Source of the DNA: an uncultured archaeon
GTDB taxonomy: Archaea; Aenigmatarchaeota; Aenigmatarchaeia; QMZP01; QMZT01
NCBI GenBank assembly: GCA_964347025.1
Contig: CAYFWU010000004.1
Location: 3,752-67,751 of the forward strand
DNA: 64,000 nt
Reading direction: 5' to 3'
In this document: positions 1-64,000 of the stretch, one piece after another
How the letters are laid out: each line of letters begins with the position of its first letter
How positions within the stretch are numbered: the stretch's first letter is position 1
The notes under the pieces: model-generated
Databases searched by the model: none
What the model saw: the letters and a program-made list of their open reading frames with translations, nothing else
What the model was told of the DNA's origin: nothing
Position numbers and translations under genes: made by a program

Positions 1-189
1 GCCTTGCAGGGGGTCTTTGTCGAACCCACTTCAGCGATTGTTATCCCTGCGATTGAAAAATTCTACCAGAACAGAATGATAGGGAAGAAAGAAAAAACAG
101 TTGTTGTTTTGTCCGGAAGCGGCCTGAAGACAACGGATGTCCTTGCATCCTCTAGGTTTCTTTCTTTAGAATATCAAAGAGCATCTTGA
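1..189 (+). CDS. threonine synthase-like PLP enzyme, C-terminal fragment (5' end outside window)
   Basis: ORF runs off the left edge. The terminal block VFVEPTSA...VVVLSGSGLKT resembles the C-terminus of threonine synthase / Trp-synthase-beta-fold enzymes. Confidence 0.45.
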   Translation, partial: ALQGVFVEPTSAIVIPAIEKFYQNRMIGKKEKTVVVLSGSGLKTTDVLASSRFLSLEYQRAS

Positions 190-1027
190 TTTTTCTATCT
201 TCACCTTCGATTGTATTCGCTCCTGCATGCGGCGTGGAGACGACGTTAGGCAGACCAACAAGCTTCTTTTTCCCGACGGGCTCCTTCTCAAAAACATCCA
301 ATCCCGCTCCCCTTATCCTTCCCGACTTCAGGGATTTGTAGAGCACCCTAGAATCAACGATCCCCCCTCTCGCGGTGTTTATGAGTATGGATGATCTCTT
401 CATACTCTTCAATTGTTTATCCCCTATCATGTGCTTCGTTTTCCTGTCCAGATGCGCGTGTATAGAAACGACATCAGAGATTTTGAGCAGCCTGTCAAGA
501 CTGATCATCTTCACGTTGGATTTCCCTTTAACTAACTTGTTGGGGTCGCAGGCGACGACATTCATACCGAAAGATTTAGCTATCTTACAGACATCCATTC
601 CGATTGGACCGAGACCTATCACCCCGAGTGTTTTCCCGTAGAGTTCGTTTCCGAATTCCCTTTTCCACTCTCCCCTCTTCATTCTCCTGTCCTGCTCCGG
701 AATCTTCCTGAGAACAGAGATCATCAGACCAAAGGTGAGCTCAGCGACGCTTGCCGTGCTTCCGGGGATTGTATGGAATTTTATCCCCCTTTCCTTGAGG
801 GTTCCTGTATCTACATGTTCATATCCGTGGGAAAAGGCTATTAAAATCTTCAATGATTTTGCCATCTCCAGAAATTTTTTATCAACCTTTATCCTCGGTG
901 TCACAACCAGGACTTCAGCGTTTTCTACCCCTTTCTTGCCAGGACTTTCCAGATGAACAATTTTCACCTTCCTTTTAATCCCCTTGATCACGAAGTCAGG
1001 GTATCCGCCGAGAAGGACGACTTTCAT
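152..1027 (-). CDS. D-isomer-specific 2-hydroxyacid dehydrogenase (phosphoglycerate dehydrogenase / glyoxylate reductase family)
   Basis: 291 aa. Has the NAD-binding motif GVIGLGPIGMDV plus family blocks LINTARGGIVD and STPHAGANT. Confidence 0.8.
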   Translation of the reverse strand: MKVVLLGGYPDFVIKGIKRKVKIVHLESPGKKGVENAEVLVVTPRIKVDKKFLEMAKSLKILIAFSHGYEHVDTGTLKERGIKFHTIPGSTASVAELTFGLMISVLRKIPEQDRRMKRGEWKREFGNELYGKTLGVIGLGPIGMDVCKIAKSFGMNVVACDPNKLVKGKSNVKMISLDRLLKISDVVSIHAHLDRKTKHMIGDKQLKSMKRSSILINTARGGIVDSRVLYKSLKSGRIRGAGLDVFEKEPVGKKKLVGLPNVVSTPHAGANTIEGEDRKIKMLFDILKKET

Positions 1028-1050
1028 GGAAAGAATTTGTTTTCAGACTT

Positions 1051-1494
1051 TTAAATGTCTTTCTCCGTCATTACTTTGATATTGTTATTCTTCAGTATCG
1101 CTGCCGCCACACCTTCCCCTTTCTTCAGTTTTCCAGAAAAAGATCCGTCATATATTTTTTTACAGGCGCAGGCAGGGGACTTCGATTTCAGTATCGCTTC
1201 CTTCACACCCAGAGATTTTGCCACCATCAGTGTTTCCTCTGCTCCTCTTATGAAATTCTTTGTGACATCCCTCCCACTGGCTGTCATCACCTTTGCCTTT
1301 CCCTCCAGAACATCTTCTCCTGTCCCGCCAACAATCTCCTGAATTTCCCTCGGTGTAGGTAAACCGCCGAGCTGTTCGGGACACAGAGGGATAAAATCCC
1401 CCTTCTTGAACTTCTTGAAAATCTTAGAATTAATCGAATTTTTACCGTCGTACCTGCAGTTAATACCAACCAGACATGCGCTTACTATTTTCAT
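1051..1494 (-). CDS. DUF523 (YbbK / 2-thiouracil desulfurase-like) protein
   Basis: Start moved to the ATG at 1494 (MKIVSACLVGINCRYDG...). PLCPEQLGGLPTPR is typical of DUF523. The longer track ORF adds an unrelated N-terminal extension overlapping the ferredoxin gene. Confidence 0.6.
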   Translation of the reverse strand: MKIVSACLVGINCRYDGKNSINSKIFKKFKKGDFIPLCPEQLGGLPTPREIQEIVGGTGEDVLEGKAKVMTASGRDVTKNFIRGAEETLMVAKSLGVKEAILKSKSPACACKKIYDGSFSGKLKKGEGVAAAILKNNNIKVMTEKDI

Positions 1495-1535
1495 ATTTTT
1501 CGAAAGAAACACACTTTCGTGTATTTCAGTCTGAC

Positions 1536-1733
1536 CTAGACTTTCTTTACTGTTATACAGTGCACAGGACAGGAGTCTGCGGCCTCTTTGTTGCATCCCA
1601 TTTCCTTCACCGTGGTTTTCTTTGGCTTGCTCTTGTCCCCTTCCATTACCCAGTTGTCCGGACAAATTGCAGCGCAGGCCCCACAACCAATACACGCTTC
1701 CTTGTCATGTATTATTTTAAAAGGCATAGACAC
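1536..1733 (-). CDS. fdx: small 4Fe-4S ferredoxin
   Basis: 65 aa. Has CIGCGACAAICP plus a distal C..CP motif. It lies directly downstream of the por genes. Confidence 0.7.
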   Translation of the reverse strand: MSMPFKIIHDKEACIGCGACAAICPDNWVMEGDKSKPKKTTVKEMGCNKEAADSCPVHCITVKKV

Positions 1734-1756
1734 ACCCCATTTTACATCCTTTCAAT

Positions 1757-2647
1757 TTATTTATTTCCACCGGAAAGTTTTAATAGTTTTTCCCACTCAT
1801 TGTCAATATAGTCCTGTATTTTTTTGATCACCTTCTTGTTGCCCGATTTAAACAGGTGGGAAAACCTCCCCTGGGTTCTGAGATATTCCTCGACAGGCTT
1901 TCTCTTATGGATGTTTTTTGTTATCTTGAAATTCCCGTCGTGTACTTCGTAAAGCATCCACATACCCGTTTCGACAGCGATTTTCGCGATCTCTATTGTT
2001 TTTGAAGGATCGAATTTCCAGCCGAGCGGACAGGGACATTCCACATGTATGAACGATGGCTGATTCTTCTTTTCGAGCGCTTTCTTAACCTTTTCTTTCA
2101 GATCGGCAATGAATCCTACGGAGGCGGTCGCGATGTAATGAGTTCGATGGGCAGCAACTATCTCCACTATGGGCTTCTTCCATTCCTCCTTGCCTATGGA
2201 GAACCTTCCATGAGGGCTCGTTGTCGTCCATGCCCCGAGGGGGGTCGCGGAACTTCTCTGTATCCCAGTGTTCATGTAGGCATTGTTGTCAAGGCAGACA
2301 AAACAGATCTTGTCCCCTCTCTCCAGGCTTCCTGACAACGCCTGCAACCCTATATCTAGCGTACCACCATCGCCAGCCATTGCTATTACATTTCCCTTCT
2401 TTCCCATGTCTTCAAGGGCGAGGGAAACCCCGCTGGCTATCGCGGATGCATTCTCGAACGCCCCGTGTATGTAATTAACCCCCCAGGATGTGCGCGGATA
2501 CTGGGAGCTCACGATCTCTAAGCATGAAGTGGCGTTAACTATGACGGTCTTCTTACCCGCAACCTCGAGAATGTTGCGAACAGCGATTGTTTCCGGACAA
2601 CCGCAGCAGCTCGTGGAACCCTGATAAAATCCGCATGCTAGACCCAT
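1757..2647 (-). CDS. porB: pyruvate/2-oxoacid:ferredoxin oxidoreductase, beta (TPP-binding) subunit
   Basis: 296 aa. Has an N-terminal Cys cluster (CCGCPE) and the TPP motif GDGGTLDIG. Overlaps porA by 10 nt. Confidence 0.85.
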   Translation of the reverse strand: MGLACGFYQGSTSCCGCPETIAVRNILEVAGKKTVIVNATSCLEIVSSQYPRTSWGVNYIHGAFENASAIASGVSLALEDMGKKGNVIAMAGDGGTLDIGLQALSGSLERGDKICFVCLDNNAYMNTGIQRSSATPLGAWTTTSPHGRFSIGKEEWKKPIVEIVAAHRTHYIATASVGFIADLKEKVKKALEKKNQPSFIHVECPCPLGWKFDPSKTIEIAKIAVETGMWMLYEVHDGNFKITKNIHKRKPVEEYLRTQGRFSHLFKSGNKKVIKKIQDYIDNEWEKLLKLSGGNK

Positions 2648-3765
2648 ATTAATCCTCTCCTCTCCTTTCTTACGTCATCGAAAATGTTCAGGATGTCCTC
2701 TATCTTCACATCCTTTCCTCCAAGGCCTCCGACAAATGCGCTGACCGAACGTTTCCTGGTGAGACCGCGGATTTCGTAGCAGAGAGCTCCGCCAAGACCG
2801 GGTGATATGTTCTTTTCAAGAACGCCTATTGATTTTATCCCGTTCAAGGCCTTCTTTATCTCCCCTATTGGGAAGGGACGGAAGCTCTTTATTTTCACGA
2901 GTCCCACATCCTTTATATTCTTCTCATCTATCACATGTCTTATAGTTCCGCATGTAGAGCCCATGGTCACGATAGCGTAATCAGCGGATTCCATGTTATA
3001 GGTTTCGACTAATCCGCTACCGTAACCTCTACCGAAAATTCTCTTGAATTCCGAATTCGTCCGCCTTATCACATCCTTCGCATTCCTCATGGCCTCGTGC
3101 TGATCCTTTTTGAATTCTTGGAAATAATCAGGACCAGCCCACGCTCCCTGCGTAACAGGTTTATTGAAATCCATCTTTCTCCCCTTATACTTCGGCAGGA
3201 ACTTTCTAACGAGGGTTTTATCCGCTATATCCACGGGTTCGTAAACATGAGAAAGAATGAAGCCATCTATGCATACCACTACAGGAAGCGAAACGTTAGG
3301 ATTCTCTGCTATTTTGTACGCCTGTATGGTCGTATCGAAGGCCTCCTGTGCACTCTCGCAGTAGAACTGTAACCATCCGGAATCCCTTTCAGCGAACGTA
3401 TCCGACCAGTCGCACCATATGTTCAGAGGGGAAGCTAACGAACGATTGGCGACTGCCATGACTATGGGCAGGCGCATCCCCGAAACATTATAAAGAACCT
3501 CGTGCATCAGAGCGATTCCTTGGCTGGCAGACGCCGTGAACGTTCGAACGCCTGCCGCCTGCGCGCCCAAGCATATCGACATCGCCGAATGTTCAGATTC
3601 CGCTCTGGAAAACTTGGTCCTGAATTCACCGTCTGCCACCATCTCTGATATCCTTTCAATTATATGGGTTTGCGGCGTGATGGGGTAGGCTGCAACAACA
3701 CCCGGTTCGCACAGCTTAACCGCTTCTGCTATTGCGTGGCTCCCCTCTAAAACCTTTTTTACCAT
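2638..3765 (-). CDS. porA: pyruvate/2-oxoacid:ferredoxin oxidoreductase, alpha subunit
   Basis: 375 aa. GSHAIAEAVKLC..VVAAYPITPQT is the typical N-terminus of POR/VOR alpha subunits. Confidence 0.85.
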   Translation of the reverse strand: MVKKVLEGSHAIAEAVKLCEPGVVAAYPITPQTHIIERISEMVADGEFRTKFSRAESEHSAMSICLGAQAAGVRTFTASASQGIALMHEVLYNVSGMRLPIVMAVANRSLASPLNIWCDWSDTFAERDSGWLQFYCESAQEAFDTTIQAYKIAENPNVSLPVVVCIDGFILSHVYEPVDIADKTLVRKFLPKYKGRKMDFNKPVTQGAWAGPDYFQEFKKDQHEAMRNAKDVIRRTNSEFKRIFGRGYGSGLVETYNMESADYAIVTMGSTCGTIRHVIDEKNIKDVGLVKIKSFRPFPIGEIKKALNGIKSIGVLEKNISPGLGGALCYEIRGLTRKRSVSAFVGGLGGKDVKIEDILNIFDDVRKERRGLIWV

Positions 3766-3769
3766 TCTT

Positions 3770-4024
3770 TCACTTCTCCATCTCGTTCTTTACAGCTTTG
3801 AAAGGGCATACATTTGCGCATATCAAACAGCCCTTGCAGTAATCGTAATCCACCTTCGCCTTTTTCTTCTCGATCTTCATACACCCTTCAGGACAGTGCG
3901 TTACGCATATCCCGCATCCCTTGCAGTTTTCCGTGATAATCGGTCTGAAGGTTCTCCACCCGGATTTCTTTAGACCGATTGTCGGCTTCGAGGTTACACC
4001 AGCTTTGGATATCTTCCTCTCCAT
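3770..4024 (-). CDS. porD: pyruvate/2-oxoacid:ferredoxin oxidoreductase, delta (2x[4Fe-4S]) subunit
   Basis: 84 aa with two CxxCxxCxxxCP motifs (CKGCGICVTHCP, CKGCLICANVCP). Confidence 0.85.
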   Translation of the reverse strand: MERKISKAGVTSKPTIGLKKSGWRTFRPIITENCKGCGICVTHCPEGCMKIEKKKAKVDYDYCKGCLICANVCPFKAVKNEMEK

Positions 4025-4566
4025 TACATCACCGTCTCCTCGTACGCCCTCTTAACCGCACGTACATTCTTTTTCCTGAGTTCTCCCTCAAACCTTTCCT
4101 TTATGGATTCCACCAGATTTTCAAGTGAAATCAGGCCGGTTGCCTTGGCAAACGCCCCGAGCATTACGGTGTTAACTATGGGTCTCCCCAGGACCTCCAT
4201 TGCGATCTTGTTTGCATCAACAGTGTAAACGTCGAAACCGTTGAACTTCACTTTTCTTTCAGAATTTATCAGTATGATCCCCTTCTTCGACAGGCCCTTC
4301 GTGATGTCTACTGTCCTCGGGAGAGAATCGTCCAGAACAATTACGTGATCCGGGCTGTAAACCTGCGTTCTCAGCGTGATGAAATCCTTTGAAATCCTGC
4401 AGTAGGACTGAACAGGAGATCCTCTCCTCTCCGGCCCGAACTTCGGAAAGGCCTGCGTGAACTTCCCGTCCTTGAAGGCGGCTATCGCCAGCAACTCTGC
4501 CGCTGTAACTGCCCCCTGCCCTCCCCGGCCGTGTATGACTATCTCTAGAATTTTCGTAGTTAACAC
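4024..4566 (-). CDS. porG: pyruvate/2-oxoacid:ferredoxin oxidoreductase, gamma subunit
   Basis: 180 aa. IHGRGGQGAVTAAELLA is typical of gamma subunits. It is the first gene of the porGDAB order. Confidence 0.85.
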   Translation of the reverse strand: MLTTKILEIVIHGRGGQGAVTAAELLAIAAFKDGKFTQAFPKFGPERRGSPVQSYCRISKDFITLRTQVYSPDHVIVLDDSLPRTVDITKGLSKKGIILINSERKVKFNGFDVYTVDANKIAMEVLGRPIVNTVMLGAFAKATGLISLENLVESIKERFEGELRKKNVRAVKRAYEETVM

Positions 4567-4641
4567 CCTTAGGTTTAATATCCACAGATACCTTTATAAG
4601 ATTTACTTAATGAAATACGTCGATTGTGGAGAATAATAAAC

Positions 4642-5196
4642 TTATTTAATGATCCTGCTTACCTTCCTGAATTCGTCCGTCCCTGCCCTGTCCATGACCT
4701 GGAAGATCACGGATTCTGTTGTTGTCAAGAAAATGCCTGCATGGGAAATCCTGCACATTGAGATGCTCCAGTCCATCTGTTTCCGGGAGGAAACCGCGTC
4801 ATAAACCACGTGAACATTGTAGCCTCTTTTCACTCCGTCCAGAGCCGTCTTCAGGACGCACACATGCGCTTCCAGTCCGCAGAGAACGATGTCCTTAACC
4901 TTTAATTTTCTCAGCTCCTTTTCGAACTTTTTATCCCCGAAGCAGGAGAAGTGAAGCTTTTCGAATGGCTTGAAACTGCCCAAGACCTTCGAGACCCCAG
5001 GGACTGTTCGTCCCAGCTTGTCTGGATTCTGCTCTGTCACTATTATGGGGACATTCAGGATACGGAAAGAACCCACAAGTTTCTTTATGTTTTCAGCCAT
5101 TTTGTTGAACTCAAAAATAACGGGCCTGAACTTCTCCTGGACATCTATGACCACCAGACACGTTCTCTTCCTTTCAAGTATCCCCAGTCCTTTCAT
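4642..5196 (-). CDS. isochorismatase-family cysteine hydrolase (nicotinamidase-like)
   Basis: 184 aa. Has CLVVIDVQEKF and VLCGLEAHVCV (catalytic Cys region). Confidence 0.7.
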   Translation of the reverse strand: MKGLGILERKRTCLVVIDVQEKFRPVIFEFNKMAENIKKLVGSFRILNVPIIVTEQNPDKLGRTVPGVSKVLGSFKPFEKLHFSCFGDKKFEKELRKLKVKDIVLCGLEAHVCVLKTALDGVKRGYNVHVVYDAVSSRKQMDWSISMCRISHAGIFLTTTESVIFQVMDRAGTDEFRKVSRIIK

Positions 5197-5999
5197 GGTT
5201 TCCTTATCCTTACACTGTCCTTCAGTTTCGTCCCGAATCTCTTTGAAAAATTCCCCATGTTTATCGCGATCTCTATTCTTCCGTAATCGTCCGGGAAGAG
5301 AACCACTTCATTTTTTCCGACTTCTCCGAAGGTTTTCAGGAACTTGGTCTTTATCTTTTTGTTCTTTGTCTCTATAACGACATCATCTTTGTACACTATC
5401 CCGGTCTTTTCAAAATTACTCTGCGTCACGTTTATGAAAATGCTTCCGAAGTGGTTTACATGTATTATCTCGCCCTCGGCAACACCTCTGGAAACCTTCG
5501 CTTCTCCATAGGGAGCCTTGACCAGATCTTTCTTGTCGATTTCTGGCCCGAACTCTTCTAGGCGAACACCCTTCGCCAGCCACGCAGCTGCCGGGGTGAA
5601 AACGTCGCGACCGTGGAAGACTGGCGAGACCGGCTTCCTCATGTATTTGTCATTCGTTATCTCCACTGCCTTTTCAATCCCTCCGAGAATTTTGCTGGCA
5701 GGGATCAAAACCCCGTTATCCGGTCCGATCAGGTAGTCGCCGCGTTTGGCCTTGATTATGATCGCTCTTCGCGAGGTCCCGACCCCGGGATCGACCACGC
5801 AGACGTGACAGCCGACGGGAAGGTAGCTAATGCTCTCGAGGGTCCAGGCCCCTTCTGTAACATCGAATCCTGGCAGGCCGTGTCTCAGATCAATGATTTC
5901 ACAATCAGGGCAGATATCCAATGCGACTGCCCTCATTAAACCTATCCCCTGCGTGCCCACACCGAAATCGCTCGTCAGGGAAATGAACTTTCGTTTCAT
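5193..5999 (-). CDS. SAM hydrolase / S-adenosyl-L-methionine hydroxide adenosyltransferase (DUF62) family
   Basis: 268 aa. The N-terminal LTSDFG.. motif and overall layout match the DUF62/fluorinase-like family. There is a 4-nt overlap with the downstream gene. Confidence 0.65.
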   Translation of the reverse strand: MKRKFISLTSDFGVGTQGIGLMRAVALDICPDCEIIDLRHGLPGFDVTEGAWTLESISYLPVGCHVCVVDPGVGTSRRAIIIKAKRGDYLIGPDNGVLIPASKILGGIEKAVEITNDKYMRKPVSPVFHGRDVFTPAAAWLAKGVRLEEFGPEIDKKDLVKAPYGEAKVSRGVAEGEIIHVNHFGSIFINVTQSNFEKTGIVYKDDVVIETKNKKIKTKFLKTFGEVGKNEVVLFPDDYGRIEIAINMGNFSKRFGTKLKDSVRIRKP

Positions 6000-6073
6000 A
6001 TGAATAGAATAAGAAAATAGTTAATAAAAATTTAAATGTTTAACACGACTAAAATAAACCAAGGAGGTTGAAA

Positions 6074-6838
6074 ATGAAAACGAAGTTTTACTGGATGATT
6101 TCTGTTTTAGTGATAGCGAGTTTCATTCTTTCGGTAACAGTCCTGCCAATCCAGGTAGAAGGAAAGGGGAAACCACAGAAGATCGTTTTTATCCATTACA
6201 AAAAGGGACACGCAAAGCCGACATGTAACAACAACGGAATCTGCGAGCCAGAGCTTGGAGAAAAAAAGAACTGTGCTGACTGCAAGAATGGAGGTGGAGA
6301 GGAAAGTACGTGCTACACATTCCTTGGAAAGGGAGTGAAATGGAGGGATTTGCCGGTGAATTACGTTATCCACCCGGACCTGGATACAGGAGCGATCTCA
6401 TCCGCTGCTTCCGAATGGGATTCCCATACTTCGGCGAATCTCGTTGGAAGCTATTCAATAGATAACGGAGCAACATGGGATGATGAAACGCCTGATGGAA
6501 GGAATGAAATGGTTTTCGGAGATTATTCACAGTCGGGAGTGATCGCGGTGACAATCATATGGGGATACTTCAACGGAAAGCCGAACACGAGAGAGATTCT
6601 CGAATTCGACATCCTCTTTGACACGGATTTCACATGGGGCGACGCGACAAAAGATCCTTCAGTGATGGATCTGCAGAATATAGCAACACATGAATTCGGG
6701 CACGGATTCGGCCTGGGAGATTTATACAACTCGGCATGTGTAGAGGAGACAATGTACGGCTACTCTTGGGAAGGAGACACGCAGAAAAGAGATCTGAATG
6801 CAGGTGATATCGTAGGGATACAGCAACTTTACGGATAA
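6074..6838 (+). CDS. secreted metzincin-type zinc metalloprotease (matrixin-like)
   Basis: ATG at 6074 lies 7 nt after AAGGAGG. Has an N-terminal hydrophobic signal, the zinc motif HEFGHGFGLGD and a downstream Met-turn candidate (ETMYGY). Confidence 0.65.
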   Translation: MKTKFYWMISVLVIASFILSVTVLPIQVEGKGKPQKIVFIHYKKGHAKPTCNNNGICEPELGEKKNCADCKNGGGEESTCYTFLGKGVKWRDLPVNYVIHPDLDTGAISSAASEWDSHTSANLVGSYSIDNGATWDDETPDGRNEMVFGDYSQSGVIAVTIIWGYFNGKPNTREILEFDILFDTDFTWGDATKDPSVMDLQNIATHEFGHGFGLGDLYNSACVEETMYGYSWEGDTQKRDLNAGDIVGIQQLYG

Positions 6839-6881
6839 ACCCCTTCTTTTAATTTTTATTTTGGTTAGGCCTACCAAAAGC

Positions 6882-6903
6882 TTTAAATATAACAGTGTTA
6901 TAT
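6882..6903 (+). promoter_or_regulatory. TATA-like box fused to perfect 7-3-7 inverted repeat, copy 1 (TTTAAATATAAC-AGT-GTTATAT)
   Basis: Intergenic, 78 nt upstream of the ATG of the redox operon. Near-identical modules occur at 13823-13844 and 16650-16670. Confidence 0.55.
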
Positions 6904-6980
6904 TGTTACTAATACCCGAAGACAAACTTTAAAAATCCAAAATCCGTCAAAAAGAAATGAGGGTTGAAAGAGGTGAATGC

Positions 6981-7220
6981 ATGGAAAAGAAAAAGGTGAA
7001 AGTTTATTCAACACCCACATGTCCATATTGTAAGATGGCAAAGGAATTTCTGAAGTCGAAGGGGGTTGAATTCAAGGACATAGATGTTTCAACCGACCAA
7101 AACGCAGCGAAGGAAATGATAGAGAAGTCAGGATCCAACGGAGTTCCTCAGATCGAGATCAACGGGAAGATAATAGTAGGTTTTGACAAAGAAGCGATAG
7201 AAAAGGAATTGGGATTGTAA
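6981..7220 (+). CDS. glutaredoxin-like small thioredoxin-fold protein (CPYC)
   Basis: 79 aa from the ATG at 6981. VKVYSTPTCPYCKMAKEFL...GVPQIEING matches the NrdH/glutaredoxin-like family. Confidence 0.8.
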   Translation: MEKKKVKVYSTPTCPYCKMAKEFLKSKGVEFKDIDVSTDQNAAKEMIEKSGSNGVPQIEINGKIIVGFDKEAIEKELGL

Positions 7221-7234
7221 ATTAGGGGGTTAAT

Positions 7235-7381
7235 ATGCCTGAGAAGAAATTTTGGAGATGTAATGTGTGCAATGACATACACTTCGGCATGGCTGGTCCC
7301 AAAATTTGTCCGACATGCCAGGCCGAGAACGCGTACGTTGAGATTGATAAAAAGGAAGCTCAGAAGGTTATGAGATTATGA
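7235..7381 (+). CDS. rubredoxin-like zinc/iron-ribbon protein (48 aa, below ORF-track cutoff)
   Basis: Translates to MPEKKFWRCNVCNDIHFGMAGPKICPTCQAENAYVEIDKKEAQKVMRL, with CxxC-x13-CxxC. An ATGA overlap couples it to the next gene. Confidence 0.55.
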   Translation: MPEKKFWRCNVCNDIHFGMAGPKICPTCQAENAYVEIDKKEAQKVMRL

Positions 7382-7659
7382 ATAAGGAAGACATTCGAAG
7401 GATTTGGGAAAGATTTGCAGAAAATAAGGATTTCATGCTCAATCCAGACGAGAAGCATGTAGATATGCTGGCAGACGGGGTTCTGGCGAATGAAAAGAAA
7501 TTCGGCCTTAAACTCTGTCCCTGCAGACTGAGGGACGGAACGAGAGAAACCGATCTCTCGCTAATATGCCCCTGCAACTTCAAAACCCAGGAAGTGTGGG
7601 CAAAGGAAGGTAGATGCTGGTGTGGATTGTTCATTAAAAGAAGTCATGATAAGAGGTGA
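7378..7659 (+). CDS. ferredoxin:thioredoxin reductase catalytic-subunit homolog (FTRc)
   Basis: 93 aa with the CPC-x16-CPC-x13-CWC pattern (LCPCR...ICPCN...CWCGLF), characteristic of the FTR catalytic chain. Confidence 0.75.
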   Translation: MNKEDIRRIWERFAENKDFMLNPDEKHVDMLADGVLANEKKFGLKLCPCRLRDGTRETDLSLICPCNFKTQEVWAKEGRCWCGLFIKRSHDKR

Positions 7660-7663
7660 TGGT

Positions 7664-8182
7664 ATGGTGAAATTGTGGAGATGCGAAATATGCGGGGACC
7701 CGTACATAGGAGAATCCGCTCCGGATAATTGTCCGTTCTGCGGAGCCCATAAGAAACACATAAAGGAAGCGAAGAACCTGAAGGTAAATTTCGATGTAGA
7801 GCTAAACGAGAAGGACAAGGCGAACGCTGAAAGAGCTTTGCAGGTGGAGGTGAGTAACGCAGCCTTCTACTTCTGCGCTGCCAAGAAAACGGACGATGAA
7901 GAGGGGAAGCTGTTGTTCAAGGCATTAGGGAAGGTGGAAGCAGAGCATGCAAGCATCTGGAAGAAGATACTTAAGATGGACAGCGTTCCGAAAGGTGAAG
8001 AGCCCTGCCATACGGACAACAAGGAAAACTTACAGGAATCGCACAACAGGGAGACGAGAGCGATCGAGTTCTACAGTAATGCCGCGAAAGAATCCGAGAA
8101 TCCCAGGGTCAAACAGATATTCGAGGCGTTGGTGGAGGTCGAAACGGATCATCTGCATCTTTCCGAGGAACGAATGAAATAA
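7664..8182 (+). CDS. reverse rubrerythrin-like protein (N-terminal rubredoxin-like domain + ferritin-like diiron domain)
   Basis: Start at the ATG at 7664 after AAGAGGTGA. Has WRCEICG...CPFCG followed by two ExxH motifs (EAEH, ETDH). Confidence 0.7.
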   Translation: MVKLWRCEICGDPYIGESAPDNCPFCGAHKKHIKEAKNLKVNFDVELNEKDKANAERALQVEVSNAAFYFCAAKKTDDEEGKLLFKALGKVEAEHASIWKKILKMDSVPKGEEPCHTDNKENLQESHNRETRAIEFYSNAAKESENPRVKQIFEALVEVETDHLHLSEERMK

Positions 8183-8193
8183 GGAGGATTAAT

Positions 8194-8694
8194 ATGGAAA
8201 CGAATGAAAACCTCATGAAGGCATTCGCAGGCGAGAGTCAAGCGAATAGAAGGTATCTGGCATTCGCGAAAAAGGCGGAGGAGGAAGGTTTCAAAAACAT
8301 TGCAAGACTCTTTCGAGCGGCCGCAAGAGCAGAGACAATTCATGCGCATAACCATCTCAGAACGGTCGGCGAGGTGAAATCAACCAAGGAGAACATCCAG
8401 GCAGCAATAAACGGTGAGAACTACGAATTCACAAAGATGTACCCTGGTTTCATAGAGAAGGCCAAGAGCGAAGGCAGTGAAGACGCGAGAAGGAGTTTCG
8501 ACTGGGCAAACCAGGTTGAAAAGATTCATCACGATCTTTACGAGAAAGCCTTGGAAAACCTGGGCCAGGGGAAGGATATAGAGTCAAAGGATTACTATGT
8601 CTGCCAGACTTGTGGGAACACTGTCGAAGGTTCTCCACCCGAGAGCTGTCCTATATGCGGCTTTCCTAAGAGTCAGTTTAAAAAGATAGAATAA
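8194..8694 (+). CDS. rbr: rubrerythrin
   Basis: 166 aa. Has an N-terminal diiron four-helix region (FAGESQANRRY, ETIHAHNH) and a C-terminal CQTCG...CPICG rubredoxin-like domain. Confidence 0.85.
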   Translation: METNENLMKAFAGESQANRRYLAFAKKAEEEGFKNIARLFRAAARAETIHAHNHLRTVGEVKSTKENIQAAINGENYEFTKMYPGFIEKAKSEGSEDARRSFDWANQVEKIHHDLYEKALENLGQGKDIESKDYYVCQTCGNTVEGSPPESCPICGFPKSQFKKIE

Positions 8695-8707
8695 TTAAGT
8701 GGTAAAA

Positions 8708-9082
8708 ATGACGAATGTAAATGAAGTGTATAAGTGTAATGTATGTGGTAACATTGTCGAAGTATTACATGCAGGAGTAGGTCAGCTCGTCTGCTGCGGC
8801 CAGCCGATGGAACTCTTGGAAGAAAAGACAGAGGACGAGGGGAAAGAGAAGCATGTCCCTGTCATCGAAAAGACAGAGACAGGAGTAAAGGTGAAGATCG
8901 GAAGCGTTCCCCACCCGATGGAGGAGAACCATCACATAGAGTGGATAGAATTGATTGGTGATGGAAGGACCTACAGAAAGTTCCTGAAACCTGGCGAAAA
9001 CCCCGAAGCAGAATTCGAGGTCACTGCGGCCAAGATAGAGGCGAGAGAGTATTGCAACGTCCACGGGCTGTGGAAGGCATGA
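8708..9082 (+). CDS. dfx: desulfoferrodoxin (2Fe superoxide reductase)
   Basis: Has an N-terminal desulforedoxin motif [12 protein letters not shown]...CCG and the SOR centre-II region HVPVI...[14 protein letters not shown]...CNVHGLW. An alternative GTG start lies at 8699. Confidence 0.85.
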
Positions 9083-9336
9083 ATCGAAAGGCAATAGAGA
9101 AAGCGATCGAGGAGTTCAACAAATACCGCTCCCCTGAGGCAACAGTCAAATTAATTTCTACTGGAAAGAGATCTTTCTTTACAGAATTCACAGGACCTTT
9201 CTGCAAAACCTGCGGTTTCTACGATTACTTCGAGGACTTCAGGCTCATTCTTGAGGAGAAAGGTCTAAAGACAAAAACAGGGAAGATAAAAGAGAAGGGA
9301 GAGGGAGCTGAAGTAATGTTCATCGTAACCGGCTAA
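9079..9336 (+). CDS. hypothetical 85-aa protein with a single CxxC motif, last gene of the redox operon
   Basis: The ATG at 9079 overlaps the dfx stop (ATGA). Contains [14 protein letters not shown]. No family recognised. Confidence 0.4.
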
Positions 9337-9368
9337 AACCTTTTTTACCCTCTTTCTGAAATATAAAG

Positions 9369-9653
9369 ATGGATGTTTTTTTACTCGTCATACTGGCGGT
9401 TATTTTCTATTTCGTATTTGACATCCTTAAATCAGGCGATATTGAAGAAAAATTGAAGAAAACAAAATATACACTTATGCTTTTACTTCTCGTTGTCGGA
9501 GCCGTTTCCGTTATGTATTTTTCATTAACCTTTTTCTATGTACCTGAATATTCATTATTTTATGTTGCGGTTCCCCTAATTGCGGTTTTCATATTGTCTG
9601 AGAGAATAATCCGGAAATATCACATCAAAAAACATACCAAAAAGGGGAAATAA
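9369..9653 (+). CDS. hypothetical small membrane protein
   Basis: 94 aa with three hydrophobic segments and a basic tail. Confidence 0.35.
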   Translation: MDVFLLVILAVIFYFVFDILKSGDIEEKLKKTKYTLMLLLLVVGAVSVMYFSLTFFYVPEYSLFYVAVPLIAVFILSERIIRKYHIKKHTKKGK

Positions 9654-9683
9654 TTTTTAAACCACCTTAGATAATAGATTAAT

Positions 9684-10532
9684 ATGGTAAAAAAGAAAGC
9701 CACGAAAAAGAAAACCAAAACTAAAAAGAAAGCAGATGTTGCGGAACGAAGGGTTGAGCATTTCGGTGAAGAGGTCGGAAAGATCGGTGAAAGGTTCGGA
9801 AAGAGAATGGAAAAGAAAGGGGAGGAATGGGACAGCTGGTTTCACCGGACTTTCGGGATAATAGGACCTTTTATATCCGGCGTGTTCGGACTGATAATTC
9901 TCAGCCTGATAGTCTGGCTCGTATCCTTCGTGAACCTTCCCCTGGGAAGCATTTTCTTGGCGAACGTAAATTCCTTCCTTCTGGCGAACCTAGGTTTGTT
10001 CTTCCTGATATTCCTGTTCTTTTCGTATACATCGTATTTTTCCAGGGCCTTTCCCAAGACATACAGACCGTTCTCTCCCTTTACGGTAGCCATCGGAATA
10101 ACAATAATTTTCTGGTTGGTCGCGCAGGCGATGGACATTTCAAACCTCTCTCTGAACATTTACTGGTTCTCAACCGTAACGTCTTACGTTATGCTTAACC
10201 TTCCTATCATATTTTTCTTTTTCCTGTTCCTGGGGTATATCATCCTCGCCATAAAGGTAACGCTTGAAATACCGAAAAAGATACCGGAAGAGAAGATAAT
10301 AACGAGGCAGAGACCAAAAATGGTTGGAATCCACAGACTGTACAGATCAGGAAGGGATCGTCTGCTTGGAGGCGTTTGCGGAGGGATCGCGGAATACCTT
10401 GGCGTGGATCCAGTTATAGTTCGTTTGGTCTGGATTGCAGGAACACTTCTTCTTTGGGGTTTCGGGATCGTGCTATACATAATATGCTGGGTAATAATAC
10501 CAAGAAATCCGAGGCATAAATGGGAAGATTGA
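9684..10532 (+). CDS. PspC-domain membrane protein
   Basis: 282 aa. The C-terminal RLYRSGRDRLLGGVCGGIAEYLGVDPVIVRLVW matches the PspC domain. Also has a Lys-rich N-terminus and several TM segments. Confidence 0.65.
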   Translation: MVKKKATKKKTKTKKKADVAERRVEHFGEEVGKIGERFGKRMEKKGEEWDSWFHRTFGIIGPFISGVFGLIILSLIVWLVSFVNLPLGSIFLANVNSFLLANLGLFFLIFLFFSYTSYFSRAFPKTYRPFSPFTVAIGITIIFWLVAQAMDISNLSLNIYWFSTVTSYVMLNLPIIFFFFLFLGYIILAIKVTLEIPKKIPEEKIITRQRPKMVGIHRLYRSGRDRLLGGVCGGIAEYLGVDPVIVRLVWIAGTLLLWGFGIVLYIICWVIIPRNPRHKWED

Positions 10533-10573
10533 TCTGCCGTGGTTTTTTAAAATCTAACATTTTATAATCAGAC

Positions 10574-11200
10574 ATGGAAGGGATATTCGGGTGTGTCTGT
10601 GATCTCAGGAAAAGCGGACTGAAGGAAAGGGTGGACTCGAGGCTGAGGGAATTCAAAGAAATCGGAGAAAAAAGCAACGAAGACATTTTCAATGAAATGT
10701 GCTTCTGCATCCTTACAGCAAATTACTCGGCCGAAGGCGGGATGCGTATACAGAAGGCAATAGGAAATGGTTTCTTGAAACTCCCTGAGAAAGATCTAGC
10801 CAGGAAACTCAGTGAGCTTGGTCACCGGTATCCCCAACTGCGAGCTAAATTCATAGCAGAGGCCAGAAAACATCATGGTTCATTGAAAGAAACAATCAGA
10901 TCCTTCGGCAGCGAAGAAAACGCGAGGGAATGGATTGTAAAGAACGTGAAAGGCCTCGGATACAAGGAGGCGAGCCATTTTCTTAGGAATATAGGATTCG
11001 AGAACCTAGCGATAATCGATTTCCACATAATCGATATCCTTTCGAAGCACGGTCTCATAGAAAGACCGAAGACGCTGACGAAAAAGAAATACCTGGAAAT
11101 AGAAAAGATCCTGAAAGAGATCGCAAAGAAACTTGACATGAACCTCGCGGAGCTCGATCTTTATTTGTGGTATGAGGAAACAGGGAAGGTTTTGAAATAA
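10574..11200 (+). CDS. ogg: 8-oxoguanine DNA glycosylase / AP lyase (archaeal Ogg2-type, HhH-GPD)
   Basis: 208 aa. CFCILTANYSAE plus VKGLGYKEASHFLRNIG...IIDFHI are typical of Ogg2. Confidence 0.7.
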   Translation: MEGIFGCVCDLRKSGLKERVDSRLREFKEIGEKSNEDIFNEMCFCILTANYSAEGGMRIQKAIGNGFLKLPEKDLARKLSELGHRYPQLRAKFIAEARKHHGSLKETIRSFGSEENAREWIVKNVKGLGYKEASHFLRNIGFENLAIIDFHIIDILSKHGLIERPKTLTKKKYLEIEKILKEIAKKLDMNLAELDLYLWYEETGKVLK

Positions 11201-11263
11201 TTTTTGGAAACCCCAAGGAATAAAAAACTTCGTTTCAAAATTACGTTATTCGTTTGATAATCA

Positions 11264-12619
11264 TTGGTAGGTTTTATGGGAATTGCGCTTGTTCACTATC
11301 GTAATAAAGAAGCCAACTGTGTGGAAGATGCTAAAGAGGCTATCATGCAAATTAACCACACAGGACAGGAACATTGCGGGATAACGTTATTCAACGGCGA
11401 AGATTTCCAGCGTGAAACAAAAAACGGACTTGTCAGGGAACTTAAGATTCCCTGGAACATGAAAGGGTATTGTGGTATTGGCAGTGTGAGTAAATTGCAC
11501 GATCACCAGCCACTTGAAACCAGATCATCTTCCATGCCCAATTTCGCATTGACGTCTGACGTGTTCATAATAAACAGGGATGAATTTAGAGGAAGAAGGG
11601 ATGGATTTCTTTCGGATTTTGATGCAGAACTTGCGGGAAGGATAATATCTGAAGGCAAAAATATCCCTGAAGGGATAGAAAAATTGGCAGAGGAAATTAA
11701 AGGCTATTATTGCTTGGGCACAATAACAAAAGACGGAGAATCGTATATCGCGAGATGCCCGCTGGGAACGAAGTCTCTTATGATAGGAGAAGGCAGGAAG
11801 GGTCATGCCAGTGTTACGGAATCCAGGGCATTAAGAAAGATAGGAATAACAAAATACAGAGACGTGAAACCGGGTGAGATTTTAAAAATCGACAGATACG
11901 GTGTGATACATCCTGTGAGAACCATAAAGGGGAAGCACGGAATGAAGTTATGCACGTTCCTATACGGTTACTATGGATGGGTGGATTCTGTGATAGAGGG
12001 AATCCCTGTAAGCGCAGTCAGGGAAACGACAGCTGCCAAGATTGTTGAAAATGACAGGAATATGAAATTTGACTTTGCCACCGCAATTGAGGATTCCGGG
12101 AAGGCTTACGGGGAGGAGGGAGCTGCCCAGCTGAAAATCCCTTACAGGAGTGCACTTATAAAATATGCATATTTTTTAAGGAGTTACGAGAAGGGTATAA
12201 AAGAAAGACGTAAGGAGGCAATGGGTAAAACTTCTTCTGTGGAGGACAGAATAAAGGGTAAAATACTGCTTGTATTCGATGATTCTCTCAGGCGGGCAAC
12301 AATGATCGAGGAAGGGAGTCCCATGGAATATGCATGGGATGACGGGGCCAAAGAGATACATCTGAGATTCGGAACGCCAAGAAATACGCACCAGTGCAGA
12401 TTGGATTTCATGGACCGTCCGGATGAGAACCTTCCCGCGAACCGTTATCCCACAGATGAAGAGATGGCAGGTTACCTGAACGTGACCACTGTAAGATTCT
12501 CCACAGTTGATCAGTATGTAGATTCTATACTTGAATGCGCGAAAAGATACGGAAGCAATTTAAGAAGAGAAGATCTCTGTCTAGGATGTTATAACGGAGA
12601 TTTCGGCTTTCTAGAATAG
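11264..12619 (+). CDS. amidophosphoribosyltransferase (PurF)-like protein lacking the N-terminal Cys nucleophile
   Basis: Collinear with PurF (HTGQEHCGI; LVFDDSLRRATM in place of the PRPP loop; C-terminal CLGCYNGDF). However, the N-terminus reads (TTG)VGF-ATG-GIALV, with in-frame stops just upstream and no Cys. Confidence 0.6.
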   Translation: MVGFMGIALVHYRNKEANCVEDAKEAIMQINHTGQEHCGITLFNGEDFQRETKNGLVRELKIPWNMKGYCGIGSVSKLHDHQPLETRSSSMPNFALTSDVFIINRDEFRGRRDGFLSDFDAELAGRIISEGKNIPEGIEKLAEEIKGYYCLGTITKDGESYIARCPLGTKSLMIGEGRKGHASVTESRALRKIGITKYRDVKPGEILKIDRYGVIHPVRTIKGKHGMKLCTFLYGYYGWVDSVIEGIPVSAVRETTAAKIVENDRNMKFDFATAIEDSGKAYGEEGAAQLKIPYRSALIKYAYFLRSYEKGIKERRKEAMGKTSSVEDRIKGKILLVFDDSLRRATMIEEGSPMEYAWDDGAKEIHLRFGTPRNTHQCRLDFMDRPDENLPANRYPTDEEMAGYLNVTTVRFSTVDQYVDSILECAKRYGSNLRREDLCLGCYNGDFGFLE

Positions 12620-12623
12620 GTTT

Positions 12624-13784
12624 TTATTTGAACCCGCTTATTTTCCTTAAATGTTCCACGACCTCTTTTATTGATTCTATCGTGTATCCTATTTCTTCAT
12701 CCGTGTTGAACTTCGATAGCGTCAGCCGGATGGATCCGCTTGCGAATTCCAGATCCTCGCAGACCGCCTGGAGGACGTGAGAGATGCCACCTTCCTTGAC
12801 CAGGAGATTGGAACAGGCTGAACCGGTTGAGGAAGCGATTCCCTTTGTGTCGAGATACATCATCAAGCTTTCCCCCTCCACTCCCCGGAATCCCACGTTA
12901 ACGTTGTTACAGAGTCTCCCATTCCCCTTGGGACCGTTTAACTTCGAGCCCTTTATCTTCAGGAGTTTGCCTATAAGCCTGTCCCTGAGTTTTTTCATTT
13001 TCTTGATATCCGTCTCCTTCGTCAGATCAACAGCCTTCCCGAGTCCGACTATGCCCGGGACGTTTTCCGTTCCTGCCCGCAGGCCTGATTCGTGTCTCCC
13101 TCCCGTCACCTCTTCCCTCAGCTTCACTCCCTTTCTCACGAACAACGCGCCAATACCCTTCGGTCCGTGGATCTTGTGTCCTGACAACGAGAGCAGATCT
13201 ACGTGCATCTTCTTTACATCTATCGGGACTTTCGTAAAACTCTGGACAGCGTCGGTATGGAACAGGACGCGATGTTTTTTGCAGATCTGCCCTATCTTAT
13301 CCAGAGGTTGAACAGTCCCTATCTCGTTGTTGGCGTGCATTATCGAAACGAGGATGGTTTTCTTCGTTATAGCCTTCTCCAGGGCTTTGAGATCAACAAA
13401 CCCTTCGTTGTCCACATCGAGAAGCTTGATTTCAAATCCCTCCTCCATGAGAGAATTACATGTGTTAAGGATCGCCGGATGCTCGATCTTCGAGGTAATG
13501 ATGTGATTTCCAAGGTGTTTGTTTGCATGGGCAATTCCCCTTAAGGCAAGGTTGTCTGATTCCGTCCCGCCTGAGGTGAATACGATTTCGGAGGGATCGG
13601 CGTTTATCTTTTTTGCAATGATAGATCTCGCTCTTTCCACCGCCTTTTTCGCTTCCTTGCCGAACTGGTGGATGCTTGCGGCATTTCCGAATTTCTCTGA
13701 AAAGTAGGGAAGCATTGCTTTAACAACTTTCTGATCCGTCATTGTGGTTGCCGCATTATCAAGATACACCCTCATGGAAATCAC
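12624..13784 (-). CDS. nifS: cysteine desulfurase (NifS/IscS class V aminotransferase)
   Basis: 386 aa. Has YLDNAATT, the PLP-Lys motif SLSGHKIHGPKG and the catalytic-Cys loop SSTGSACS. Confidence 0.85.
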   Translation of the reverse strand: MISMRVYLDNAATTMTDQKVVKAMLPYFSEKFGNAASIHQFGKEAKKAVERARSIIAKKINADPSEIVFTSGGTESDNLALRGIAHANKHLGNHIITSKIEHPAILNTCNSLMEEGFEIKLLDVDNEGFVDLKALEKAITKKTILVSIMHANNEIGTVQPLDKIGQICKKHRVLFHTDAVQSFTKVPIDVKKMHVDLLSLSGHKIHGPKGIGALFVRKGVKLREEVTGGRHESGLRAGTENVPGIVGLGKAVDLTKETDIKKMKKLRDRLIGKLLKIKGSKLNGPKGNGRLCNNVNVGFRGVEGESLMMYLDTKGIASSTGSACSNLLVKEGGISHVLQAVCEDLEFASGSIRLTLSKFNTDEEIGYTIESIKEVVEHLRKISGFK

Positions 13785-13822
13785 GCAAATAAAATGATTT
13801 TAATTTTATTGTTTTTAAAGTA

Positions 13823-13844
13823 TTTAAATATAACACTGTTATAT
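13823..13844 (+). promoter_or_regulatory. TATA-like box fused to 7-3-7 inverted repeat, copy 2 (TTTAAATATAAC-ACT-GTTATAT)
   Basis: Lies in the divergent intergenic region between nifS (-) and the 112-aa nuclease-like gene (+). Confidence 0.5.
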
Positions 13845-13890
13845 AACCCAGACTTCATCCATTTTTATTCTTTCCAATCATACTATTATT

Positions 13891-14229
13891 ATGGTCAAGA
13901 GCTACGCGAGGGGGAGAAGATTCGAATACCACGTTGTTGATAAGCTGGCTAAACACGGCATAAACTCCCGGAGGGTCGCGTTATCCGGAAGGCAGCCCTC
14001 AGTGGACATACCGAACGCGGACATAGTTGTTGAGGAGAAATTTCTCGGCAAGGCGAAGACAACCAAGGCGAAGAAGTACGTATCCTTCCCCGAGAAAGAG
14101 ATAACTGAGTTGGAAAAGAAGGATCTGAACTTCCTCGTATTCAACTTCTCGAGAACAAACCCGTTTGTGGTGATAAGATTCGAGGATTTCGTGGAGCTCG
14201 TAAAGCTGTGGAAGGAGAAAAAACCCTAG
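13891..14229 (+). CDS. small PD-(D/E)XK-like protein, possibly a Holliday-junction-resolvase (Hjc)-related nuclease
   Basis: 112 aa. The arrangement (ARGRRFEY..V.KL.KHG....SG....D...ADIVV....KAK) loosely parallels Hjc, but the E-x-K motif is not clear. Confidence 0.3.
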   Translation: MVKSYARGRRFEYHVVDKLAKHGINSRRVALSGRQPSVDIPNADIVVEEKFLGKAKTTKAKKYVSFPEKEITELEKKDLNFLVFNFSRTNPFVVIRFEDFVELVKLWKEKKP

Positions 14230-14972
14230 TCGGCGAACTCATGGATCTCCTCGATTTTCTTCATGTATTTCTCCTTATCATCTTTCAATCTTTTCAGTAA
14301 TTTATCCTCTTCTTCCCTCCTTTCCTTTCTCTTTTCAAGTATCTCTATGCTCTTGTTTATCTTGGTTATCTCTATTTCACACAGCCTTGTTTCCAGGTCC
14401 TTGACATGGGGTAACGGATAATCTCTGTGATGCCATATATCGTCCAGTATCTCATCCGCTTTGGGATCGCTGCCAGCCTCGTATTCCGTTACGTCAACAA
14501 CACGGGAATATTTAGAGGCGATTTTCTGCGCCCTGTTAATATTGAAGTAGCTGTAAAATTCGAATAACCTTCTTACCACCCTGAACTTGCCTATCAGAAT
14601 CCCGACAAGCAAGAAAAATACAATGTAATAGTTAACGAACAGGAAAGCGAAAACAAGCTCTGTCAGAAACGGGAAGGCGTATACGAGGAACAACGTTAAT
14701 GCAAATGTCCAGAAAGTCAAAAGCGGATAAGGCAGAACGTAGGTCTTAACCACTATTATCGGGGTTGCCAACTTTGTGTACGACCTGTAGAGGGAAAAGG
14801 CTATGTAAAGTGAAAGGGCGGAGTAAATGGCGCATAGGGAAAAAAGGCTGATTGACTCAAGCGTGAACGCTTCCCAGAAAATTATCCCGGATGTCAGTGT
14901 GAAGACAGCCAGGGTGAAAAAAAAGTAATGAAGGATCTTCAAATAGTAGATACCGAAATAAACCCTTTCCAT
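14226..14972 (-). CDS. hypothetical polytopic membrane protein with C-terminal coiled-coil tail
   Basis: 248 aa with about 5 TM segments, then a charged helical tail (...ITKINKSIEILEKRKERREEEDKLLKRLKDDKEKYMKKIEEIHEFAD). Confidence 0.4.
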   Translation of the reverse strand: MERVYFGIYYLKILHYFFFTLAVFTLTSGIIFWEAFTLESISLFSLCAIYSALSLYIAFSLYRSYTKLATPIIVVKTYVLPYPLLTFWTFALTLFLVYAFPFLTELVFAFLFVNYYIVFFLLVGILIGKFRVVRRLFEFYSYFNINRAQKIASKYSRVVDVTEYEAGSDPKADEILDDIWHHRDYPLPHVKDLETRLCEIEITKINKSIEILEKRKERREEEDKLLKRLKDDKEKYMKKIEEIHEFAD

Positions 14973-14986
14973 TCAACCACCAAATC

Positions 14987-15163
14987 CTAGCTACCTAATT
15001 TCTGGATATCTCTAATTTTATTCATATATTCTGTCTTATCATTTTTAAGGGTTTCCAGCAACTTTTCCTCCTCTTTTAACCTTTCCCCTCTTTTTTCAAG
15101 TACTTCTATACTTTTATTTATTTTTATTATTTGTATTTTTTCCATGGTTTGTACTTTCTCCAT
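14987..15163 (-). CDS. 58-aa coiled-coil protein, stand-alone paralog of the tail of the downstream membrane protein (below ORF-track cutoff)
   Basis: Translates to MEKVQTMEKIQIIKINKSIEVLEKRGERLKEEEKLLETLKNDKTEYMNKIRDIQKLGS. Its ATG abuts the stop of the upstream DedA gene (TGAATG). Confidence 0.35.
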   Translation of the reverse strand: MEKVQTMEKIQIIKINKSIEVLEKRGERLKEEEKLLETLKNDKTEYMNKIRDIQKLGS

Positions 15164-15664
15164 TCACCCACCAAAAACCCTCAGCACCCATTGGACTCCG
15201 AAGAAACCTCCCCAGGCAATGAACAGACTCATTATTATCTTACCTGTCAGGGAGGCGAGGAAGAATCTCTTTAAATCGTAATTTATCATCCCGCAGATTA
15301 TCCCTATCACATCATCTGGCAGGGGGGTTAATGCGAAGAGAACAATTATCGAGAATGCTCCGTGCTTTTCCATCCAAGCCCTCGATCTCGCGAGTATTTT
15401 CTCGTGTTTCTTATCGATTAATTTTTTCCCGCCCTTTCCGATTACATAACCCACCAGCTCCCCCAGTGCAGCACCCACACCGGCGACGAGTCCGACCAGC
15501 CAGGGGTTGAGGATCCCCCCGAAGGTGAAGGTTACAATGAAGGAGGGAACAGGAAAAATTATCGAGGCCGAACCTACCAGGTTAATCAAAAATATACCAG
15601 GATAACCAAAAATTTCCGAAAGGTTAACGGCCCATGCTATAAACTGAGAAATAAAGGAAACCAT
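15164..15664 (-). CDS. DedA / VTT (SNARE-associated) family membrane protein
   Basis: 166 aa. The hydrophobic profile and blocks (GYPGIFL...S.IIFPVP...LTPLPDDV) resemble DedA/TVP38. Confidence 0.6.
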   Translation of the reverse strand: MVSFISQFIAWAVNLSEIFGYPGIFLINLVGSASIIFPVPSFIVTFTFGGILNPWLVGLVAGVGAALGELVGYVIGKGGKKLIDKKHEKILARSRAWMEKHGAFSIIVLFALTPLPDDVIGIICGMINYDLKRFFLASLTGKIIMSLFIAWGGFFGVQWVLRVFGG

Positions 15665-15723
15665 ATTAAAGTTTTGTCTAACTCAGTTAAAAAATAAAAG
15701 AAAAGGGTTTAATAAACCCTTAT

Positions 15724-16020
15724 CTAAATTCTCCTAACCTTCTCGATTCCGACCTTTGAAACGGTTGGTTTCTTGATTCTTGCTGGCAGCCAGCTTGGCC
15801 TGTTTGCTGGTGCGTCAACTTCCCTGAATGATCCCCTGAATACGTGGATTGTGTAAGTCCTGTCCTTGTTTCTCCTTCCTCTTTCACGAAGTCGGATGTC
15901 TGTGATTCCACGTGCAGCTGCCTTCAACGCGGCCTGCCTTGGAGATCTTCCTGTAAACACTGACACCTTTGATCCCTTCTTGTAGATGTAGTATTTCTTT
16001 TTTGCTTTTCTTCTTGCCAT
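15724..16020 (-). CDS. chromosomal protein MC1 family
   Basis: 98 aa. FTGRSPRQAALKAAARG..DIRLRERG...IHVF......VDAPANRPSWLP..I.KP.V matches the MC1 signature known from Methanosarcina and haloarchaea. Confidence 0.8.
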   Translation of the reverse strand: MARRKAKKKYYIYKKGSKVSVFTGRSPRQAALKAAARGITDIRLRERGRRNKDRTYTIHVFRGSFREVDAPANRPSWLPARIKKPTVSKVGIEKVRRI

Positions 16021-16205
16021 ATTTTCCCTCCTTTGATTTCAGAATCCCTTTTGCTATATCGGGTCTTGCTCCCGATATTTTAAAAAATAACCAAAGGCTT
16101 TATAAAGATTTCGCTATCTTACGAACAAACACGAACGAAAATACACAGGCTGGACATAACCCCTGGAGGATCTATACATATAAATCATTCTGCCAAGAAA
16201 ACCTT

Positions 16206-16478
16206 ATGGGCTACGGAAGATCGCCTTGGTTGGCAGCCTTTCTCAATTTCATCATCTGGGGATCCGGATATGTTTACATAGGACACAGGATGATTTTAGG
16301 GGCGGGACTGGTGATAGTTTCAATTTTCAATTTCCTGATTCTCATTTCCCTTCCAGAGATTATCCTCCTCCGTGGTTCAGAGCTTTTTTCTCTCTGGCTG
16401 TCTTTCATCTGGATCGCGCTAAGCGTCCTCTTCGCGATAGATGTCTACAGGGAAACGAGAGAAATAAATGCTGTTTAG
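16206..16478 (+). CDS. hypothetical small membrane protein
   Basis: Start moved to the ATG at 16206 (MGYGRSPWLAAFLNFIIWGSGYVYIG...). Has 3 hydrophobic segments. The upstream part of the track ORF is antisense to the MC1 gene. Confidence 0.35.
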   Translation: MGYGRSPWLAAFLNFIIWGSGYVYIGHRMILGAGLVIVSIFNFLILISLPEIILLRGSELFSLWLSFIWIALSVLFAIDVYRETREINAV

Positions 16479-16649
16479 CTTAATCTACAGGTTCTTCCCA
16501 TCACCAGGTTGCTATAAATTTCAAAACTGCAGGTATCCCATATAGTAGGCTATTGCCAGTATTATTATTATGATGATGATCAGCCATATAATCTTACTCA
16601 TAATAATACTTTGTCTGAGCTTACTTAAATCCAGCTTCCGGCGAAAAGC

Positions 16650-16670
16650 TTAAATATAACAGTGTTATAT
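16650..16670 (+). promoter_or_regulatory. TATA-like box fused to 7-3-7 inverted repeat, copy 3 (TTAAATATAAC-AGT-GTTATAT)
   Basis: Lies 20 nt upstream of a 49-codon Cys-rich ORF. Its flanks (AAAAGCTT...TTA.TAATAC) also match copy 1. Confidence 0.5.
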
Positions 16671-16689
16671 TTTATTAATACGTGATTCT

Positions 16690-16839
16690 ATGGACTGTAT
16701 AATATGCGGAAAAACCATTCCTGAAGAAAGAGGATACTATTGTTTAAAGAAGGACATGAAAGTCGCTTTTTGTAACAAGCATGCAATTAAATACTGTGGG
16801 AAATGCGAAGTTTCGAAATGTAAAGCTAAGAAAAAATAG
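16690..16839 (+). CDS. 49-aa Cys-rich zinc-finger-like protein (below ORF-track cutoff)
   Basis: Translates to MDCIICGKTIPEERGYYCLKKDMKVAFCNKHAIKYCGKCEVSKCKAKKK. Has 7 Cys including two CxxC pairs. Confidence 0.35.
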   Translation: MDCIICGKTIPEERGYYCLKKDMKVAFCNKHAIKYCGKCEVSKCKAKKK

Positions 16840-16842
16840 GAA

Positions 16843-17979
16843 TTAACACTGTGCCTGTGAGCCGCCTCCACCACCAGAGCCTACAGGACCAAATCCTGGT
16901 GCTTCAGGAGCTGAGCTCAAGGTCTGACCGCATTCCTCTGGAGGTGAATTGAAGGCAGAACATATCGCCTGCTTTATTGCTTCCGGTGATCTGTTCACCT
17001 GAACCTGCTGCCCATTTATTCCGAAAGTGGGTGAACCTCCCACACCATAAGCTTGAGCAAGAACGGCGTCAAGAGCATATGGCGGGAACCTGTCTTGGCT
17101 TTCCTGGAAAGCCTTGGTCAGCCCGAATGTATCGTCCGTTGTTTGCATACATGTTTCAACCGAATTCTTGTCAATTCCCGCTTCTCCCATACATTTTTCA
17201 GGATCATCATACTCAACGAAACATCTCAGGTAATCGGTAAACTTGTCCTTCTGTTCATTCTGTATGCAGTGCATTCTCGTATTTTCTGTCATCTCCTTTT
17301 CTCCGTGCATAATGTAGTGAACAAAATTAATCTCGAGATCTGCCTTATCTCCAAGAAGTTCTATGACCGGGATGTAAGCCTTAGTAAACTGTATACCATA
17401 CGGACAATAAGACATTATGAATGCATGCGCTTCAGGTTTGTCACTCTTCGGAACTTCAGGCGTTGGCGGTTCAGGTGGCTGAAGTTCACCTGCTTCCTCA
17501 CAGATCCCTTCGTGTTCTGTGATCTGACAGACCTGAATTTTAAGGAGTTCTTCACTGTCAAATCCTATCGCACCCAGAAACTCATCATTGTAGATCAAAA
17601 CAAAACCAGGATTCTCCATCTCCTGGGTGAACCCTGTCTTAACAAAAGGCACTCCAAGCGTGTTCGCCACCTCTCTTGCTACCGGCTCCAGCTCTGCGCA
17701 GTTGAGGCAGCCAGGAGGCGAAATGAAAATGAACTGATCAGTGGTGGATGTAGGAGCAGTAATCTGTCCTGTAATCGCAGGGTTGATAAGATAACCTATT
17801 CCAAAGAACACGACAGCTATAACAATGGAATAGAAGAACGCTTTTCTGGCTCCTATGATCCTGTCTTTGCTCTCCATCATTACCTCTTTTTTCTCAGCTT
17901 TCTCTTCCGCTGGTTTTTCATCTATTTCCTCGGTCTCAGAAACCACTTTTTCGTATTCCTTTTTTCTTCTTTTGGACAT
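16843..17979 (-). CDS. membrane-anchored extracytoplasmic thioredoxin-fold protein (DsbA/GILT-like, tentative)
   Basis: 378 aa. Has an acidic N-terminus, one TM segment, two Cys-containing thioredoxin-like segments (PPGCLNCAELEP; IMSYCPYGIQF) and a Gly-rich C-terminus ending in Cys. Confidence 0.4.
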   Translation of the reverse strand: MSKRRKKEYEKVVSETEEIDEKPAEEKAEKKEVMMESKDRIIGARKAFFYSIVIAVVFFGIGYLINPAITGQITAPTSTTDQFIFISPPGCLNCAELEPVAREVANTLGVPFVKTGFTQEMENPGFVLIYNDEFLGAIGFDSEELLKIQVCQITEHEGICEEAGELQPPEPPTPEVPKSDKPEAHAFIMSYCPYGIQFTKAYIPVIELLGDKADLEINFVHYIMHGEKEMTENTRMHCIQNEQKDKFTDYLRCFVEYDDPEKCMGEAGIDKNSVETCMQTTDDTFGLTKAFQESQDRFPPYALDAVLAQAYGVGGSPTFGINGQQVQVNRSPEAIKQAICSAFNSPPEECGQTLSSAPEAPGFGPVGSGGGGGSQAQC

Positions 17980-18066
17980 ATACGCTATTTATGTAAATTG
18001 TATTTAAATACTTTTCTATATTCTACTATATAGTAATTACAATATTATAAGCGAATTTTATGCCGA

Positions 18067-18474
18067 TCAAATGAAATAATTCAGTGCTTCTTCCGACGTC
18101 AGATAAACGAAACTTATAACATCTCCTTCATCAGGTTCGTAGAAATCGCACGGCTTTTCAGGGAGCTTTCCATTCACCAGACAAAGCCAGTGATGATTTT
18201 CATCCATCTTCACACCGTTTATTTCAGATACTATTATGCCTGTTGAGTACATCTCGTAATCAATGACAGCGACCCTCTTCAAGGCATCAAAGGCCGTCTC
18301 CCCCTCCCCTACATCATAGGTGTAAGTTAACCTCTCTATACCGTTGTCTATGTTAAGCTCAACCGTTCGTGTTGTACCCAGAACAAAAAAACCTGTGAGG
18401 TTTACTATCTGGAAGCCCGCGAATAACATAACGGCTATCAGGATGATTGCAATCAAAAGGGATCTTGATTCCAT
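18067..18474 (-). CDS. DUF4430-domain (transcobalamin-like) secreted/anchored protein
   Basis: 135 aa. Has an N-terminal TM segment. TAFDALKR...VSEINGV....HHWLCLVNGK......Y.PDEGDVISFVY resembles DUF4430. Confidence 0.5.
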   Translation of the reverse strand: MESRSLLIAIILIAVMLFAGFQIVNLTGFFVLGTTRTVELNIDNGIERLTYTYDVGEGETAFDALKRVAVIDYEMYSTGIIVSEINGVKMDENHHWLCLVNGKLPEKPCDFYEPDEGDVISFVYLTSEEALNYFI

Positions 18475-18516
18475 GCTTGATTTTTGTGAATTAGCTTTAA
18501 ATCCCTTTCAACTTCC

Positions 18517-19164
18517 TTACCCCTTTTGGAAAACATAGATACAGAATGCAGCAAACAAAGATGGTCTGCCAAAAGGAGTGTATTTTTTGTCAATCAGCCT
18601 GAGATATTTCTCTCCTGTATTTGCTATTTCACTAGCTGAAAAATAATGATCATCCGGCTTTTTATAACCGAATATCTTTCTGCCCAACTGGTAAAACCAA
18701 GTCTCGGTGGGGGACGAGAATATCAGATACCCATCTGGAACAATAAGACGGACAATCTCTTTAAATAATTTGTCCCTCTCTGCAAAGTGCTCCAGTACGC
18801 TGGCAGCAAATACAATATCAAAGCAGTTATCATCAAACGAATTATCAAAGAAATTATTCTGAAAAAGTTTAACGTTGTTTAACTTGTAATAGTCAAGCAC
18901 CTCTTTTGCTGCCCTGGTATCGATGTCAAGCCCGTACACCTGAGCAAAACCCTCTGAAAGAGCCGGCAGAAACACTCCTTCCCCGCATCCCAGATCAAGA
19001 ACCTTTTTACCTTCCACTTCTCTACCTAGATGCAGCATCTTCCTCAGGCGACTCCAGTAGAGCCATCTAACCAGAGGATTCTTGTCTGTGTACGTTCGGA
19101 CAACGTTAGTTCCGGACTTGGCTTGATGGAATTTTTTCAAAATATCTATAGGAATTGTTTTCAT
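18517..19164 (-). CDS. class I SAM-dependent methyltransferase
   Basis: 215 aa with SAM motif I VLDLGCGEGVF and a post-I acidic residue (GLDID). Confidence 0.7.
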   Translation of the reverse strand: MKTIPIDILKKFHQAKSGTNVVRTYTDKNPLVRWLYWSRLRKMLHLGREVEGKKVLDLGCGEGVFLPALSEGFAQVYGLDIDTRAAKEVLDYYKLNNVKLFQNNFFDNSFDDNCFDIVFAASVLEHFAERDKLFKEIVRLIVPDGYLIFSSPTETWFYQLGRKIFGYKKPDDHYFSASEIANTGEKYLRLIDKKYTPFGRPSLFAAFCIYVFQKG

Positions 19165-19176
19165 GCCAACATCCCA

Positions 19177-19689
19177 CTATCCTGAATGCTCCCTGCTTCC
19201 CGTGATCTCTCTCTGACCAAGGTACTTCCCTGAATAACCCTCGCTCTCCCTGTCAAGCCTTACCAGAAGGAGCTGAAAGAAGCGCGTTCCTGCCTTTATT
19301 TTAACAGGAGAATCGTTAGGATTGAAAACGCTGAGCGTTAGTGTTCCCTTGAATCCGGGATCCACCCATCCGGCGTTGTTGAACATCAGGCCGATCCTGG
19401 AAAGCGAACTCCGGAGTTTGGTTATACCCCCGACATCATTCGGTAGCTCCACGCGTTCTCTCGTTCGGACGAGAACATGCGTTTTCGGAGGAAGAACCAC
19501 TTCGTTAGCCTTGATTCTTTCATATTCAGGTTCTTTCCCGAAATCTATTTCCTCTCCCTTTGCGATCAGTATCTCATCCGAAATCCTGAGATCGATTGAA
19601 GCGGGCTGTATCTGTTCGGAATCCAGAGGTTCGATAACAAGTTTTCTGTTTTCCAGAAGCTCTTTTATAGCGAATGAAGACAAAACCAT
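19177..19689 (-). CDS. dcd: dCTP deaminase (possibly bifunctional dCTP deaminase/dUTPase)
   Basis: 170 aa. LVIEPLDSEQIQPASIDLRIS and GWVDPGFKGTLTL are typical of Dcd. Confidence 0.85.
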   Translation of the reverse strand: MVLSSFAIKELLENRKLVIEPLDSEQIQPASIDLRISDEILIAKGEEIDFGKEPEYERIKANEVVLPPKTHVLVRTRERVELPNDVGGITKLRSSLSRIGLMFNNAGWVDPGFKGTLTLSVFNPNDSPVKIKAGTRFFQLLLVRLDRESEGYSGKYLGQREITGSREHSG

Positions 19690-19697
19690 TCTATCAC

Positions 19698-20222
19698 CTA
19701 GTACTCCAATCCCTTCTCCGCTTTCTTGCCCGCAGCAAATGGGTGTTTAACATCCCTCATTTCGGTCACTAAATCCGCCTTCTCCATTATATTCTTTGTT
19801 GCCCCTCTTCCGGTAATTATGAGATTGGTTTTATCAGGGAGCTTTCTAATGAGTTCAATGACTTCAGTCTCCTTGATAATCCCCGACGATATCGCAACGT
19901 TTACTTCGTCTAATACGAGCAGATCAGGCCTGTCGACCCGTTGCGTGACCCTCCTTGCGTAGAACATGGCTTCCTTCGCCCTCTCCATATCCTTTGGGGA
20001 AGGATTCTTTAGGTCCACGAAATGCTCTCCCCCGAACTGCACGACATCGAGGTTCCGAAGGTCTTTCCTGAGCAGTATCTCCCCGCTCTCCCTTCCCTTA
20101 AGAAACTGAACCACAACCACCCGCTTTCCGTATCCAAGGAACCTCATCGCTGTTCCGAATGCTGCCGATGTCTTTCCCTTTCCTTTGCCTGTGAAAACGT
20201 AAACCAGTCCCATATCAATCAT
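19698..20222 (-). CDS. cobO: ATP:corrinoid adenosyltransferase (CobO/BtuR family)
   Basis: 174 aa. Has the P-loop-like motif TGKGKGKTSAAFG, plus VVVVQFLKG and LLVLDEVNVA. Confidence 0.8.
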   Translation of the reverse strand: MIDMGLVYVFTGKGKGKTSAAFGTAMRFLGYGKRVVVVQFLKGRESGEILLRKDLRNLDVVQFGGEHFVDLKNPSPKDMERAKEAMFYARRVTQRVDRPDLLVLDEVNVAISSGIIKETEVIELIRKLPDKTNLIITGRGATKNIMEKADLVTEMRDVKHPFAAGKKAEKGLEY

Positions 20223-20911
20223 CCCCTTACTTCACATTTGTCAAAGAATTTACTTAAACCTTTCCGTATATCCTCCATTTCTTTCTGCGTGTACGGACTC
20301 TCCTTTCCGAATTTCTTGTCAAGCGTGTGTTCATTCGAAAATTTCTGTATTACGTATTTCCTCGCCCCCTCCAGCCACTTCCCTATCTTTATAAAATCCC
20401 TGGGCTTCTGTAAACGAGGGACGGCAGTCGTCCGAAACTCGTAACTAACGCCGGAGTTCATTATTATCCTTACACTCTCCCTTATCTTTTTAATGTCCAC
20501 TTTCACACCGCAGGCCTTCTCGTATCTGGAAGGAGAGGATTTTATGTCCATCGCGATGTAGTCCAAAAGTTTGTCATCAATCAGTTTCTTTAACCTTACC
20601 GGGAAACATCCATTGGTGTCGAGTTTAACGAGAAAACCCATTGACCTTATTTTTTTAATGAAACCTTCAATGTCTTTCTGAAGTAAGGGCTCGCCCCCTG
20701 TGATCACTACTGCATCAAGCAATCCTTTCCTCGATTTCAGAAAATTGAAGAAATATTTTTCTGCAATTATAGGAGTTTCTTTTGTATCGATCACAAGATC
20801 GGCGTTTTGGCAGAAAGGGCAGCGAAGGTTGCACCCCACCGTGAAGACGATGCAAGAAACCTTGTCCGGATAATCTATGAGAGAGGTCTTCTGTAAGCCT
20901 CCAATGAGCAT
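20219..20911 (-). CDS. nrdG: anaerobic ribonucleotide reductase activating enzyme (radical SAM)
   Basis: Start moved to the ATG at 20911 (MLIGGLQKTSLIDYPDK...). Has the cluster motif GCNLRCPFCQN. The track ORF's 40-aa extension overlaps the glycyl-radical ORF in another frame. Confidence 0.8.
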   Translation of the reverse strand: MLIGGLQKTSLIDYPDKVSCIVFTVGCNLRCPFCQNADLVIDTKETPIIAEKYFFNFLKSRKGLLDAVVITGGEPLLQKDIEGFIKKIRSMGFLVKLDTNGCFPVRLKKLIDDKLLDYIAMDIKSSPSRYEKACGVKVDIKKIRESVRIIMNSGVSYEFRTTAVPRLQKPRDFIKIGKWLEGARKYVIQKFSNEHTLDKKFGKESPYTQKEMEDIRKGLSKFFDKCEVRG

Positions 20912-20919
20912 AAAAACAC

Positions 20920-21075
20920 CTATTTTTTGCTTAGATTGAAGTTTTTCCTGTCTCGGAACTCCGCCTGCTTGCCGTCGTTCCACTGTCCCACTGGCCTCAG
21001 ATATCCCACTATTCTGGAATACACTTCGCACTTGGTTCTTCTCTTTTGCAGATCTTTCGATTTTTTTCCGGTCAT
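20920..21075 (-). CDS. nrdD: glycyl-radical C-terminal segment of class III RNR, encoded as a separate 51-codon ORF in frame with nrdD
   Basis: Translates to MTGKKSKDLQKRRTKCEVYSRIVGYLRPVGQWNDGKQAEFRDRKNFNLSKK, carrying the SRxxGY..WNxGKxxE glycyl-radical signature. It is preceded by TAA-GGAGGAATTGAC-ATG. Confidence 0.6.
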   Translation of the reverse strand: MTGKKSKDLQKRRTKCEVYSRIVGYLRPVGQWNDGKQAEFRDRKNFNLSKK

Positions 21076-21087
21076 GTCAATTCCTCC

Positions 21088-23133
21088 TTATTTTGTTTTC
21101 ACGGCTATCTTAACCTTGGGCTTGAATCCTATTTCCTCATCACATACAGGACAGTATTCATGTTCTCCCCGTATGTATCCGTGTTTCGGACATATTGAAA
21201 ACGTCGGGGTGATGGTAAAGTAAGGCAGTGAATAGTGTGCAGCGATCTTCTTTACGAGGGCTTTGGTCGCTGCGGGTGAGGGAGACCTCTCTCCAACAAA
21301 TCCATGTAACACCGTCCCTCCGGTGTATCTCGATTGCAGGGCGTCCTGAAGATCCAATGCCTTGAAGATATCGTCCGTATAATTTACCGGGAGCTGTGTA
21401 GAGTTCGTGTAGTAGGGGGATGCTTCAAACTTTCGGACATTATACTCGTTCGCAACCATTATACCTGGATTCAGCTTCTTGTCAAGAAGGGCGAGCCTGT
21501 ATGACGTCCCCTCCCCGGGAGTTGCCTCAAGATTGTATATGTTCCCGCTCTGCTCCTGATATTCTGAAAGCTTGTCCCTCATGAAATCCATAACCTTCAC
21601 TGCGAACTTCACTCCCTCCTTCGATGTGATATTCGTGTCAATGAAATTCATGAGACTTTCATTCATTCCTATTATACCTATCGTGGAGAAATGGTTCTTC
21701 CAGTAACTTCCCATTGCCTTCTTGGTTGTTCTGAGATAGAACCTTGAATATGGATACAATCCTTTCTCGGTGAAACTCTCTATCACCTTTCTCTTTATTT
21801 CGAGGGAATTCCTTGCTACCCCCATCAGCGAGTCGAGCCTTGCGAAATATTCGTCTTCATTTTTTGACATGTAGCCTATCCTGGGCATGTTCAGCGTGAC
21901 CACTCCTATCGACCCGGTGAGAGGATTCGCTCCGAAGAGTCCGCCTCCCCTTCTTCGCAATTCCCTGTTATCTAACCTTAGTCTACAACACATGCTCCTT
22001 ACATCTTCCGGTTTCATGTCCGAATTGATGAAGTTCGAGAAGTAAGGAATCCCGTACTTCGAAGTCATCTCCCATATTTTTTCGTAGTTGGGATCGTCCC
22101 AGTCGAATTCCTTCGTTATGTTATACGTGGGAATGGGAAAGGTGAAAACCCTCCCCTTTGCATCCCCTTCCACCATTACTTCCGCAAACGCCCGGTTGAA
22201 CATATCCATTTCTTTCTGGTATTCTCCATAGGTGGCGTCCAAGAGTTTACCACCGAGAGCGACAGCCTCACCTTTCATGAATTTCGGTATTTTTAGGTCA
22301 AGCGTGACGTTAGTGAAGGGCGTCTGGAATCCCACACGGGTAGGAACGTTTATGTTGAAAACAAATTCCTGCATTGCCTGCTTAACACCATTGTAATCGA
22401 GATTATCCTTCCTTATGTAAGGAGCAAGTAGTGTATCGAAGCTCGAAAAGGCCTGCGCCCCTGCGGCCTCTCCTTGCAGGGTGTAAAAGAAGTTCACAAG
22501 CTGTCCGAAGGCGACTCGTAAGTGCTGGGCGGGCCTGCACTCTATCTTCCCTCTCACACCCTTGAAACCACTCATTATCAGATCCCTCAGATCCCAGCCT
22601 ACACAATACGCGCCAAATATTCCCAGATCATGGACATGGAAATCTCCCGAGACGTGCGCATCCCTGATTTCCGATGGGTAGATATTGCTCAGCCAGTATT
22701 TCGAGATGATGGTCGAGGATATGTGAAAGTTCAGTCCCTGTAAAGAATACGACATGTTCGCGTTCTCTTTCACCTTCCAGTCCGTTTCATCCAGATATTT
22801 CTCCACCACGCTGACATCAGACAGCATTTTCCTGATATCTCTTATATTCTTGTGCTGTTCCCTGTAGAGAATGTAGGCCTTCGCCGTCTTTGCGTGACCC
22901 TCCTCTATCAAAACCTTTTCAACAATGTCCTGAACATCCTCCACTGTCGGAATCTTATGCCTGAATTTCGAGTTCACAACATTCACAATGCTATCAGCGA
23001 GTTCCTCCGCACGTTTCCTGTCCTTACCGCCGACCGCCTTTGCCGCTTTCCAAACAACATTAATTATCTTCTCTTTCTCAAAATCCACAATCCTTCCGTC
23101 CCTTTTCCTTATCTTTTTCACAACCATAGACAT
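21088..23133 (-). CDS. nrdD: anaerobic (class III) ribonucleoside-triphosphate reductase, large body lacking the glycyl-radical loop
   Basis: 681 aa. Has an N-terminal ATP-cone (VKKRDGRIVDFEKEKI), a conserved core and a C-terminal Cys cluster ICPKHG...YCPVC. It ends 21 residues later at TAA. Confidence 0.85.
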   Translation of the reverse strand: MSMVVKKIRKRDGRIVDFEKEKIINVVWKAAKAVGGKDRKRAEELADSIVNVVNSKFRHKIPTVEDVQDIVEKVLIEEGHAKTAKAYILYREQHKNIRDIRKMLSDVSVVEKYLDETDWKVKENANMSYSLQGLNFHISSTIISKYWLSNIYPSEIRDAHVSGDFHVHDLGIFGAYCVGWDLRDLIMSGFKGVRGKIECRPAQHLRVAFGQLVNFFYTLQGEAAGAQAFSSFDTLLAPYIRKDNLDYNGVKQAMQEFVFNINVPTRVGFQTPFTNVTLDLKIPKFMKGEAVALGGKLLDATYGEYQKEMDMFNRAFAEVMVEGDAKGRVFTFPIPTYNITKEFDWDDPNYEKIWEMTSKYGIPYFSNFINSDMKPEDVRSMCCRLRLDNRELRRRGGGLFGANPLTGSIGVVTLNMPRIGYMSKNEDEYFARLDSLMGVARNSLEIKRKVIESFTEKGLYPYSRFYLRTTKKAMGSYWKNHFSTIGIIGMNESLMNFIDTNITSKEGVKFAVKVMDFMRDKLSEYQEQSGNIYNLEATPGEGTSYRLALLDKKLNPGIMVANEYNVRKFEASPYYTNSTQLPVNYTDDIFKALDLQDALQSRYTGGTVLHGFVGERSPSPAATKALVKKIAAHYSLPYFTITPTFSICPKHGYIRGEHEYCPVCDEEIGFKPKVKIAVKTK

Positions 23134-23136
23134 CCC

Positions 23137-23586
23137 TCACCTTCTTCCTAATCTTCTAAGCTCATTTTCAAAACTTTCCACGTCCTGGAATTCTCTGTAA
23201 ACCGAGGCGAAACGTATGTAGGCAACCTTATCCGTTTTTTTCAGTTTCTTCATCACGAGCTGCCCTATCCTCTTGCTCGGTATCTCAACACCATCATCAC
23301 TCCTCAGTTCGGTTTCTATCTCATCGATCATCTTTTCTATCATCTCATTGGTAATCGGACGTTTTTCACACGCCTTCAAAATCCCGATCTTCAGTTTGTC
23401 CCTGTCGAAACGTTCGCGTTCCCCACTCTTCTTGACAACTATCAAATCCGCTGACTCGATCCTCTCGTACGTTGTGAACCTCTTCCCGCACTTCAGACAC
23501 TCCCTCCTTCTCCGGGAGGATTTCTCATCAGATTCCCTCTTGTCAATTACCTTCAGTTCCTCATTCATGCAGTAGGGACAACGCAT
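23137..23586 (-). CDS. nrdR: transcriptional repressor NrdR (zinc ribbon + ATP-cone)
   Basis: 149 aa. MRCPYC....V.DKR......RRRREC..CGKRFTTYERIE is the NrdR signature. The stop lies 3 nt before the nrdD start. Confidence 0.85.
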   Translation of the reverse strand: MRCPYCMNEELKVIDKRESDEKSSRRRRECLKCGKRFTTYERIESADLIVVKKSGERERFDRDKLKIGILKACEKRPITNEMIEKMIDEIETELRSDDGVEIPSKRIGQLVMKKLKKTDKVAYIRFASVYREFQDVESFENELRRLGRR

Positions 23587-23624
23587 TTAGTCACCAAACC
23601 CTCAAATTTCACTACTGGTTAAAA

Positions 23625-23640
23625 ACACAATATATTGTAT
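23625..23640. promoter_or_regulatory. NrdR box 1 (ACACAATATATTGTAT)
   Basis: 16-bp AT-rich palindrome close to the published NrdR-box consensus, upstream of nrdR. Confidence 0.6.
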
Positions 23641-23656
23641 ATTTCATATCTTTAGA

Positions 23657-23672
23657 GTGCAATATATTGTAG
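23657..23672. promoter_or_regulatory. NrdR box 2 (GTGCAATATATTGTAG)
   Basis: Second copy 32 bp from box 1 (start to start). A TATA-like TTTATATA (minus-strand reading) lies just beyond it at about 23683-23692. Confidence 0.6.
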
Positions 23673-23825
23673 ATTGAGGTTATATATAAAATTTTGTATT
23701 CTCGAAAATATATTTTTTAAATCCAGACAATTTATGCCCATGTCTTAGGTTTATAATAGAAGATCATTTTAGTGTAAAAACTAAACAAATCAAAAACAAA
23801 GAACCAGAAACCGCTATTAAATATA

Positions 23826-24071
23826 TTAAAAGCGTTTTGGCTTACGCTTCTGATAACATTCCCTACAATATACGGGCCTGTCTCCTGAAGGCTTGAAAGG
23901 AACCTGTGCCTCTTTTCCGCACTCGGAACATTTTACTGTATACAACGTTCTTCCAAATTTGTCTTTTTCTCCTTCTTCTGCTTCTTCCGACACTTCGGCT
24001 GCTGCTTCCTCTTCCTTCTCTTCCTCTTCTTTAACCTCTTCTTCAGTTTTCTCCTTTTTTTCTTCTTCCAT
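23826..24071 (-). CDS. CxxC-x17-CxxC zinc-ribbon protein with poly-acidic N-terminal tail
   Basis: 81 aa with a Glu/Lys-rich N-terminal half, then CSECGKEAQVPFKPSGDRPVYCREC (exactly 17 residues between the CxxC pairs). Confidence 0.5.
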   Translation of the reverse strand: MEEEKKEKTEEEVKEEEEKEEEAAAEVSEEAEEGEKDKFGRTLYTVKCSECGKEAQVPFKPSGDRPVYCRECYQKRKPKRF

Positions 24072-24153
24072 AAAAACACCTTTTTTATTATCTTATATTG
24101 AGATTGCTGCCTTTTAAATCTAATTATTTAAAACCTCGTCACAATTCTGAAGC

Positions 24154-24390
24154 ATGAATAAAGCTGAGCTGTTCAATAAGATGAATGATATAATTTCTAT
24201 GGAGGACGAGTTTATAGAGAATCTTACAAACATAGACATTTCCAGTATCCAACATTCACAATTCAAGGTAACGACCTTTCTCAGACTGAAAAGCGGTCTT
24301 ACAAAGCTCATGGACGACTCAAGAAGACACAAAGAAATAATTTCGAATATGATTACGATCCTCTCGGGTGATCCTCGTGATGAATACTAG
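24154..24390 (+). CDS. hypothetical helical protein
   Basis: 78 aa. No recognisable motif. Overlaps the next ORF by 11 nt. Confidence 0.3.
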   Translation: MNKAELFNKMNDIISMEDEFIENLTNIDISSIQHSQFKVTTFLRLKSGLTKLMDDSRRHKEIISNMITILSGDPRDEY

Positions 24391-24577
24391 GGAAGAAATT
24401 CTTTCGCACTTAAAGGAAATGCTTAAAATGGAGAACCAAGCATATAACATGTATTCCGATCTCGCCTCCTCGGTCGATGCCCCTGCCCTGAAAAACTTCT
24501 TTCTTGAGATCGCAGAAGAGGAAAAGAACCACGCAAAAATAGTGAGTGAACTGATAAAAGTATGTGGTGAAGGTTAG
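24380..24577 (+). CDS. hypothetical small ferritin-like/rubrerythrin-like helical protein
   Basis: About 65 aa from the ATG at 24380. EMLKMENQAYNMY...EIAEEEKNHAKIV resembles a single ferritin-like helix pair with an ExxH motif. Confidence 0.3.
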   Translation: MNTREEILSHLKEMLKMENQAYNMYSDLASSVDAPALKNFFLEIAEEEKNHAKIVSELIKVCGEG

Positions 24578-24831
24578 AGATCGTATTCTTCCTTTTTCTT
24601 TTCCTCGGTTTTGGGTTTTTCTTCTTTCTCCTCCACAACAGGGGATTCGTATTCCTTTTCATCCAGCTCTTTCGAGGAGGAACCCGGCTTGTAATCAGGC
24701 CTCCTGAACTGACCATCCTGATCTTTCGCATCCTTTATCATCCGTTTTACATATGCCTTTGCCGCATTCTCTTCCTCAGGAGTCTCGAAATACTCGTATT
24801 CGTCCTCCCCTCCCTCTTCTTCGTAGTCCAT
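24574..24831 (-). CDS. hypothetical highly acidic protein
   Basis: 85 aa, Glu/Asp/Lys-rich. No recognised domain. Confidence 0.3.
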   Translation of the reverse strand: MDYEEEGGEDEYEYFETPEEENAAKAYVKRMIKDAKDQDGQFRRPDYKPGSSSKELDEKEYESPVVEEKEEKPKTEEKKKEEYDL

Positions 24832-24836
24832 AAAAA

Positions 24837-24853
24837 CAATAACACCGTTATAT
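24837..24853. promoter_or_regulatory. degenerate fourth copy of the 7-3-7 palindrome (CAATAAC-ACC-GTTATAT) abutting a TATTTATAAA box
   Basis: Lies between divergent genes 24574-24831 (-) and 24882-25217 (+). The right arm is perfect and the left arm matches 5 of 7. Confidence 0.3.
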
Positions 24854-24881
24854 TTATAAACCCTTCTTCCATCTTAATTTA

Positions 24882-25217
24882 ATGAAGCCATTCTGCGAAT
24901 ACATAACATCAGAAATCCTTCCAGGCGTTCGCGCGCTCATTGCAAAGAAGATGATAGAGGATCATGGGATCACGCAGAGCAAGGCAGCAGAACTTCTGGA
25001 TACCACACAGCCCGCGATTTCTCACTACAAGAGAGATTTAAGGGGAATGAAAATCTCCCTCCTTAAGAAACACCCGGAAATCATGGAGATGGTTGACTCC
25101 ATCGCGAAAAGAATAATGAGCGGTGAGGTTTCTTCCAAAAATACAGATCAGGAATTCTGTTCAATATGCAGATACATGCAAAAACACGATCTTATCCAAA
25201 ACACAACTTCTAAATAA
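24882..25217 (+). CDS. HTH-type transcriptional regulator (small archaeal XRE/COG2522-like)
   Basis: 111 aa. GITQSKAAELLDTTQPAISHYKRDLRG is a helix-turn-helix. The C-terminal part contains a CSIC motif. Confidence 0.5.
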   Translation: MKPFCEYITSEILPGVRALIAKKMIEDHGITQSKAAELLDTTQPAISHYKRDLRGMKISLLKKHPEIMEMVDSIAKRIMSGEVSSKNTDQEFCSICRYMQKHDLIQNTTSK

Positions 25218-25269
25218 ACTTTATATGTAACCTCCCCAAAACTTTCTAATAACATTTTTTGGTGTTTAG

Positions 25270-26118
25270 ATGGCGAAAAGAAAGAGGGAAAGGGAAAAAC
25301 CAACCAAATCCAAGGTAAGGCATGTCAGGAGAAAGGAGATAGAAAAGATAGAAAGGATTGACAAGAAGAAGGAAGTGGAGATCAAGAGGGAAATGGAAAA
25401 AAAGACGAGAGGCATTCCCATAATCTATGCCGTGATAATAATCATAATCATCGCCATCATAAGCGCTGTACTGATATTCACGATACCTGAAAGATCCTTC
25501 GTGGAGAAGGGGGATACGATCCTCGTTCAATACAAAGGAGAACTTGAGGACGGAACGATATTCGATTCAGGGAACTTCACATTCAATGCAGGGATGGGAG
25601 AGGTAATAAGCGGTTTTGACGAGGCCGTCGTTGGCATGGCAGAGGGAGAGACCAAAAGGATAGAACTCACCCCTGACCAGGCCTATGGGGAACACAACCC
25701 TGACCTGATTATGTATGTTCCTCTGATCCAGAAATTCAACATAACAGTTAACACCACTGCTGAAGTATTTAACCTCACATTCGGGGAAGAACCTGTTATA
25801 GGCAAGACATACAGCGTGGAGGGAATGAACTGGGATGTAAAGGTCGTAGATATACAAAACTCGAACGTCACGCTGAGGCAGGAAGTCGAGGACGGTCAGA
25901 TGATATACATGGACTACGGAACTTCTGTTGTGAGTGTAAGTGGCAACGAAATGACCATAACCCTGACACCAAGAATAGGAGAAGTGGTGCAAACGGTATT
26001 CGGGAACGGGAGGATTACCAGCGAGAACGGGACACACATGTCACTGGATTTTAACCATGAACTTGCCGGGGAGAAACTGATATTCACCGTAACGGTTCTG
26101 AAAGTCCTTTCAACTTAA
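25270..26118 (+). CDS. membrane-anchored FKBP-type peptidyl-prolyl cis-trans isomerase (SlyD-like with insert domain)
   Basis: 282 aa. Has a basic N-terminus plus a TM segment. GDTILVQYKGELEDGTIFDS...GEVISGFDEAVVGMAEGETKRIELTPDQAYG is an FKBP core. Confidence 0.75.
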   Translation: MAKRKREREKPTKSKVRHVRRKEIEKIERIDKKKEVEIKREMEKKTRGIPIIYAVIIIIIIAIISAVLIFTIPERSFVEKGDTILVQYKGELEDGTIFDSGNFTFNAGMGEVISGFDEAVVGMAEGETKRIELTPDQAYGEHNPDLIMYVPLIQKFNITVNTTAEVFNLTFGEEPVIGKTYSVEGMNWDVKVVDIQNSNVTLRQEVEDGQMIYMDYGTSVVSVSGNEMTITLTPRIGEVVQTVFGNGRITSENGTHMSLDFNHELAGEKLIFTVTVLKVLST

Positions 26119-26984
26119 TCCGGTTCACAATGGACAATAACAGAGCGGACAGGTTCTATCTGTTTTTTTATCCTTTCCTCAACCTCTGTCGCTATCTCAT
26201 GAACCTCTGAAAGTCTCTTTTTCCTGTCAATGTTCAAATGGAGGCTGACAGAAGCGTTCGGCCCCACGTAATGTACCCGGACGTTGTGAACGTCTTTCAC
26301 CCCTCTAACGGCCTTTGCTATGTGGCTTATTTGCCTCAACATGTATTCCGACGGGACCTCACCCATGAGCGAGTGAATGTTCCTCTTTCCGACATCAAAT
26401 CCGATCTTCACAATCCATAGCGCCACAATCAGCCCTGCAATGGGATCGAGTATTCTGAAACCTAACATCGCTCCGACCACACCGACTATCACAACCAGCG
26501 ATGTGTAAAAATCCGACTTGTGGTGAGCCGCATCCGCCACCAGGGCAGTAGAATTCAACTTCTTACCTGTCTTATCGACAAAACGGAACATCCAATATTT
26601 TACCAATATAGACACCACCACAGCAACAATTGCAATCATCCCTGGAGCGTATATCTCTCCGGTTATCATCTTTTGTATGGATTCCCTGACGAATTCAAAG
26701 GCAATCAAACAAAGAACAATGGAAACAATTAAGCCTGCTATTGGTTCCGCATCCCCATGCCCGTATGGATGGTATTTATCAGGAGGTTTCTTTCCAACCT
26801 TCAATCCAATCCATATCACTATGCTGGTTAACATGTCAGATATGCTGTGAACCGAGTCAGTCACCACAGCAAAGGAATTACCCAGAATACCGGCAATTAA
26901 CTTGAATATCCCAAGCAGAAGATTCCCGAATATCCCTACGAGTACACCAACCCTCGCCTGCCTGTATCTCTCAGAAACCTTCAT
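26115..26984 (-). CDS. cation diffusion facilitator (CDF) family metal efflux transporter
   Basis: The start at the ATG at 26984 avoids overlap with rpoN. Has 6 TM segments, HSISD and HHKSD metal-site motifs, and a C-terminal cytoplasmic domain (VHNVRVHYVGP). Confidence 0.8.
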   Translation of the reverse strand: MKVSERYRQARVGVLVGIFGNLLLGIFKLIAGILGNSFAVVTDSVHSISDMLTSIVIWIGLKVGKKPPDKYHPYGHGDAEPIAGLIVSIVLCLIAFEFVRESIQKMITGEIYAPGMIAIVAVVVSILVKYWMFRFVDKTGKKLNSTALVADAAHHKSDFYTSLVVIVGVVGAMLGFRILDPIAGLIVALWIVKIGFDVGKRNIHSLMGEVPSEYMLRQISHIAKAVRGVKDVHNVRVHYVGPNASVSLHLNIDRKKRLSEVHEIATEVEERIKKQIEPVRSVIVHCEPD

Positions 26985-27012
26985 AATTAAAATTTGTTTT
27001 CTTTCGAATATA

Positions 27013-27207
27013 TTACTTCTTGAACTTTCCAACCTTCTCAACCATATCCATATGGGTCAAGAACAAAGAACGGCAACAATATCTTTCTATTCCTAGGGTG
27101 TCCAGGATCTTCTTTGGGTTCGCTCCCTTCCCTACCTGTTTCTGATACTTTTCCCAGAGATGACCCAGAGGCTTACCACAGGTCATACACCTTATGGGTA
27201 TCAACAT
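27013..27207 (-). CDS. rpoN: DNA-directed RNA polymerase subunit N (Rpb10 homolog)
   Basis: MLIPIRCMTCGKPLGHLWEKY...LGIERYCCRSLFLTH is the RpoN signature. Start at the ATG at 27207. Confidence 0.85.
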   Translation of the reverse strand: MLIPIRCMTCGKPLGHLWEKYQKQVGKGANPKKILDTLGIERYCCRSLFLTHMDMVEKVGKFKK

Positions 27208-27499
27208 TTTGCACACCTTCAAATGATTATATAATATTCTGTGTTTGTTTTTATAAACTTATCTAAAAAGAAGAATATAAAAACTTAATGACCTTTTCCC
27301 TTACATCCTCATTAATCTTTACAAGATCATCCAACCCTTTCGCCTTTTTGTTAATTTCAAGCAGATCTTCCATTCCAGCACCTCGGAATACAAAAAAATT
27401 ACTTTTATGATTTAAATAGTACTATTAAAAAATTATTTTTAAAAATTCACGAAGGGAATAGTAAAAATTTATTCAAATTTGATCCTTTCTATTAAAAAA

Positions 27500-28126
27500 T
27501 TATTTTGAAAGCCCATCCGCTATTGCGAGAGGTTCAGGGAGCTTTCTCCCTTTCAGGCAGTGCAGACAGATACCTAGCGAGCGCTGCAGGGAAACCCTGT
27601 GGCCAGGAGAAACAAACAAGGGTCTACATCCCTCCTTCGATCTGAGAGCCCATCCGACCTGCTCTCCCTCAAACATGAGCCTCTCGAAAACCCTCTCCTT
27701 ACTCGGTTCCTTGTACTCACCAACCAGTCTGTTCTGAGCAACCCCTATGCTAGGCTTCCTTATCATCACTCCCACGTGACTTGCCAAACCCACACGTAAG
27801 GGATGCGAAATCCCCTGACCGTTGAACATGATAACATCCGGTTTCTTTCGCAATCTCTCATAGACCTTGATCAAAGGAGGACCCTCTCTAAATGTCAAGA
27901 ACGTGGGTATGTAGGGTAATCCAACGTTCATTTCAATCACCTTCTTCTCGATAATTTCCAGACTCTCGTAATCCAAAACAACCCCCACTACCTTCGCCTT
28001 CGTTCGTGAGTAACCAATATCAAACCCACCAATCGTTTTGATCTTCCTTGGAAGACGATCCTCAATCACGACCTTTTTTGCGATCCTTTTCTGTTCCTTC
28101 TTCATCCCTTCGATATCGTACTTCAT
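27500..28126 (-). CDS. nfi: endonuclease V (deoxyinosine 3' endonuclease)
   Basis: 208 aa. Matches Nfi at GGFDIGY, YIPTFLTFREGPPL and PDVIMFNGQGISHPLRVGLASHVGV. Confidence 0.85.
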   Translation of the reverse strand: MKYDIEGMKKEQKRIAKKVVIEDRLPRKIKTIGGFDIGYSRTKAKVVGVVLDYESLEIIEKKVIEMNVGLPYIPTFLTFREGPPLIKVYERLRKKPDVIMFNGQGISHPLRVGLASHVGVMIRKPSIGVAQNRLVGEYKEPSKERVFERLMFEGEQVGWALRSKEGCRPLFVSPGHRVSLQRSLGICLHCLKGRKLPEPLAIADGLSK

Positions 28127-28166
28127 AAATTTATAATGTAAAACTGCATAATATTAAAAACCCCAA

Positions 28167-28241
28167 GGGGCCGTGGTGTAGTTTGGTCTAGCATTGCAGC
28201 ATGGGGCGCTGCCGACCGGGGTTCAAATCCTCGCGGCCCCA
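28167..28241 (+). tRNA. tRNA-Pro (anticodon GGG), uninterrupted
   Basis: GGGGCCG-TG-GTGT-AGTTTGGTCTA-GCAT-T-GCAGC-ATGGGGC-GCTGC-CGAC-CGGGG-TTCAAAT-CCTCG-CGGCCCC-A. A TTTATAAT box lies about 30 nt upstream and a T-run downstream. Confidence 0.9.
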
Positions 28242-28278
28242 TCACCACTTTTTTATTCAACCTTGATCAATAATTACT

Positions 28279-29298
28279 ATGAGACCTAATTTTACCGCCA
28301 GACAGAAGAAACTTAGAAAGTTAATGGAAAACAAAAGGGTGGACGCTTTACTTCTTTCGAGCCATGACGATATTTATTACTATACAGGTTACTTTGGCCT
28401 GAAAGAGGACCGGATATTCCTTGCCTTCCCCAGGAGTGACAAACCTAAACTGATCGTGACCCCCTTGGAGAACGAGGCCGAGGTGAAATACCCAAACACG
28501 GTCTTCATTGAAAGAATAAAGGACTTCATGAACGAATTGAAGGATTACAAGAGACTCGGGTATGATGAAAGACAGATGAACGTTCTACTTTTCAAGGCCC
28601 TCGAAAAAACCAAGGTAAAACTCAGACCCTTTGGGAAATCCCTGGAGATCCCCAGGATCACTAAAGATGCATACGAGATAGAACAGATCAGGAAAGCGAT
28701 AAGGATAACCAAAAAGGTCTTCGGGTCCCTCCCTCCCCTGACGGGCAAATCAGAGACAGAGATCTCGAATGAGATAGACATACAGTTCAGGAAACACGGA
28801 GTTGGCAACGCCTTCGAGAACATCGTTTCTTCAGGTCCGCAGGGAGCTTTCGTACATCACAAGCCAAACGAAAGGGTGGTGAAAAGGAACGATGTCGTCC
28901 TGATCGACATAGGCTGCAAGGTCAACAGATACTGCTCGGATATCGCCAGGATATTCTGCCAGAAATTCGGGAAGAGGGAAAAAGAAATCTACGAGGACGC
29001 GAAGGAAATACATTATGAAATAGCAGACAACATAAGGGCAGGTATGGGTTACAGGGATGTAGAGAACATAGAAAAGAAATTTTTCAAGAGAAAGGGCTAC
29101 GAACTCATTCACTACTTCGGACACGGTGTGGGCCTGTCTGTGCACGATCCAACCGGAAACATACTGAAAGAAAATATGATACTAACGGTTGAACCGGGAA
29201 TTTACATAAAAAATATAGGTGGGTTTAGGATAGAGGATATGGTACTGGTCAAAAGGGGAAAAGCCCATTTACTTTCTAAATCTATTCCGCTGCAGTAG
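28279..29298 (+). CDS. Xaa-Pro aminopeptidase / M24 family metallopeptidase
   Basis: 339 aa with a creatinase-like N-domain. Metal ligands sit in context (VLIDIGC..RYCSDIAR, HYFGHGVGLSVHD, LTVEPGIY, RIEDMV). Confidence 0.8.
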   Translation: MRPNFTARQKKLRKLMENKRVDALLLSSHDDIYYYTGYFGLKEDRIFLAFPRSDKPKLIVTPLENEAEVKYPNTVFIERIKDFMNELKDYKRLGYDERQMNVLLFKALEKTKVKLRPFGKSLEIPRITKDAYEIEQIRKAIRITKKVFGSLPPLTGKSETEISNEIDIQFRKHGVGNAFENIVSSGPQGAFVHHKPNERVVKRNDVVLIDIGCKVNRYCSDIARIFCQKFGKREKEIYEDAKEIHYEIADNIRAGMGYRDVENIEKKFFKRKGYELIHYFGHGVGLSVHDPTGNILKENMILTVEPGIYIKNIGGFRIEDMVLVKRGKAHLLSKSIPLQ

Positions 29299-29617
29299 CT
29301 GAAGCAGCTGCAACAGCTTCCGGCCTTTCCACAGGCTCTCTTGCTTCGCCTTCTTCTTCCGATACGGGAAGTGATATGTGCTTTATTATTATTATGTCTC
29401 CGATTGACTCGACCATAGGGAATGGTATAATCACCCCTTTCTTACTCCCCAGCATTTTTGAGATGTATGATTCCTTGGCAGCCTTGACAACCAGCGAACG
29501 TATTTTGAATCTCCTGAGATCGCATTCCACATCCTCTACTTTCCCACAGAACATTCCTCTACTTGTAAATACATCCTTACCATATGTTTCAGAAACACTA
29601 GCAACCTTGATAGCCAT
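29282..29617 (-). CDS. PRC-barrel domain protein
   Basis: 111 aa. YGKDVFTSRGMFCGKVEDVECDLRRFKIRSLVV resembles the PRC-barrel fold family. Has an acidic/Ala-rich tail. Confidence 0.5.
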   Translation of the reverse strand: MAIKVASVSETYGKDVFTSRGMFCGKVEDVECDLRRFKIRSLVVKAAKESYISKMLGSKKGVIIPFPMVESIGDIIIIKHISLPVSEEEGEAREPVERPEAVAAASATAAE

Positions 29618-29706
29618 TTACCCACCTCAGTATTAATTTAATTAATTGATATATAAAACTAATATTTATAAAGATTATGTAAAATAAAACGCTGAGTAAG
29701 GTTCTT

Positions 29707-29819
29707 GCTGGGGTGGCCGAGTGGTTAAGGCGCAGTAGCCTTTTGAGAAATCAATGGTTGCGCAAGGTTGCTAACCCTGTGGGCTTCGGCCCGCGCAGGT
29801 TCGAATCCTGTCCCCAGCG
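29707..29819 (+). tRNA. tRNA-Ser (anticodon GCU) with a 30-nt insertion in the 5' strand of the anticodon stem
   Basis: GCTGGGG-TG-GCCG-AGTGGTTAA-GGC-G-CAG[TAGCCTTTTGAGAAATCAATGGTTGCGCAA]GG-TTGCTAA-CCCTG-TGGGCTTCGGCCCGC-GCAGG-TTCGAAT-CCTGT-CCCCAGC-G. Class II variable arm. Confidence 0.7.
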
Positions 29820-29885
29820 CTCACATTTCTATCTAGAAATATATCTAAACACACCCACTTCAAGAAAAAATAAACTTCCAATTTG

Positions 29886-30161
29886 CTATTTTCTGAATGC
29901 CCTGAATGCATCCGCTACTCTTCTTTCTTCTCTGTCCAATGCTTCCAAAACCCTGTCTCTGATATCTCTGCTCCTAATCTCATCCCTGTCTCTGAAATTG
30001 TTTTCAACATCCCTTGCAACCCTGTCTGCCATTTTCCTCGCTCTGTCTTTATCGACATCGACTCTTTCCGCCGCTCTTTCAATTCCTCTTCTGATTTTGT
30101 CGGCTTTGAAATCCTCTTTTCTATCGTCCTTTTTCACAACCTTCGTAATAAACACCCCCAT
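29886..30161 (-). CDS. stand-alone ATP-cone domain protein
   Basis: 91 aa. VVKKDDRKEDFKADKIRRGIERA...DIRDRVLEAL matches the ATP-cone pattern found at the N-termini of RNRs and NrdR. Confidence 0.5.
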   Translation of the reverse strand: MGVFITKVVKKDDRKEDFKADKIRRGIERAAERVDVDKDRARKMADRVARDVENNFRDRDEIRSRDIRDRVLEALDREERRVADAFRAFRK

Positions 30162-30255
30162 TTTAAGTAATTGAAGATTGAATCAAGGGCATATAAAATT
30201 ATGTTTAAACCCCGCTGCAAAATTCTTTTATAAAACCCGGTCCAAAATTATACAT

Positions 30256-30702
30256 ATGTCTTATTCGAAAACTGACGGGGTGATCCTGTTAACGTTTATT
30301 ATTGGTATAATAAGCATAGTCTATTTCATAACAACCCTTTCTCTGATAGGATCGGATCCCATGCTTGTCGGTATCCCGGAATCCTATCTCTCTTGGATGG
30401 TATTCGAGAGGCTAGTTATAATAGGCATAATCATAATAGTTCTCATACTCATAACCTATATTCTGCTCAGGCAGAAGAACTTCGAAGAACTGGAAAGATC
30501 AAGACCCGAGGAGAAAGCGAAGAGGGCGAGAAGCGAGAAGGAAATACGAGAGGATATGCAAAGATATTACAGGGATCTCGGAGCCCTGAAGATCGTTTTC
30601 AAGGACGGGGCGCTGGATGCAAAGACCTACAATGAGAGAAAGAAATATCTTGATGATATGATAAAGAAACGAAAAAAGCAGCTGGAAAATCTTAAGAAGT
30701 AA
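30256..30702 (+). CDS. hypothetical membrane protein with SHOCT-like C-terminal region
   Basis: Start at the ATG at 30256. Has two TM segments, then a charged region including LGALKIVFKDGALDAKTYNERKKYLDDMI. Confidence 0.35.
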   Translation: MSYSKTDGVILLTFIIGIISIVYFITTLSLIGSDPMLVGIPESYLSWMVFERLVIIGIIIIVLILITYILLRQKNFEELERSRPEEKAKRARSEKEIREDMQRYYRDLGALKIVFKDGALDAKTYNERKKYLDDMIKKRKKQLENLKK

Positions 30703-30704
30703 TC

Positions 30705-32012
30705 CTATCTTTTTCTTCCAACAAACATTTTAACATTCATGTAAACCAGGACCATCATTATTACCACGATCGCAACGAGGATCGCGAAAAGAACGAAGAC
30801 AGCCATTCTGGTTATATACGAAACGTACATCCCCTTACACTCGTTGTCCCAGCATCCGTATTTGCACGTTTCGATGTCTTTCCAAGCAGTCCCGTCCATC
30901 TTACATCTCTGCAATACGTTCCCTGAACATCTCCTTTCACCCGGACTGCAGAAAGGAGGAACCTCTGTTATACACCCCCCTTCGTAACATCCGTGATCAC
31001 ATTTACCAAGAGTATCCCAAGATCCCTGGGAGGAACATTCCTGGAGGTAGTCTCCGTAACACCTCTTTTCTCCGGGTCTGCATAAGGTTATTCCCCTCCC
31101 TGTGATGGAAAAGACAGACAAGTCCGGGATCTCCGCTCCGTAGTAAGCGTAATCCGAATCCTCATCTATCAGTCCTGTGGTGAAGCTCTCCCACCCCAGG
31201 TCATCAGAATATCTGTTGAGAGTCACGGAGTATTTATCAATGCTGTTGCTCGATAACCATTCATTTTCAACCCTGAACATTATCACCACATTCCGGACTT
31301 TCCCTTCAAGATTGTCATGTTTTATTTCTATGTACTGGTAGGTTCTTCCTGCAGGTTCTTTGCTAACGAAGCTAGGTTTGTCATGAAACCTGTTCACCTC
31401 GACCTTGACATCATTCGATTCTTTCTCAACCTCTATAGTGATCTCTGTGAAAGCGAACATCTCGCTCTCTATCTCGATCGTAACAGAAGCACCGGGAAGA
31501 ATTTTATTCCATGTCTTGGTTATGTTCAGTACAGGCGGTCTGGAAGGGCCTGCACCACCTCCGTCAGGAGGAGGCTGGGAAGGTTGGGAATAAACGGTGA
31601 AGGATGTTGTAATGAAGGTAAAATTGCTCTGGTTGAACTCATTGCTTGTCATGTTGATTGTAACGTTCGCCAGAAAATCTCCGGTGTCCGTTGGTGTCCA
31701 GTTGAAGGTAAAATTATTGAACTGCTGCGCAGATACGCTGTCATTGAAAACTTTCTGGTTATGGATAACGGACCCGTCCTTCTTTATGCTAAGGTTCCCG
31801 CTGACATTCAGATCCACTGTCCCGTTGTTGTTGAATTCAAGGATAAAATCAACTGTATTGGGATATGTAACATCCGTGGCTGTTAAACCCACAACATTCC
31901 AGCTCATCACTTTACTCACATCCACGATCGTGGTTACCGCATATGCGGGCGTGGACAAAACAAACTGAACCGAGAAAAGAATAACCAGTGTAAGAAAAAA
32001 CTTTCTCTTCAT
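30705..32012 (-). CDS. secreted surface protein: PGF-pre-PGF-like domain + two Cys-rich ~40-aa modules + C-terminal TM anchor
   Basis: 435 aa with a signal peptide and many NxS/T sites. The middle region resembles the archaeal PGF-pre-PGF domain. Carries two modules, CRPGEKRCYGDYLQEC...CDHGCYEGGC and CSPGERRCSGNVLQRC...CKYGCWDNEC, and a hydrophobic C-terminus. Confidence 0.5.
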   Translation of the reverse strand: MKRKFFLTLVILFSVQFVLSTPAYAVTTIVDVSKVMSWNVVGLTATDVTYPNTVDFILEFNNNGTVDLNVSGNLSIKKDGSVIHNQKVFNDSVSAQQFNNFTFNWTPTDTGDFLANVTINMTSNEFNQSNFTFITTSFTVYSQPSQPPPDGGGAGPSRPPVLNITKTWNKILPGASVTIEIESEMFAFTEITIEVEKESNDVKVEVNRFHDKPSFVSKEPAGRTYQYIEIKHDNLEGKVRNVVIMFRVENEWLSSNSIDKYSVTLNRYSDDLGWESFTTGLIDEDSDYAYYGAEIPDLSVFSITGRGITLCRPGEKRCYGDYLQECSSQGSWDTLGKCDHGCYEGGCITEVPPFCSPGERRCSGNVLQRCKMDGTAWKDIETCKYGCWDNECKGMYVSYITRMAVFVLFAILVAIVVIMMVLVYMNVKMFVGRKR

Positions 32013-33211
32013 CTGGAACCCCTTTTGAGTCTCCTTTTTAGCAGGATCACTATTATCAAAACCACCACTATCGCTGAAACCAAAAGAGCAATATTATTCA
32101 TATCTTGCGGGGGGAGGATCGCCTCTTTGGGGGTGACATTAATTACGGATTCTTTTGTTCCCGTGGTTTTCCCTTCATACACAACGTAACCTTTCACCAC
32201 GTAACGCCCCTGGGTTTCCGGATTGAAGTAAGAGGACATCACGACGGTTTTGCCCACAGGGACTTCGAGCTCATCGCTCTCGATGACCTCAACTAGTCTG
32301 TTACCAAGATAAACCTCTCCCTTAAACTTCCCGCTCACCACAACTTCTCCTGTATTCTCAAAGTACGCATCTATCTTCACGACATCCCCTTCCCTTACCC
32401 ACGGCTCATTCCATACACTTTGCAGAACACCCATCTTGCTCAGGGTCCCCTTCTCAAACACATGGAAAGAAAGGGTCTGTTCATACAGTTTCTCATCATC
32501 AAGAAAAACCTTAACATCCCCCGCGTACTCCCCTATATCCAGGTCATCCGTATCCATCTTTATCCTTATTATCTTCATCTTGGTGGGAAGTATGTCGGTC
32601 TGGCTGTGGCTTGTTGATTTCAAAACATTGGTTTCTCCCTTCCCGGTTATCTCTATCTGTATCAGCGGCGTTATTATAACATTGCCGTCATTGAGTATCG
32701 AAACCGAGAATTCAACAGGATAATCCTCCTCGGTATCTTTAACCTTCACGTTCTCCACCCTGGCCCTCTTTATTTCCTCACCCGTGATTTCCACGGATAT
32801 TCCCGAGGCCGCTCCTGTGGTCACACCTACACCTATTCCCCCCTCCGGCTCCGAGGGCTCTGTGCTTACCACGATGCTCCCGCCGTAAACCCCGTTGGCT
32901 ACGTTTCCAGGGGGCTTAACAATGACTGTTATTCTTTTCATGCTGTTTTTGCTGACCTCCAAATCTTCGGAAGGATCGAACTCTATCCAGTCCTTTATAG
33001 AACCGCTCGCTGCAACAGTGAACTTAACCGGGGTTTCACTTGACGTGCTAACAGCGATAGTTTTTTCTGCATACCCGTTCTTGAGAACGTTGCTGAAATA
33101 CAGGTCGGCAGGACTTATGCCTATGCTCACAGCGTAAACAGAATTTGATGATAAACCCAGAAATAACAAAAACAAAACCATGCAGACCATGAATTTAACA
33201 TCAATTTTCAT
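32009..33211 (-). CDS. secreted Ig-like-repeat surface protein with C-terminal TM anchor (COG1470-like, tentative)
   Basis: 400 aa with a signal peptide (..SSNSVYA-VS), beta-rich repeats and a C-terminal TM segment plus basic tail. There is a 4-nt overlap with the downstream gene. Confidence 0.4.
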   Translation of the reverse strand: MKIDVKFMVCMVLFLLFLGLSSNSVYAVSIGISPADLYFSNVLKNGYAEKTIAVSTSSETPVKFTVAASGSIKDWIEFDPSEDLEVSKNSMKRITVIVKPPGNVANGVYGGSIVVSTEPSEPEGGIGVGVTTGAASGISVEITGEEIKRARVENVKVKDTEEDYPVEFSVSILNDGNVIITPLIQIEITGKGETNVLKSTSHSQTDILPTKMKIIRIKMDTDDLDIGEYAGDVKVFLDDEKLYEQTLSFHVFEKGTLSKMGVLQSVWNEPWVREGDVVKIDAYFENTGEVVVSGKFKGEVYLGNRLVEVIESDELEVPVGKTVVMSSYFNPETQGRYVVKGYVVYEGKTTGTKESVINVTPKEAILPPQDMNNIALLVSAIVVVLIIVILLKRRLKRGSR

Positions 33212-33224
33212 ATATCCCCCTCCA

Positions 33225-34058
33225 TTAGCTATCCGTCACAGCAGTGAAAGTTACGGTTCCCGTGTAAATCAGGTTCTCAATAACCGAAGGTATGCTTATC
33301 TTCCAGTAGGTTTTGTTCGTCATTGCCCCGTTCGTTCTCTTCCCCAGGTTGAAATCCGCGCGCGTCGAGGTCGCTGACAGCGAGGTCATACCAGTCGCGT
33401 AATCCTGACTGTAATTCGTCACGTTATACTTTATGCTTCCAACTGTTATATTAGTTACAGTGGCCGAGGTATTCGTCAAATCAGTTCCGCTCAGGTTGAG
33501 ATCAATCGCCACATTCCCGCAGTTCGTTACTGTATTGTTTACGTCATCCGGGCTTGTCACTCCTGGATCAAGGCTGCCGAAATTCATCGTATCCTCTGCG
33601 TCCAGCGCGATGAGCGTGTTCACGGTTAAATTAGTCGAATTGCTTCCGACATTCGAGGACGAATCGTTCACTCGTATCTTACACGTCCAGTTCGCCGGGT
33701 TCGCGTAATATTGAAGAGTGAACGAACAGTTTACAAAAACATCCGTAGCCGAAATGTTTTCCCCAAGTGCACAACTCAGGTTCGTGTAGTGATTCGAGTT
33801 GTCATCCGAATCCCCCTCGTTCACCGCTGCCTCATCCCACAGGGTCGCGTTAACTGTATCCACCTCATTGTACCATCCATCGTCATCAGTTATTGTGGCA
33901 TTACACCATATCACAACAGTGGAGCACGCGTTCAAGTCAACCGGGTCAGTCAAAGTCATATTCGAAACACTCGGAACTGCCGGCCCTGCCAACACAACTA
34001 TTCCTGCAAGTAAAAACGCCATGCAAACCCCCACTATTGAAACAATTAAAAACCTCAT
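33225..34058 (-). CDS. secreted sequon-rich surface protein, tandem paralog A
   Basis: Start at the ATG at 34058 (MRFLIVSIVG...). Shares blocks with paralog B: WDEAAVNEGDSDDNSNHYTN, LQYYANPANWTCK, DDVNNTVTNCGNV, KTYWKISIP..IENLIYTGTVTFTAVTDS. Confidence 0.5.
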   Translation of the reverse strand: MRFLIVSIVGVCMAFLLAGIVVLAGPAVPSVSNMTLTDPVDLNACSTVVIWCNATITDDDGWYNEVDTVNATLWDEAAVNEGDSDDNSNHYTNLSCALGENISATDVFVNCSFTLQYYANPANWTCKIRVNDSSSNVGSNSTNLTVNTLIALDAEDTMNFGSLDPGVTSPDDVNNTVTNCGNVAIDLNLSGTDLTNTSATVTNITVGSIKYNVTNYSQDYATGMTSLSATSTRADFNLGKRTNGAMTNKTYWKISIPSVIENLIYTGTVTFTAVTDS

Positions 34059-34145
34059 TCCACCCCGCCCAAGCACTTGATAGAGTAATATAAAATAAAG
34101 GGAAATAAAAAAGATACCTTCCGCTCCTTAATGTCAATCTCTTGC

Positions 34146-35009
34146 TTAACTGTCAGTTACAGCCGTGAACGTTATGGTTCCCGTGTAAATGAGGTTCTCA
34201 ATGCTTCCTGGTATGCTTATCTTCCAGTAGGTTTTGTTCGTGCTCACACCATTCGTTCGTTTCGCAAGACTGAAGTCTGCCCATGTTGAAGTGTTGGTGA
34301 GTGCAGTCATCAACGTTGCGTAGTCCTGATAATAATCAGTCACGTTGTAGTGCACGTTTCCAACTGTTATATTAGCTACGGTCGCTGTTGTGTTGGTCAA
34401 ATTAGTCCCGCTCAGGTTAAGGTCCATTATCACATTCCCACAGTTGGTTACCGTGTTGTTGACATCATCCGAGCTCGTCGCTCCGGGGCTCAATGTCAGG
34501 AAGTCAATCGTGTTATCTGCATCCAATGCTATGAGCGAATTAACAGTTACATTTGAAGAATTGCTATCAGATTCCCCACCAGTGTCGTTCGCATAAACCT
34601 TACACGTCCAGTTCGCCGGGTTCGCATAATATTGAAGAGTGAGCGAACAGTTCGCCTGCACAGTCGAACCCGAACCGCTGTTCAGCGTGCAACTCACATT
34701 CGTATAGTGATTCGAGTTGTCATCCGAGTTTCCCTCGTTGGTCGCTGCTTCATCCCAGAAAGTTACATTCGCAGCCTGCACATCATTGTAACCGTTCGCA
34801 TCCGTTACTGTCGCATTGCACCAGATCGTAACAGTTCCGCACGAGGAAAGATCAATCGGAGAAGGTGTAAAGTATATGTTCCCAACCACAGGTGCTGCAG
34901 TTCCTACAGCTACGCTTGAGGTGATATCTTCGCCAAACGCCAGCGGTACTGCCAGCAAAGCAAGTAGAACCAATCCAAAGGCTGAACCATATATTATCTT
35001 ATTTTTCAT
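34146..35009 (-). CDS. secreted sequon-rich surface protein, tandem paralog B
   Basis: 287 aa with a Sec-type signal (..AVPLAFG-ED). By manual count there are about 16 N-x-S/T sequons. Confidence 0.5.
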   Translation of the reverse strand: MKNKIIYGSAFGLVLLALLAVPLAFGEDITSSVAVGTAAPVVGNIYFTPSPIDLSSCGTVTIWCNATVTDANGYNDVQAANVTFWDEAATNEGNSDDNSNHYTNVSCTLNSGSGSTVQANCSLTLQYYANPANWTCKVYANDTGGESDSNSSNVTVNSLIALDADNTIDFLTLSPGATSSDDVNNTVTNCGNVIMDLNLSGTNLTNTTATVANITVGNVHYNVTDYYQDYATLMTALTNTSTWADFSLAKRTNGVSTNKTYWKISIPGSIENLIYTGTITFTAVTDS

Positions 35010-35090
35010 TTTACCCCAAGTCCCCCGAATTTAATTTAAATATTTCGAATCAGGGTATAAAAAAGTTTTTCGTTTAAACATACGCTTGTT

Positions 35091-35681
35091 TCAGACCTTT
35101 TCCACCTCTCCATTTGGTGTTTTCTCAGAAAAAATCTCCGAATGGAAACGGAAGATCTCCGTCCCCTCGTACGTCCAGGCATCCTGGGATAGAAACGCTT
35201 TCATACACAGTTGTTCCAGAAACGTTTTCACATCCCATCCTTGTTCTTTCGGGACCTGAGGAAGGAGGAGACCTGACTGCATTCCGTTCTTTATGATCAG
35301 ACCATCCTTCCCGATCTTTATCTTTTCGGGATACTCCTCCGGTTTCCTGACCCTGATCCTTTCCGGTTTGGTAAGAACCGAGACCTCAACAATTATGTTA
35401 TCAATTTCACTGGGCCGCAGCTCAGGGAATCTCGGATCCTGCGTGACACTCATCGCGCTCTCTATAATCGACTCTATCAGCGGCTTGACAGGATACGGAA
35501 TGCCTATGCACCCACGCAATTCCTTTCCGGGATAGGTGTGAAGGGTGGTGAAAACCCCTCTGTTATCATAAAAATCCTTCGAAAGGTTTCTCGGTTTCTT
35601 CATACTCTTCCTTTCATTCACCCACTTTTCGATTGTTTCTCGGGCAAACTTAACCGCGAATTCTCCATCCTTAATATTCAT
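35091..35681 (-). CDS. AMMECR1 domain protein
   Basis: 196 aa. GVFTTLHTYPGKELRGCIGIPYP is the AMMECR1 signature. Confidence 0.8.
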   Translation of the reverse strand: MNIKDGEFAVKFARETIEKWVNERKSMKKPRNLSKDFYDNRGVFTTLHTYPGKELRGCIGIPYPVKPLIESIIESAMSVTQDPRFPELRPSEIDNIIVEVSVLTKPERIRVRKPEEYPEKIKIGKDGLIIKNGMQSGLLLPQVPKEQGWDVKTFLEQLCMKAFLSQDAWTYEGTEIFRFHSEIFSEKTPNGEVEKV

Positions 35682-36652
35682 GATTTCACCTTTTGGTATT
35701 TACCAAGAAGCTTGTTCAATTCCTTTACAAAATCTTTAAACCTGTTCAGAGGTATACGCGCTCCCGACGCCTGCGGATGACCTCCTCCAGACCCATCAAC
35801 CGCTTCCGCCGCGTCCTCTGCGAGTACGTTCAGAGGGATTGAATAATCTCTTGAACGCATGGTTATGTCCAGGTAACTTCTCCTGGTATGTATAGCCAGA
35901 CCGATCCTTGTTTTCGTTACAGTGGAAGCGAACAGGGCTGAAGGGCCCCGGAAACCGAAGAAGGCTATGTCTTTCACGAATCCCACATCCCCTATGCTCT
36001 TCGCCTGCTTCTTCACGATCTCGTAAAGATCGAATTCCTCGTTAACAACCTTTTTCGCAACCTTTACCAGACCAGGAACATCTGAAGGGTTGTTGCCTTC
36101 GGCTAACGTTCTCGCAATCATCCTTTTCGAGTCATACCTCTCGAACTTCTCGTCCTTTATGCCCAGAACGATCGTGCTCGCCTCGAAGTAGAGGGCCCGC
36201 GCATCCCAGTTCTTTATCCTCTCCTCAACAAACTCCGTATGCTGGGAGTAATCTCCTATCGCTCCGTAGATCGCGATCCATACCCTTTCTCTTGGGATTT
36301 CTTTCTGGAAGTATCTGTATACGAGCTCGGACGCGCTCGCCTCTTCATTCACATAGGCCTTCAGGTTCTTCGCTAGTTTCGCCTTCACCTTCTCTGGAAG
36401 AAAGTGATGATCGAAGTAGTAGATTTCACTCCCCTTCGCCCTCTCCTCAAGAAGTTTCACTACTCTAGATATATCCTTCCTTGTAATCGCTATGTCGGTG
36501 ATTATTATCCGGTCAGCATCGAATTTCTCCAGATCCTCATAGAAAGAAACAGGTTTCGTGAAGAACAATTCCGCTTCCGGGAACTTCGAGAGAGCGATCG
36601 CTCCTGCACATATCCCGTCACAATCGGAATGAGTAAAGATGATTGTTTTCAT
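35678..36652 (-). CDS. DHH/DHHA1 family phosphoesterase (RecJ/NrnA-like)
   Basis: 324 aa. Has HSDCDGICAG (motif I-II region), an FDHH motif and the DHHA1 motif GGGHPQASGA. Confidence 0.75.
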   Translation of the reverse strand: MKTIIFTHSDCDGICAGAIALSKFPEAELFFTKPVSFYEDLEKFDADRIIITDIAITRKDISRVVKLLEERAKGSEIYYFDHHFLPEKVKAKLAKNLKAYVNEEASASELVYRYFQKEIPRERVWIAIYGAIGDYSQHTEFVEERIKNWDARALYFEASTIVLGIKDEKFERYDSKRMIARTLAEGNNPSDVPGLVKVAKKVVNEEFDLYEIVKKQAKSIGDVGFVKDIAFFGFRGPSALFASTVTKTRIGLAIHTRRSYLDITMRSRDYSIPLNVLAEDAAEAVDGSGGGHPQASGARIPLNRFKDFVKELNKLLGKYQKVKS

Positions 36653-36703
36653 AATAGAGAAAATTTGTCCTAACGGATATAAAAATAGAGCAAAAAGAAC
36701 TTT

Positions 36704-37657
36704 TCACAGGCTCACACGCTGGAACTTACCGTCTTTAAATATTATCAATTCTGGTTTAATCGTGTTTTCCATCCAGTCCTCTGCCTTAGGAGTTCTATCA
36801 TTGAAAAGCTTCAGACTTCCGTAATACCCACTGTGATCATAAGTAAGAACAACGTCTTCAGGCCTGGTTGGCAAGTTGTGATCCCCTCCATAGGTAGGAA
36901 GATCTTTTACTGAAGAAAACCTCCCTAGATCCGGTTTCTCCTGTGTGAGCTCAATTATTACAAACCTCTCAAAGGAGTCATCAAGAACGCAAAGTCCCAG
37001 ATGCTTCTCTAACTTGAGCAACCTATACCTATCAATCATTCCCGCGGTCTTGAACAAAGTCGCTCCGAATGTATGCATATCCTCACAGTCCATCTCAACG
37101 CCTTCAAAGTCTCTACCGTGCTTAACAACATAGGCCTGGTTGGGTGTTAGCGCAAGTTCTTTAAAACCGAAATTTTCCATATCGCTACCATATTCGAAAT
37201 CCATTTGACTCTCCAAAAACTTAAACATTCTTACTATATTTTTATTGCATTTCAATGGATTTTTTATCTGTAACTTATTTCTTTCAACTTCGATTCCTAG
37301 GTAACCCATTCTATCGTAAATCAATGCTGCAGCAGGAATATTAGTAGGCTTAATTGTTCTTTCTTCCTGGGTCAACTTCCCTTCATCTATAAGTTTCTTT
37401 TCTTCCATAACTGTTTTCAGAACCGCATAATCATCAGGAAGAGGATGTTCATCGGGGTGAACATTGATTGCAGGGAGTTTCGTCAAAATAGTAGCTTGAG
37501 GAGGCGGGTCTTCTGTTCCTCTAAAGTAATCAGTAGCAAGTGAGGATGTGATAGCACCAATGTTGTAACTCAGCTGTTTAAAAATTTTCTTAATCTCTTT
37601 ATCAGTATATTCGTTCTTTAGGTGATAACGACAAAGTTCCTTTACTTTGTCTTCCAT
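36704..37657 (-). CDS. hypothetical protein (orphan, about 317 aa)
   Basis: Long ORF with coding-like composition and no overlap conflicts. No motif recognised. The likely start is the ATG at 37657 (the track ORF extends to 37693). Confidence 0.4.
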   Translation of the reverse strand: MEDKVKELCRYHLKNEYTDKEIKKIFKQLSYNIGAITSSLATDYFRGTEDPPPQATILTKLPAINVHPDEHPLPDDYAVLKTVMEEKKLIDEGKLTQEERTIKPTNIPAAALIYDRMGYLGIEVERNKLQIKNPLKCNKNIVRMFKFLESQMDFEYGSDMENFGFKELALTPNQAYVVKHGRDFEGVEMDCEDMHTFGATLFKTAGMIDRYRLLKLEKHLGLCVLDDSFERFVIIELTQEKPDLGRFSSVKDLPTYGGDHNLPTRPEDVVLTYDHSGYYGSLKLFNDRTPKAEDWMENTIKPELIIFKDGKFQRVSL

Positions 37658-37810
37658 TTTGGTTCTAAAATTATCTTCCCTTCGAAGGCACATGTTTTAT
37701 TCTTGACAGTAAATTTTTTAACTTTAACCACCTCTCAGAAATAATAATTTGAATCCTTGTCCTAATAATTCTCTCTCAAGTTTTTTAAATAACCCGATTT
37801 AATATTATTC

Positions 37811-39163
37811 ATGGCTTTCGACATCACTTTGACAATGACTTACTTCGCTTTCTTACTCGGTTTCGGTGTGATCATAGCGAATCTTCTCAAAAAAGCGAGA
37901 ATTCCCGACACCTTTTTTCTCCTCCTGCTGGGCCTTATATTGGGACCAACGGTCTTCATGCACCCCTTTGTTATGCAGTACGTCAACGTCGTGCTGGTTG
38001 ATGTAAGCGCAATGGGAGCTGTCCCGGATTTCCTGCGTATACTAGCGCTAATCCTTGTCGTGTTCACCGGGACGTTTAATCTGAGCTGGAAGGTCTTCAA
38101 ACGCTTTTCAGACGTTTCCGTTAACCTCGCCTTTGTCGGGGTTGTCTTCAGCACGGCATTCCTTGGTCTGATCGCCCACCTGATATTCGGTTTCAATCCC
38201 GTATACGCTCTCCTGCTGGGAGCGGTTATAAGCGGGACAGGTACAGGAGTTTTATACGCCTTTGAACACTCGCTCTCGAGATCAAGGAGAGCGCTGGCGA
38301 TCATAAAGGTGGAATCCATCTTCAACTCGCCCCTCACAGTTCTTTTACCAATCATCTTCCTCGATCTTGTTCTGATGGAGCCAGGCGCTCTATTCGAGCC
38401 CATGAAATACCTCGCGCTCTTCTGGCAGATGATTGTCGCTGGGGTTGGGACAGGGATAATAATAGGGTTTGCGGTCTCAAAAATAATGAGAGGAATGCTG
38501 AAAGAATATTCTTCACTGATCCTTTTCTCAATCGCCCTAATAACCTACGCCCTCGCGGAGAACGTCGGCGGATCAGGCATGCTTGCAGTTGCTATCTGCG
38601 GTCTGATATCCGGAAACCTTGTCCTATCAGAAAGGGAAAAGGAAGAGGTTAAAAGGTTCGAGGACCAGCTTTCGGAAATGCTGAGGATTTCCGTTTTCAC
38701 CCTCTTGGGGGCCCAGGTCATGCTACCATTTGATTTTAACCAGTTGCTGATAGCATTCATATTCTTCCTCATTGTGTTTTTCTCGCGGCCGATCTTTTTG
38801 ATACCGACCCTGGGCAAGCAGAGGAAGAAATTCGACAGGAAAGATCTCGTGCTAATGAGCTTCGTCGCCCCCAGAGGTCTCGCAGCAGCTGCAATGGCCC
38901 CAATAATCGCGACCGTCCTGACAGGGATAGGATCTCCTGAAGTGGGGACCCAGATGGTTAACATAATATTCCTTGTGATCCTGTTCTCGGTACTCTTCTC
39001 AACAGTAGTCGCTGGAATAATGAGCACCAGGTATGTTCAGGACATGGGAAAGGAGGAGAAACCTCCAAAACCGAAAGAGCCGGAGGAACCAAAACAACCG
39101 AAAGAGCCAGAAAAACCAAGGGAAGAAAAATTCTTAGAAGAGGCGGAACAGGCAGTCGGATAG
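37811..39163 (+). CDS. Na+/H+ (cation/proton) antiporter, CPA1/NhaP-like, with Pro/Lys/Glu-rich tail
   Basis: 450 aa with about 11-12 TM segments and a typical CPA N-terminus. The C-terminal tail reads KPPKPKEPEEPKQPKEPEKPREEK. Confidence 0.7.
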   Translation: MAFDITLTMTYFAFLLGFGVIIANLLKKARIPDTFFLLLLGLILGPTVFMHPFVMQYVNVVLVDVSAMGAVPDFLRILALILVVFTGTFNLSWKVFKRFSDVSVNLAFVGVVFSTAFLGLIAHLIFGFNPVYALLLGAVISGTGTGVLYAFEHSLSRSRRALAIIKVESIFNSPLTVLLPIIFLDLVLMEPGALFEPMKYLALFWQMIVAGVGTGIIIGFAVSKIMRGMLKEYSSLILFSIALITYALAENVGGSGMLAVAICGLISGNLVLSEREKEEVKRFEDQLSEMLRISVFTLLGAQVMLPFDFNQLLIAFIFFLIVFFSRPIFLIPTLGKQRKKFDRKDLVLMSFVAPRGLAAAAMAPIIATVLTGIGSPEVGTQMVNIIFLVILFSVLFSTVVAGIMSTRYVQDMGKEEKPPKPKEPEEPKQPKEPEKPREEKFLEEAEQAVG

Positions 39164-39166
39164 AAT

Positions 39167-40507
39167 TTATTTTCTGAATGATTTTTCCAATTTTTCTATA
39201 CACTCATCTATTTCCTCTTTATTAACATTGAGCGGAGGACGGAAGCGAATGGATTTCGGCCAGGAGGCCAGAACCGCTAAACCGTTCTTCCAACAACGCA
39301 TACGGAATGAATCTCTCTGCTTCCTGCTCGGCATTTCTAACGCTAGGAAACACCCACGACCGCGGACGTTCGAGACCTTTTCGTTTCTCTCAGCGAGTTC
39401 CCACAGCCTTTTCACAAAATAATCACCCATCTTAGTTGCGTTATCCAAAAGTTTATCCTGCACTATGATCTCCAGATATCTCCTGCCCCTGACCATATCC
39501 ACGAGGTTCCCGCCCCATGTGGAATTGATCCTGCTAGATACATAAAACACATTGTCTTTCACCTCGTCCACTTTCTTGGAAGCCATGATCCCGCATATCT
39601 GGGATTTTTTCCCAAACGCGATAATATCCGGTTTTATTCCGAAGTGCTCGAAACCCCACATCTTCCCTGTTGCTCCAAACCCTGTCTGTATCTCGTCAAG
39701 TACGAACATTATATCATTTTCCCTGCAAACCCTTTCGAGCGATTGCAAAAATTCCGGACGGAAATGATTGTCTCCTCCCTCTCCCTGTATTGGCTCTATT
39801 ATAAGGCATGCAATACGTTTGGGATACTTCCTGAGGGCTGAATTTATCTGAGATAGCGATTTCTTCTCGTTCTTTTCCACTTCCTTTATCACCCCTTCAG
39901 TAACAGGGAAACGTAATTTCGGGTTAAGAACCCTTGGCCATTTGAACTTCGGGAAGTATTTAATTTTCGTATCCGCAGTGTTTGTTAACGAGAGCGTATA
40001 CCCCGAACGCCCATGGAAGGCTTCCTTGAAATGTATTACTTTTCTCCCTAGTTCTCGCTTCGCGCCGCGATTGAAGTTCTTTCGTATCTTCCAGTCAATC
40101 GCTGCCTTCAGAGCGTTCTCAACCGCTAACGCCCCTCCGGCTATGAGGAACAGATGTTTCATGAATTTTGGCATGGCAAGCCTGCTGAAGACCCTAACGA
40201 AGTGAGCATATTCCTCTGTGTAAACATCCGAATTCGCAGGGTTCTCGAGAGCAGCAGATCTCAGCTCCCGGAGGAAATCCCTATCCCTCATTTTCGGGTG
40301 GTTGTGCCCGATAGGAAGGGTTGAGAAGTAGGAATACATATCCAGGTATTTCCTCCCTGTCCTCGCATCCACCATGTACGAACCCTTCGAGCGCTCGAGA
40401 TCCACAACAATGTGAAAACCATCAACAAGAATTCTTTTCGCCAGAGTATCAATAACCTTACCCGGAGGAACATCCTCCGCAAGAAACCTGCTCTTTATCC
40501 GTGGCAT
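39167..40507 (-). CDS. class III aminotransferase, L-lysine 6-transaminase-like
   Basis: 446 aa. VDLERSKGSYMVDARTGRKYLDMYSYFSTLPIGHNHP and the PLP-Lys region FGKKSQICG resemble Lat-type enzymes. Confidence 0.75.
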   Translation of the reverse strand: MPRIKSRFLAEDVPPGKVIDTLAKRILVDGFHIVVDLERSKGSYMVDARTGRKYLDMYSYFSTLPIGHNHPKMRDRDFLRELRSAALENPANSDVYTEEYAHFVRVFSRLAMPKFMKHLFLIAGGALAVENALKAAIDWKIRKNFNRGAKRELGRKVIHFKEAFHGRSGYTLSLTNTADTKIKYFPKFKWPRVLNPKLRFPVTEGVIKEVEKNEKKSLSQINSALRKYPKRIACLIIEPIQGEGGDNHFRPEFLQSLERVCRENDIMFVLDEIQTGFGATGKMWGFEHFGIKPDIIAFGKKSQICGIMASKKVDEVKDNVFYVSSRINSTWGGNLVDMVRGRRYLEIIVQDKLLDNATKMGDYFVKRLWELAERNEKVSNVRGRGCFLALEMPSRKQRDSFRMRCWKNGLAVLASWPKSIRFRPPLNVNKEEIDECIEKLEKSFRK

Positions 40508-40529
40508 GTTTAATATTTGTCAGAATTTA

Positions 40530-41093
40530 TTAATTAACATATGAATGATCAGTCGGATTTTTTAAATCGTTATGCAAGGCTTCCATTTTTTCCAAGTTGT
40601 TTATGCATGCTATTATTCCCCCAAGTCCTATACTCTCTATAAGCCTTTCATAGCCCTCACCCGATGATCTTTCCCTGCCGGAGTTAATGTAGAAAGAAGC
40701 GTTTCTCACGTGCTCTCGTGCCTCTTCGAATCGGAATTCTTCCGCAGGCTTTAACACCCTAATCGATTCCTTGAAGACAAGAAATTCAGCCTCCGCAGGG
40801 TTCAGATCTAGATAATTATTGAGACGCTTTTTTACCAGTTTCTCATTCTGTTCATTTCCTATGAGCGCATATTCTTTCATGCTTTTGAACATCACTTCTC
40901 CTGGAGTAAGAAATTCATCCATCATTGTAGCGAACTTGTCCATCACCATACTTTTTTCTCTGCCCTCAAAACCTCCAATGTAATTCTCTATATCCTTTAT
41001 AGTCCGTTTCACATTCAAGTAATCTTTATTTCTAACGTAGGCCCTAAGCAGATTGCGGGCCCCTCTCAAATCACGCATCACAGATTCTTTCAT
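40530..41093 (-). CDS. hypothetical helical protein
   Basis: Start moved to the ATG at 41093, downstream of the rhomboid stop. 187 aa. No motif recognised. Confidence 0.35.
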   Translation of the reverse strand: MKESVMRDLRGARNLLRAYVRNKDYLNVKRTIKDIENYIGGFEGREKSMVMDKFATMMDEFLTPGEVMFKSMKEYALIGNEQNEKLVKKRLNNYLDLNPAEAEFLVFKESIRVLKPAEEFRFEEAREHVRNASFYINSGRERSSGEGYERLIESIGLGGIIACINNLEKMEALHNDLKNPTDHSYVN

Positions 41094-41140
41094 AATAATC
41101 ACTTTAGATTTATTTATCAGTAGTAAATTATTTAAGCTTT

Positions 41141-41866
41141 CTACCACAGAATAATTCCCAAAACCTTCGCTATCCCGTACAGGAATATCCCCAGGACGAA
41201 ATCTATTGCCCCCAAGAACAAATTCCCGATCCCTATTATGAAACTGAATATGGGACCCAGAAGTATGATTATTGCCACGAACAATATCAGCCACAGCAAA
41301 CCCTTTCCGGCCCTCCTCGGATCTGCCCGGAAGGCGAAGAGCACGCCAACAACCATGCCCGCGACATGCGCGATGTGAGCGACCCCAGAAACAATTTCTC
41401 CATAGTAAACGAGCATGGTCTCGATGATCGCATATATTATCGCTATCAGGCCAAGGGGAAGAGGGAATATGTAAAGGTTTATCATTTTTTTAGGTTTCGT
41501 GAGCATCGCGTAGCCCATCAGACCGAACACACATCCTGACGCTCCTACAACAGGATTCACTGATGTGATTCCGTACGCGAGACTCCCGACAATCCCTGAT
41601 ACGAAATAGATCAATAGAAATCTCTTGGGGGTGAGCTCCTCTTCCAGAACCTTCCCGAAAAAATACAGACCAAGCATGTTGAAGAACAGGTGAGAGGCGC
41701 TAGCATGGAGGAAAAGAGATGTAAACAATCTCCATACCTGAAGTATTAGGGGAGAGGAAAACGCGAAAAGGTCGAATGTCGTTTGCATCAGATTCTCGGG
41801 CATGGAGAAAACTAGTTCAAAAATTATCACGTTCGCCAGTATAAGTGCCCAGGTAAGCCTACCCAT
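41141..41866 (-). CDS. rhomboid family intramembrane serine protease
   Basis: 241 aa. Has the HASASHLFFNM motif, the catalytic GASGCVFG motif and a downstream HIAHVAG (His) motif. Confidence 0.8.
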   Translation of the reverse strand: MGRLTWALILANVIIFELVFSMPENLMQTTFDLFAFSSPLILQVWRLFTSLFLHASASHLFFNMLGLYFFGKVLEEELTPKRFLLIYFVSGIVGSLAYGITSVNPVVGASGCVFGLMGYAMLTKPKKMINLYIFPLPLGLIAIIYAIIETMLVYYGEIVSGVAHIAHVAGMVVGVLFAFRADPRRAGKGLLWLILFVAIIILLGPIFSFIIGIGNLFLGAIDFVLGIFLYGIAKVLGIILW

Positions 41867-41899
41867 AGATTATTCTTGGGCGGATACACTATTAAGATT

Positions 41900-42154
41900 T
41901 CATTTGGATTTCTCTTCCTTCGCTTCCTTCGGTGCGAGCACCTTCGCCAGTATGATTGTTACGATCACAACAACTACAGTCACCACGAAAGCCGCCATTG
42001 TCAAACTCGTAGCCCCTTCCGCGCTTTCGTACAAGGGTTTAAGCCATGCAGAGATCGCGTCTTTCCATACCAGTGCAGCCACAAAACCGAGGGCAGCTGT
42101 CATCAGTGTAAGCGTCTGCTTTTTGATCTCCTCAAAAACAGTCATCATATACAA
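41900..42154 (-). CDS. hypothetical small membrane protein
   Basis: 84 aa with two hydrophobic helices and a Lys/Glu tail. Confidence 0.35.
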   Translation of the reverse strand: MYMMTVFEEIKKQTLTLMTAALGFVAALVWKDAISAWLKPLYESAEGATSLTMAAFVVTVVVVIVTIILAKVLAPKEAKEEKSK

Positions 42155-42199
42155 CCCTCCTTAATTTTAATTTTTATTTAGAAACGGGTCTTATATATT

Positions 42200-42862
42200 A
42201 TGCCTAAAATAATCCTCATCCCCACCTCGCACATCGCTAGGGAAAGCCTGGAGAACGTAAGAAAAATCATCACGAAAGAGAAGCCGGAATGCATCGCCCT
42301 GGAACTGGATCTTAACAGGTATTACGCCCTGAAGGCAGAGGAGAAGGAAAGGTCAGGTTTCTGGGGAATGATAAAATCCTTCGGAATCTTCACGTCCCTG
42401 ATATACTGGATACTTAAGAAATTCCAGGGGTACTTTGGAGGAAAAACCGGGGTTCTGCCAGGATCCGAGATGCTGAAGGGGGTTGAAATCGCGGAGGAAC
42501 TAAAACTCCCCTTCGCCTTCATAGACCAGCCGGTCGAAAGGACGTTTTTCAATATAAAGAAAATCCCTCTTTCAGAGAAGCTCAGTCTGTTCTGGCTTTT
42601 GATAAAAGCGGTATTCGGTCTCGCTTACCCGTTCGGGAAGAAGGTGGAGATTGATCTCTCCAAGGTTCCGCCAAAAAAACTGATAGAAGAGGCCATGAAA
42701 CAATTCAGGAAAGATCTCCCGGGTTTCTATAATGTCCTGGTGGAGGAAAGAAACGCTGTCATGGCAAGAAACCTGAAAGCCCTCGCTAAGAAATTCGATA
42801 AGATTGTCTGCGTGATAGGAGCCGGGCACGAAAAGGGATTGAAAAAATTGTTGGCACAATAA
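42200..42862 (+). CDS. TraB/GumN family protein
   Basis: 220 aa. ILIPTSHIARESLENV....KPECIALELD and a C-terminal GAGHEKGL match the TraB family. Confidence 0.7.
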   Translation: MPKIILIPTSHIARESLENVRKIITKEKPECIALELDLNRYYALKAEEKERSGFWGMIKSFGIFTSLIYWILKKFQGYFGGKTGVLPGSEMLKGVEIAEELKLPFAFIDQPVERTFFNIKKIPLSEKLSLFWLLIKAVFGLAYPFGKKVEIDLSKVPPKKLIEEAMKQFRKDLPGFYNVLVEERNAVMARNLKALAKKFDKIVCVIGAGHEKGLKKLLAQ

Positions 42863-42898
42863 ACACTTAAAAATCTTAAAACGAAAAAATAATTTTGA

Positions 42899-43897
42899 AT
42901 GAGAACTAACAGACATATTATTGATTCTAGACAGTTCAAGGAAAGAGAGGTTCTAGAAAGGCTTTTTGAACTATCGGATGACATGAAAGCCTACAAGTAC
43001 TTTGAACTTGAAGGGGGCCAGTACGAAAAACTTCTCCTCTCCAGTGAACCAAGAAAGAAAATTCTGTGTACGCTGTTCTACGAGCCTAGCACAAGAACAA
43101 GATTTTCATTTGAATCCGCAATGAAGTTGATAGGAGGCGATTTCATAAACACAGAATCTGCAGGGCATTTCTCTTCCGCAGCAAAGGGTGAATCGATTCC
43201 TGATGCAATCACAGTTATCGGAAATTATGTAGATGCGATTGTTATGAGGCATCCCAAGAGGGGCAACGCAAGACTGGCAGCAGAACATTCACCTGTCCCT
43301 ATTATTAATGCCGGTGACGGTGACGGTCAGCACCCCACACAGACACTTCTGGACATATATACAATCAATGAGGAACTGGGAAGAATTGATGATCTGGAGG
43401 TGGGCATGGTCGGAGATTTACTTAAAGGGAGAACAGTACATTCCCTTGCTTATCTACTTGCACACCAGAAGAACATAAAATTGTATTTTGTTTCCCCGGG
43501 AATGATAAGAATGCCCCCAGACATTATTAAATACCTTGAAAGAAAAAACATCCCTGTGGAGGAAACGGCAGATCTCAAAAAAGTTGCAAAGAGGGTTGAT
43601 GTTCTTTACGTCACAAGAATTCAGAAGGAACGTCTCAGACCTGAAGATTACGAAAAGGTTAAGGGAGTTTACGTGGTTGATGGGGAAATGGCGGATTCAA
43701 TGAAAAAAGATTCAATAATCATGCATCCGCTACCAAGAGTTGATGAAATCTTAACCGAAGTTGATGAACATTCAAGAGCAGCCTACTTCAGACAGGCCGA
43801 GAACGGACAGTATGTAAGGATGGCCCTGTTAAAGACTATTCTGGAGCCTGATAAATACTGGTCCGAGTTTTTCAGCAGGCCGATCCCCAAGAAATAA
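42899..43897 (+). CDS. pyrB: aspartate carbamoyltransferase catalytic subunit
   Basis: 332 aa. Has EPSTRTRFSFE, HPTQTLLD, VTRIQKERL and HPLPRV motifs. No pyrI lies adjacent. Confidence 0.8.
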   Translation: MRTNRHIIDSRQFKEREVLERLFELSDDMKAYKYFELEGGQYEKLLLSSEPRKKILCTLFYEPSTRTRFSFESAMKLIGGDFINTESAGHFSSAAKGESIPDAITVIGNYVDAIVMRHPKRGNARLAAEHSPVPIINAGDGDGQHPTQTLLDIYTINEELGRIDDLEVGMVGDLLKGRTVHSLAYLLAHQKNIKLYFVSPGMIRMPPDIIKYLERKNIPVEETADLKKVAKRVDVLYVTRIQKERLRPEDYEKVKGVYVVDGEMADSMKKDSIIMHPLPRVDEILTEVDEHSRAAYFRQAENGQYVRMALLKTILEPDKYWSEFFSRPIPKK

Positions 43898-43908
43898 TTT
43901 TATTTAAC

Positions 43909-45147
43909 CTACGGTTTAAACCATTCTATTTCATAGTATTCATACTTGGATTTTGGAAGAACGATCTTTTTCAGTTCGTAGTACGTTATTGAGGTTTCAC
44001 GATCTGTTATCGAGAGCAAAAGATTAAGGCCTGTATCCTTCGCCTTCTTCAACATTGAGGCGAGCTCAACCCCTCCAATGTGCTCGTCTTCAGATACCGA
44101 TACTAACACGTATCTTGGTTTATCCTTAGGGGTCTCTCTCACCCACACCCCTTTTCCTTTCTTCCTCCTGTAAGTCATGAAGTCTCCCTGATAATCAATG
44201 TAATCCTTCTTTTTCAATTCAGGGATCCCTAAGATAAACGTTTTCTTCACCCCGTGCGCAACGCGAACCGCTCTCGACCACTCAGAGATCAACAGTTTCT
44301 GCTCTTTGGGAAAAACATGGAGAACGTGCTTGGAGTGAACCCATTCCCCTCCCCTCACAGGAGAAGCTCCGGGGAAGTAAATACGAAAATGAGAACCGAA
44401 TTTAAACCCTGTTTTCACAACGTAACCTTTCAATCTCCAGTCCTCGTATATCTCATACAACTGTTTGGCATACTCCCTTTTTTTAACAACTTCTTTTAAG
44501 ATTCCCTCTGGTTTCATCTTCTTCCCGGTCTCGTTGCTTATAACCTCCAAGCCGAAGTGTTTCGCAAGGAAAATGGTCTCGAAGAAATTCAGTTTCGATT
44601 GCTTCCCTCTTTCCTGCTTGTACACTCCGTATTGCCCTATCCAGTATTTATCAAAAAGTTCTTTCCCAACCTTGTCGTTGTCCAGTATCGAAAACAGGGA
44701 ATCAGGGTACCAGTAGGCCTTTGCCTTAAGTTTCTCAGGTTTTAATTTCTGGGAAGGGTATTTCTTGTACGTTTTCTTCGAATGCTTACCCTGGACGTTT
44801 TCATTGAACCTTCTTACCACGAGACCGCGATCCCTCCAGTCCCTGTAAGCGTTATACCTTATGAACAGTCTCGGTTCTTTACCAATGAAATGTTTGGCCA
44901 GCGAATTGAAGTCGATCTCCTTCCCCCTCTTGTCCAGAACTACCGCATTCCTGAACATTATCAAATACATTGCTTCTTCGGGAAGTAGCGAGATCTTCCC
45001 CCCTTTCTGATTTCCGAAGAAATCATTCGTTAGTTTTCCAACTATCTCTGCCTCTTCCGCCCATATCCCCTTCCTAGGATCGAATTTCAGCTCAAGCATA
45101 GTAATACCTTTACCAACGGAATATATAAAATTAAAAAAACCCTTCAA
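43909..45147 (-). CDS. endA: tRNA-splicing endonuclease, single-chain three-unit form (alphaN-alpha-betaC-like)
   Basis: 412 aa (alternative ATG at 45099). Residues ~17-115 form an N-domain-like unit ending in YRDWRDRGLVV. Residues ~150-330 form a full catalytic unit (YEDWRLKGYVVKTGFKFGSHFRIY...HSKH...AHGVKK, the Tyr/His/Lys triad). Residues ~350-412 form a C-domain-only unit (YVLVSVSED...LLLSITDRETSITYYELK). Confidence 0.75.
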   Translation of the reverse strand: MKGFFNFIYSVGKGITMLELKFDPRKGIWAEEAEIVGKLTNDFFGNQKGGKISLLPEEAMYLIMFRNAVVLDKRGKEIDFNSLAKHFIGKEPRLFIRYNAYRDWRDRGLVVRRFNENVQGKHSKKTYKKYPSQKLKPEKLKAKAYWYPDSLFSILDNDKVGKELFDKYWIGQYGVYKQERGKQSKLNFFETIFLAKHFGLEVISNETGKKMKPEGILKEVVKKREYAKQLYEIYEDWRLKGYVVKTGFKFGSHFRIYFPGASPVRGGEWVHSKHVLHVFPKEQKLLISEWSRAVRVAHGVKKTFILGIPELKKKDYIDYQGDFMTYRRKKGKGVWVRETPKDKPRYVLVSVSEDEHIGGVELASMLKKAKDTGLNLLLSITDRETSITYYELKKIVLPKSKYEYYEIEWFKP

Positions 45148-46021
45148 GTTCCTGTTTTATTATTTCCTCTACCGCATCGGCCTCGAATTCATCCCTCGCA
45201 ACAGTGACGCCGTCTATTACCACTGTTTTCTTCCCATCGTTGTAGTAGAACTGAACCTTTTTGCCGTTACATTTAAATCCACTCAAGAGTTCTCTTTCCA
45301 GACGCGAAGTCCAGATAGAATCAATGACTTCAATCCCAGCCAAATATTTCATGAATTTATCCGAACCTCTGGGCAAATGATGATTCACAGAACCTCCGCA
45401 TATTTTTTCTTTCTGACTTTTCTTTGAAGGCTCTATCAATGTCATAATTAATTTTTTGTATTTGCAGCAGAGTTGTTGGTATTTTTTATTCAAATCCTGA
45501 TCATCCCTATATTTTTTCAGACCCTGTAGGTCTCTTTTTAAATTTCTGATCTCCTTTTCAAGATTACTCTTCCTTATTTTCATGCCCCTAAAAGCCTTTT
45601 CCGATTTTTGCAAACTTTTTTCTAATCCGAGAATTTTATCCTTGAGCTCTTGTATTGAATTATTATATTGTAACTGTCTTTCTTGGTATTTTATGAGGTC
45701 ATCTTTATCCTTTAATTTTTTCAAAATCTTTGATTTCTCAGCAGAAAAATACGGATGCACACTTTTGATTTCTTCTGTAATATCCCTGGGCAAACCTACA
45801 GCCTCTCCCTCTAGAAAACCAATAAGATCTTCATGTTTTATCACCTTTGGAAATTTAGGAAATTTCCTGTTAGTTTTTGATTTACCCTCTCCGTAATTAA
45901 CATTCAAAATATAGTAACTGGATTTGGGGGATCTGAGGTATATTATTTTTCGTAAAAAAGGAGAAACTATTTCGACTTCTATTTCTTTATCAAAATCATT
46001 TATAGTATAAATCGTTTTCAT
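45131..46021 (-). CDS. hypothetical coiled-coil protein
   Basis: 296 aa with a central heptad-rich Lys/Glu region flanked by globular ends. Lies immediately upstream of endA on the same strand. Confidence 0.4.
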   Translation of the reverse strand: MKTIYTINDFDKEIEVEIVSPFLRKIIYLRSPKSSYYILNVNYGEGKSKTNRKFPKFPKVIKHEDLIGFLEGEAVGLPRDITEEIKSVHPYFSAEKSKILKKLKDKDDLIKYQERQLQYNNSIQELKDKILGLEKSLQKSEKAFRGMKIRKSNLEKEIRNLKRDLQGLKKYRDDQDLNKKYQQLCCKYKKLIMTLIEPSKKSQKEKICGGSVNHHLPRGSDKFMKYLAGIEVIDSIWTSRLERELLSGFKCNGKKVQFYYNDGKKTVVIDGVTVARDEFEADAVEEIIKQELEGFF

Positions 46022-46053
46022 ATCTAATTAGTAATAACCTAAATCTTAAATAT

Positions 46054-46632
46054 CTAATATCCTGCCAGATTTAAATTGAATTTTTTGGAATAATTTCCCA
46101 AAAGTCTTTTGAACTCTGCTCGTTCCCCATGAAAGAAATTGTAAAGCTTTCCACCACAGGGTCTGATCTCGTTTTCTTCATATTTCTTCATTTTCTTATT
46201 TTTTCCGGAGGCAAATCTGAGATCGGGAAATTTCAGATCAGAATTCTGATTGGGCATGTCCAGATTTATCCCGTAAAATTCCCTGTACTTCGTGCAGCCG
46301 GGGCAGCCACACCCGATTTTGTGTCCCCTCTCCCAGGGCGTCTTGATTTTTTCCTCTTCTCTACTTCTTTCAGCATACATATCCTTGCTCCTGGCAGTCT
46401 CTTTGGGCTCGTAGAGGTTTCGCAGCTCCTTTTTTATACTCTCTGCGTATTTCCTGAACTTTTCCTGATACTCTTTCAGATCATCAATGGATTCCGAATA
46501 CTCCTCATCCTCTTCTTCCCTGTCCTCTTCCTCATACTCGCTCGGGATTTCGAATTTCAGATCCTTTATTATCTCCCCTATCTCCTCGATCTCCTCCAGC
46601 AAAGAATCTATTTCCTTAGTGTTCATTCTCAC
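46054..46632 (-). CDS. hypothetical protein with acidic N-terminus and CGCPGC motif
   Basis: 192 aa. No family recognised. Confidence 0.4.
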   Translation of the reverse strand: MRMNTKEIDSLLEEIEEIGEIIKDLKFEIPSEYEEEDREEEDEEYSESIDDLKEYQEKFRKYAESIKKELRNLYEPKETARSKDMYAERSREEEKIKTPWERGHKIGCGCPGCTKYREFYGINLDMPNQNSDLKFPDLRFASGKNKKMKKYEENEIRPCGGKLYNFFHGERAEFKRLLGNYSKKFNLNLAGY

Positions 46633-46786
46633 CCCTTCTCTTTATGCCCTATTTTTTATACTTCTATACTATCTTAAAAAGCCTTAAATGCCCTATTTCT
46701 TCGTAAAGGTGCTTGAACTGTTTCCTGGAATGGCCAAAAATTGACCTAATTTTTTATATAAATATAATAGTACAAATATATAAATT

Positions 46787-47614
46787 ATGAAGATTCGCGA
46801 CCTTCTCAAGGGCAAGATCTCAGGTAAGGAAAAAGAATTCCTTAAGACTTCCTTCGATATAGTTGGTGATGTCGCTATCATAGAAATCCCGGAGGAACTT
46901 GAGAAAAAGGAGAAGGAGATAGCGAAAGCCTTAAAGAAGGTACACAAACATATAAAAACCGTTTGCAGGAAGATGAGTAAGAGGGAAGGAAAATACAGAT
47001 TAAGAAAATTTAAGATAATTTTAGGTTCAAAAACCGAAACCATCCATAAAGAACATGGCTGTAAATTCAAAATGGACATATCTAAAGTTTATTTCTCTCC
47101 GAGGGAATCCCAGGAAAGACAAAAGACTGCTGAAAAAATAAAATCCGGAGAAATTGTAATGGTAATGTTTGCAGGGATAGGTCCTTATCCGATAATCATA
47201 GCAAAGAAAAATAAAAATGTGAAAAAAATCTATGCAATTGAGATGAATTCAAAAGCCTTTGAATACATGAAAGAAAATATCAGAATAAATAAAGTTGGAG
47301 ATAAAGTTATTCCAATTTTAGGAAGCGTTGATGAAAAATGCCCGGAATATTTCGGAAAATGTGATCGAATTCTGATGCCTCTGCCAAAAGGATCTCATGA
47401 ATTTCTCTCTCTAGCGATAAATTGCTTAAAAAAAGGAAAGGGATGGATTCATTTTTACTACTGGGCACCTGAAGACGGTTTTAAAGAAGCTGAAGAAATG
47501 GTAAAAGGAACTGTTCGAAATTTAGGAAGGAAGGTAAAGAAAATCGAGATACGCAAGATCCTTCCCTACAAGCCTAAAGTCTGGAAAATATGCATGGATA
47601 TTGAGATTCGTTAG
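46787..47614 (+). CDS. trm5: tRNA (guanine37-N1)-methyltransferase Trm5 / Taw2-like (Met-10+ family)
   Basis: 275 aa. Has FDIVGDVAIIEIPEEL, HKEHGCKFKMDISKVYFSPRES and the SAM motif VMFAGIGPYPI. Confidence 0.75.
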   Translation: MKIRDLLKGKISGKEKEFLKTSFDIVGDVAIIEIPEELEKKEKEIAKALKKVHKHIKTVCRKMSKREGKYRLRKFKIILGSKTETIHKEHGCKFKMDISKVYFSPRESQERQKTAEKIKSGEIVMVMFAGIGPYPIIIAKKNKNVKKIYAIEMNSKAFEYMKENIRINKVGDKVIPILGSVDEKCPEYFGKCDRILMPLPKGSHEFLSLAINCLKKGKGWIHFYYWAPEDGFKEAEEMVKGTVRNLGRKVKKIEIRKILPYKPKVWKICMDIEIR

Positions 47615-47886
47615 ATCTTATCCAGGAATCTCAGTCTGTCCGCTGGTTCTGGTGCATGACTTGACCTTACCGCATGCTCTGAGGTAGGCATCCCTGGAGC
47701 AGGAACCCATTCCTCCTTTCTCTTTGCCTCGACATCCTCGGAAAAAACTCTTGAAAATCTCTCTCCGCACGATCTGCAAACATACGTGACTTTAAGAATA
47801 ACCTTTATCGGCGTTGTGTTTTCCAGAACCTTAACTACTTCCTCATCCGAAACGTACGATCCCCCACTACACTTCGGGCAGTTCAT
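47611..47886 (-). CDS. hypothetical zinc-ribbon protein
   Basis: Start at the ATG at 47886 (MNCPKCSGG...CRSCGERF). Two CxxC pairs. Confidence 0.4.
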   Translation of the reverse strand: MNCPKCSGGSYVSDEEVVKVLENTTPIKVILKVTYVCRSCGERFSRVFSEDVEAKRKEEWVPAPGMPTSEHAVRSSHAPEPADRLRFLDKI

Positions 47887-47924
47887 AAGAAAATATTGGC
47901 GAAGCACGTATAAATTTGTTAGAT

Positions 47925-48377
47925 TTAACGGGAGCTCACATAGATATGATCATCGTGACCTTCCTTTACCTTTGAATGCGACTTCCTGACCAAAGAACGA
48001 ATTTTTCCAGGAGTTATCTTTATATTATATCTTCTTTGAAACTCCAACGAGAGATTATCAGCTGTCTCGCCCTCCTTCACCTGAACCTCTGGCCTGTCGT
48101 CTATCCCAATAGGCTGCGAGATACCGCCGCCAGTTATAAGATGTTCGATCATTGAAAGGATAAATTGATCGTACTTGAACGGATTCCTGTAACATACTTC
48201 CCCGTTTTTTTCAATTTCATACGTTTTCAAAAACTCGCCGAGTTTATCTTCACCTATCTTGAACCTACCTTTTATGTCCTCATACACCCTGTTCCTTTTT
48301 AAAAACACCTCTGATTCGTACTCAGTCTCGCAGAGAACCTTGAATACCTCTCTCGCTAACTTCCTGTAATTAATCAT
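47925..48377 (-). CDS. hypothetical protein
   Basis: 150 aa. No motif recognised. Same strand and tight spacing with mcm. Confidence 0.35.
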   Translation of the reverse strand: MINYRKLAREVFKVLCETEYESEVFLKRNRVYEDIKGRFKIGEDKLGEFLKTYEIEKNGEVCYRNPFKYDQFILSMIEHLITGGGISQPIGIDDRPEVQVKEGETADNLSLEFQRRYNIKITPGKIRSLVRKSHSKVKEGHDDHIYVSSR

Positions 48378-48416
48378 ACCGCTCTTTATTCTTAAAGGAA
48401 AGTTTTAAAAAATGAT

Positions 48417-48773
48417 TTATTCCTCAATTAGATTCCCTAAAATTTCCCGTTTTACACCCCATGGAAGGCATTTGCCTTCAAGAAGAAAATGGTATATGTT
48501 TAACTTACCAATTTCCCTTCTCATTTCTTCCCTGTCGCCGTCGGATGCGGCCCTGCAGGCTTCTATTTTCTTGTTTTCATACACTATTCCCAGTGCGGCT
48601 TTACCCATTCTTAAAATTTTTGGTAGATTCATCTCCTCTAATGGAGCAAGGATTTTGTAGGCAGTTTTATGCATACTTCCTACATGTTTCATCCATTCTG
48701 AATAATATTTTTCTAAGTATTCTGATGTACTTCTCCCCCCGGAATATCCGAACATTGGTTGTACTCCACTCAT
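48417..48773 (-). CDS. hypothetical protein
   Basis: 118 aa. No motif recognised. Starts 26 nt downstream of the mcm stop. Confidence 0.35.
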   Translation of the reverse strand: MSGVQPMFGYSGGRSTSEYLEKYYSEWMKHVGSMHKTAYKILAPLEEMNLPKILRMGKAALGIVYENKKIEACRAASDGDREEMRREIGKLNIYHFLLEGKCLPWGVKREILGNLIEE

Positions 48774-48798
48774 AGGAAATAAATAGAAGCAAAATCTT

Positions 48799-50787
48799 TT
48801 AAACCTTTTGCACGTAACCCGGATTCGGCTCGAAAAGAAGGCCTTCTCTCTTTAGTTTCTCTATTATATCATCAACCTCCTCCACCCCTTCTTTCCTAGC
48901 GAGTTTCTGGATCTCGGAGATAGAAATCTCCTTGGTCTTCTCAGACAGGTCGTTTATTATGTCCATTACCATCCGGATTCTCGACCTCTCGCTGGAGCTC
49001 ACCGATGCCCCTTCCGCTCTGTCTATGTCTATCTGACCAGTTTCTGTATCGAATCCCAGCTGTGTAAGTGAGAACCTCATCAACCTGATCGCTCGCTGCG
49101 CGTCCTCCTTCCTTATCTCATTGTTTAACTGTATTCGGGCGGAGGCCTCTGCCAGACGGATGAGCGCCTCGAACTGACGGAGCGTGATAGGGATCGGACC
49201 GGCTCCACCCTCTGCTCGTTTTCTCATGTTTATGTAGAACCTTCTCATAATCTTCCCCGCCTCAGGCGTTAGGGTTGGCTCGCAATTCTGTTTGGTGTAA
49301 GCTATGTACTTCCTTATCAGTTCCTGATTTATCTTTGGTTTTGACCCTTCGAAATCTTCTTCCCTTGTCTTCAGAACGTGATCAACTATTTTCTTGTCCA
49401 TCTCCGCCTGGGGGACGTCCCTCAGAGCGAACTTCAAATCAAACCTCGTGAGCAGGGTATCGGGGATGGTTATCTGCTTCGCTATTGGCATGTAAGGATC
49501 GAACCTTGAAAACTTCGGGTTACCTCCTGCGAGAACAGAGGTCTGAGCAGGCAAGGTCGCAACGATAGAGGCCTTTGCGATAGAAATACTCCCCTGCTCG
49601 AGCGCCTCGTGCATTGCTATCTGATCGTCCGATGTCATCTTCTCAAACTCGTCTATTGCGAGCAACCCCTTGTTCGTTAACACCAACGCTCCTGCTTCCA
49701 GAACCCATCCTCCCATGAACTGCTCATCCTTCGTAACGGTTGCCGTCAATCCTGCTCCTGTCACTCCCTTCCCGCTCACGTACTTCCCTCTAGGAACGAT
49801 CTGCGGAACGAGTTTCATGAGCTGGGATTTCCCCGAAGAGGGATCCCCTATCAATAGTATGTGTACATCTCCTCGGAAGTGCGTCCCGTCCTTCAACGTC
49901 CTATGAACGCCTCCGAACAACTGGAGGATTATGGATTCCTTTATTTCCTTCATCCCGTAGAGCGATGGAGCGAGGGAATCAACAAGTTTATCATAAATTA
50001 ACGGATCTTTCGTCATCTTTTTTATCTCCTTCTCGTCCTCTTTGGTTATTTCCAGGTGTTGCAAACCTATCTCCACAGGTTCAACAAAATTTGAGTCAAG
50101 ATAAAAATCCAGTTTGACTGAAAAATATTTTCCTTTTGGGATCTCCCTCAGAATTCCCGTGATCTTTATCCTGTTCCCTGGATCCGTTAATCTCCTTCCT
50201 TCAGGCGAAACCAGATCCTCTGTAAGCAGGATGTTCAGCTGGGAAGGTCTCTCTCCCTCTGTCAGTTCGAACGGTTCATCTATCGTTATCCACCTTGTAT
50301 CAATCATTTTCCTGTCAACCTGCTTCAGTCCCTGCTTATTCCCGCAATTCGTACACTGCATTGGCTTAAAAATAACATTGGTTTTCCTTGGCTGCACTAT
50401 CTTCTCGTTGCAATCAGGACATTCCCATATGGTTTCTATAATTTCCGGGCGTATCTCACTGGCCCTCCTTACAACCCCTTCCACACAGCTGAATTTTCCG
50501 ATATGCCTCGATCTCAGATCCCTTATGTTGGTCAGGTCAATCCCCTTAACCTTCAGTTTCACGGGATTCGGGAGCTCGATCTGATCCAACGACTCATACG
50601 CTATGCCAAAAAACCTTTCAGGGTCCTTCAAGAGAAGATCGGACAGATCAGGATCATAAAGTTTTGAGAATTCAATCACCAAGGGTCTCCCCTCATTGGA
50701 GGCCTTCATGAGCTCTTTCTTATACACCTTCTCCAGGAATTCATTGAATTTCGCCACCAACTCCTCATGCTTATGCTTTTTCGCCAT
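48799..50787 (-). CDS. mcm: MCM replicative helicase
   Basis: 662 aa. Has a zinc motif (CPDC...CTNC), Walker A GDPSSGKSQ, Walker B LLAIDEFEKM, an arginine-finger region SRFDL and a C-terminal wHTH. Confidence 0.9.
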   Translation of the reverse strand: MAKKHKHEELVAKFNEFLEKVYKKELMKASNEGRPLVIEFSKLYDPDLSDLLLKDPERFFGIAYESLDQIELPNPVKLKVKGIDLTNIRDLRSRHIGKFSCVEGVVRRASEIRPEIIETIWECPDCNEKIVQPRKTNVIFKPMQCTNCGNKQGLKQVDRKMIDTRWITIDEPFELTEGERPSQLNILLTEDLVSPEGRRLTDPGNRIKITGILREIPKGKYFSVKLDFYLDSNFVEPVEIGLQHLEITKEDEKEIKKMTKDPLIYDKLVDSLAPSLYGMKEIKESIILQLFGGVHRTLKDGTHFRGDVHILLIGDPSSGKSQLMKLVPQIVPRGKYVSGKGVTGAGLTATVTKDEQFMGGWVLEAGALVLTNKGLLAIDEFEKMTSDDQIAMHEALEQGSISIAKASIVATLPAQTSVLAGGNPKFSRFDPYMPIAKQITIPDTLLTRFDLKFALRDVPQAEMDKKIVDHVLKTREEDFEGSKPKINQELIRKYIAYTKQNCEPTLTPEAGKIMRRFYINMRKRAEGGAGPIPITLRQFEALIRLAEASARIQLNNEIRKEDAQRAIRLMRFSLTQLGFDTETGQIDIDRAEGASVSSSERSRIRMVMDIINDLSEKTKEISISEIQKLARKEGVEEVDDIIEKLKREGLLFEPNPGYVQKV

Positions 50788-50870
50788 ACTTTCCCTTCCA
50801 ACCTTTAGATTTAAAAAGCGAGTAATAAAAAATTGGAACCAAGCTTAAAATTCTTTTTGGTTTAAGATGA

Positions 50871-51650
50871 TCAGTAATAATACATCTGATCCTTGTCCGA
50901 TTTAGGGCTTATTACGATCTTCTTGACCGATAGACCGCCATCATCAGTTCTTTCAGCCTTTATCTTCCAGTTCCATGGCTTTTCTTTCAGAAGATGATCG
51001 CACTTTATGCCGATGTCAGCAAACATAGGGATTTTGTTCCTGATGCAGTCCATAGCGAATGTTGTGTCATCCCAGATAGGGGCATTCAGCTCGTTCCTGA
51101 ATTTTATCCTTTGCAGGACACTCCTGTGGATTAACAAACACCCTGTCCCGTTCAGACCGACTCTCACCAATCTTGGGGTTTTCATTTCCTCCTCTGTCAG
51201 TGGCCTGACCAGATTATCCTCTTCAAAGGTATCCTCGTTCGCAGGGACCCTTATGACAGAGATAGGTTTCCCTTCGGGAGTGATGTTGTAGTAAACACCC
51301 GATACCACCTTCTTTTGGTGTTTGAGAAGGTCTTCAAGCACGGTTTTAGGAGGAATTACATCCTGATCCGCGCAATACATGTAATCGTAACATCCCTTGA
51401 TAACTTTCTCCCTTATCATGTTCCTGCATTTAACGAGCCTGACCCTGGGATCATCAATGAACTCGATCCTCTCCACGGGAATCCCCATTCCCTTGACTTT
51501 ATTAAAAAACCTATCCTCCTTTGAATTGTCCACCAGGAAGATATCATAGCTCGGATACGTTAGGTTACGAATACTTTCAATGAAGCGATCAAAACAGTAT
51601 TCCATCAGATCCGTTACAGGGGCGCCAACCAGTATTTTCGGATGCTTCAT
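50871..51650 (-). CDS. glycosyltransferase (GT-A fold, family 2-like)
   Basis: 259 aa. ILVGAPVTD...YPSYDIFLVDNSKED and a later DQD motif suggest a GT-A nucleotide-sugar transferase. Confidence 0.55.
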   Translation of the reverse strand: MKHPKILVGAPVTDLMEYCFDRFIESIRNLTYPSYDIFLVDNSKEDRFFNKVKGMGIPVERIEFIDDPRVRLVKCRNMIREKVIKGCYDYMYCADQDVIPPKTVLEDLLKHQKKVVSGVYYNITPEGKPISVIRVPANEDTFEEDNLVRPLTEEEMKTPRLVRVGLNGTGCLLIHRSVLQRIKFRNELNAPIWDDTTFAMDCIRNKIPMFADIGIKCDHLLKEKPWNWKIKAERTDDGGLSVKKIVISPKSDKDQMYYY

Positions 51651-51683
51651 ACCTATAATTTTTAATTTAATTTAAAAAACAAA

Positions 51684-51819
51684 TGGGCCGGGCAGGATTC
51701 CCAACGACCTTTTGGGTGGCGAGCCTTTTTTGACTCGCGGAAGCGTCTGGAAAAGGTTCGCATTGAACCTGCGACCTTCGCGTTGTAAGCGCGACGTCAT
51801 ACCACTAGACCACCGGCCC
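51684..51819 (-). tRNA. tRNA-Val (anticodon UAC) with a 64-nt insertion in the T-loop
   Basis: Minus strand: GGGCCGG-TG-GTCT-AGTGGTA-TGAC-G-TCGCG-CTTACAA-CGCGA-AGGTC-GCAGG-TTCAA[..64 nt..]AT-CCTGC-CCGGCCC-A. The junction is ambiguous by 2 nt. Confidence 0.75.
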
Positions 51820-52251
51820 GGCTTATTCTAATTTGTTTCAATGTATTTATTAATTTTCAGAACCGGTAAAACTTTGAATTTTCAACAATTTTTGGCCATT
51901 TTCCGGCAATAAACCGATATGCTGAAACCCAAAAATAAAGTATTTAAGCACGTTCGTACATTATACAATCGAATACAGATTTTTGCCATCTTAAAACCCT
52001 TTGAAAGGAGGGAGGTCTACATGGCCAAGAAGAAGAAAGCAAAAAAGAAGAAATAATTTAAAGGTTTAAATTAGTCGGCAAATGGAAAACCGTTTCTTTG
52101 TTTGTTTTTGAAAACGCATGGTTGGGAATCCGGAATATGCAAAAGGGAGGTTGTGTATGTTCAGGCTAGAAGAGGATGAAGACTATGAAGAAGATGAAGA
52201 AGAAGACTTATGATTATCAGTAAATCCTTTATTTTTCATTTTTCTTATTTT

Positions 52252-52842
52252 TTATCCCTTGAAATCCAGACCCATTTTAAACGCTTTGAGATTCTTTTCC
52301 AGCCCTCTCGGGACCACTTCCTTTAAAGATTTCAGAATATGTTTTTTGCTTATAGGGAGCATGTCGTTCGCCAGCGCGACTCCTATGCACATCACGTTTC
52401 CAAATATCGGGTTTCCTAACTTTTCATAACAAATGTTAGAGGCGTCAACCATTATGATCTTTTTGGCAAAGGGCTCGATCATCTTCCTTACTTTCTCATT
52501 CGAAGGATAGGTCTGTCCGAGAAGGTTGGCATAAACAGGCTTCAGGGGATACGTGTCTACTATGAAATTCGTTCTATCCTTGCCCCCGTGAAAACATGCT
52601 CTCGCCGCCTCAATGGGCTCGAGTCCAAGTATCAAATCCGCGGATGCTCTGGGTATAATGGGAGAATAAACCTTCTTTCCCAACCTCAAATGAGTCGGAA
52701 TTGATCCTCCCCTCTGAGCAAGACCATGAAGCTGGGTTCCCCTCACCTCGTAGCCATCCATGTTCGCCGCCCTTGCGACAATAACTGAAGTAACGAGAAC
52801 TCCTTCTCCTCCCACGCCCGTTAGCAATATATTGTACGTCAT
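52252..52842 (-). CDS. iorB: indolepyruvate:ferredoxin oxidoreductase, beta subunit
   Basis: 196 aa. ILLTGVGGEGVLVTS is typical of IorB. There is a 4-nt overlap with iorA. Confidence 0.8.
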   Translation of the reverse strand: MTYNILLTGVGGEGVLVTSVIVARAANMDGYEVRGTQLHGLAQRGGSIPTHLRLGKKVYSPIIPRASADLILGLEPIEAARACFHGGKDRTNFIVDTYPLKPVYANLLGQTYPSNEKVRKMIEPFAKKIIMVDASNICYEKLGNPIFGNVMCIGVALANDMLPISKKHILKSLKEVVPRGLEKNLKAFKMGLDFKG

Positions 52843-54704
52843 TTCTTCTCCTTTTTGCTCTTTACAATCGGAGCAATGTCTCCTTTACCTGAGATCTGCA
52901 TGCATACCCCACACCCCAAGCAGACATCTTCCCTAATGAAGACCCTGTTACCTCTCCTCACCATTGCAGGGCATGCGAATTTCTTGACCAGTTCTTTACA
53001 GTTAACTGATTTTTGATTAACCACCCGGAACTTCGTGAGCGTCCCGCCTTTCGCTCGAACCTCCCTCTTCATAACGAGCCTGCAAGGAGCTCTTGAAACT
53101 ATAACGCAAAGTTCATTCTTCTTGGAGAACTCCCTGATCGTGGCCTGCAGGTTTTTCTGATCAAAGGCATTGACTACCCGCACGTTCTTTATCCCGAAGG
53201 AGCGGGCAACGTCTTCTATAAGAACAGGTTTCCTTCGAATGCCCATCCCGTCAATTTCTGTCCCTGGATGCGGTTGGTGACCTGTCATCGCGGTTATCTC
53301 ATTATCCATGATCATAACCAGCGGTTTCGTCCCGTGCCTCGCCATGTTCACGAGACCCTGCATACCGTTATGGAAGAACGTGGAATCCCCTATGAACACA
53401 ACAGCCTTCTGTTTGCTTACCTTCTTTATTCCATGGGTCAGGCCAAGACTCGCTCCCATGGATATCATGAAATCCTGCATCTCGAAGGGCTCGAATATTC
53501 CGAGAACATAACAACCAACATCTCCGGCCCAGACAACATCTTCACCCAAAACCTTCTTCACCGCGTAAAAGGTCGATCTGTGGGGACAACCTGGACAAAA
53601 AACAGGTTTTCTAACAGGTAGCTTGATTTTTTTCAAAAGCTGTTCATGTTTCTTGAATTCATGCTTTTTCAATTTTAGGATGGGAGCAAGGGCATCATAG
53701 ACAATATCGGGTGTGTATTCTCCAACCCTAGGGAGAATGTCCTTGCCATATATTCGAACGTTTGGATTAACATCCTTCGCGACCCCACGGACAAAGTTCT
53801 CCACCACAGGCTCTAGTTCTTCCACAACTACCACTGTCTTCAGACCCTTCAGGAACTTTGAAACAAACGCCTTCGAAATGGGATGAGTAAGGTTCAAGTT
53901 CGCAATCTTGACATTCGGAAGCTTCCCGAGCTCTTTGACGTATTGATAGGATACGCCGTTTGCTATTATTCCCATGCTACCTTTCCCTTCAATTTTATTG
54001 AGTTTCATTCCGAATTCCTTCTCAATTTTTTCGAGTTTTTTGTTTAGTTTCGAATGCAGCACTTGCAAATTCGGCCGGATGTTGTAATATCTCTTCAGAT
54101 CCTTGACAAACTTTCCTGTTGTCTTTGGCTTTTTTATTTTCCCCAGCTTAACAGTCCCTGCTGAATGCGAGACCATCGTGGTCGTCCGGAGGACAACGGG
54201 AACTTCGTATTTCTCCGAGATCTCGAATGCAAGTTTCGTGAAATCCTTTGCCTCCTGTGTATCAGAAGGCTCTAAACAAGGGATCTTCCCCATCCTGTAA
54301 TAGAAACGAGTGTCCTGCTCTGATTGTGCGCTGCTGTGTCCCAGCGGATCGTCCGCGACCATGATGACGAACCCCGCTCGCACACCAGTAAATATCACAG
54401 GGAAGAAAGAATCGCTGGCCACGTTAAGACCGAAGTGCTTCATCGCCGTTAGCGACCTCACACCTGACCAGGCAGCTCCAGCACATACCTCCAGCGCGAC
54501 CTTCTCATTAGTGCTCCATTCAAAATAGAAACTCTTGGTCTCCTGCGCGGCATCAGACAACGTCATGGGAACTTCAGAGCTCGGAGTTCCCGGATAGCAT
54601 GCAACAATCCCCACTCCGGCTTCCATAGCCCCCCTCGCGATCGCCTCATTCCCGAGAAGAACAACCCTTTTTCCTTCATTTGCGAGAACTTCAGGATTTT
54701 CCAT
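52839..54704 (-). CDS. iorA: indolepyruvate:ferredoxin oxidoreductase, alpha subunit
   Basis: 621 aa. Has a fused TPP-binding region (GDSTFFHNG), a CPGCPHR motif and a C-terminal ferredoxin-like Cys cluster (CLGCGVC). Confidence 0.85.
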   Translation of the reverse strand: MENPEVLANEGKRVVLLGNEAIARGAMEAGVGIVACYPGTPSSEVPMTLSDAAQETKSFYFEWSTNEKVALEVCAGAAWSGVRSLTAMKHFGLNVASDSFFPVIFTGVRAGFVIMVADDPLGHSSAQSEQDTRFYYRMGKIPCLEPSDTQEAKDFTKLAFEISEKYEVPVVLRTTTMVSHSAGTVKLGKIKKPKTTGKFVKDLKRYYNIRPNLQVLHSKLNKKLEKIEKEFGMKLNKIEGKGSMGIIANGVSYQYVKELGKLPNVKIANLNLTHPISKAFVSKFLKGLKTVVVVEELEPVVENFVRGVAKDVNPNVRIYGKDILPRVGEYTPDIVYDALAPILKLKKHEFKKHEQLLKKIKLPVRKPVFCPGCPHRSTFYAVKKVLGEDVVWAGDVGCYVLGIFEPFEMQDFMISMGASLGLTHGIKKVSKQKAVVFIGDSTFFHNGMQGLVNMARHGTKPLVMIMDNEITAMTGHQPHPGTEIDGMGIRRKPVLIEDVARSFGIKNVRVVNAFDQKNLQATIREFSKKNELCVIVSRAPCRLVMKREVRAKGGTLTKFRVVNQKSVNCKELVKKFACPAMVRRGNRVFIREDVCLGCGVCMQISGKGDIAPIVKSKKEKK

Positions 54705-54874
54705 AGAACACCCCGGATATTAATAATTGTCTCCGTTAAATAAATCCTTTTACCTAAACTTTCTTCCTTTTCCAACACCGTGCATCATTCTGTAAGGTCC
54801 ACCCGTGCTTGTCACAAAAGTATTGAAAAAATTGGACATAAGCGACAAAGCCTGGTTGAGGATCTCTGTGTAAA

Positions 54875-55549
54875 TTAAATAAAACTTCTTATCAGCACAG
54901 GGAAAACCCTGTTCAGTCCATGCCCTACCCATGCCCCGATTATGTTTTTCGTTTTGTCCGTGACCATTGTTAGAAGGATTCCCTGCGTTATTGTGGAGAT
55001 CAAAAAAGGCGAAAGGAAATGTTGAGGGTGTATGAGCACGAAACCGAGGATCGATGTAACATACGCTATCTTCCGTTCGGTCTTTGCAAGCAAATAAATA
55101 AACAGAAATCCCCTGAAGAAGAACTCTTCTGTAAATGCTTCAAAGAACATGATGATCCTGTAGGGAAGATCGATGGATGTTGTGGATATTAGAAAGACTG
55201 TAATGATTATAGTGATCACTCCAGCGAGCACGCCATAAACCATACTCTTCCTAAGATTTTCTTTCCTTATGCCCAGGTTCGACAATATCGCTTTCAACTT
55301 CCACCTTTCCACGTAGAAAATAATGATTATCGGCAGGAAGACGAATAGAATAAACTTCCCTATGGTATATCCGAAGAGAGGAATAGCCTGGCTTAGATAG
55401 TAGATGAGTGGATAGAAAACAACCATCGTCAGCGAGCATATTATTATCGCCAGGATCGGTTTCAGGTTTTTCCTCCTGTTCTTCAGGCTATATGCAAGGG
55501 GAATTAATAGGACGATCAAGAACGGGGCTATGGGAGAGGTCCAGAACAT
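54875..55549 (-). CDS. CPBP (CAAX/Abi) family intramembrane glutamic endopeptidase
   Basis: 224 aa. Has the EEFFFRGFLF motif, a later H motif (LIHPQHF) and a distal HGLNR. Confidence 0.7.
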   Translation of the reverse strand: MFWTSPIAPFLIVLLIPLAYSLKNRRKNLKPILAIIICSLTMVVFYPLIYYLSQAIPLFGYTIGKFILFVFLPIIIIFYVERWKLKAILSNLGIRKENLRKSMVYGVLAGVITIIITVFLISTTSIDLPYRIIMFFEAFTEEFFFRGFLFIYLLAKTERKIAYVTSILGFVLIHPQHFLSPFLISTITQGILLTMVTDKTKNIIGAWVGHGLNRVFPVLIRSFI

Positions 55550-55589
55550 ATTTTATATTGTGGTAAAGCATAATTTATTTGTGATTTCT

Positions 55590-55919
55590 ATGAGGGTTTG
55601 GGACATACCTCCGGATAAGCTGTGCAGAAATCATCTGCTTGGCGAGCACAGGGAAATACATGCAATCTGGTCCATACTTACCAAGAGTAAGAAGGGATAT
55701 TCCAGGCACCCGGAGACCCTTAGGTGGATAGGGAAACTGAAAGCACTGTATGCAAGGCATGAAAAACTGGCGAGGGAGATGTGCAAGCGGGGGTATGAGC
55801 ATAGAAGCTGTCTTGACCAATCCCTGGCAAGGGGAAAGGGAAAACAGGAAAGGTTTATCAATTCTGCCGGAGAACAGATTAAAATCCTTAGTAATAAAAA
55901 ATGCGGCTGCAGGGTCTAG
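55590..55919 (+). CDS. pyrimidine dimer DNA glycosylase (T4 endonuclease V / Pdg-like family)
   Basis: Start at the ATG at 55590. MRVWDIPPDKLCRNHLLGEHREIHAIWSIL...GYSRHPETLRW matches the Pyr_excise-type signature. Confidence 0.7.
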   Translation: MRVWDIPPDKLCRNHLLGEHREIHAIWSILTKSKKGYSRHPETLRWIGKLKALYARHEKLAREMCKRGYEHRSCLDQSLARGKGKQERFINSAGEQIKILSNKKCGCRV

Positions 55920-56395
55920 ATGTTCAGCACCCAAATACTGTAATTAAGCAAAGCCGCCACACTCACCCACAATATGTAGGGAACGAGAAGGAGACCCGCC
56001 TTTCTCGATATCCTGTAAAATAATATGATGTTTACAAGAATTGCTATCCACAGGAAAATGATCTCAATAAAAGCGAAAAAGGGATTTTGCAGCCCGAAGA
56101 AAAGGACAGACCACATAACGTTCAATACCAATTGAATGCCAAAAACAGATATCGCTAGTTTTACATCTTTCTTCTCAGGACCCCTGTCCCAAATAAGATA
56201 CAAGGAAATACCCATGAGCAGGAACAGGGTTGTCCAGACAGGGGCGAAAACCCAGTTGGGAGGCGTGAAATCAGGTTTCTGTATCGAAGCGTACCATGTA
56301 GCTATGGAGGGGGTGGTAAAGACCGATCCTATCACTGCGGCAATCTGGCATATAATGATGGCAGCTATGAGCTTGACAATTTTATTTTTATTCAT
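55916..56395 (-). CDS. tspO: TspO/MBR family tryptophan-rich sensory protein
   Basis: 159 aa with five TM segments. WYASIQKPDFTPPNWVFAPVWTTLF is the TspO signature. Confidence 0.8.
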   Translation of the reverse strand: MNKNKIVKLIAAIIICQIAAVIGSVFTTPSIATWYASIQKPDFTPPNWVFAPVWTTLFLLMGISLYLIWDRGPEKKDVKLAISVFGIQLVLNVMWSVLFFGLQNPFFAFIEIIFLWIAILVNIILFYRISRKAGLLLVPYILWVSVAALLNYSIWVLNI

Positions 56396-56400
56396 TCTCT

Positions 56401-57147
56401 CTATCCTCCAAGTAAGATCTTAATCACCAACAGGAACACTATACCTATTATAAAGAAAACAAAAGATAAAAACGATCTCTTCATGTTCTCTTCCTTATGA
56501 AGCTCGGGTATTAAATCAGAGGAAGCGATGTAGATGAAGCCGCCTGCAGCGAACGGCAAAAGGAATGCAATCGATTCCGGGGTGTACAAAAGGAAGAATC
56601 CCACGAACCCTCCGATTATGCATGTGATCTGGGCAAGGAAGTTGAAACCGAGGGCTCGAACCTTCTCAAACCCCCCATAAACCAAAACCCCGAAATCTCC
56701 GAGTTCCTGGGGTATCTCGTGAAGTATTATTACCAGAGTGGTGATCCAGCCGAATGCAACACTCACCATGAAGCTTGCCGCAATCACGACTCCATCAATG
56801 AAGTTGTGTATCCCATCTCCGATCAGTACGAGGTGCGTAAAGGGATGGACATCACACTTTCCCTCGTGACAGTGTCTCCAGTGAAGAACCCTTTCCATCA
56901 AGAAGAATATTATAAAACCTATGAGAAGATAGATGAAGGACGTCATAACTTCCATTTCAACAAGCGATTCCGCTATCAAATGAAAGAAAGCTCCGCTCAG
57001 CAGAGCGCCCGCGGAAAAAGCAACGAGTATTATCAGTATACTTTCCAGGGATTTTTCCCTCATCCACAGCGTTAAAACACCTATAAGGCCTATGAAGCTG
57101 TTTACCACGGTCGCCAACAGTATGAACAAAAAAGTTTCAGGACCCAT
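56401..57147 (-). CDS. ZIP family divalent-metal transporter (ZupT-like)
   Basis: 248 aa. Has the HNFIDGVVIAASF and HEIPQELGDF motifs. Confidence 0.8.
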   Translation of the reverse strand: MGPETFLFILLATVVNSFIGLIGVLTLWMREKSLESILIILVAFSAGALLSGAFFHLIAESLVEMEVMTSFIYLLIGFIIFFLMERVLHWRHCHEGKCDVHPFTHLVLIGDGIHNFIDGVVIAASFMVSVAFGWITTLVIILHEIPQELGDFGVLVYGGFEKVRALGFNFLAQITCIIGGFVGFFLLYTPESIAFLLPFAAGGFIYIASSDLIPELHKEENMKRSFLSFVFFIIGIVFLLVIKILLGG

Positions 57148-57188
57148 AAACCAATAATTGCCCTCTGGGATTTAAATTAATTTAAAAA

Positions 57189-57200
57189 ATGCGCCGACCG
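57189..57200 (+). repeat. 12-nt exact copy of the 3' end of tRNA-Gly (ATGCGCCGACCG)
   Basis: Identical to 58782-58793, which spans the acceptor 3' strand, the discriminator and 1 flanking nt of the minus-strand tRNA-Gly. Same orientation, 1.6 kb away. Confidence 0.45.
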
Positions 57201-57217
57201 TTCGTAAAGAAGGAATA

Positions 57218-57490
57218 TTACCTTGAGCACATATCTTCAACTATATGTAGCTCAGATTTTAGACCTGACCTCTTGTTCATTTCGTCAAACGCTGCCTGCA
57301 ATCCCTCAAGATTTTCGGTCTTCCAAGAACACCACATCAACTTCTTATCGTTTTCAATCCAGGCTCCAAGTAGTTTTGCAACTCCCTTAGATTTCACATC
57401 TTCTGCAAATTTTAAGGCCTGCGTGATCAAAAACTCTTTTGGAATATCTCTTTCCCAAGTGTTTGTTCCCATAACTATCATTTTTTTCAC
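57218..57490 (-). CDS. hypothetical protein, DUF4242-like (tentative)
   Basis: 90 aa. KKLMWCSWKTENLEGLQAAFDEMNKRSGL..ELHIVE resembles the DUF4242 pattern. Confidence 0.3.
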   Translation of the reverse strand: MKKMIVMGTNTWERDIPKEFLITQALKFAEDVKSKGVAKLLGAWIENDKKLMWCSWKTENLEGLQAAFDEMNKRSGLKSELHIVEDMCSR

Positions 57491-57523
57491 CTCCCTACCT
57501 TATAATTATGAAATCCAGAAACT

Positions 57524-57730
57524 TTACACTTTTGCTTCACGACTTCTGATCTTCCTGATCGCCGAAACCAGGATCGCGAATGCCACCCAAGCAATTATAA
57601 TCGGCCAGAATGGGAAATTAAATGTCCACCACCCGGCGTCGTTCCCGAGCCAGACAATCGCACCAACCAAAACAACAAAGGCAATCACACCCCAGAAGAT
57701 CGCGTCATCCCTTTCTTTCGGAGTTACCAT
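57524..57730 (-). CDS. hypothetical small membrane protein
   Basis: 68 aa with two Trp-rich hydrophobic helices. Confidence 0.3.
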   Translation of the reverse strand: MVTPKERDDAIFWGVIAFVVLVGAIVWLGNDAGWWTFNFPFWPIIIAWVAFAILVSAIRKIRSREAKV

Positions 57731-57786
57731 TCATCCACCCCTTAATTAATCTTGATAGTAGATTTAATGTATAATAAAAGATGCCG

Positions 57787-57927
57787 TTACTTACAGCATC
57801 CCTTCATGAACCCTCCGCACATCTCCTTACCTTCTTCCGTGCATTCCACGCTGAATCCCCTTTCTCCGCACTTAATTATTGCAACTTCCTTTCCGTCACA
57901 TACGATTTTGCATTCTTTGCATTCCAT
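57787..57927 (-). CDS. 46-aa Cys-rich protein (8 Cys; below ORF-track cutoff)
   Basis: Translates to MECKECKIVCDGKEVAIIKCGERGFSVECTEEGKEMCGGFMKGCCK. GGAGGTGGG lies 4-12 nt upstream of the ATG. Divergent from the PadR-like gene. Confidence 0.35.
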   Translation of the reverse strand: MECKECKIVCDGKEVAIIKCGERGFSVECTEEGKEMCGGFMKGCCK

Positions 57928-57942
57928 TTTACCCACCTCCTT

Positions 57943-57962
57943 AATATCGGTCACCCGATATT
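57943..57962. promoter_or_regulatory. inverted repeat AATATCGG-TCAC-CCGATATT (putative operator 1)
   Basis: Perfect 8-4-8 palindrome between a TATA-like box and the start of the 46-aa Cys-rich ORF. Confidence 0.45.
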
Positions 57963-57989
57963 ATATAAAACACCACTGATATATAAAGT

Positions 57990-58005
57990 TATCGGTTATC
58001 CGATA
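57990..58005. promoter_or_regulatory. inverted repeat TATCGG-TTAT-CCGATA (putative operator 2)
   Basis: Perfect 6-4-6 palindrome with the same ATCGG-N4-CCGAT core, between ATATATAAAG and the PadR-like ORF. Confidence 0.45.
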
Positions 58006-58020
58006 TATATTTAGGAAGAG

Positions 58021-58362
58021 ATGAACCTTTTATATAGGACATCCGATACTATAATTATGGAATGCTGCGACATGAAAGGATTCCTCTCCTATCTTGTATT
58101 ATGGAATCTCAGTAAGAAGAAGATGACTGGAGCAGAGCTAGCGAAGGAACTGGAAAAAAGGAAAGGAACAAAACCCAGCCCGGGGACCATATATCCCGCC
58201 TTAAAGGAACTGAAAGAAAAGGGCTTCATAAAGGCAGACAAGAAGAAGGTTTATTCTTTAACCAAAAAAGGACAAAAGGAGCTAGAAGACGCGTGCAAAT
58301 TTTTCTGCAAGATGTTCTACGACATGAAAGAGATGTCCAAATGTTGTGAATGTTTTAAATAA
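58021..58362 (+). CDS. PadR-family transcriptional regulator with Cys-rich termini
   Basis: 113 aa. LSYLVLWNL.KKKMTGAELAKELEKRKGTKPSPGTIYPALKELKEKGFI is a PadR wHTH. Has an N-terminal MECCD and a C-terminal CKFFCK...CCEC. Internal ATGs at 58057 and 58072 are alternative starts. Confidence 0.65.
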   Translation: MNLLYRTSDTIIMECCDMKGFLSYLVLWNLSKKKMTGAELAKELEKRKGTKPSPGTIYPALKELKEKGFIKADKKKVYSLTKKGQKELEDACKFFCKMFYDMKEMSKCCECFK

Positions 58363-58366
58363 TATA

Positions 58367-58385
58367 ATGTACCGACCGGGATATT
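58367..58385 (+). repeat. degenerate copy (16 of 19 nt, 10-nt exact core CCGACCGGGA) of the tRNA-Gly 3' end region
   Basis: ATGTACCGACCGGGATATT versus ATGCGCCGACCGGGACATT at 58782-58800. Same orientation. Confidence 0.35.
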
Positions 58386-58449
58386 GTATGCAAGACTTAT
58401 ATATATATCAAAAAATAAATTGAACTATTGCTGAGGAGGGGTTGATCAA

Positions 58450-58770
58450 ATGGCTGAGAAAAAAACTGTTAAGAAAAAGGCGGTTAAGAAAAAGGAGAAA
58501 GAGCCCACTTGGGATGAGATTGGAGAACTTGTTGGAAAAAAAATTGAAAAAGCTTCAAAAGAGGGCAAATTTGATTGTAAGTCTTGGACTAAAGAGAAGA
58601 TCCAGTGTAGCGGAACCGGAGGTTGCATTTATTTTTTGGGATTCATTGCTTCACTGATATATTACGTAACTACTGCCCCAGACCTATGGGGTGCTGTTGT
58701 GGGGTTCTTCAAGGCGATCTTCTGGCCAGCTTTCCTTGTTTACGGATTGCTGTTATTCATAGGGGCGTAA
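58450..58770 (+). CDS. hypothetical membrane protein with Lys-rich N-terminus
   Basis: 106 aa. GAGGAGGGG lies upstream. Has two C-terminal TM helices. Confidence 0.4.
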   Translation: MAEKKTVKKKAVKKKEKEPTWDEIGELVGKKIEKASKEGKFDCKSWTKEKIQCSGTGGCIYFLGFIASLIYYVTTAPDLWGAVVGFFKAIFWPAFLVYGLLLFIGA

Positions 58771-58782
58771 TCAATGATATGA

Positions 58783-58930
58783 TGCGCCGACCGGGACATT
58801 CAGACCGTTTTCCGTTGACGCTTTTCTGAAAAGGGTCATTTGAACCCGGGTTACAGGCTTGGGAAGCCCGTGTCCTAGTGCCCGCAAGTCCTTCTTGCGA
58901 AGTGAAGGCGCCAGGCTAGACTATCGGCGC
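58783..58930 (-). tRNA. tRNA-Gly (anticodon CCC) with two insertions (33 nt in D-loop, 42 nt in T-loop)
   Basis: Minus strand: GCGCCGA-TA-GTCT-AGCCTGG[33]TA-GGAC-A-CGGGC-TTCCCAA-GCCTG-TAAC-CCGGG-TTCAAAT[42]CCCGG-TCGGCGC-A. The exons total 73 nt. Confidence 0.75.
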
Positions 58931-58995
58931 GTTCAGTTTTATATTGATTACCTGATTAAAAAACATTTATTAGAGACTCGATTTTAATATTAACT

Positions 58996-60606
58996 ATGTT
59001 GAAAAAATATCTTGTTTTCGGTCTCTCTCTAACTCTTGTTATTTTTCTTTCCGGTTGTTTGGAAGGTCTAACCCCCGAAGCCCTGGCTTATGCGAATCCT
59101 CTCGTGGAGCAGTTTATGGAGCAATATCCAAATGCCCAGATCCAGATTACACATTTCACTGCTCTCCAGAGTATAAGGCTGGTTGAAAACATAAGCATAG
59201 ATTGCGGTAAGAATGTGACGCCCAAGGACTTCTACAGGATCACGATAGATGATCCTGACAGCGGATTGAACGTAATTGCCTGGATAGACTGGGAAAACAA
59301 AAGACTGGAGTGCGCTGTTAAATACGGAATGGGAGAGGAAAAAACAATCTCGAAACCCGAAACACCTATCCAGACCTGTACATCACATGCGGAAGCGAAA
59401 TGTTACGGAGATCACGTATACTGGTTTGATTCCTGCGGCCACAAACAGGAAAAGAAGGAGTATTGCCAACAGGGATGTGAACTCGGCTTCTGCAAGGAAA
59501 AAAGCCATTGTGAAAGGGAGGGCGGATACTGCATTTCAAAAACCGATGTGGCAGGTTGTAAGGAAGATTATGTATTGAAGGAAGAGATCGACTGCCTCGA
59601 AGGTAAGGTATGCTGTCTTCCCAAGTGCGAATCACACGCAGAACTTAAATGTTACGAAGGACATGTATTCTGGTATAATTCCTGCGGTCACAGGCAGGAG
59701 AAGAAAGAATACTGCTACCATGGATGCTTTGAAGGGAAATGCAAGGCCGCTCCCGAGGCTTTCTGTGGAACATCAACAGAAGGTCCCTGCGAAACAGATG
59801 ACAACTGCACAACCGGGGGATGTTCCAGTCAGGTCTGCCAGAGTGTAAACGAAGATCCGGTTTCAACAACGTGTATATATAAGGATTGCTACAATGCTGC
59901 CGAGTATGACATGGTTTGCAAATGCGTCGAGGGCGAATGCAGGTGGAAGAAGGAGTGCGAATCCCACCACACGTACAAATGCTATGAGGGGCATGTTTAC
60001 TGGTACGACTCCTGCGGAAACAAAGAGGAGAAGAAATATGCCTGCGAACACGGATGTGAGAACAGGCAATGTAAAGGATATTGCCAGTCACACCACGAAT
60101 TTAAATGCTATGAAGGTCATGTGTACTGGTACAATTCATGCGGTAACAAGGAAGACAAGAAACAGGCATGCGAATACGGGTGTTTTGAAGGAGCGTGCAT
60201 AGAAGGGTGTAGAGACGAAGAACATGAATGTTACTTCGGTGAGAAGCCTTGCTGTGAAGGACTGGTCGAGGTTCCTTTTGGTGGCTACGATCCTAATATC
60301 AGCACATGTATTGCAGCGACCTGCGGATGGGTATGCAGGCCATGTGGAAATGGAGTATGTGATGAAAACGAGGATGGATGCACGTGCCCAGAAGATTGCG
60401 GCGATGTATGCATAGACTCCGATGAAGGAAAGAACTACCATGATTGGGGGACTGTAACAAAAGGTTCAACCTCTGCCTCAGATCACTGCAACCAGGACGG
60501 AACGCTCACCGAGAAGTACTGCGAGAACAATGAGATAAAGGCAGAGACAGTGAACTGTTCAGAAGGATACGAATGTCTGGAAGGGGAATGCATAGAGAAT
60601 ATTTAA
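58996..60606 (+). CDS. secreted Cys-rich repeat lipoprotein (four ~40-aa CxSHxExKCYEGHVYWYxSCGxK modules plus other Cys-cluster domains)
   Basis: 536 aa. Has a signal peptide ending in the lipobox-like LSGC. Repeats lie at roughly nt 59377-59496, 59626-59745, 59956-60075 and 60082-60198. The central segment is CGTSTEGPCETDDNCTTGGCSSQVCQ.... Confidence 0.6.
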   Translation: MLKKYLVFGLSLTLVIFLSGCLEGLTPEALAYANPLVEQFMEQYPNAQIQITHFTALQSIRLVENISIDCGKNVTPKDFYRITIDDPDSGLNVIAWIDWENKRLECAVKYGMGEEKTISKPETPIQTCTSHAEAKCYGDHVYWFDSCGHKQEKKEYCQQGCELGFCKEKSHCEREGGYCISKTDVAGCKEDYVLKEEIDCLEGKVCCLPKCESHAELKCYEGHVFWYNSCGHRQEKKEYCYHGCFEGKCKAAPEAFCGTSTEGPCETDDNCTTGGCSSQVCQSVNEDPVSTTCIYKDCYNAAEYDMVCKCVEGECRWKKECESHHTYKCYEGHVYWYDSCGNKEEKKYACEHGCENRQCKGYCQSHHEFKCYEGHVYWYNSCGNKEDKKQACEYGCFEGACIEGCRDEEHECYFGEKPCCEGLVEVPFGGYDPNISTCIAATCGWVCRPCGNGVCDENEDGCTCPEDCGDVCIDSDEGKNYHDWGTVTKGSTSASDHCNQDGTLTEKYCENNEIKAETVNCSEGYECLEGECIENI

Positions 60607-61326
60607 TTACCCCACCTCTTTCAATATTTTTTCACCGTGATGGATCGCTTTCTTCAGAAGCCACTCATCATAACTTTCCTTGTGGATCTTTATGGGTTCT
60701 TTCAGGGTCTTCCAGTGCCATTTAAGTTTGACATTTTTCGACCGGATGTTAAAACCAACCTTCCCCTTAGGATTTTCGAAATCCTTAACTTCAAAGAAAT
60801 TCTTGTTGTTTTTTATTTGATAATTATCCCACCATATCCTTAGGTGCCCTCTTTTCAGACCTTTCTTAACGAACCTGTCAATCCACTTCTTTTGATGTGT
60901 GTCGTAGTCTCCCACCAGATGCAGACGCTCCAGTCTTTCTCCCTTCTTCAGTTTCTTTTCTCTGCACTTGTTCAGAATCCAGTCTTCAAAGCTCTCCTCG
61001 TGCATCTTTATAGGCTTTCTGGGGGTCTTCCAGTGCCATTTCAGTTTTAGTTTTTTCGAACGGATATCAAGACCCACCTTTCCTCCCGGATTTTCAAAAT
61101 CCTTTACCTCTATGAAATTCTTGTCATTCAGAACTTCGCGATTCTCTTTCCAGATCCAGAAATGCCCTCTCTTTAAACCCCTCTTAACGAATCTCTCGAT
61201 CCAGGTTTTCTTGTCAGGATCAATCTTTAATTTCCATTTGCCTTTATTTCGTCTCTCCAGAACAGATATCGCTCTTTCCAGTCTTTTCTCAGTCGATTCA
61301 ATAGGATCCTTTCTTTTTCGAGCCAT
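60607..61326 (-). CDS. hypothetical basic protein made of two tandem ~100-aa repeats
   Basis: 239 aa. Unit 1 is KKTWIERFVKRGLKRGHFWIWKENREV...LKLKWHWKTPRKPIKMHEESFEDWILNK. Unit 2 is QKKWIDRFVKKGLKRGHLRIWWDNYQI...VKLKWHWKTLKEPIKIHKESYDEWLLKK. Confidence 0.45.
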   Translation of the reverse strand: MARKRKDPIESTEKRLERAISVLERRNKGKWKLKIDPDKKTWIERFVKRGLKRGHFWIWKENREVLNDKNFIEVKDFENPGGKVGLDIRSKKLKLKWHWKTPRKPIKMHEESFEDWILNKCREKKLKKGERLERLHLVGDYDTHQKKWIDRFVKKGLKRGHLRIWWDNYQIKNNKNFFEVKDFENPKGKVGFNIRSKNVKLKWHWKTLKEPIKIHKESYDEWLLKKAIHHGEKILKEVG

Positions 61327-61415
61327 GAGACCACCCTGGGAAAATAACCGAATGTCTATTTATTGGAATCCTGATATTTATAGTTTTTGCCGATGATCTG
61401 AAAAAAAGGAGATCA

Positions 61416-61665
61416 CGCTGGGAGCAGGAAATTCGAGCGAAGCAGGTTTCACCTGCTTCATACGCCATTCGAACCTGCACGGGCAAAAAGCCCACCGGAT
61501 CTCTTGACATAGCTCGTCCGAGGACTTGCTGATGTAAGATACTGGTTTTGGTTGATCTTCATCTCCGCCGTATCCGAGTCAAGCCATCAAATCACCGCAA
61601 CGCAAGGTCGCTCATAAGATCCAGTGCTCAAGTCCGGCGCGTTAGCCTGGTTCCGCCATCCCAGC
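61416..61665 (-). tRNA. tRNA-Ser (anticodon UGA) with a 126-nt canonical-position intron and a 38-nt T-loop insertion
   Basis: Minus strand: GCTGGGA-TG-GCGG-AACCAGGCTAA-CGC-G-CCGGA-CTTGAG[126]A-TCCGG-TGGGCTTTTTGCCCGT-GCAGG-TTCGAAT[38]CCTGC-TCCCAGC-G. A TATTTATAAATA box lies about 30 nt upstream. Confidence 0.7.
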
Positions 61666-61720
61666 GTGTGTCTATAGAATTCTATTGATGTATATTTATA
61701 AATAGCATCCAGAATTGAAT

Positions 61721-61927
61721 TCACAACCTCAGATCATGCTTGAATTTTTTCTTTTCCGCTTTGCCCAGGGGCCATGCCTCTTCGATCAGCATGTTTGGGA
61801 CGTTTCCGTCAAGAATAGGATACGCAAGCCTGCATTTTTTACAGGTCAAGAACATCTTATTTTCCTTGATATCTCCTTTACATTTGGGACATGCCAGTAT
61901 CTTCAAAAGCTCTTTGTCTACGCTCAT
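61721..61927 (-). CDS. trm112: Trm112 / UPF0434 family zinc-ribbon protein (methyltransferase activator)
   Basis: 68 aa. LLKILACPKCKG...LTCKKCRLAYPILDGNVPNMLIEEA matches the Trm112p-like family. Confidence 0.65.
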   Translation of the reverse strand: MSVDKELLKILACPKCKGDIKENKMFLTCKKCRLAYPILDGNVPNMLIEEAWPLGKAEKKKFKHDLRL

Positions 61928-61982
61928 ATTAAAATTTAGAAGAAGGTTTTAAAAAGGCTTTTTATGAAATTTTTCAGAGAAT

Positions 61983-62246
61983 TTATTTCTTGAGTTTCTT
62001 CTTCTCCCTCTTCATTTCATCCTTCAGTCTGGGGAGGCGCATTACGAAACCGCATTTAGAGCATTTCACAGCGAACGGACGCCTCCATTCGGCATCAACA
62101 TGCCCCTTGAAACCGCATTCAGGGCATTCGTAGTCCGTTTCCGCTGTGTCCGAATCCACCTTCACGAGGACCCTCATCCTTCCTCTCTCTTCCTCTCTTG
62201 AGTTCCTCAGCGTTCGGTTGCTCACGAACTTGTATTTCCTTTCCAT
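61983..62246 (-). CDS. hypothetical zinc-ribbon protein
   Basis: 87 aa (alternative ATG at 62177). Has CPECG...CSKCG and a Lys-rich tail. Confidence 0.4.
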   Translation of the reverse strand: MERKYKFVSNRTLRNSREEERGRMRVLVKVDSDTAETDYECPECGFKGHVDAEWRRPFAVKCSKCGFVMRLPRLKDEMKREKKKLKK

Positions 62247-62270
62247 AGTATCACTTCGTTAAATTTCTAT

Positions 62271-63176
62271 TTAAATAAACACTCCTATAATGAACGCGAT
62301 CAGAGCAATAAACATCCCGATTTTCAGGCGTTTGCTTATCCTTTTGTAACCCCTCCTTCTCTTCCTCTCCCTCACGAGAGAATAAATACACCAGAGAAAG
62401 ACGAGATCTGCCAGACTCACGATGAAAAGATAACCAGTTCCCATGAACCCGTAATGGTAGGGAAGGTAGGAAAAAATTATCGCTAACATCAGGCAGGCGA
62501 CAGCGATTACAACCATTGCCTTTTCCCCGTGTTTGATCTTCACACCTGTCTTGGTAAGACCGAACCTCTCCCCTATGGATTCAGTCACTTTCATGGCGAT
62601 TCTTTTGAGGAAGCTCTTTCGATCCCCTTCCATATCCTCAAGATCCTTCACTATCTCTCTGGTTATGGTCGTTAACATCGCGAGAATCATCAGGATCAGG
62701 GGTATAACTAACAGTGATAAGTTCCCGATCGCGGCTCCGCCAAAGAGGAAGGTTGACCCGACAAGATAACCTATCGCCAGGTTTCCCATTAAAAGTTTAT
62801 GCTGAAGCACGTAGGAATAGGCTATCAGTAAGAGTGAGTTAATGACCGCTATGAAGAACGTTATCCAGTTTATGAAGCCGGCGGCGACTATCCCTACAAA
62901 GAACAGGATCATTGAGAATGCGAGGGCTGAACCCTTTGAAACCTTTCCCGAGGGTATGGGCCTCTTCGGTCTGTTTACTTTATCCGCTTCAATGTCAGCG
63001 TAATCATTGAAGACATTCCCGGCCCCTGTTATCACGAATATTGCAAAAAGAGCGTAGATCATTGGAATGTAGAATCCGCCTATCCCCTGACCTGCAACTA
63101 GGAACCCTCCGATAAAACCGGCTATTACCCCCATCAGGCAATTGAAAGGTCTCATCATCTCGAACAGCTCGAACAT
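62271..63176 (-). CDS. UbiA-family prenyltransferase, likely digeranylgeranylglyceryl phosphate synthase
   Basis: 301 aa, polytopic. Has the Asp-rich motif NVFNDYADIEADKVNRPKRPIPSG. Confidence 0.65.
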   Translation of the reverse strand: MFELFEMMRPFNCLMGVIAGFIGGFLVAGQGIGGFYIPMIYALFAIFVITGAGNVFNDYADIEADKVNRPKRPIPSGKVSKGSALAFSMILFFVGIVAAGFINWITFFIAVINSLLLIAYSYVLQHKLLMGNLAIGYLVGSTFLFGGAAIGNLSLLVIPLILMILAMLTTITREIVKDLEDMEGDRKSFLKRIAMKVTESIGERFGLTKTGVKIKHGEKAMVVIAVACLMLAIIFSYLPYHYGFMGTGYLFIVSLADLVFLWCIYSLVRERKRRRGYKRISKRLKIGMFIALIAFIIGVFI

Positions 63177-63216
63177 AATATTACCTTTCGCATAGGAAAT
63201 ATAAATAAAAAATAGC

Positions 63217-63393
63217 TTAAACCTTGTGCTCCTTGTGGATCGGTCTCAGGCTCTTTCTCCTGCACTTCCTGCATTTGATTTTACCTGCCCTGACCTTGAG
63301 CAGGTCGGCCTTAATCTTCGCCCCGCATTTCATGCAGATGAACACTCTTTGAAACACGCGGGCGTCTGTCTCTGGAAATTTTTGCTTGACCAT
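63217..63393 (-). CDS. rpl40e: 50S ribosomal protein L40e (58 aa, below ORF-track cutoff)
   Basis: Translates to MVKQKFPETDARVFQRVFICMKCGAKIKADLLKVRAGKIKCRKCRRKSLRPIHKEHKV, which follows the archaeal L40e pattern (FPEA.AR.F....IC..CGA.......KCRKC....LRP.KKE). The track's plus-strand ORF here is antisense. Confidence 0.7.
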   Translation of the reverse strand: MVKQKFPETDARVFQRVFICMKCGAKIKADLLKVRAGKIKCRKCRRKSLRPIHKEHKV

Positions 63394-63419
63394 AATCTCT
63401 CTTTATTATTCAATTATAT

Positions 63420-63773
63420 TTAAATTGTTTTCCTCCCTGCCTTCTTCCTCCCTGATTTTATCGTTCCGGAGACGCGCGAGGTCTGGAATATAACCTTCGA
63501 ATCTCCTATCTGGTGGATCAGACCAAGCGAGACTTTAACATCATCCACGTACTTATGTGAGCAGCATAAAACCCCGCTCTGGCCTTTCTGGTCCCAGAGG
63601 TTCTTGATCACCCAGGGCTTCGCAAGGGCGAGGTCCTTGTCTCCGAGCCAGTTGAGAAGTGAATTCATTATTGCGTCCTTCACCGTCCTATATTCCAGCC
63701 TTTCGAAAGAGTGAACCTTAAAGAAAACATAGCGCTTATTTTCTCTCAGTGTCGGTCTCCCCTTTAGCCTCAT
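63420..63773 (-). CDS. rnp2: RNase P protein component 2 (Pop5 homolog)
   Basis: 117 aa. KGRPTLRENKRYVFFKV... and the overall size and pattern match archaeal Pop5. Confidence 0.65.
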   Translation of the reverse strand: MRLKGRPTLRENKRYVFFKVHSFERLEYRTVKDAIMNSLLNWLGDKDLALAKPWVIKNLWDQKGQSGVLCCSHKYVDDVKVSLGLIHQIGDSKVIFQTSRVSGTIKSGRKKAGRKTI

Positions 63774-63953
63774 AATTAATTAATATAGTATATCAATATT
63801 AATATTCTCGGGATCTTGCGTGGAACAAACCACTTTTAAAAAAACAACCTGTCGATAATTTTAAATACCTTTCGTTTTTTACCGCATAGGTATAAAAAAC
63901 TTTTCACAAACAGATTAACAATAACTTTTTACTACAACCCCGTGAGGTTTTTT

Positions 63954-64000
63954 ATGAAAGAGGAAAGGCCAATCATTGATGTTGATTCGATCGAACTCAA
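63954..64000 (+). CDS. start of an unidentified ORF running off the right edge
   Basis: ATG at 63954 (MKEERPIIDVDSIEL...). Too short to classify. Confidence 0.2.
   Translation, partial: MKEERPIIDVDSIEL

What the first reader, a model, noticed from the sequence alone, without database searches (positions are those of the whole stretch)
51684..51819. tRNA-Val(UAC) with a 64-nt insertion inside the T-loop
The minus-strand sequence GGGCCGGTGGTCTAGTGGTATGACGTCGCGCTTACAACGCGAAGGTCGCAGG is a complete 5' three-quarters of a tRNA-Val, with anticodon loop CTTACAA. The matching 3' T-stem and acceptor (CCTGC-CCGGCCC-A) appear only after a 64-nt insertion that starts within TTCAA/T. The insertion carries its own helix (ACCTTTT...AAAAGGT).

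Removing it restores TTCAAAT or TTCGAAT, depending on a 2-nt slide. This is the same insertion site class as in tRNA-Gly and tRNA-Ser(UGA) in this window. That suggests a lineage-specific preference for T-loop introns.
Basis: partly seen in the sequence, partly recalled or inferred. Interest (0 to 1): 0.6.

Follow-up and report, generated by a model that had tools for sequence, protein, structure and literature searches.

The report
tRNA-Val gene with T-loop intron
This is a real valine tRNA gene of an uncultivated Aenigmatarchaeota (DPANN) archaeon, split by a 64-base removable insert in its T-loop; this is a known kind of archaeal tRNA intron, but here it belongs to an intron family that has recently spread among the tRNA genes of this lineage.

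Summary
Window 51819-51684 (minus strand) is the only tRNA-Val(UAC) gene in a 1.06-Mb Aenigmatarchaeota MAG, and 64 nt interrupt its T-loop.

The intron lies between positions 59 and 60, at window 51761-51698, and the spliced T-loop is UUCAAUU. Two lines of evidence fix this:
- **Bulge-helix-bulge geometry.** The outer helix is the T-stem. The 4-bp central helix pairs UUCA (54-57) with UGGG. The bulges are AU|G and AA|U.
- **An intronless allele.** Another metagenome holds a copy with identical exons that breaks exactly at window 51762.

The machinery is present. An ARMAN-2-type three-unit (epsilon2) splicing endonuclease is encoded 6.5 kb away, and RtcB is in the genome.

About 23 of about 41 tRNA genes in this genome carry an intron at this site. 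In 18 of 21 that I tested, the same 4-bp helix can be drawn (background 2%).

The Val intron belongs to a sequence family also found in tRNA-Gly(UCC), His and Tyr of this genome and in tRNA-Lys of sister genomes. The orthologous Val-UAC genes of relatives have no intron, a different intron at the same site, or introns elsewhere.

No RNA data exist, so splicing is inferred. Verdict: a new member of a known kind (non-canonical 59/60 BHB intron with family-wise spread, as in ARMAN-2 and Thermoproteales).

The parts
51762..51819 (-). 5' exon, 58 nt: acceptor 5' strand, D-arm, anticodon arm (anticodon UAC at 51787-51785), variable loop, T-stem 5' strand GCAGG (51772-51768), T-loop nt 54-59 UUCAAU
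   Evidence: Contigs of a foreign metagenome match 51762-51820 with 0 differences and break exactly at 51762.
51698..51761 (-). Intron, 64 nt (GCGAACC...GUUGGGAA), between tRNA positions 59 and 60; member of the intron family called B' here
   Evidence: Borders come from BHB geometry and from the intronless allele.
51684..51697 (-). 3' exon, 14 nt: U60, T-stem 3' strand CCUGC, acceptor 3' strand CCGGCCC, discriminator A73
   Evidence: The joined exons are called tRNA-Val(tac), 72 nt, by ARAGORN.
51764..51767 (-). BHB central helix, exon strand: UUCA (T-loop 54-57)
   Evidence: Pairs with UGGG at 51703-51700. The same pairing is seen in 18 of 21 T-loop introns of the genome and is recovered by RNAalifold on four family members.
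51700..51703 (-). BHB central helix, intron strand: UGGG (two G.U, one G-C, one A-U)
51761..51763 (-). 5' bulge A58 U59 | G (cut after U59); it faces one unpaired U (51704), so it is a 3x1 loop, or a 2-nt bulge if the G.U pair closes
   Evidence: structure evaluated at -23.2 and -24.9 kcal/mol
51697..51699 (-). 3' bulge A A | U60 (cut before U60), directly 5' of the T-stem 3' strand
   Evidence: In all 21 T-loop introns the third bulge nucleotide is U.
51751..51760 (-). Inner helix, 5' strand: CGA(A)CCUUUU
   Evidence: Pairs with AAAAGGUCG at 51713-51705. 91% of cells are paired in the family alignment, with one compensatory pair.
51705..51713 (-). Inner helix, 3' strand: AAAAGGUCG
51719..51738 (-). 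Internal hairpin of the intron: GCGAGUC-AAAAAA-GGCUCGC; this part varies among family members
51844..51853 (-). A+T-rich TATA-like box TTAATAAATA, 25-34 nt upstream of the mature 5' end (inferred archaeal promoter)
   Evidence: Read directly; not tested
51674..51683 (-). T-run TTTGTTTTTT directly after A73 (inferred archaeal terminator). The first T-run of five or more comes after the 3' exon, which fits co-transcription of both exons.
   Evidence: Read directly; not tested
43909..45147 (-). Three-unit (epsilon-type) tRNA splicing endonuclease, 412 aa, the presumed enzyme that removes the intron
   Evidence: Pfam PF01974 twice plus PF02778. Full-length match to PDB 4FZ2, ARMAN-2 EndA, E = 3e-104. 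Catalytic Y/H/K and the Lys of the specificity loop (GVYK) are conserved (PMC3488258).
58783..58930 (-). tRNA-Gly(CCC), with a family-B intron at 59/60 as well as a D-loop intron
61416..61665 (-). tRNA-Ser(UGA), with a family-A intron at 59/60 as well as a long intron

Best explanation
The locus is the functional, single-copy tRNA-Val(UAC) gene of an Aenigmatarchaeota (DPANN) archaeon. It is probably transcribed as one precursor of about 136 nt or slightly more; a TATA-like box lies upstream and a T-run downstream (inferred). A 64-nt intron sits between T-loop positions 59 and 60. In the precursor the T-arm imitates an anticodon arm. The T-stem is the outer helix. T-loop nucleotides 54-57 (UUCA) pair with the intron's UGGG to form the 4-bp central helix. 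Each splice site lies after the second nucleotide of a 3-nt bulge (AU|G and AA|U). The intron's own CGA(A)CCUUUU/AAAAGGUCG helix is the inner helix. The genome's epsilon2-type splicing endonuclease, a homologue of the ARMAN-2 enzyme that cuts a 59/60 intron in vitro, is inferred to cut both bulges. RtcB would then join the exons to give a 72-nt tRNA with T-loop UUCAAUU. Shown here: the sequence, the structure that can be drawn, the enzymes encoded, the intron borders from an empty-site allele, and the family relations. Inferred: transcription, cleavage and ligation in vivo. The intron is a recent arrival. It belongs to a family (B') present in other tRNA genes of the genus, and it is absent from the orthologous gene of a same-genus genome.
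For: - **Exons.** The exons join into a canonical tRNA-Val(tac) of 72 nt.
- **Only copy, and needed.** It is the only Val-UAC gene found in the assembly. GUA makes up 13 per 1000 codons in 414 long ORFs.
- **Intronless allele.** In another study's metagenome, contigs match the 5' exon with 0 differences. The match stops exactly at window 51762 and continues as TCCTGCCCGGCCCA. This gives TTCAAT|T, and no slide of the junction is possible.
- **Relatives' T-loops.** Intronless orthologues have TTCGATT (G019) and TTCAATT (L079).
- **BHB register across the genome.** In 18 of 21 T-loop introns the 4 nt at -7 to -4 before the 3' T-stem pair perfectly with positions 54-57. The background is 2%, binomial P about 3e-28. 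The third bulge nucleotide is always U.
- **Covariation.** R57 covaries with the opposite Y: A-U versus G-C, Fisher P = 0.004.
- **Consensus fold.** RNAalifold on four family members recovers the T-stem, central helix and 3-nt 3' bulge without constraints. My BHB structure pairs 95.7% of cells; versions slid by 1 to 3 columns pair 34-62%.
- **Enzymes.** The EndA at window 43909-45147 matches PDB 4FZ2 over its full length (E = 3e-104) with the catalytic triad and ASL lysine conserved (PMC3488258). RtcB scores 524 bits.
- **Precedent.** The ARMAN-2 epsilon2 enzyme cleaves a 59/60 intron in vitro (PMC3239211).
Against: - No RNA run holds the sequence, so there is no read across the exon junction and no sign of the excised intron.
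- The BHB conformer is not the predicted minimum-energy fold. It scores -23.2 to -24.9 kcal/mol against -28.7 for a fold that pairs UUC with GAA one register off, and its ensemble probability is below 1%.
- The central helix has two G.U pairs, and the 5' bulge faces an unpaired U, so the motif is slightly relaxed.
- The genome is 89% complete, so a second, intronless Val-UAC gene cannot be strictly excluded.
Confidence: 0.88

Rival explanations
1. The gene is spliced, but at the junction the first reader proposed: one nucleotide earlier on both sides (after A58 and before A-U), or after C56. The T-loop would then be UUCAAAU or UUCGAAU.
For: UUCRAAU is the T-loop of nearly all other tRNAs of the genome. 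The same-genus orthologue G001 has TTCAAAT. The predicted minimum-energy fold does not show the 59/60 BHB.
Against: These cuts would not lie after the second nucleotide of two bulges 4 bp apart. All 20 other T-loop introns give a 7-nt T-loop on the 59/60 rule, and 17 of them show the full 4-bp central helix. An intronless allele with identical exons reads TTCAATT. The most similar orthologue, G019 (92% over the 5' exon), reads TTCGATT.
Confidence: 0.06
2. The gene is a pseudogene: a tRNA-Val gene inactivated by insertion of a small mobile DNA element (MITE-like, with terminal inverted repeats CGAACCTTTT/AAAAGGTCG), and it is not spliced.
For: The insert has inverted-repeat ends and occurs in several copies. 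There is no RNA evidence of splicing.
Against: There is no target-site duplication: the insert's 3' end is complementary to the flank, not identical to it. In this genome, copies occur only inside tRNA genes. The exons are identical to those of an intronless allele. It is the only GUA decoder found, while GUA is in common use. [quoted passage not shown]
Confidence: 0.04
3. The insert is an assembly or binning artefact, a chimeric join of a tRNA 5' part with foreign sequence.
For: Repeated intron sequences do break this assembly elsewhere: tRNA-Gly(UCC) is split over two contig ends.
Against: A 14-kb contig of run X1 and a 180-nt contig of run X2 both cover exon, intron and exon with 0 differences. 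The 3' exon fits the 5' exon perfectly.
Confidence: 0.01

Closest known systems
[quoted passage not shown] 2011, PMC3239211; Hirata et al. 2012, PMC3488258)
   Same: Same insertion site (59/60), same BHB logic in the T-arm, and a full-length homologue of the same three-unit endonuclease with the specificity-loop lysine. [quoted passage not shown]
   Different: The phylum differs (Aenigmatarchaeota). In the papers read here (2018, 2019) the epsilon2 type was reported only from Micrarchaeum and Mancarchaeum (PMC5829648, PMC6379350). The intron is much longer (64 nt against 13 nt), is structured, and belongs to a multi-copy family. The T-loop site is used in about half of all tRNA genes.
Transposed tRNA intron families of Thermoproteales (Sugahara et al. 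2008; Fujishima et al. 2010, Mol Biol Evol 27:2233, as summarised in PMC4033280)
   Same: Similar intron sequences sit in non-orthologous tRNAs and at different positions. Orthologues differ in presence or absence of the intron, which implies recent gain.
   Different: The host is a DPANN lineage with an epsilon2 enzyme, not Crenarchaeota with an (alpha-beta)2 enzyme. The site use is strongly biased to 59/60. There are also nested introns, and a tRNA-Val 3' exon copy lies inside another tRNA's intron. I cannot say whether such cases were described for Thermoproteales; the 2010 paper itself was not read.
Canonical archaeal 37/38 BHB intron
   Same: The geometry matches: a 5-bp stem, then 4 loop nucleotides in the central helix, then a cut after the sixth loop nucleotide (31+6 = 37; 53+6 = 59).
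   Different: It lies in the T-arm instead of the anticodon arm. The 5' bulge is slightly relaxed.

Membership tests
Archaeal BHB tRNA intron at non-canonical position 59/60 | The exons join into a complete canonical tRNA. | tested here: met
   ARAGORN calls the joined exons tRNA-Val(tac), 72 nt, with a 7-nt T-loop. An intronless allele with the same sequence exists.
Archaeal BHB tRNA intron at non-canonical position 59/60 | Two 3-nt bulges are separated by a 4-bp helix, and each splice site lies after the second bulge nucleotide. | tested here: met
   The motif can be drawn as UUCA/UGGG with bulges AU|G and AA|U. It is supported by 18 of 21 paralogous introns, by covariation and by the alifold consensus. 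Caveats: the 5' bulge faces one unpaired U, and the motif is not the predicted minimum-energy fold.
Archaeal BHB tRNA intron at non-canonical position 59/60 | The host encodes a splicing endonuclease of a broad-specificity type ((alpha-beta)2 or epsilon2). | tested here: met
   Window 43909-45147: PF01974 twice plus PF02778. Match to 4FZ2 with E = 3e-104 over residues 28-412; Y/H/K triad and ASL Lys conserved.
Archaeal BHB tRNA intron at non-canonical position 59/60 | The host encodes the RtcB ligase that joins the exons. | tested here: met
   G000:C1:66483-67751, PF01139, 524 bits.
Archaeal BHB tRNA intron at non-canonical position 59/60 | The intron is excised in vivo (spliced tRNA, free or circular intron). 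| not testable with these tools
   No RNA run holds the sequence.
Transposed or multi-copy tRNA intron family (Thermoproteales type) | Significantly similar intron sequences occur in non-orthologous tRNA genes or at other positions. | tested here: met
   Against G001 tRNA-Lys(CUU): 49 of 64 identical, z = 11.6. Against G002 tRNA-Lys: z = 9.2. Against own His and Tyr: z about 6. Own Gly-UCC: 23 of 24 identical. G002 tRNA-Leu carries a copy in the D-loop.
Transposed or multi-copy tRNA intron family (Thermoproteales type) | Orthologous genes differ in presence or absence of the intron. | tested here: met
   Syntenic Val-UAC genes upstream of MCM: none in G001 and G019; a different 38-nt intron at 59/60 in L001, L002 and L006; D-loop and/or 37/38 introns in L004, L005, L009, L010, L012, L038 and L057.
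Group I or group II self-splicing intron | A catalytic RNA core of hundreds of nucleotides. | tested here: not met
   The insert is 64 nt. No Rfam intron family hits the region even at E up to 10.
MITE or IS-derived insertion | Target-site duplication, and copies outside tRNA genes. | tested here: not met
   The flanks are complementary, not duplicated. The only significant copies in the genome are in tRNA genes.
Box C/D sRNA-bearing tRNA intron (tRNA-Trp type) | Box C (RUGAUGA) and box D (CUGA) within the intron. | tested here: not met
   Neither motif occurs in the 64-nt intron sequence (read directly).
Split or permuted tRNA gene | The halves are encoded at separate loci or in reversed order. 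| tested here: not met
   Both exons are contiguous and in order on one strand within 136 nt.

The most novel reading that the evidence does not exclude
The T-loop introns of this lineage, including the one in tRNA-Val(UAC), may be currently active mobile RNA or DNA elements that carry a portable half of a BHB. Their 3' end (YGRR plus 2 nt) pairs with the almost universal T-loop sequence UUCR. Any tRNA's 59/60 site therefore becomes a ready-made, spliceable landing site. This would explain four things:
- about half of all tRNA genes are hit at this one position;
- orthologues carry different families at the same site;
- one family sits nested inside another;
- a tRNA-Val 3' exon is fossilised inside the tRNA-His intron.

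Spread would be by gene conversion between T-arms or by reverse splicing. The Val-UAC copy would be one of the youngest insertions.
Probability: 0.35. Interest if true: 0.65.

Novelty: new member of a known kind. Interest (0 to 1): 0.4.

Why it matters
For annotation: standard tRNA finders see 8 (ARAGORN) to about 19 (Rfam, at the gathering score) of the roughly 41 tRNA genes of this genome. They miss this sole GUA decoder or truncate it. Genomes of this phylum will therefore look as if they lack essential tRNAs.

For biology: the locus is a clean case of recent intron gain. An identical-exon empty site exists, and orthologues carry other introns. The lineage combines an ARMAN-2-type epsilon2 endonuclease with massive use of one non-canonical site. 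That makes Aenigmatarchaeota a second natural system, independent of Thermoproteales, for asking how BHB introns spread and why the T-loop is favoured.

Tried and rejected
- **RNA evidence.** Two searches for runs found only DNA metagenomes, so splicing could not be observed.
- **Thermodynamic folding.** The minimum-energy fold of the precursor pairs UUC with GAA and gives a 3x3 loop, not a BHB. Only 7 of 21 T-loop introns show the central helix in their minimum-energy fold. I therefore relied on comparative evidence instead.
- **Standard finders.** ARAGORN with its intron option and Rfam tRNA do not span the gene.
- **First genome scan.** My first scan for T-loop inserts was far too loose (577 hits) and had to be tightened.
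- **Homology to other intron families.** Similarity of the Val intron to the short family B (Val-CAC, Gly-CCC, Ala-CGC) and to family A is not significant (z = 2.6 and 1.3), so I do not claim it.
- **Functional RNA in the intron.** There are no box C/D motifs and no Rfam hit. The wcaG and tracrRNA hits are far below their cut-offs and were treated as chance.
- **MITE, group I/II intron, split tRNA, assembly artefact.** All rejected; see the membership tests and rival explanations.
- **Covariance-model search.** I did not build a model to trace family B' more widely. BLAST-level evidence already answered the question of related versus independent.

Full report
**1. What is in the sequence**

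The minus strand of window 51819-51684 reads GGGCCGG UG GUCU AGUGGUA UGAC G UCGCG CUUACAA CGCGA AGGUC GCAGG UUCAAU, then 64 nt, then U CCUGC CCGGCCC A.
- Rfam's tRNA model matches only the first 56 nt (33.5 bits) and breaks off in the T-loop.
- ARAGORN does not see the gene, with or without its intron option.
- Joining the exons gives a 72-nt sequence that ARAGORN calls tRNA-Val(tac) with a regular cloverleaf.
- A 14-kb contig of one metagenome run and a 180-nt contig of a second run reproduce exon, intron and exon with no difference. The two runs are from the same study, and one may be the source sample.

**2. Organism and context**

The window lies in a 1.06-Mb, 40-contig, 43% G+C genome that is 89% complete.
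- Relatives of the neighbouring MCM gene (48799-50787) are, where named, nearly all titled Candidatus Aenigmatarchaeota.
- The gene order on the minus strand is iorA, iorB, a 430-nt gap, tRNA-Val, a glycosyltransferase, MCM.
- A TATA-like TTAATAAATA lies 25-34 nt upstream of the mature 5' end, and TTTGTTTTTT follows A73. These are inferred signals and were not tested.
- No other tRNA-Val(UAC) gene is found in the assembly. GUA accounts for 13 per 1000 codons in 414 long ORFs. The gene should therefore be needed.

**3. Where exactly the intron is**

Two independent lines place the intron between positions 59 and 60 (window 51761-51698), which gives UUCAAUU.

(a) *Geometry.* In a bulge-helix-bulge substrate each cut follows the second nucleotide of a 3-nt bulge, and the bulges lie 3' of the two strands of a 4-bp helix. 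This follows from established knowledge of the canonical 37/38 case. Here the parts are:
- outer helix: GCAGG/CCUGC;
- central helix: UUCA (54-57) with UGGG;
- bulges: A58 U59 | G and A A | U60;
- inner helix: CGA(A)CCUUUU/AAAAGGUCG.

(b) *Empty site.* In a sediment metagenome of another study, contigs match the 5' exon with 0 differences. The match stops exactly at window 51762 and runs on as TCCTGCCCGGCCCATAATTTC. That is an intronless tRNA-Val(UAC) with T-loop TTCAAT|T in a different genomic flank. The exon ends in U and the intron in A, and the intron starts with G and the 3' exon with U. No slide of the junction is possible. Intronless orthologues with TTCGATT (G019, the most similar at 92%) and TTCAATT (L079) show that U59-U60 is normal for this tRNA.

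**4. Is the BHB more than a drawing?**

Thermodynamics alone does not favour it. The BHB conformer evaluates to -23.2 kcal/mol, or -24.9 with a closing G.U. The fold that pairs UUC with GAA scores -28.7. The comparative evidence is strong.
- My scan of the genome finds at least 21 readable tRNA genes with an insert in the T-loop. Two more exist: Thr-GGU, whose insert is masked, and Gly-UCC, which is split over two contig ends.
- In 18 of the 21, the 4 nt at -7 to -4 before the 3' T-stem pair perfectly with positions 54-57. The background is 2% at other intron positions, binomial P about 3e-28.
- In all 21 the last bulge nucleotide is U. On the 59/60 rule, 19 of the 21 give the T-loop UUCRAAU.
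- Position 57 covaries with its partner (A-U versus G-C, Fisher P = 0.004).
- RNAalifold on four members of the Val intron's family returns the T-stem, the central helix and the 3-nt 3' bulge without any constraint.
- My full BHB structure pairs 95.7% of cells, against 34-62% when the partners are slid by 1 to 3 columns.
- The 5' side is slightly relaxed. In Val the bulge faces one unpaired U, and in the Lys copies it faces two unpaired nucleotides.

**5. Machinery**

Window 43909-45147 encodes a 412-aa protein.
- It has one N-terminal and two C-terminal endonuclease domains.
- It aligns over its whole length with PDB 4FZ2, the three-unit epsilon2 endonuclease of ARMAN-2 (E = 3e-104).
- FRIY, HSKH and VKKT keep the Y236/H251/K282 triad. 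[quoted passage not shown]
- That enzyme cuts an ARMAN-2 pre-tRNA-Cys with a 59/60 intron in vitro (PMC3239211).
- RtcB is present.

Cleavage and ligation in this organism are inferred, because no RNA run holds the sequence.

**6. Related or independent?**

Related. I call the Val intron's family B'.

*Copies of family B':*
- The Val intron shares 49 of 64 positions with the 59/60 intron of tRNA-Lys(CUU) in the same-genus genome G001 (z = 11.6 against shuffles).
- It shares 47 of 64 with the outer part of the tRNA-Lys introns of G002.
- It is recognisably similar to the T-loop introns of this genome's tRNA-His and tRNA-Tyr (z about 6).
- This genome's tRNA-Gly(UCC) has the closest copy. The assembly breaks inside it.
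- A copy sits in the D-loop of a G002 tRNA-Leu.
- tRNA-Tyr of another genus (G021) carries the family too.
- No copy lies outside tRNA genes in this genome.

*Other families at the same site:* family A (GGCGUAUGAAGCAG...) and family B (GACCCUUUU...) are not significantly similar to B'.

*The orthologous Val-UAC gene, syntenic upstream of MCM, across relatives:*
- no intron in G001 (same genus) and G019;
- a family-A intron at the same 59/60 site in L001, L002 and L006;
- D-loop and/or 37/38 introns in seven other relatives.

The Val-UAC intron is therefore a recent, lineage-specific gain, or a replacement, in a gene that is hit again and again.

*A plausible reason for the site preference (inference):* the T-loop sequence UUCR is nearly universal. 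An intron whose 3' end is YGRR-NN forms the central helix in any tRNA, so it stays spliceable wherever it lands at 59/60.

**7. Comparison with what is known**

Non-canonical BHB introns at 59/60 are described for ARMAN-2 and Thermoproteales. Family-wise intron transposition is described for Thermoproteales (PMC3239211, PMC4033280).
- In the papers I could read, the epsilon2 enzyme was known only from Micrarchaeum and Mancarchaeum (PMC5829648, PMC6379350).
- A full-text search found no paper describing tRNA introns of Aenigmatarchaeota.
- The gene is thus a new member of a known kind.
- The genome-wide pattern is the more interesting part: about 23 of about 41 tRNA genes are hit at one site, introns are nested, and an exon fossil survives.

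**8. Verdict**

My confidence in the explanation is 0.88. The remaining doubt is the lack of RNA evidence.

Noticed in passing
G000:C8:6132-6343 (minus strand; outside the window): tRNA-His(GUG) has a 107-nt T-loop intron of family B'. It contains GGGGAAT-CTGGC-CCGGCCC-A, which is the 3' end of a B' intron followed by a complete tRNA-Val(UAC) 3' exon of the G001/L001 type and 5 nt of trailer. A repeat of GGCTGGCCAAAAGTG follows. It looks like a fossil of exchange between intron-bearing tRNA genes at the DNA or primary-transcript level.
   Followed up: partly
L107, L108, L114 (G002 tRNA-Lys(CUU), tRNA-Lys(UUU), tRNA-His): A family-A element (GGACGTATGACGCATAC...GTATGCGTC) is nested inside the B' T-loop intron. 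It has its own BHB-like ends (UUGA/UCGA). The two Lys genes share the identical composite intron.
   Followed up: partly
G000:C16:22810-22904 and C14:1-47: tRNA-Gly(UCC) is split over two contig ends, and the break lies inside its B' intron. Repeated intron sequence appears to fragment the assembly.
   Followed up: partly
   Followed up: no
G000:C3:70430-70637; L116 (G001); L115 (G021): The T-loop intron of tRNA-Tyr(GUA) ends in GRAC-AAAU in three genomes and does not fit the 59/60 register. GRAC pairs with G53-U54-U55-C56 instead, which suggests a shifted or relaxed motif.
   Followed up: partly
L036, L037, L043, L044 against G000:C16:8131-8246, window 58783-58930 and G000:C10:23818 region: Intron family B (TGACCCTTTT...AAAAGCGTCAACGGAAAACGG) sits at 59/60 in this genome's Val-CAC, Gly-CCC and Ala-CGC. 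In distant Aenigmatarchaeota it sits at 37/38 of tRNA-Val(GAC), and it is tandemly duplicated in L043 and L044.
   Followed up: partly
window 43909-45147 (minus strand): An epsilon2-type (three-unit) splicing endonuclease in an Aenigmatarchaeota genome. The 2018 and 2019 papers read here list this type only for Micrarchaeum and Mancarchaeum.
   Followed up: partly
L004, L005, L006, L009, L010, L012, L038, L057 (syntenic tRNA-Val(UAC) upstream of MCM): The same orthologous gene carries from zero to at least two introns (D-loop, 37/38, 59/60) in different Aenigmatarchaeota. This is an unusually variable locus.
   Followed up: partly
window 29707-29819 (plus strand): An intron-bearing tRNA-Ser-like gene (Rfam 41.8 bits). 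Its T-arm is intact, and its insert lies in or near the anticodon loop.
   Followed up: no
whole genome G000: ARAGORN in default mode finds only 8 tRNA genes in 1.06 Mb. Rfam reaches its cut-off for 19. About 41 can be recognised by hand and by script.
   Followed up: yes

Follow-up and report, generated by a model that had tools for sequence, protein, structure and literature searches.

A probable twice-split tRNA-Gly(CCC) gene with D-loop and T-loop introns in an Aenigmarchaeota archaeon

The closest known system to the locus described here is the set of disrupted tRNA genes of ARMAN-2 (Candidatus Micrarchaeum acidiphilum), in which 56% of tRNA genes are split and tRNA-Pro(GGG) carries introns at both 53/54 and 59/60 (PMC3239211), and in which pre-tRNA-Cys has an intron at 59/60 (Fujishima 2011, PMC3239211; Hirata 2012, PMC3488258). 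The ARMAN-2 splicing endonuclease EndA cleaves strict 37/38 and relaxed 59/60 introns in vitro (PMC3239211). The tRNA-Gly(CCC) locus that we analysed, in a 64-kb stretch of archaeal DNA (hereafter the window), has much in common with this set: a DPANN host, a three-unit EndA of ~395 aa with a lysine in its ASL, many noncanonical splits among which 59/60 is recurrent, two introns in one gene, and a mixture of strict and relaxed bulge-helix-bulge (BHB) motifs. It differs in phylum—Aenigmarchaeota, not Micrarchaeota—in the identity of the tRNA (Gly-CCC), in having its second intron in the D-loop (19/20), and in the nature of the evidence, which includes cleavage in vitro for ARMAN-2 and is computational for the window gene.

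The closest analogue with a different enzyme comes from Thermoproteales, for which multi-intron tRNA genes and tRNA-intron transposition have been described (Sugahara 2008; Fujishima 2010; as relayed in PMC4033280 and PMC4090602). As far as these secondary accounts go, the features in common are several BHB introns per gene, the use of D-loop, anticodon-stem and T-loop sites, the recurrence of similar introns across tRNA genes, a fast turnover of introns between related genomes, and the failure of default finders. However, the window host is a DPANN archaeon with an epsilon2 enzyme, and published work, which gives at most three introns per tRNA gene (PMC8450103; PMC3239211), falls short of the four needed by one of the orthologues described below. 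A third parallel comes from the red alga Cyanidioschyzon merolae, whose nuclear multi-intron tRNA genes also contain D-loop and T-loop BHB introns, although these genes belong to a eukaryote, in which the endonuclease complex is of another kind, and are evolutionarily unconnected with our locus. Ordered intron removal, a feature of the C. merolae cases (PMC3728597), would extend to the four-intron orthologue but not to the window gene. We found no description of such split tRNA genes in Aenigmarchaeota in the literature that we searched, and the window gene extends a known phenomenon to a lineage for which it has apparently gone undescribed.

The gene and its spliced product

We consider it very probable that the locus (Table 1), in an Aenigmarchaeota (DPANN) host, is a functional gene for tRNA-Gly(CCC) that is split twice by BHB-type introns, the main residual doubt being the efficiency of splicing at the relaxed D-loop motif. 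The 148-nt minus-strand sequence quoted in a first-pass annotation matches the window exactly, and its central claim, that a cloverleaf is obtained only after removal of two insertions, is borne out by ARAGORN, which calls tRNA-Gly(ccc) for the doubly spliced product and makes no call when either insert is removed singly. In-silico splicing reproduces the exon total that it had given (20 + 39 + 14 = 73 nt), and both insertions indeed lie away from 37/38. Its description of the stems as perfect needs correcting for the anticodon stem, in which one pair is G.U; the D stem also contains one G.U pair.

Table 1. Predicted features of the locus and of related genes, with positions in the 64-kb window
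Feature	Position	Strand	Length	Description
tRNA-Gly(CCC) gene	58783..58930	-	148 nt	Includes two introns
Exon 1	58911..58930	-	20 nt	Acceptor 5' strand, U8 and A9, D-stem 5' strand, D-loop A14-G19
Intron 1	58878..58910	-	33 nt	D-loop, between G19 and U20 (19/20); relaxed BHB
Exon 2	58839..58877	-	39 nt	U20 to A59
Intron 2	58797..58838	-	42 nt	T-loop 59/60; pre-tRNA index 93-134; strict hBHBh'
Exon 3	58783..58796	-	14 nt	U60, T-stem 3' strand, acceptor 3' strand, discriminator A73
EndA	43909..45099	-		Three-unit epsilon2-type tRNA splicing endonuclease; Pfam PF01974, PDB 4FZ2 match
tRNA-Ser(UGA)	61416-61665			126-nt 37/38 intron and 38-nt strict 59/60 intron; missed by all tools

Exon 2 supplies the D-stem 3' strand, the anticodon arm with CCC, a 4-nt variable loop, the T-stem 5' strand and the T-loop bases UUCAAA, and the T-loop of the spliced product reads UUCAAAU. 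The spliced 73-mer contains the tertiary nucleotides U8, A14, G18G19, A21, U33, U54U55C56, A58 and C61, and the G15:C48 pair. The glycine identity set consists of A73, C2:G71, G3:C70 and C35C36, all of which are present. The gene is followed 3' by TCA, and CCA is not encoded. No oligo-T terminator is found directly downstream, and AT-rich TATA-like elements lie 24-35 nt upstream of the gene in the window and in two related genomes (L022 and L023, see below), where they could serve as the promoter for transcription of the precursor. A second, intact tRNA-Gly(CCC), which the first-pass annotation had named among the possible refutations, was not found within the 64-kb window; nor did another folding, also named there, account better for the 148 nt.

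As that annotation had anticipated, default finders miss the gene. ARAGORN did not call the locus in the window and, in intron mode, returned nothing for the 148-mer, and neither Rfam at gathering score nor a sensitive local Rfam scan detected it. Around the locus, Rfam also gave nothing credible for a known RNA in the introns. Two metagenome scans with exon patterns, one requiring the D-loop insert and the other the T-loop insert, produced no matches. A pipeline combining a search for single BHB introns with ARAGORN under strict thresholds was discarded, because it gave only a wrong parse of the tRNA at 29.7 kb, an outcome indicating that simple scanners are defeated by relaxed motifs.

The silence of default tRNA finders and Rfam would also be expected of a chance resemblance or of a functionless degraded tRNA fragment, but several results go against this explanation. 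When BHB-like candidates on both strands of the 64-kb window were combined, one strict with one relaxed, and ARAGORN was run on every product, the doubly spliced scan returned the tRNA-Gly(CCC) locus only, while the same scan of four dinucleotide-shuffled windows yielded essentially nothing (0, 1, 0 and 0 calls, the single one being a 'tRNA-???'). The 148-mer precursor folds better than 200 of 200 shuffles (z = -3.4). The comparative data presented in the next section, namely 73/73 identity in three genomes and conserved synteny, refute a chance origin, which we regard as exceedingly improbable.

Orthologues with one to four introns

When the middle exon was used to scan a genome set with one member per GTDB species, two groups of matches emerged: intronless 71-nt genes with a different acceptor stem in ANME-1-like MAGs, and three DPANN genes—two in Aenigmarchaeota (L007 and L010) and one in Micrarchaeota (L009)—that have a 59/60 intron and an uninterrupted D-loop, AGCCUGGUA. 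Using IorA as an anchor, followed by exon BLAST, we identified orthologues in two closer relatives, L022 and L023, which a regular expression for an intact Gly(CCC) anticodon arm had missed because their arms are interrupted. An exhaustive exon/intron solver then gave, for each gene, the fewest excisions that yield the 73-mer of the window: one for the L010 gene (112 nt; 59/60), two for the window gene (148 nt; 19/20 and 59/60), two for the L022 gene (135 nt; 29/30 and 59/60) and four for the L023 gene (285 nt; 15/16, 19/20, 37/38 and 59/60). The spliced window product is identical at 73/73 positions to the L010, L022 and L023 products, and those of L009 and L007 differ from it at 2 and 4 positions, respectively. 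A 4/4-bp central helix in cutting register is present at all nine junctions in these four genes (window, L010, L022 and L023), scored where the cuts must fall to yield the identical 73-mer and, for the 19/20 intron of L023, after removal of its 15/16 intron; the chance expectation of a 4-bp helix at a fixed register is ~2%. The L023 19/20 motif is complete only once the 15/16 intron has been removed (from 3/4 to 4/4 bp), and the four-intron gene is predicted to require ordered splicing. With four predicted introns, it would exceed the stated maximum of three per tRNA gene (PMC8450103; PMC3239211).

The gene neighborhood is conserved as well. The window and L022 have in common the order UbiA ... 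ZIP-TspO-Pyr_excise-Rce1-IorA with the tRNA gene in between, and in L007 and L010 the tRNA gene adjoins IorA/PFOR in the same order, which supports the view that the tRNA-Gly(CCC) genes of the window, L022, L007 and L010 are positional orthologues. The IorA proteins, by comparison, are only 81-86% identical, and PFOR DNA in L007/L010 is ~65% identical. The adjacent 106-aa protein was also tried as a synteny marker and was rejected, since its homologues (57-75% identity) lie in unrelated neighborhoods without tRNA-Gly(CCC).

These orthologues also bear on where the exons end. One could envisage a different exon-intron structure, in which the D-region insert is spliced elsewhere, for example at a 15-nt BHB candidate (58888-58902), to give a different tRNA. 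Removal of this candidate together with the T-loop intron leaves a 72-nt product that ARAGORN also calls tRNA-Gly(ccc), and another combination leaves a 78-nt 'tRNA-Arg(tcg)'. However, the alternative products match no orthologue (the 15-nt candidate corresponds to index 29-43), the relatives keep every base of exon 1 from position 1 onward, exons 1 and 2 are contiguous in L007, L009, L010 and L022, and it is the 33-nt excision that restores both the exact D-loop of these four genes (AGCCUGGUA) and the identical 73-mer. We consider such a structure very unlikely. A further BHB candidate, UAGU/ACUA at index 14-57 of the 148 nt, was rejected because it would remove the D arm.

A strict T-loop motif and a relaxed D-loop motif

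The T-loop insert is the top match in the interval of a strict BHB scanner, whose model comprises a 4-bp central helix, inner and outer helices, and 3-nt bulges in which the cut follows the second base. Its outer helix is the 5-bp T stem, its central helix, UUCA(58841-58844)/UGAA(58799-58802), forms 4/4 bp in the unspliced context, its bulges are AA^U and UG^U, and its inner helix is GACC/GGUC (4 bp). The BHB fold lies within 0.3 kcal/mol of the local MFE (-16.6 vs -16.9 kcal/mol). The same 59/60 site and motif occur in L007, L009, L010, L022 and L023. Across seven genes, T-loop BHB cores that were trimmed by BHB register before the covariation count, a step that favors structure, are paired in 94.5% of cells against 22-58% in slid registers, with five pairs changed on both sides and a covariation score reached by none of 500 shuffles. 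Outside the BHB, the window and L010 Gly T-loop introns show no significant similarity.

The D-loop insert is of a different kind. Its central helix, GCCU(58913-58916)/GGGC(58880-58883), forms 4/4 bp in the unspliced context and is in the exact cutting register, with GG^C as the 5' bulge and AC^U plus an A14.A55 mismatch on the 3' side. The outer helix is broken by this mismatch, which turns the 3' bulge into a 1x4 internal loop, and the inner helix has only 2 bp. The intron contains an internal CUUC-GCAA-GAAG hairpin, and a competing local fold is ~7 kcal/mol more stable than the BHB (-18.6 vs -11.4 kcal/mol). When folding is constrained to keep the cloverleaf, the favored structure of the insert resembles a bulge-helix-loop and lies 3 kcal/mol above the global MFE. 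Because of the 2-bp inner helix, the interrupted outer helix and the better competing fold, we classify this motif as a relaxed BHB rather than a strict hBHBh'; relaxed motifs are also counted as BHB-type (PMC3239211). A BHB-like structure at the junctions, which the first-pass annotation had proposed as a check, is thus found at both, in each case with the central helix in the exact cutting register. The ambiguity of a few nucleotides that it attached to the junctions disappears in the D-loop, where the junction is unambiguous, and in the T-loop the best placement, shifted leftward by 1 nt, leaves the product as it was and brings the BHB into perfect register.

The D-loop intron has a homologue in the 32-nt 19/20 intron of L023, with 24 identical columns of ~33 (z = 4.6, 0 of 5000 shuffles as good). 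Both keep a CUUC-GNRA-GAAG hairpin, and between them the central helix shows a U.G to U-A change. It is absent from L022, the closest syntenic relative, and from L007, L009 and L010, and its conservation rests on one other genome. The two introns are ~27% diverged while the exons are identical at 73/73 positions. An intron about one-quarter diverged between unchanged exons indicates that the interrupted gene has been under purifying selection, and this contrast argues strongly against a pseudogene.

The contrast weighs against a further alternative, in which the gene is partly disabled: the T-loop intron would be genuine and ancestral, but the 33-nt D-loop insert would be removed poorly or not at all. 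The locus would then be a weakly expressed copy or a pseudogene, and another tRNA-Gly would read GGG. Consistent with this, the D-loop BHB is relaxed and thermodynamically disfavored, the insert is missing from L022, L007, L009 and L010, and a related genome, L019, encodes a tRNA-Gly(UCC) that lacks introns, matches in acceptor and T arm, and might cover GGG by means of its U34. However, the junction is unambiguous, with the central helix and the two cut sites in exact register, and divergence confined to the homologous 19/20 intron of L023 would be unexpected for a dead gene. Furthermore, the host endonuclease is of a type that cleaves relaxed motifs in the literature and has kept the critical lysine, and other relaxed junctions exist in the tRNA-Ser(GCU) and tRNA-Val(UAC) genes of the window. 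On this evidence a partly disabled gene seems unlikely, and a functional, twice-split gene is the reading that we carry forward.

Host, splicing endonuclease and intron turnover

The assignment of the host relies on the adjacent 106-aa protein and the endonuclease, both of which have 100% identical entries at NCBI from a MAG labeled Candidatus Aenigmarchaeota archaeon, where the latter is named tRNA-intron lyase. The window matches the Logan assembly of run ERR2564004, and a Pfam search of ~60 ORFs revealed the usual housekeeping genes of an archaeon, among them MCM, RNase P Pop5, Trm5/TYW2, PFOR/IOR and anaerobic RNR. The endA gene, 14 kb from the tRNA gene, encodes 396 aa if translated from the ATG and 412 aa if a TTG farther upstream, at 45147, is the start. 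The tRNA-intron endonuclease catalytic domain (PF01974) sits in the middle of this ~400-aa protein, and query residues 28-412 align end to end with 4fz2_A 14-387 (E = 3.1e-104). PDB entry 4FZ2 is the ARMAN-2 EndA, a three-unit epsilon2 enzyme of alphaN-alpha-betaC architecture with catalytic residues Y236/H251/K282 (PMC3488258), to which Y257/H271/K302 are aligned in our protein (412-aa numbering; Y241/H255/K286 in 396-aa numbering). K161 in the ASL loop of the ARMAN-2 enzyme (GTYKVSEH) confers cleavage of relaxed motifs (PMC3488258), and the aligned loop here, GVYK-QER, conserves the lysine with one residue deleted. The first-pass annotation was correct in citing Thermoproteales as a lineage with D-loop and T-loop introns, but instead of a crenarchaeal host with an (alpha-beta)2 endonuclease we find an Aenigmarchaeota host with an epsilon2-type enzyme.

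In a search for homologues of this enzyme, the best 120 matches are all 342-409 aa long and nearly all full-length, and the named ones among them are almost all from Aenigmarchaeota, so that the epsilon2 architecture appears to be the norm in this phylum. In a survey of 2018, Micrarchaeum and Mancarchaeum were the only archaea assigned an epsilon2 enzyme (PMC5829648).

From these elements, a processing pathway can be proposed. A precursor of at least 148 nt would be transcribed from the gene, and a homodimer of the epsilon2 EndA, which we infer to be the enzyme that excises both introns, would recognize each junction and cut two nucleotides into each bulge. The strict T-loop motif, built on the T stem, should be cuttable by any archaeal endonuclease type, while the relaxed motif beside the D stem would need the broad specificity provided by the ASL lysine; we infer that it is an adequate substrate for this EndA. 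No order of splicing would be needed in the window gene, since each central helix is already complete before any intron is removed. Ligation of archaeal tRNA exons is performed by an RtcB-type enzyme. Such an RNA ligase, for which no gene was seen in the window, would join the three exons into the 73-nt tRNA. End trimming would follow—the RNase P protein subunit (Pop5) is encoded in the window—and then CCA addition, proposed because CCA is not encoded in the gene.

Introns resembling each other are found in different tRNA genes. The T-loop intron of tRNA-Val(UAC) in the window is similar to two introns of the L023 Gly gene, those in the T-loop (z = 9.0, 0 of 5000 shuffles as good) and at 15/16 (z = 5.7, again 0 of 5000), and the T-loop intron of tRNA-Ser(UGA) is similar to the L007 Gly T-loop intron (z = 4.2, 2 of 5000). 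Similarity between the Gly and Val T-loop introns of the window is marginal, with 32 of 2000 shuffles as good. We lean, with reserve, toward a broader reading in which Aenigmarchaeota are a hitherto undescribed hotspot of tRNA-gene disruption, with a phylum-wide epsilon2 enzyme, mobile intron families and a series of Gly(CCC) genes with one to four introns. Short intron families may move between tRNA genes, homing especially to 59/60; an identical 73-nt tRNA-Gly(CCC) is encoded in related genomes with one, two, two (at different sites) or four introns, and the D-loop intron of the window may be one snapshot of ongoing turnover.

Several implications follow. First, standard annotation misses tRNA-Gly(CCC), and the three remaining split tRNA genes of the window are likewise missed or only partly detected; since split genes are overlooked, the tRNA complements of DPANN archaea are under-counted, and 'missing' tRNAs may be misread as dependence of a symbiont on its partner. 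The 2018 survey warned that DPANN tRNA sets are incomplete and gave this very caution (PMC5829648). Second, a broad-specificity epsilon2 enzyme is tied to heavy and fast-changing intron loads in a second DPANN phylum, a pairing that lends support to co-evolution between the specificity of the endonuclease and the disruption of tRNA genes. Third, the comparative tRNA-Gly(CCC) series, richer than expected, amounts to a natural experiment on how introns are gained, lost and transposed, in which the exons are identical and the introns number 1, 2, 2 or 4, and the relaxed D-loop motif offers a concrete substrate for probing the cutting range of epsilon2 enzymes.

The other tRNA genes of the window merit brief description. 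No C/D-box pattern was seen by eye in the introns, and the 126-nt intron of tRNA-Ser(UGA) has nothing credible in Rfam and folds no better than shuffles (z = -0.7). Overall, the window contains five tRNA genes, of which only tRNA-Pro(GGG) is intact; the other four carry BHB-type introns. The intron of tRNA-Val(UAC) is 64 nt long, lies in the T-loop and has a poor inner helix, and that of tRNA-Ser(GCU) is located at 29/30 in a BHB without an outer helix.

Intron turnover in tRNA-Gly(CCC) orthologues

We compared the split tRNA-Gly(CCC) of the window with its orthologues in two closer relatives, L022 and L023 (see the table). In L022, the syntenic closest relative, the T-loop intron nearly matches that of the window (40 of 42 positions identical), whereas the D-loop intron is missing and, in its place, a 20-nt intron with a near-strict bulge–helix–bulge (BHB) motif interrupts the gene at 29/30. 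Such different introns on the same exons, found between a pair of syntenic loci, show rapid intron turnover on an unchanged tRNA.

The L023 orthologue is more heavily interrupted: at least four excisions are required to obtain a 73-mer identical to that of the window gene, and the published maximum for an archaeal tRNA gene is three introns (PMC8450103). Furthermore, the central helix at its 19/20 site is complete only once the 15/16 intron has been excised, and this need for prior removal implies that splicing of this transcript would be ordered.

tRNA genes, introns and splicing endonuclease in the window and related loci
Feature	Position	Strand	Details
tRNA-Ser(UGA) gene	window 61416-61665	minus	250 nt; spliced 86-mer called tRNA-Ser(tga)
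tRNA-Ser(UGA) intron, canonical 37/38 site	window 61501-61626	minus	126 nt
tRNA-Ser(UGA) intron, 59/60	window 61430-61467	minus	38 nt; strict hBHBh'
tRNA-Val(UAC) gene	window 51684-51819	minus	
tRNA-Val(UAC) T-loop intron	window 51698-51761	minus	64 nt; relaxed BHB, central helix UUCA/UGGG; junction placement +/- a few nt
tRNA-Ser(GCU) gene	window 29707-29819	plus	scored by Rfam, overlooked by ARAGORN
tRNA-Ser(GCU) intron, 29/30	window 29736-29765	plus	30 nt; within anticodon stem
tRNA-Gly(CCC) gene, L022 (GCA_011772255.1, WVZW01000019.1)	L022 6713-6847		syntenic closest relative of window
tRNA-Gly(CCC) gene, L023 (GCA_964613955.1, CAZTJN010000003.1)	L023 74-358		285 nt; orthologue of window gene; introns of 66 nt each at 15/16 and 59/60, of 32 nt at 19/20 and of 48 nt at 37/38
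Three-unit epsilon2-type splicing endonuclease	window 43909-45099 (alternative TTG start 45147)	minus	full-length match to ARMAN-2 EndA (4FZ2), E = 3e-104

Other split tRNA genes and recurring intron families

Three further tRNA genes in the window are interrupted. The doubly split tRNA-Ser(UGA), the fifth tRNA gene of the window, is reported by neither ARAGORN nor Rfam and is followed by a run of seven T; its longer intron has no match in Rfam, and its folding is not unusual. For tRNA-Val(UAC), the Rfam match covers only the 5' 56 nt, and the L022 orthologue (14985-15060) is intact. In tRNA-Ser(GCU), the intron motif combines a central helix GCGC/GCGC with an inner helix AGCC/GGUU, the outer helix being absent.

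Intron sequence families are found again in other tRNA genes and at other positions across the window, L023 and L007, an Aenigmarchaeota locus. The T-loop intron of the window tRNA-Val(UAC) is similar to two L023 tRNA-Gly(CCC) introns, in the T-loop (279-344) and at 15/16 (89-154), while the T-loop intron of tRNA-Ser(UGA) is similar to that of the L007 tRNA-Gly (about 4948-4986). This sharing of families between tRNA genes looks like the tRNA-intron transposition described in Thermoproteales.

Separately, L023 carries an apparent tRNA-Val(UAC) at 20984-21294 that seems to be interrupted at least three times, in the D-loop, after the anticodon loop and in the T-loop; an assembly gap, a run of N, comes next at about 21357-21455.

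Splicing endonuclease and other protein-coding genes

The endonuclease encoded in the window has abundant homologues of ~395 aa, the named ones among the matches listed being nearly all from Aenigmarchaeota; a 2018 survey recorded the epsilon2 type in Micrarchaeum and Mancarchaeum only (PMC5829648).

Two genes upstream of tRNA-Gly(CCC), at 58996-60606 (plus strand) and 60607-61326 (minus strand), have no Pfam match. One product (536 aa) has a lipoprotein-like N terminus and many Cys-rich repeats of the form C-Y-E/G-G-H-V-Y/F-W-Y/F-x-S-C-G-x-K/R, and the other (239 aa) consists of two copies of one ~110-aa unit. The L022 MCM gene (15682-19248) encodes 1188 aa, including intein and LAGLIDADG domains, unlike the intein-free window MCM (48799-50787; 662 aa). 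NrdR is a regulator mostly of bacteria; an NrdR-like repressor (zinc ribbon plus ATP-cone; 23137-23586, minus strand) adjoins the anaerobic ribonucleotide reductase gene of the window.

Follow-up and report, generated by a model that had tools for sequence, protein, structure and literature searches.

An intron of 126 nt interrupts the tRNA-Ser(UGA) gene in the window, the whole 64,000-nt stretch of archaeal DNA analysed here, and the initial annotation asked whether so long an intron carries a function of its own. The extent of the gene, its orthologues and the RNA within the intron were examined.

The tRNA-Ser(UGA) gene and its two introns

The gene occupies positions 61416 to 61665 on the minus strand, on which all features given below also lie, and measures 250 nt (86 nt when spliced). 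Both ARAGORN and Rfam missed it in the raw window. The parse proposed initially was read back exactly from 61665 to 61416, and after deletion of 126 nt and 38 nt ARAGORN detected a tRNA-Ser(tga) of 86 nt, whose acceptor stem has 7 bp, whose variable arm is long and whose T-loop reads TTCGAAT. Deletion of the T-loop insertion alone gave the same tRNA-Ser(tga) with a 126-nt intron at 37/38, confirming, in agreement with a scan for BHB motifs, the canonical position that had been claimed for it. The 5' exon (61627 to 61665) covers tRNA positions 1-37 and ends with the anticodon-loop sequence CUUGAG, the middle exon (61468 to 61500) extends from A38 through the variable arm up to A59 of the T-loop, and the 3' exon (61416 to 61429) comprises U60, the 3' strands of the T-stem and acceptor stem and the discriminator G. 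Approximately 30 nt 5' of the gene lies a TATA box, TTTATAAATA (61693 to 61702), which orthologue comparison showed to be kept in the closer lineages, and a run of seven T residues on the 3' side (61401 to 61407) is likely the transcription stop. The orthologues from lineages L059 and L060 were also recognised as tRNA-Ser(tga) once their introns were deleted. The concern that the gene might be a decaying copy was not borne out, as eight independent assemblies contained orthologues with near-identical exons; the gene is real, and is neither a chance arrangement nor a decaying copy.

The BHB motif of the long intron (intron 1, 61501 to 61626) consists of a 7-bp helix h (CGCCGGA/UCCGGUG), the central helix CUUG/CAAG and the bulges AG|C and AG|A. 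The central helix bears out the earlier proposal that the 3' end of this intron pairs with the anticodon loop. The outer helix has merely 2 bp, and the motif is therefore nearly a relaxed hBH; across the lineages, the outer helix of the 37/38 intron had 0-2 bp in most cases, with 4 bp in L062 (a strict motif) and none in L014 and L060. The 38-nt intron 2 (61430 to 61467) showed a strict hBHBh' motif formed by GCAGG/CCUGC, UUCG/CGAA, the bulges AA|U and UU|U, and GGCG/CGCU. The initial annotation had correctly recognised a second insertion in the T-loop, an intron whose site is 59/60 rather than 60/61, one base further 5', which leaves the mature sequence unchanged. A TCGAA repeat, previously taken for a partial duplicate of the T-loop, proved to belong to this intron's central BHB helix, of which it is the 3' strand.

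The product of the open reading frame at 43909 to 45147, rightly named as a splicing endonuclease beforehand, aligned over residues 28-412 (of 412) with PDB 4fz2, the epsilon2 EndA of ARMAN-2 (E = 3e-104), which identifies it as a full-length enzyme of the three-unit epsilon2 type of broad specificity. The enzyme is expected to cut both introns. In vitro, the ARMAN-2 epsilon2 EndA cleaves BHB motifs of the strict as well as the relaxed kind (PMC3239211). Since the genome encodes an epsilon2 endonuclease, multi-intron tRNAs as such are already known. The conservation of the exons in eight lineages suggests that the introns of tRNA-Ser are excised in vivo.

Conservation and architecture of the long intron

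Conservation was assessed in eight lineages, the window and seven others, sharing the synteny UbiA-zf-Trm112-tRNA-Ser. The UbiA proteins of the seven were 58-81% identical to that of the window, and these identities of a flanking gene excluded a single recently transferred segment. Among the window, L010, L016 and L022, which are four of the five closer lineages, the third codon positions of UbiA were only 46-57% identical, indicating that synonymous sites were saturated. Nucleotides 1-10, 12, 14-16, 33-35, 40-51, 53-54 and 65-71 of intron 1 were nevertheless invariant or nearly so in the eight lineages. In these genes the T-loop introns could not be aligned, and introns in the T-loop, D-loop and variable arm were swapped or unrelated between lineages. 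The question of function was thus answered in the affirmative by purifying selection: a core of approximately 90 nt in intron 1 is a selected, structured RNA, a conclusion much firmer than the reading as a guide RNA considered below. No Rfam family matched intron 1 (gene, E <= 10; window, E <= 5), and the core motifs (the D' guide, a core 20-mer and the exon-intron junction) did not occur outside tRNA-Ser genes in the sequences searched.

The core begins with a putative D guide at nt 1-11 (CACUGGAUCUU, 61616 to 61626) and a D-like box A-N-G-A at nt 12-15 (AUGA, 61612 to 61615), of which G14 and A15 were invariant in all eight lineages. The following hairpin P3 (nt 16-30, GCGAC CUUGC GUUGC, 61597 to 61611) differed in stem sequence and kept its pairing in 8/8 lineages, with the variants GCGAC/GUUGC, GUCGC/GCGAC, GCUA/UAGC, GUGCC/GGCAU, GCCAAAU/AUUUGGC and CCGGA/UCCGG, and it carried extra inserts in L007 and L010. 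Nucleotides 31-38 (GGU GA UUU, 61589 to 61596) form a C-like box consisting of a 3-nt N-R-U bulge and an invariant GA. This order, a GA directly 5' of P3 and, after the 3' strand of P3, the N-R-U bulge and then GA, constitutes the signature of a K-turn with P3 as its C-stem, in which nt 14-15 and the GA of the C-like box give tandem G.A/A.G pairs. The non-canonical stem of this K-turn is weakened in L062 by the substitution of U37 with C.

The C-like box and the next box were separated by exactly 12 nt in 8/8 lineages (nt 39-50, GAUGGCUUGACU, 61577 to 61588), and nt 40-50 of this putative D' guide were invariant in all of them; 12 nt corresponds to the length of archaeal guides (PMC7994747). 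The D'-like box CGGA (nt 51-54, 61573 to 61576) reads CUGA in L014, L059 and L062. It is followed by a loop with a conserved GGCGG (nt 55-64, UACGGCGGAG, 61563 to 61572) and by a C'-like box, AUGAAGA (nt 65-71, 61556 to 61562), which agrees with RUGAUGA at six of seven positions and was invariant in the eight lineages. The pattern of CNGA, a loop of 10-12 nt and AUGAAGA points to a second K-motif, either a K-turn or a K-loop, that would allow the pairs G67.A54, A68.G53 and G70-C51. The positions that vary within the core (13, 31, 32, 36, 39, 52 and 64) were those left free in the C/D K-turn consensus.

Downstream of these boxes, the tail (nt 72-91, 61536 to 61555) contains CCAGU at nt 82-86, which can pair with nt 2-6 of the intron to form helix P1. 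CCAG was present in all lineages, and the remainder of the tail varied in the distant ones. The stems of the 3' hairpin (nt 92-120, 61507 to 61535), which abuts the central BHB helix, covaried between lineages; the hairpin was a simple one of 4 bp in L059 and was missing in L060. As neither a tandem-GA 3' hairpin nor the CAACCAAAA tail was retained in L059 or L060, both were rejected as essential elements. The complete architecture arose in 17 of 50,000 dinucleotide shuffles, a post hoc figure since the boxes had been picked by eye.

Several other assignments were tried and discarded. A 34-aa open reading frame starting at AUGAAGA was broken by indels of 2 nt and larger in the orthologues. An H/ACA RNA was rejected, as neither L014 nor L016 had an ACA box following the closing helix and a two-sided pocket was lacking, and a 5S rRNA-like element, suggested by a GAAGAU..CCAG resemblance, had neither helix I nor an Rfam match. 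The hammerhead-like CUGAUGA...GAAA at the junction of a nested intron in L014 was not contiguous with stem II and was missing in related copies. Another K-turn model (Model A), with helix P2 (GAUCU/AGAUC) as the C-stem, left the changes C9 to A in L060 and U72 to G in L059 and L060 uncompensated; the former was compensated at the last intron nucleotide, rather than in P2. The register GAGAUGA (nt 62-68) for the C' box was given up in favour of the invariant AUGAAGA, because G64 is replaced by U or A in L059, L060 and L062. In the wider searches, scanning of viral contigs with a 17-mer returned chance matches only, and 22 of 24 genome-contig matches, as well as L011, were judged to be due to chance.

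A possible intron-borne guide RNA and its alternatives

In archaeal box C/D sRNAs, which run in the linear order 5'-C, D', C', D-3', a stem closes the K-turn formed by RUGAUGA (box C) and CUGA (box D), and the C-D' and C'-D intervals each hold a guide of 10-12 nt. The initial annotation had found no convincing C/D boxes in the intron, and a canonical descriptor (RUGAUGA-N10-14-CUGA-...-CUGA) indeed matched nowhere in the window. That view had to be revised when the eight orthologues were aligned, as degenerate, circularly permuted C/D-like boxes then appeared within K-turn motifs. The intron resembles archaeal C/D sRNAs in its internal D'/C' motif, at the level of a sequence pattern, and in a guide complementary to tRNA with a plausible N+5 target. 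In contrast to these sRNAs, its boxes are degenerate (ANGA for D and RUGA-YUU for C), its stem P3 is closed by a loop instead of the RNA ends, and its elements follow the permuted order guide-D-stem-C-guide-D'-loop-C', so that the stretch from C' to D (26-66 nt) is continuous only over a circular junction. Rfam contained no curated C/D family resembling the intron.

The D guide can pair with the final two nucleotides of the intron and with A38-G45 of the tRNA, placing A7 opposite U39 at N+5. Ten contiguous pairs with this junction, with U39 at N+5, were found in 8/8 lineages, and the complementarity amounted to 10-12 bp with the junction or with tRNA positions 34-45. Two double changes were found in L060, C1-G45 to A1-U45 and C9-G(-1) to A9-U(-1), and covariation of the guide helix thus comprises two events in a single lineage. 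The probability of a contiguous 12-nt complementarity to the tRNA anywhere in intron 1 by chance was p ~0.05. The unconstrained minimum free energy fold included the helix between guide and junction, at -98.1 kcal/mol, compared with -93.4 kcal/mol when the BHB was enforced. The sequence expected in a target of the D' guide is 5'-AGUCAAGCCAU-3'; a search of the window and 14 related loci, which contained no rRNA, returned just the antisense of the guide itself. No gene for L7Ae, Nop5 or fibrillarin was present among the window ORFs scanned, and a fibrillarin gene was located on a related Aenigmatarchaeota contig (L056).

We tentatively take the 126-nt intron to be an intron-borne, permuted C/D-like guide RNP, which is the best reading although somewhat short of an even chance. 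Both BHB introns of the pre-tRNA would be cut out by the broad-specificity epsilon2 endonuclease. Intron 1 would be laid out from 5' to 3' as the D guide (nt 1-11), ANGA, P3, the C-like box with its N-R-U bulge and GA, the 12-nt D' guide, the CNGA D'-like box, the loop, the AUGAAGA C'-like box and a tail reaching the 3' splice site, with P3 as a loop-closed equivalent of the usual C/D terminal stem. L7Ae would bind the K-turn and the second K-motif, where Nop5 and fibrillarin may assemble. In pre-tRNA-Ser, base pairing of the D guide would cover the 3' splice junction together with the anticodon stem's 3' strand, and the resulting conformation is predicted to exclude the splicing-competent BHB fold; U39 would then be 2'-O-methylated, and refolding would permit splicing. 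Once cut out, the intron would probably be closed into a circle by tRNA ligase; it would thereby recover the C'-guide-D connectivity of canonical guides and could work in trans on another RNA through its invariant D' guide. The more specific version, in which the intron is a circularly permuted C/D guide that methylates U39 of its host and a further conserved RNA, remains doubtful. It would place the tRNA body in effect within the spacer of the D guide, the C'-guide-D order being produced by excision and ligase circularisation, and in some lineages it would need the splicing of nested introns.

Other explanations of the conserved core were weighed against this guide reading. A core that acts in cis as a structural or regulatory RNA, L7Ae-binding or not, and has no guide activity seems unlikely to us. 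Such an RNA could shape the very long intron in a way that lets the epsilon2 endonuclease find the weak BHB; with an outer helix of 0-2 bp in most lineages, added architecture such as P1 and the 3' hairpin may be needed. It could otherwise order the processing steps through the alternative helix between nt 1-10 and the 3' junction, which is thermodynamically competitive and in which two changes are compensated in the context of the pre-tRNA, not of the mature tRNA. The search of the window and 14 related loci, which found no trans target, also fits a role in cis. However, help in folding would not need the invariant single-stranded 11 nt at positions 40-50, the exact 12-nt spacer or the two GA/GA motifs with C/D-like flanks, and L060, which presumably splices with neither the tail nor the 3' hairpin, retained both K-motifs and the spacer.

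Rather improbable, in our estimate, is an intron that carries a small RNA of some other, undescribed class working in trans, for instance as an antisense regulator or as the RNA component of a different RNP, using the tRNA promoter and splicing for biogenesis and resembling C/D RNAs only superficially. The very strong conservation of nt 40-51, nt 65-71 and the GGCGG loop, with a partner identified for none of them, the absent Rfam match and the non-canonical box order would suit such an RNA, whereas the K-turn signature at P3, the 12-nt spacing and U39 at N+5 are as predicted by the C/D model, and the core motifs were confined to these tRNA-Ser genes in the sequences searched. The mobility of mini-intron families among sites of the tRNA-Ser gene raises the idea that the long intron is likewise neutral or selfish and has spread recently, possibly within a decaying gene copy, as long introns could in principle move too. 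This is very hard to reconcile with the same intron at the same site of a syntenic gene in eight lineages with saturated synonymous sites, with the intact exons, promoter and cloverleaf, and with the complete turnover of the neutral introns in the same genes, and we regard it as highly improbable.

Relation to known systems and mini-intron families

To our knowledge, the intron of tRNA-Trp is the sole archaeal tRNA intron with a function of its own; it is reportedly 105 nt long and able to adopt alternative folds (Daniels 1985; Clouet d'Orval 2001; Singh 2004). The intron of archaeal pre-tRNA-Trp is the box C/D sRNA sR50 in Haloferax and Pyrococcus, and guides the modifications Cm34 and Um39 (PMC4090602; PMC7994747). 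Intron 1 of tRNA-Ser shares with it a length of about 100 nt, the 37/38 site, boxes of C/D-like type predicted to form K-turns, a putative guide for the anticodon stem of its host, where it meets the 3' strand and puts position 39 at N+5, and a predicted mutual exclusion of the guide-target and BHB folds. It differs in its host, tRNA-Ser(UGA) of a DPANN lineage, in its degenerate boxes and permuted order, in having no guide for position 34 and no host-tRNA target for its second guide, in the lack of Rfam similarity and in hosting nested BHB introns in some lineages. A second functional tRNA intron, if true, would indicate that intron-borne guides recur and are not a one-off, a point strengthened by the different host tRNA, phylum and permuted architecture, and it would offer a natural test of the tolerance of C/D RNPs to altered topology.

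We know of the epsilon2 endonuclease so far solely from Micrarchaeum-type organisms, and this locus indicates that it occurs in genomes labelled Aenigmarchaeota too. ARMAN-2 (Ca. Micrarchaeum), whose tRNA genes are highly disrupted, shares this three-unit endonuclease type, introns at 59/60 and multi-intron tRNAs, and its BHB motifs likewise include strict and relaxed ones (PMC3239211). The genome studied here is labelled Aenigmarchaeota, not Micrarchaeota; a conserved, functional-looking long intron is unmentioned in the part of the ARMAN-2 description consulted, and the related lineages, with more than three introns in the tRNA-Ser gene, surpass the maximum of three per gene reported there. 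In Thermoproteus, an SRP RNA of permuted gene order becomes functional once it is cut at a BHB and circularised (Plagens 2015, as cited in PMC7994747). It is likewise a permuted ncRNA, and at the tRNA-Ser locus too canonical connectivity would come from cutting by the BHB endonuclease and RtcB ligation; in contrast, the permuted RNA at this locus is C/D-like and a tRNA intron, and its circularisation is presumed.

There is nothing unusual about the 38-nt intron 2, which belongs to a mobile family of mini-introns, designated (i), with a CGGUUGA-like flank, a variable hairpin and a UUCGCU flank. Copies of family (i) were found in the T-loop, in the variable arm and within intron 1, and those of a family (ii) in the T-loop and nested within intron 1. 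The copies so far come from one orthologous gene, tRNA-Ser, across lineages, and an nhmmer search of the window gave none outside the tRNA-Ser gene. Transposing families of tRNA introns are described for Thermoproteales (Fujishima 2010, as cited in PMC4033280), and families (i) and (ii) resemble them as similar short BHB introns at different positions; the phylum and the endonuclease type are different, and the likeness covers the 38-nt intron, not the 126-nt one.

BHB introns nested within intron 1 were found in three lineages (L014, L059 and L062), at the 5' edge of the loop of the second K-motif. Those of L014 (60 nt) and L059 (109 nt) have strict BHB motifs sited in this loop, and their deletion restored CUGA-UUCGGCG...AUGAAGA. 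Mini-introns would thus be colonising a functional intron, and if the permuted-guide reading is true, it would entail an intron within an intron in an archaeal tRNA and genes with four or more BHB introns. The known limits of tRNA gene disruption are widened by the nested introns and by the genes that have more than three. Neither ARAGORN nor Rfam detects such genes, and the "missing" tRNAs of DPANN bins may therefore often be of this kind. A T-loop intron in tRNA-Val, judged by eye, also looks like family (ii).

A tRNA-Ser(UGA) gene with two introns and an epsilon2 endonuclease

The tRNA-Ser(UGA) gene at 61416-61665 on the minus strand was called neither by ARAGORN nor by Rfam in the raw window, the latter also at permissive thresholds. 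The initial annotation had parsed 61665..61416 as one tRNA-Ser(UGA) interrupted by inserts of 126 and 38 nt, and this parse matched the sequence exactly. Indeed, when 126 nt after CUUGAG and 38 nt inside the T-loop were deleted in silico, ARAGORN called an 86-nt tRNA-Ser(tga) whose 7-bp acceptor stem was perfect, whose variable arm was long and whose T-loop read UUCGAAU, and deletion of the T-loop insert alone gave the identical tRNA-Ser with a 126-nt intron at 37/38. A motif scan of the long intron detected a BHB composed of a 7-bp exon helix, a 4-bp central helix (CUUG/CAAG), 3-nt bulges (AG↓C and AG↓A; arrows, splice sites) and an outer helix of only 2 bp. The short intron showed a strict hBHBh' motif (GCAGG/CCUGC, UUCG/CGAA, bulges AA↓U and UU↓U, GGCG/CGCU), which preserved the mature sequence proposed in the annotation and moved the site one base further 5', to 59/60. 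A TATA box was located about 30 nt upstream of the gene and a T7 run followed it. These results gave firm support to a functional tRNA-Ser(UGA) gene with two introns. Between the TATA box and the tRNA start, 61666-61690 (minus strand) contained a palindromic motif, AATAGAATTCTATAG; it was exact in the related locus L007, carried one change in L016 and about two in L010 (three of the four other closer lineages), was degraded in L014 and absent from L059, L060 and L062. The motif may act as a leader hairpin or as a site bound by a protein.

The ORF at 43909-45147 (minus strand), annotated initially as an endonuclease, was found to have tRNA-intron endonuclease domains, and residues 28-412 (of 412) aligned with the three-unit epsilon2 enzyme of ARMAN-2 (PDB 4fz2, E = 3e-104), firmly supporting that an epsilon2 endonuclease is encoded by the same genome as the tRNA-Ser(UGA) gene. 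According to PMC3239211, the ARMAN-2 enzyme cuts both strict and relaxed BHB motifs, and 56% of the tRNA genes in ARMAN-2 are disrupted, including by 59/60 introns and in multi-intron tRNAs. Of the four tRNA genes in the window, three were disrupted, this one included, so that a tRNA with two BHB introns is a known kind in such organisms. The gene in itself is an ordinary case of the disrupted-tRNA class of ARMAN-2 and the Thermoproteales. Proteins encoded in the window matched, with full identity, those of an NCBI MAG with the label Ca. Aenigmarchaeota. A 2018 survey listed the epsilon2 type from no organisms other than Ca. Micrarchaeum (ARMAN-1/2) and Ca. Mancarchaeum; as this genome and its relatives carry the labels Aenigmarchaeota/Aenigmatarchaeota, the type may have a wider distribution, or the taxon labels may be loose.

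One of the other disrupted genes was a probable class II tRNA-Ser(GCU) of 113 nt at 29707-29819 (plus strand), with an intron of about 31 nt in the anticodon-stem region that was placed by hand parse and not pinned by a deletion scan; no strict BHB was found there, and ARAGORN trials also permitted a less plausible Lys(UUU) reading. Another was a tRNA-Val(UAC) at about 51684-51822 (minus strand), for which Rfam gave only a 56-nt partial tRNA and ARAGORN nothing; an intron of about 63-70 nt (GAACCUUUUCC...CAAAAAAGG...CCCAAAAGG) interrupts its T-loop.

Conservation and anatomy of the long intron

Closer orthologous genes were located in four other lineages within the clade (L007, L010/L015/L018, L014/L022 and L016) through neighbouring genes and two exact-match scans, and distant ones in L059, L060 and L062 through UbiA homologues (58-60% identical). 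The order UbiA, zinc-finger protein, Trm112, tRNA-Ser was kept across these loci. In four of the five closer lineages (window, L010, L016 and L022), UbiA was 76-79% identical as protein and only 46-57% identical at third codon positions, indicating that neutral sites were saturated. The 37/38 intron was nevertheless present in all eight lineages, at 93-217 nt and with a common core. In the numbering of the window copy, nucleotides 1-10 differed in L060 alone, at two positions, and A12, G14, A15, G16, U33, G34, A35, 40-51, G53, A54 and 65-71 were invariant. The T-loop introns of the same genes shared their site, with sequences that were unalignable or of a different family, and they serve as an internal neutral control for this conservation. 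An ORF starting inside the long intron was disrupted by indels in the orthologues, and the constraint therefore acts on RNA. The long intron is under strong purifying selection. A neutral or selfish long intron was also considered, and was excluded by the conservation data.

The hairpin P3 (nt 16-30) was found in every lineage with differing stem sequences (GCGAC/GUUGC, GUCGC/GCGAC, GCUA..UAGC, GCGA..UCGC, GUGCC/GGCAU, GCCAAAU/AUUUGGC, GC-CCGGA/UCCGG-AC). It was directly preceded by the invariant G14 A15 and followed by a 3-nt N-R-U bulge and the invariant G34 A35, an arrangement that conforms, as a sequence pattern, to the K-turn consensus of a C-stem, a 3-nt bulge and tandem G.A/A.G pairs. 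The flanking boxes were A-N-G-A (D-like) and R-U-G-A-Y-U-U (C-like), and the would-be U.U pair positions, 13 and 36, were among the few core positions that varied. After the C-like box, a spacer of exactly 12 nt (nt 39-50, with nt 40-50, AUGGCUUGACU, invariant) led to a second K-motif, consisting of C-N-G-A (CGGA, or CUGA in three lineages; D'-like), a loop of 10-12 nt that includes GGCGG, and then the invariant AUGAAGA, which matched the box C consensus at six of seven positions. The sequence pattern of this motif permits G67.A54, A68.G53, G70-C51 and A71-U50, as in a D'/C' K-loop. In the tail, CCAG alone was kept and could pair with intron nt 3-6; a 3' hairpin with covarying stems adjoined the central BHB helix, reduced in L059 and absent in L060. 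A selected, structured RNA core with a well-supported K-turn signature around P3 is firmly supported.

Read from the C-like box, the order was C, 12-nt guide, D', loop, C', long spacer, guide, D and terminal stem. Compared with the canonical archaeal C/D layout (PMC7994747), the order is shared with two changes, namely that the P3 loop closes the usual RNA ends and that the C'-to-D spacer is where the chain opens to join the tRNA exons. The complete architecture appeared in 17 of 50,000 dinucleotide-preserving intron shuffles and an earlier partial pattern in 9 of 20,000; both patterns were set after viewing the sequence and the counts are indicative only.

A guide-like 5' end and competing precursor folds

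Intron nt 1-11, directly 5' of the D-like box, could pair with the two final nucleotides of the intron plus A38-G45 of the tRNA, with 10 contiguous pairs in all eight lineages and with U39, opposite A7, at N+5, and formed 11-12 pairs with the mature tRNA in the window. Guide-length complementarity anywhere in the intron had p ~0.05 by shuffling. The covariation of this helix came from one lineage, L060, whose guide differed at three positions: C1-G45 was replaced by A1-U45 and C9-G(-1) by A9-U(-1), and the third change sat at N+1, where pairing is not required. As the change at C9 was compensated in the precursor only and not in the mature tRNA, this pattern points to a putative guide acting on the pre-tRNA. 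The helix between guide and junction was incompatible with the anticodon stem and BHB. The unconstrained MFE fold included it (-98.1 kcal/mol), and enforcing the anticodon stem and BHB gave -93.4 kcal/mol, indicating two competing conformations of the precursor; an alternative helix involving the 3' splice junction is firmly supported. Singh et al. in 2004 reportedly described two competing conformations for pre-tRNA-Trp, whose intron C/D RNA is the closest in working to the long intron.

The most likely reading, given a little less than an even chance here, is that the core forms a guide RNP of box C/D-like type, circularly permuted, that would methylate U39 of its host precursor. The intron would then be excised and probably circularised, and once freed would act on another RNA via the invariant 12-nt guide. 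In Haloferax and Pyrococcus, the box C/D RNA of the tRNA-Trp intron guides 2'-O-methylation at two sites, one of them position 39 (PMC4090602; PMC7994747). The Thermoproteus SRP RNA, cited in PMC7994747, is a precedent for restoring a permuted RNA by BHB cleavage and ligation, as proposed here. Against this reading, the boxes are degenerate, a search of the intron in Rfam, a check proposed in the initial annotation, found nothing even at permissive thresholds, and the second guide had no identified target in a search of the window and related loci. The intron also departs from canonical C/D RNAs in two defining features, with a non-canonical box order and a long C'-to-D distance, and is therefore better described as C/D-like than classed among the C/D sRNAs. 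The main rivals are that the core is a purely cis-acting folding or timing element, or a trans-acting RNA of an undescribed class. No C/D proteins were found among the scanned window ORFs, a 64-kb sample that says little; a fibrillarin gene was found in the same-phylum relative L056 (CP070809.1), about 4.6 kb upstream of an N run at 4944-5043. This run of 100 N, on an 846-kb Aenigmatarchaeota contig, lay exactly at the expected place of tRNA-Ser after Trm112, and the locus, whose sequence is masked there, contained two further such runs.

Nested introns and the gene neighbourhood

The core itself was interrupted in some lineages. Inserts of 60 nt in L014 and 109 nt in L059 lay between A54 and U55 in a strict BHB (UUGA/UCGG, CUCU/GGGG or CUCU/GGAG, bulges GA↓U and AA↓U), and their in silico excision gave CUGA-UUCGGCG..AUGAAGA with the spacing of the other lineages. 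In L062 this site was likewise occupied by an insert, whose flanking helix had one mismatch. In L007, a 34-nt strict-BHB insert occupied the P3 loop, its excision restoring a 4-bp stem and 5-nt loop, and P3 was enlarged in L010. Each of the two insertion sites is the apical loop of a putative K-motif.

The inserts fell into two families, also found in the T-loop and variable arm of the tRNA-Ser gene depending on the lineage. Family (i), of about 38 nt, has a CGGUUGA-like flank, a covarying hairpin and a UUCGCU flank; it includes the T-loop intron of the window (61430-61467) and inserts in the variable arms of L014, L007 and L016 and in P3 of L010 and L007. Its hairpin AGCAGG/CCUGCU in the window and L014 includes the T-stem sequence GCAGG/CCUGC. 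Family (ii), of 60-120 nt, has the pattern CCUUUU...CAAAAG...GAAAA, which the tRNA-Val(UAC) intron resembles. For the D-loop inserts of L059, L060 and L062, family membership was judged by eye only.

By hand parse, the distant orthologues were more heavily disrupted than the closer ones. A putative D-loop intron besides the 37/38 and T-loop introns was read in L059 (7075-7478, with a nested intron) and L060 (about 7258-7545), and putative D-loop and variable-arm introns besides those at 37/38 and in the T-loop, four plus one nested within the 37/38 intron, in L062 (about 8281-8751). The review literature gives a maximum of three introns per tRNA gene (PMC4033280).

Just downstream of the tRNA-Ser gene, a 239-aa protein (60607-61326, minus strand) comprised two tandem repeats of about 110 aa (KKxWIERFVKxGLKRGH...VKDFENPxGKVG...KLKWHWKT); it had no Pfam match, and homologues were found in just a few related metagenomic contigs. 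At 46787-47614 (plus strand) lies a tRNA methyltransferase gene of the Trm5/TYW2 family, about 1.6 kb from the endonuclease gene, and G37 of the tRNA-Ser is a possible m1G37 substrate. Compared with the window from 61327 onward, one public assembly of the same genome (WVYL01000133.1) stopped 24 nt past the neighbouring gene, just short of tRNA-Ser, and a Logan contig (L002) broke within the tRNA-Ser gene, suggesting that assemblies may break repeatedly at this multi-intron tRNA region.
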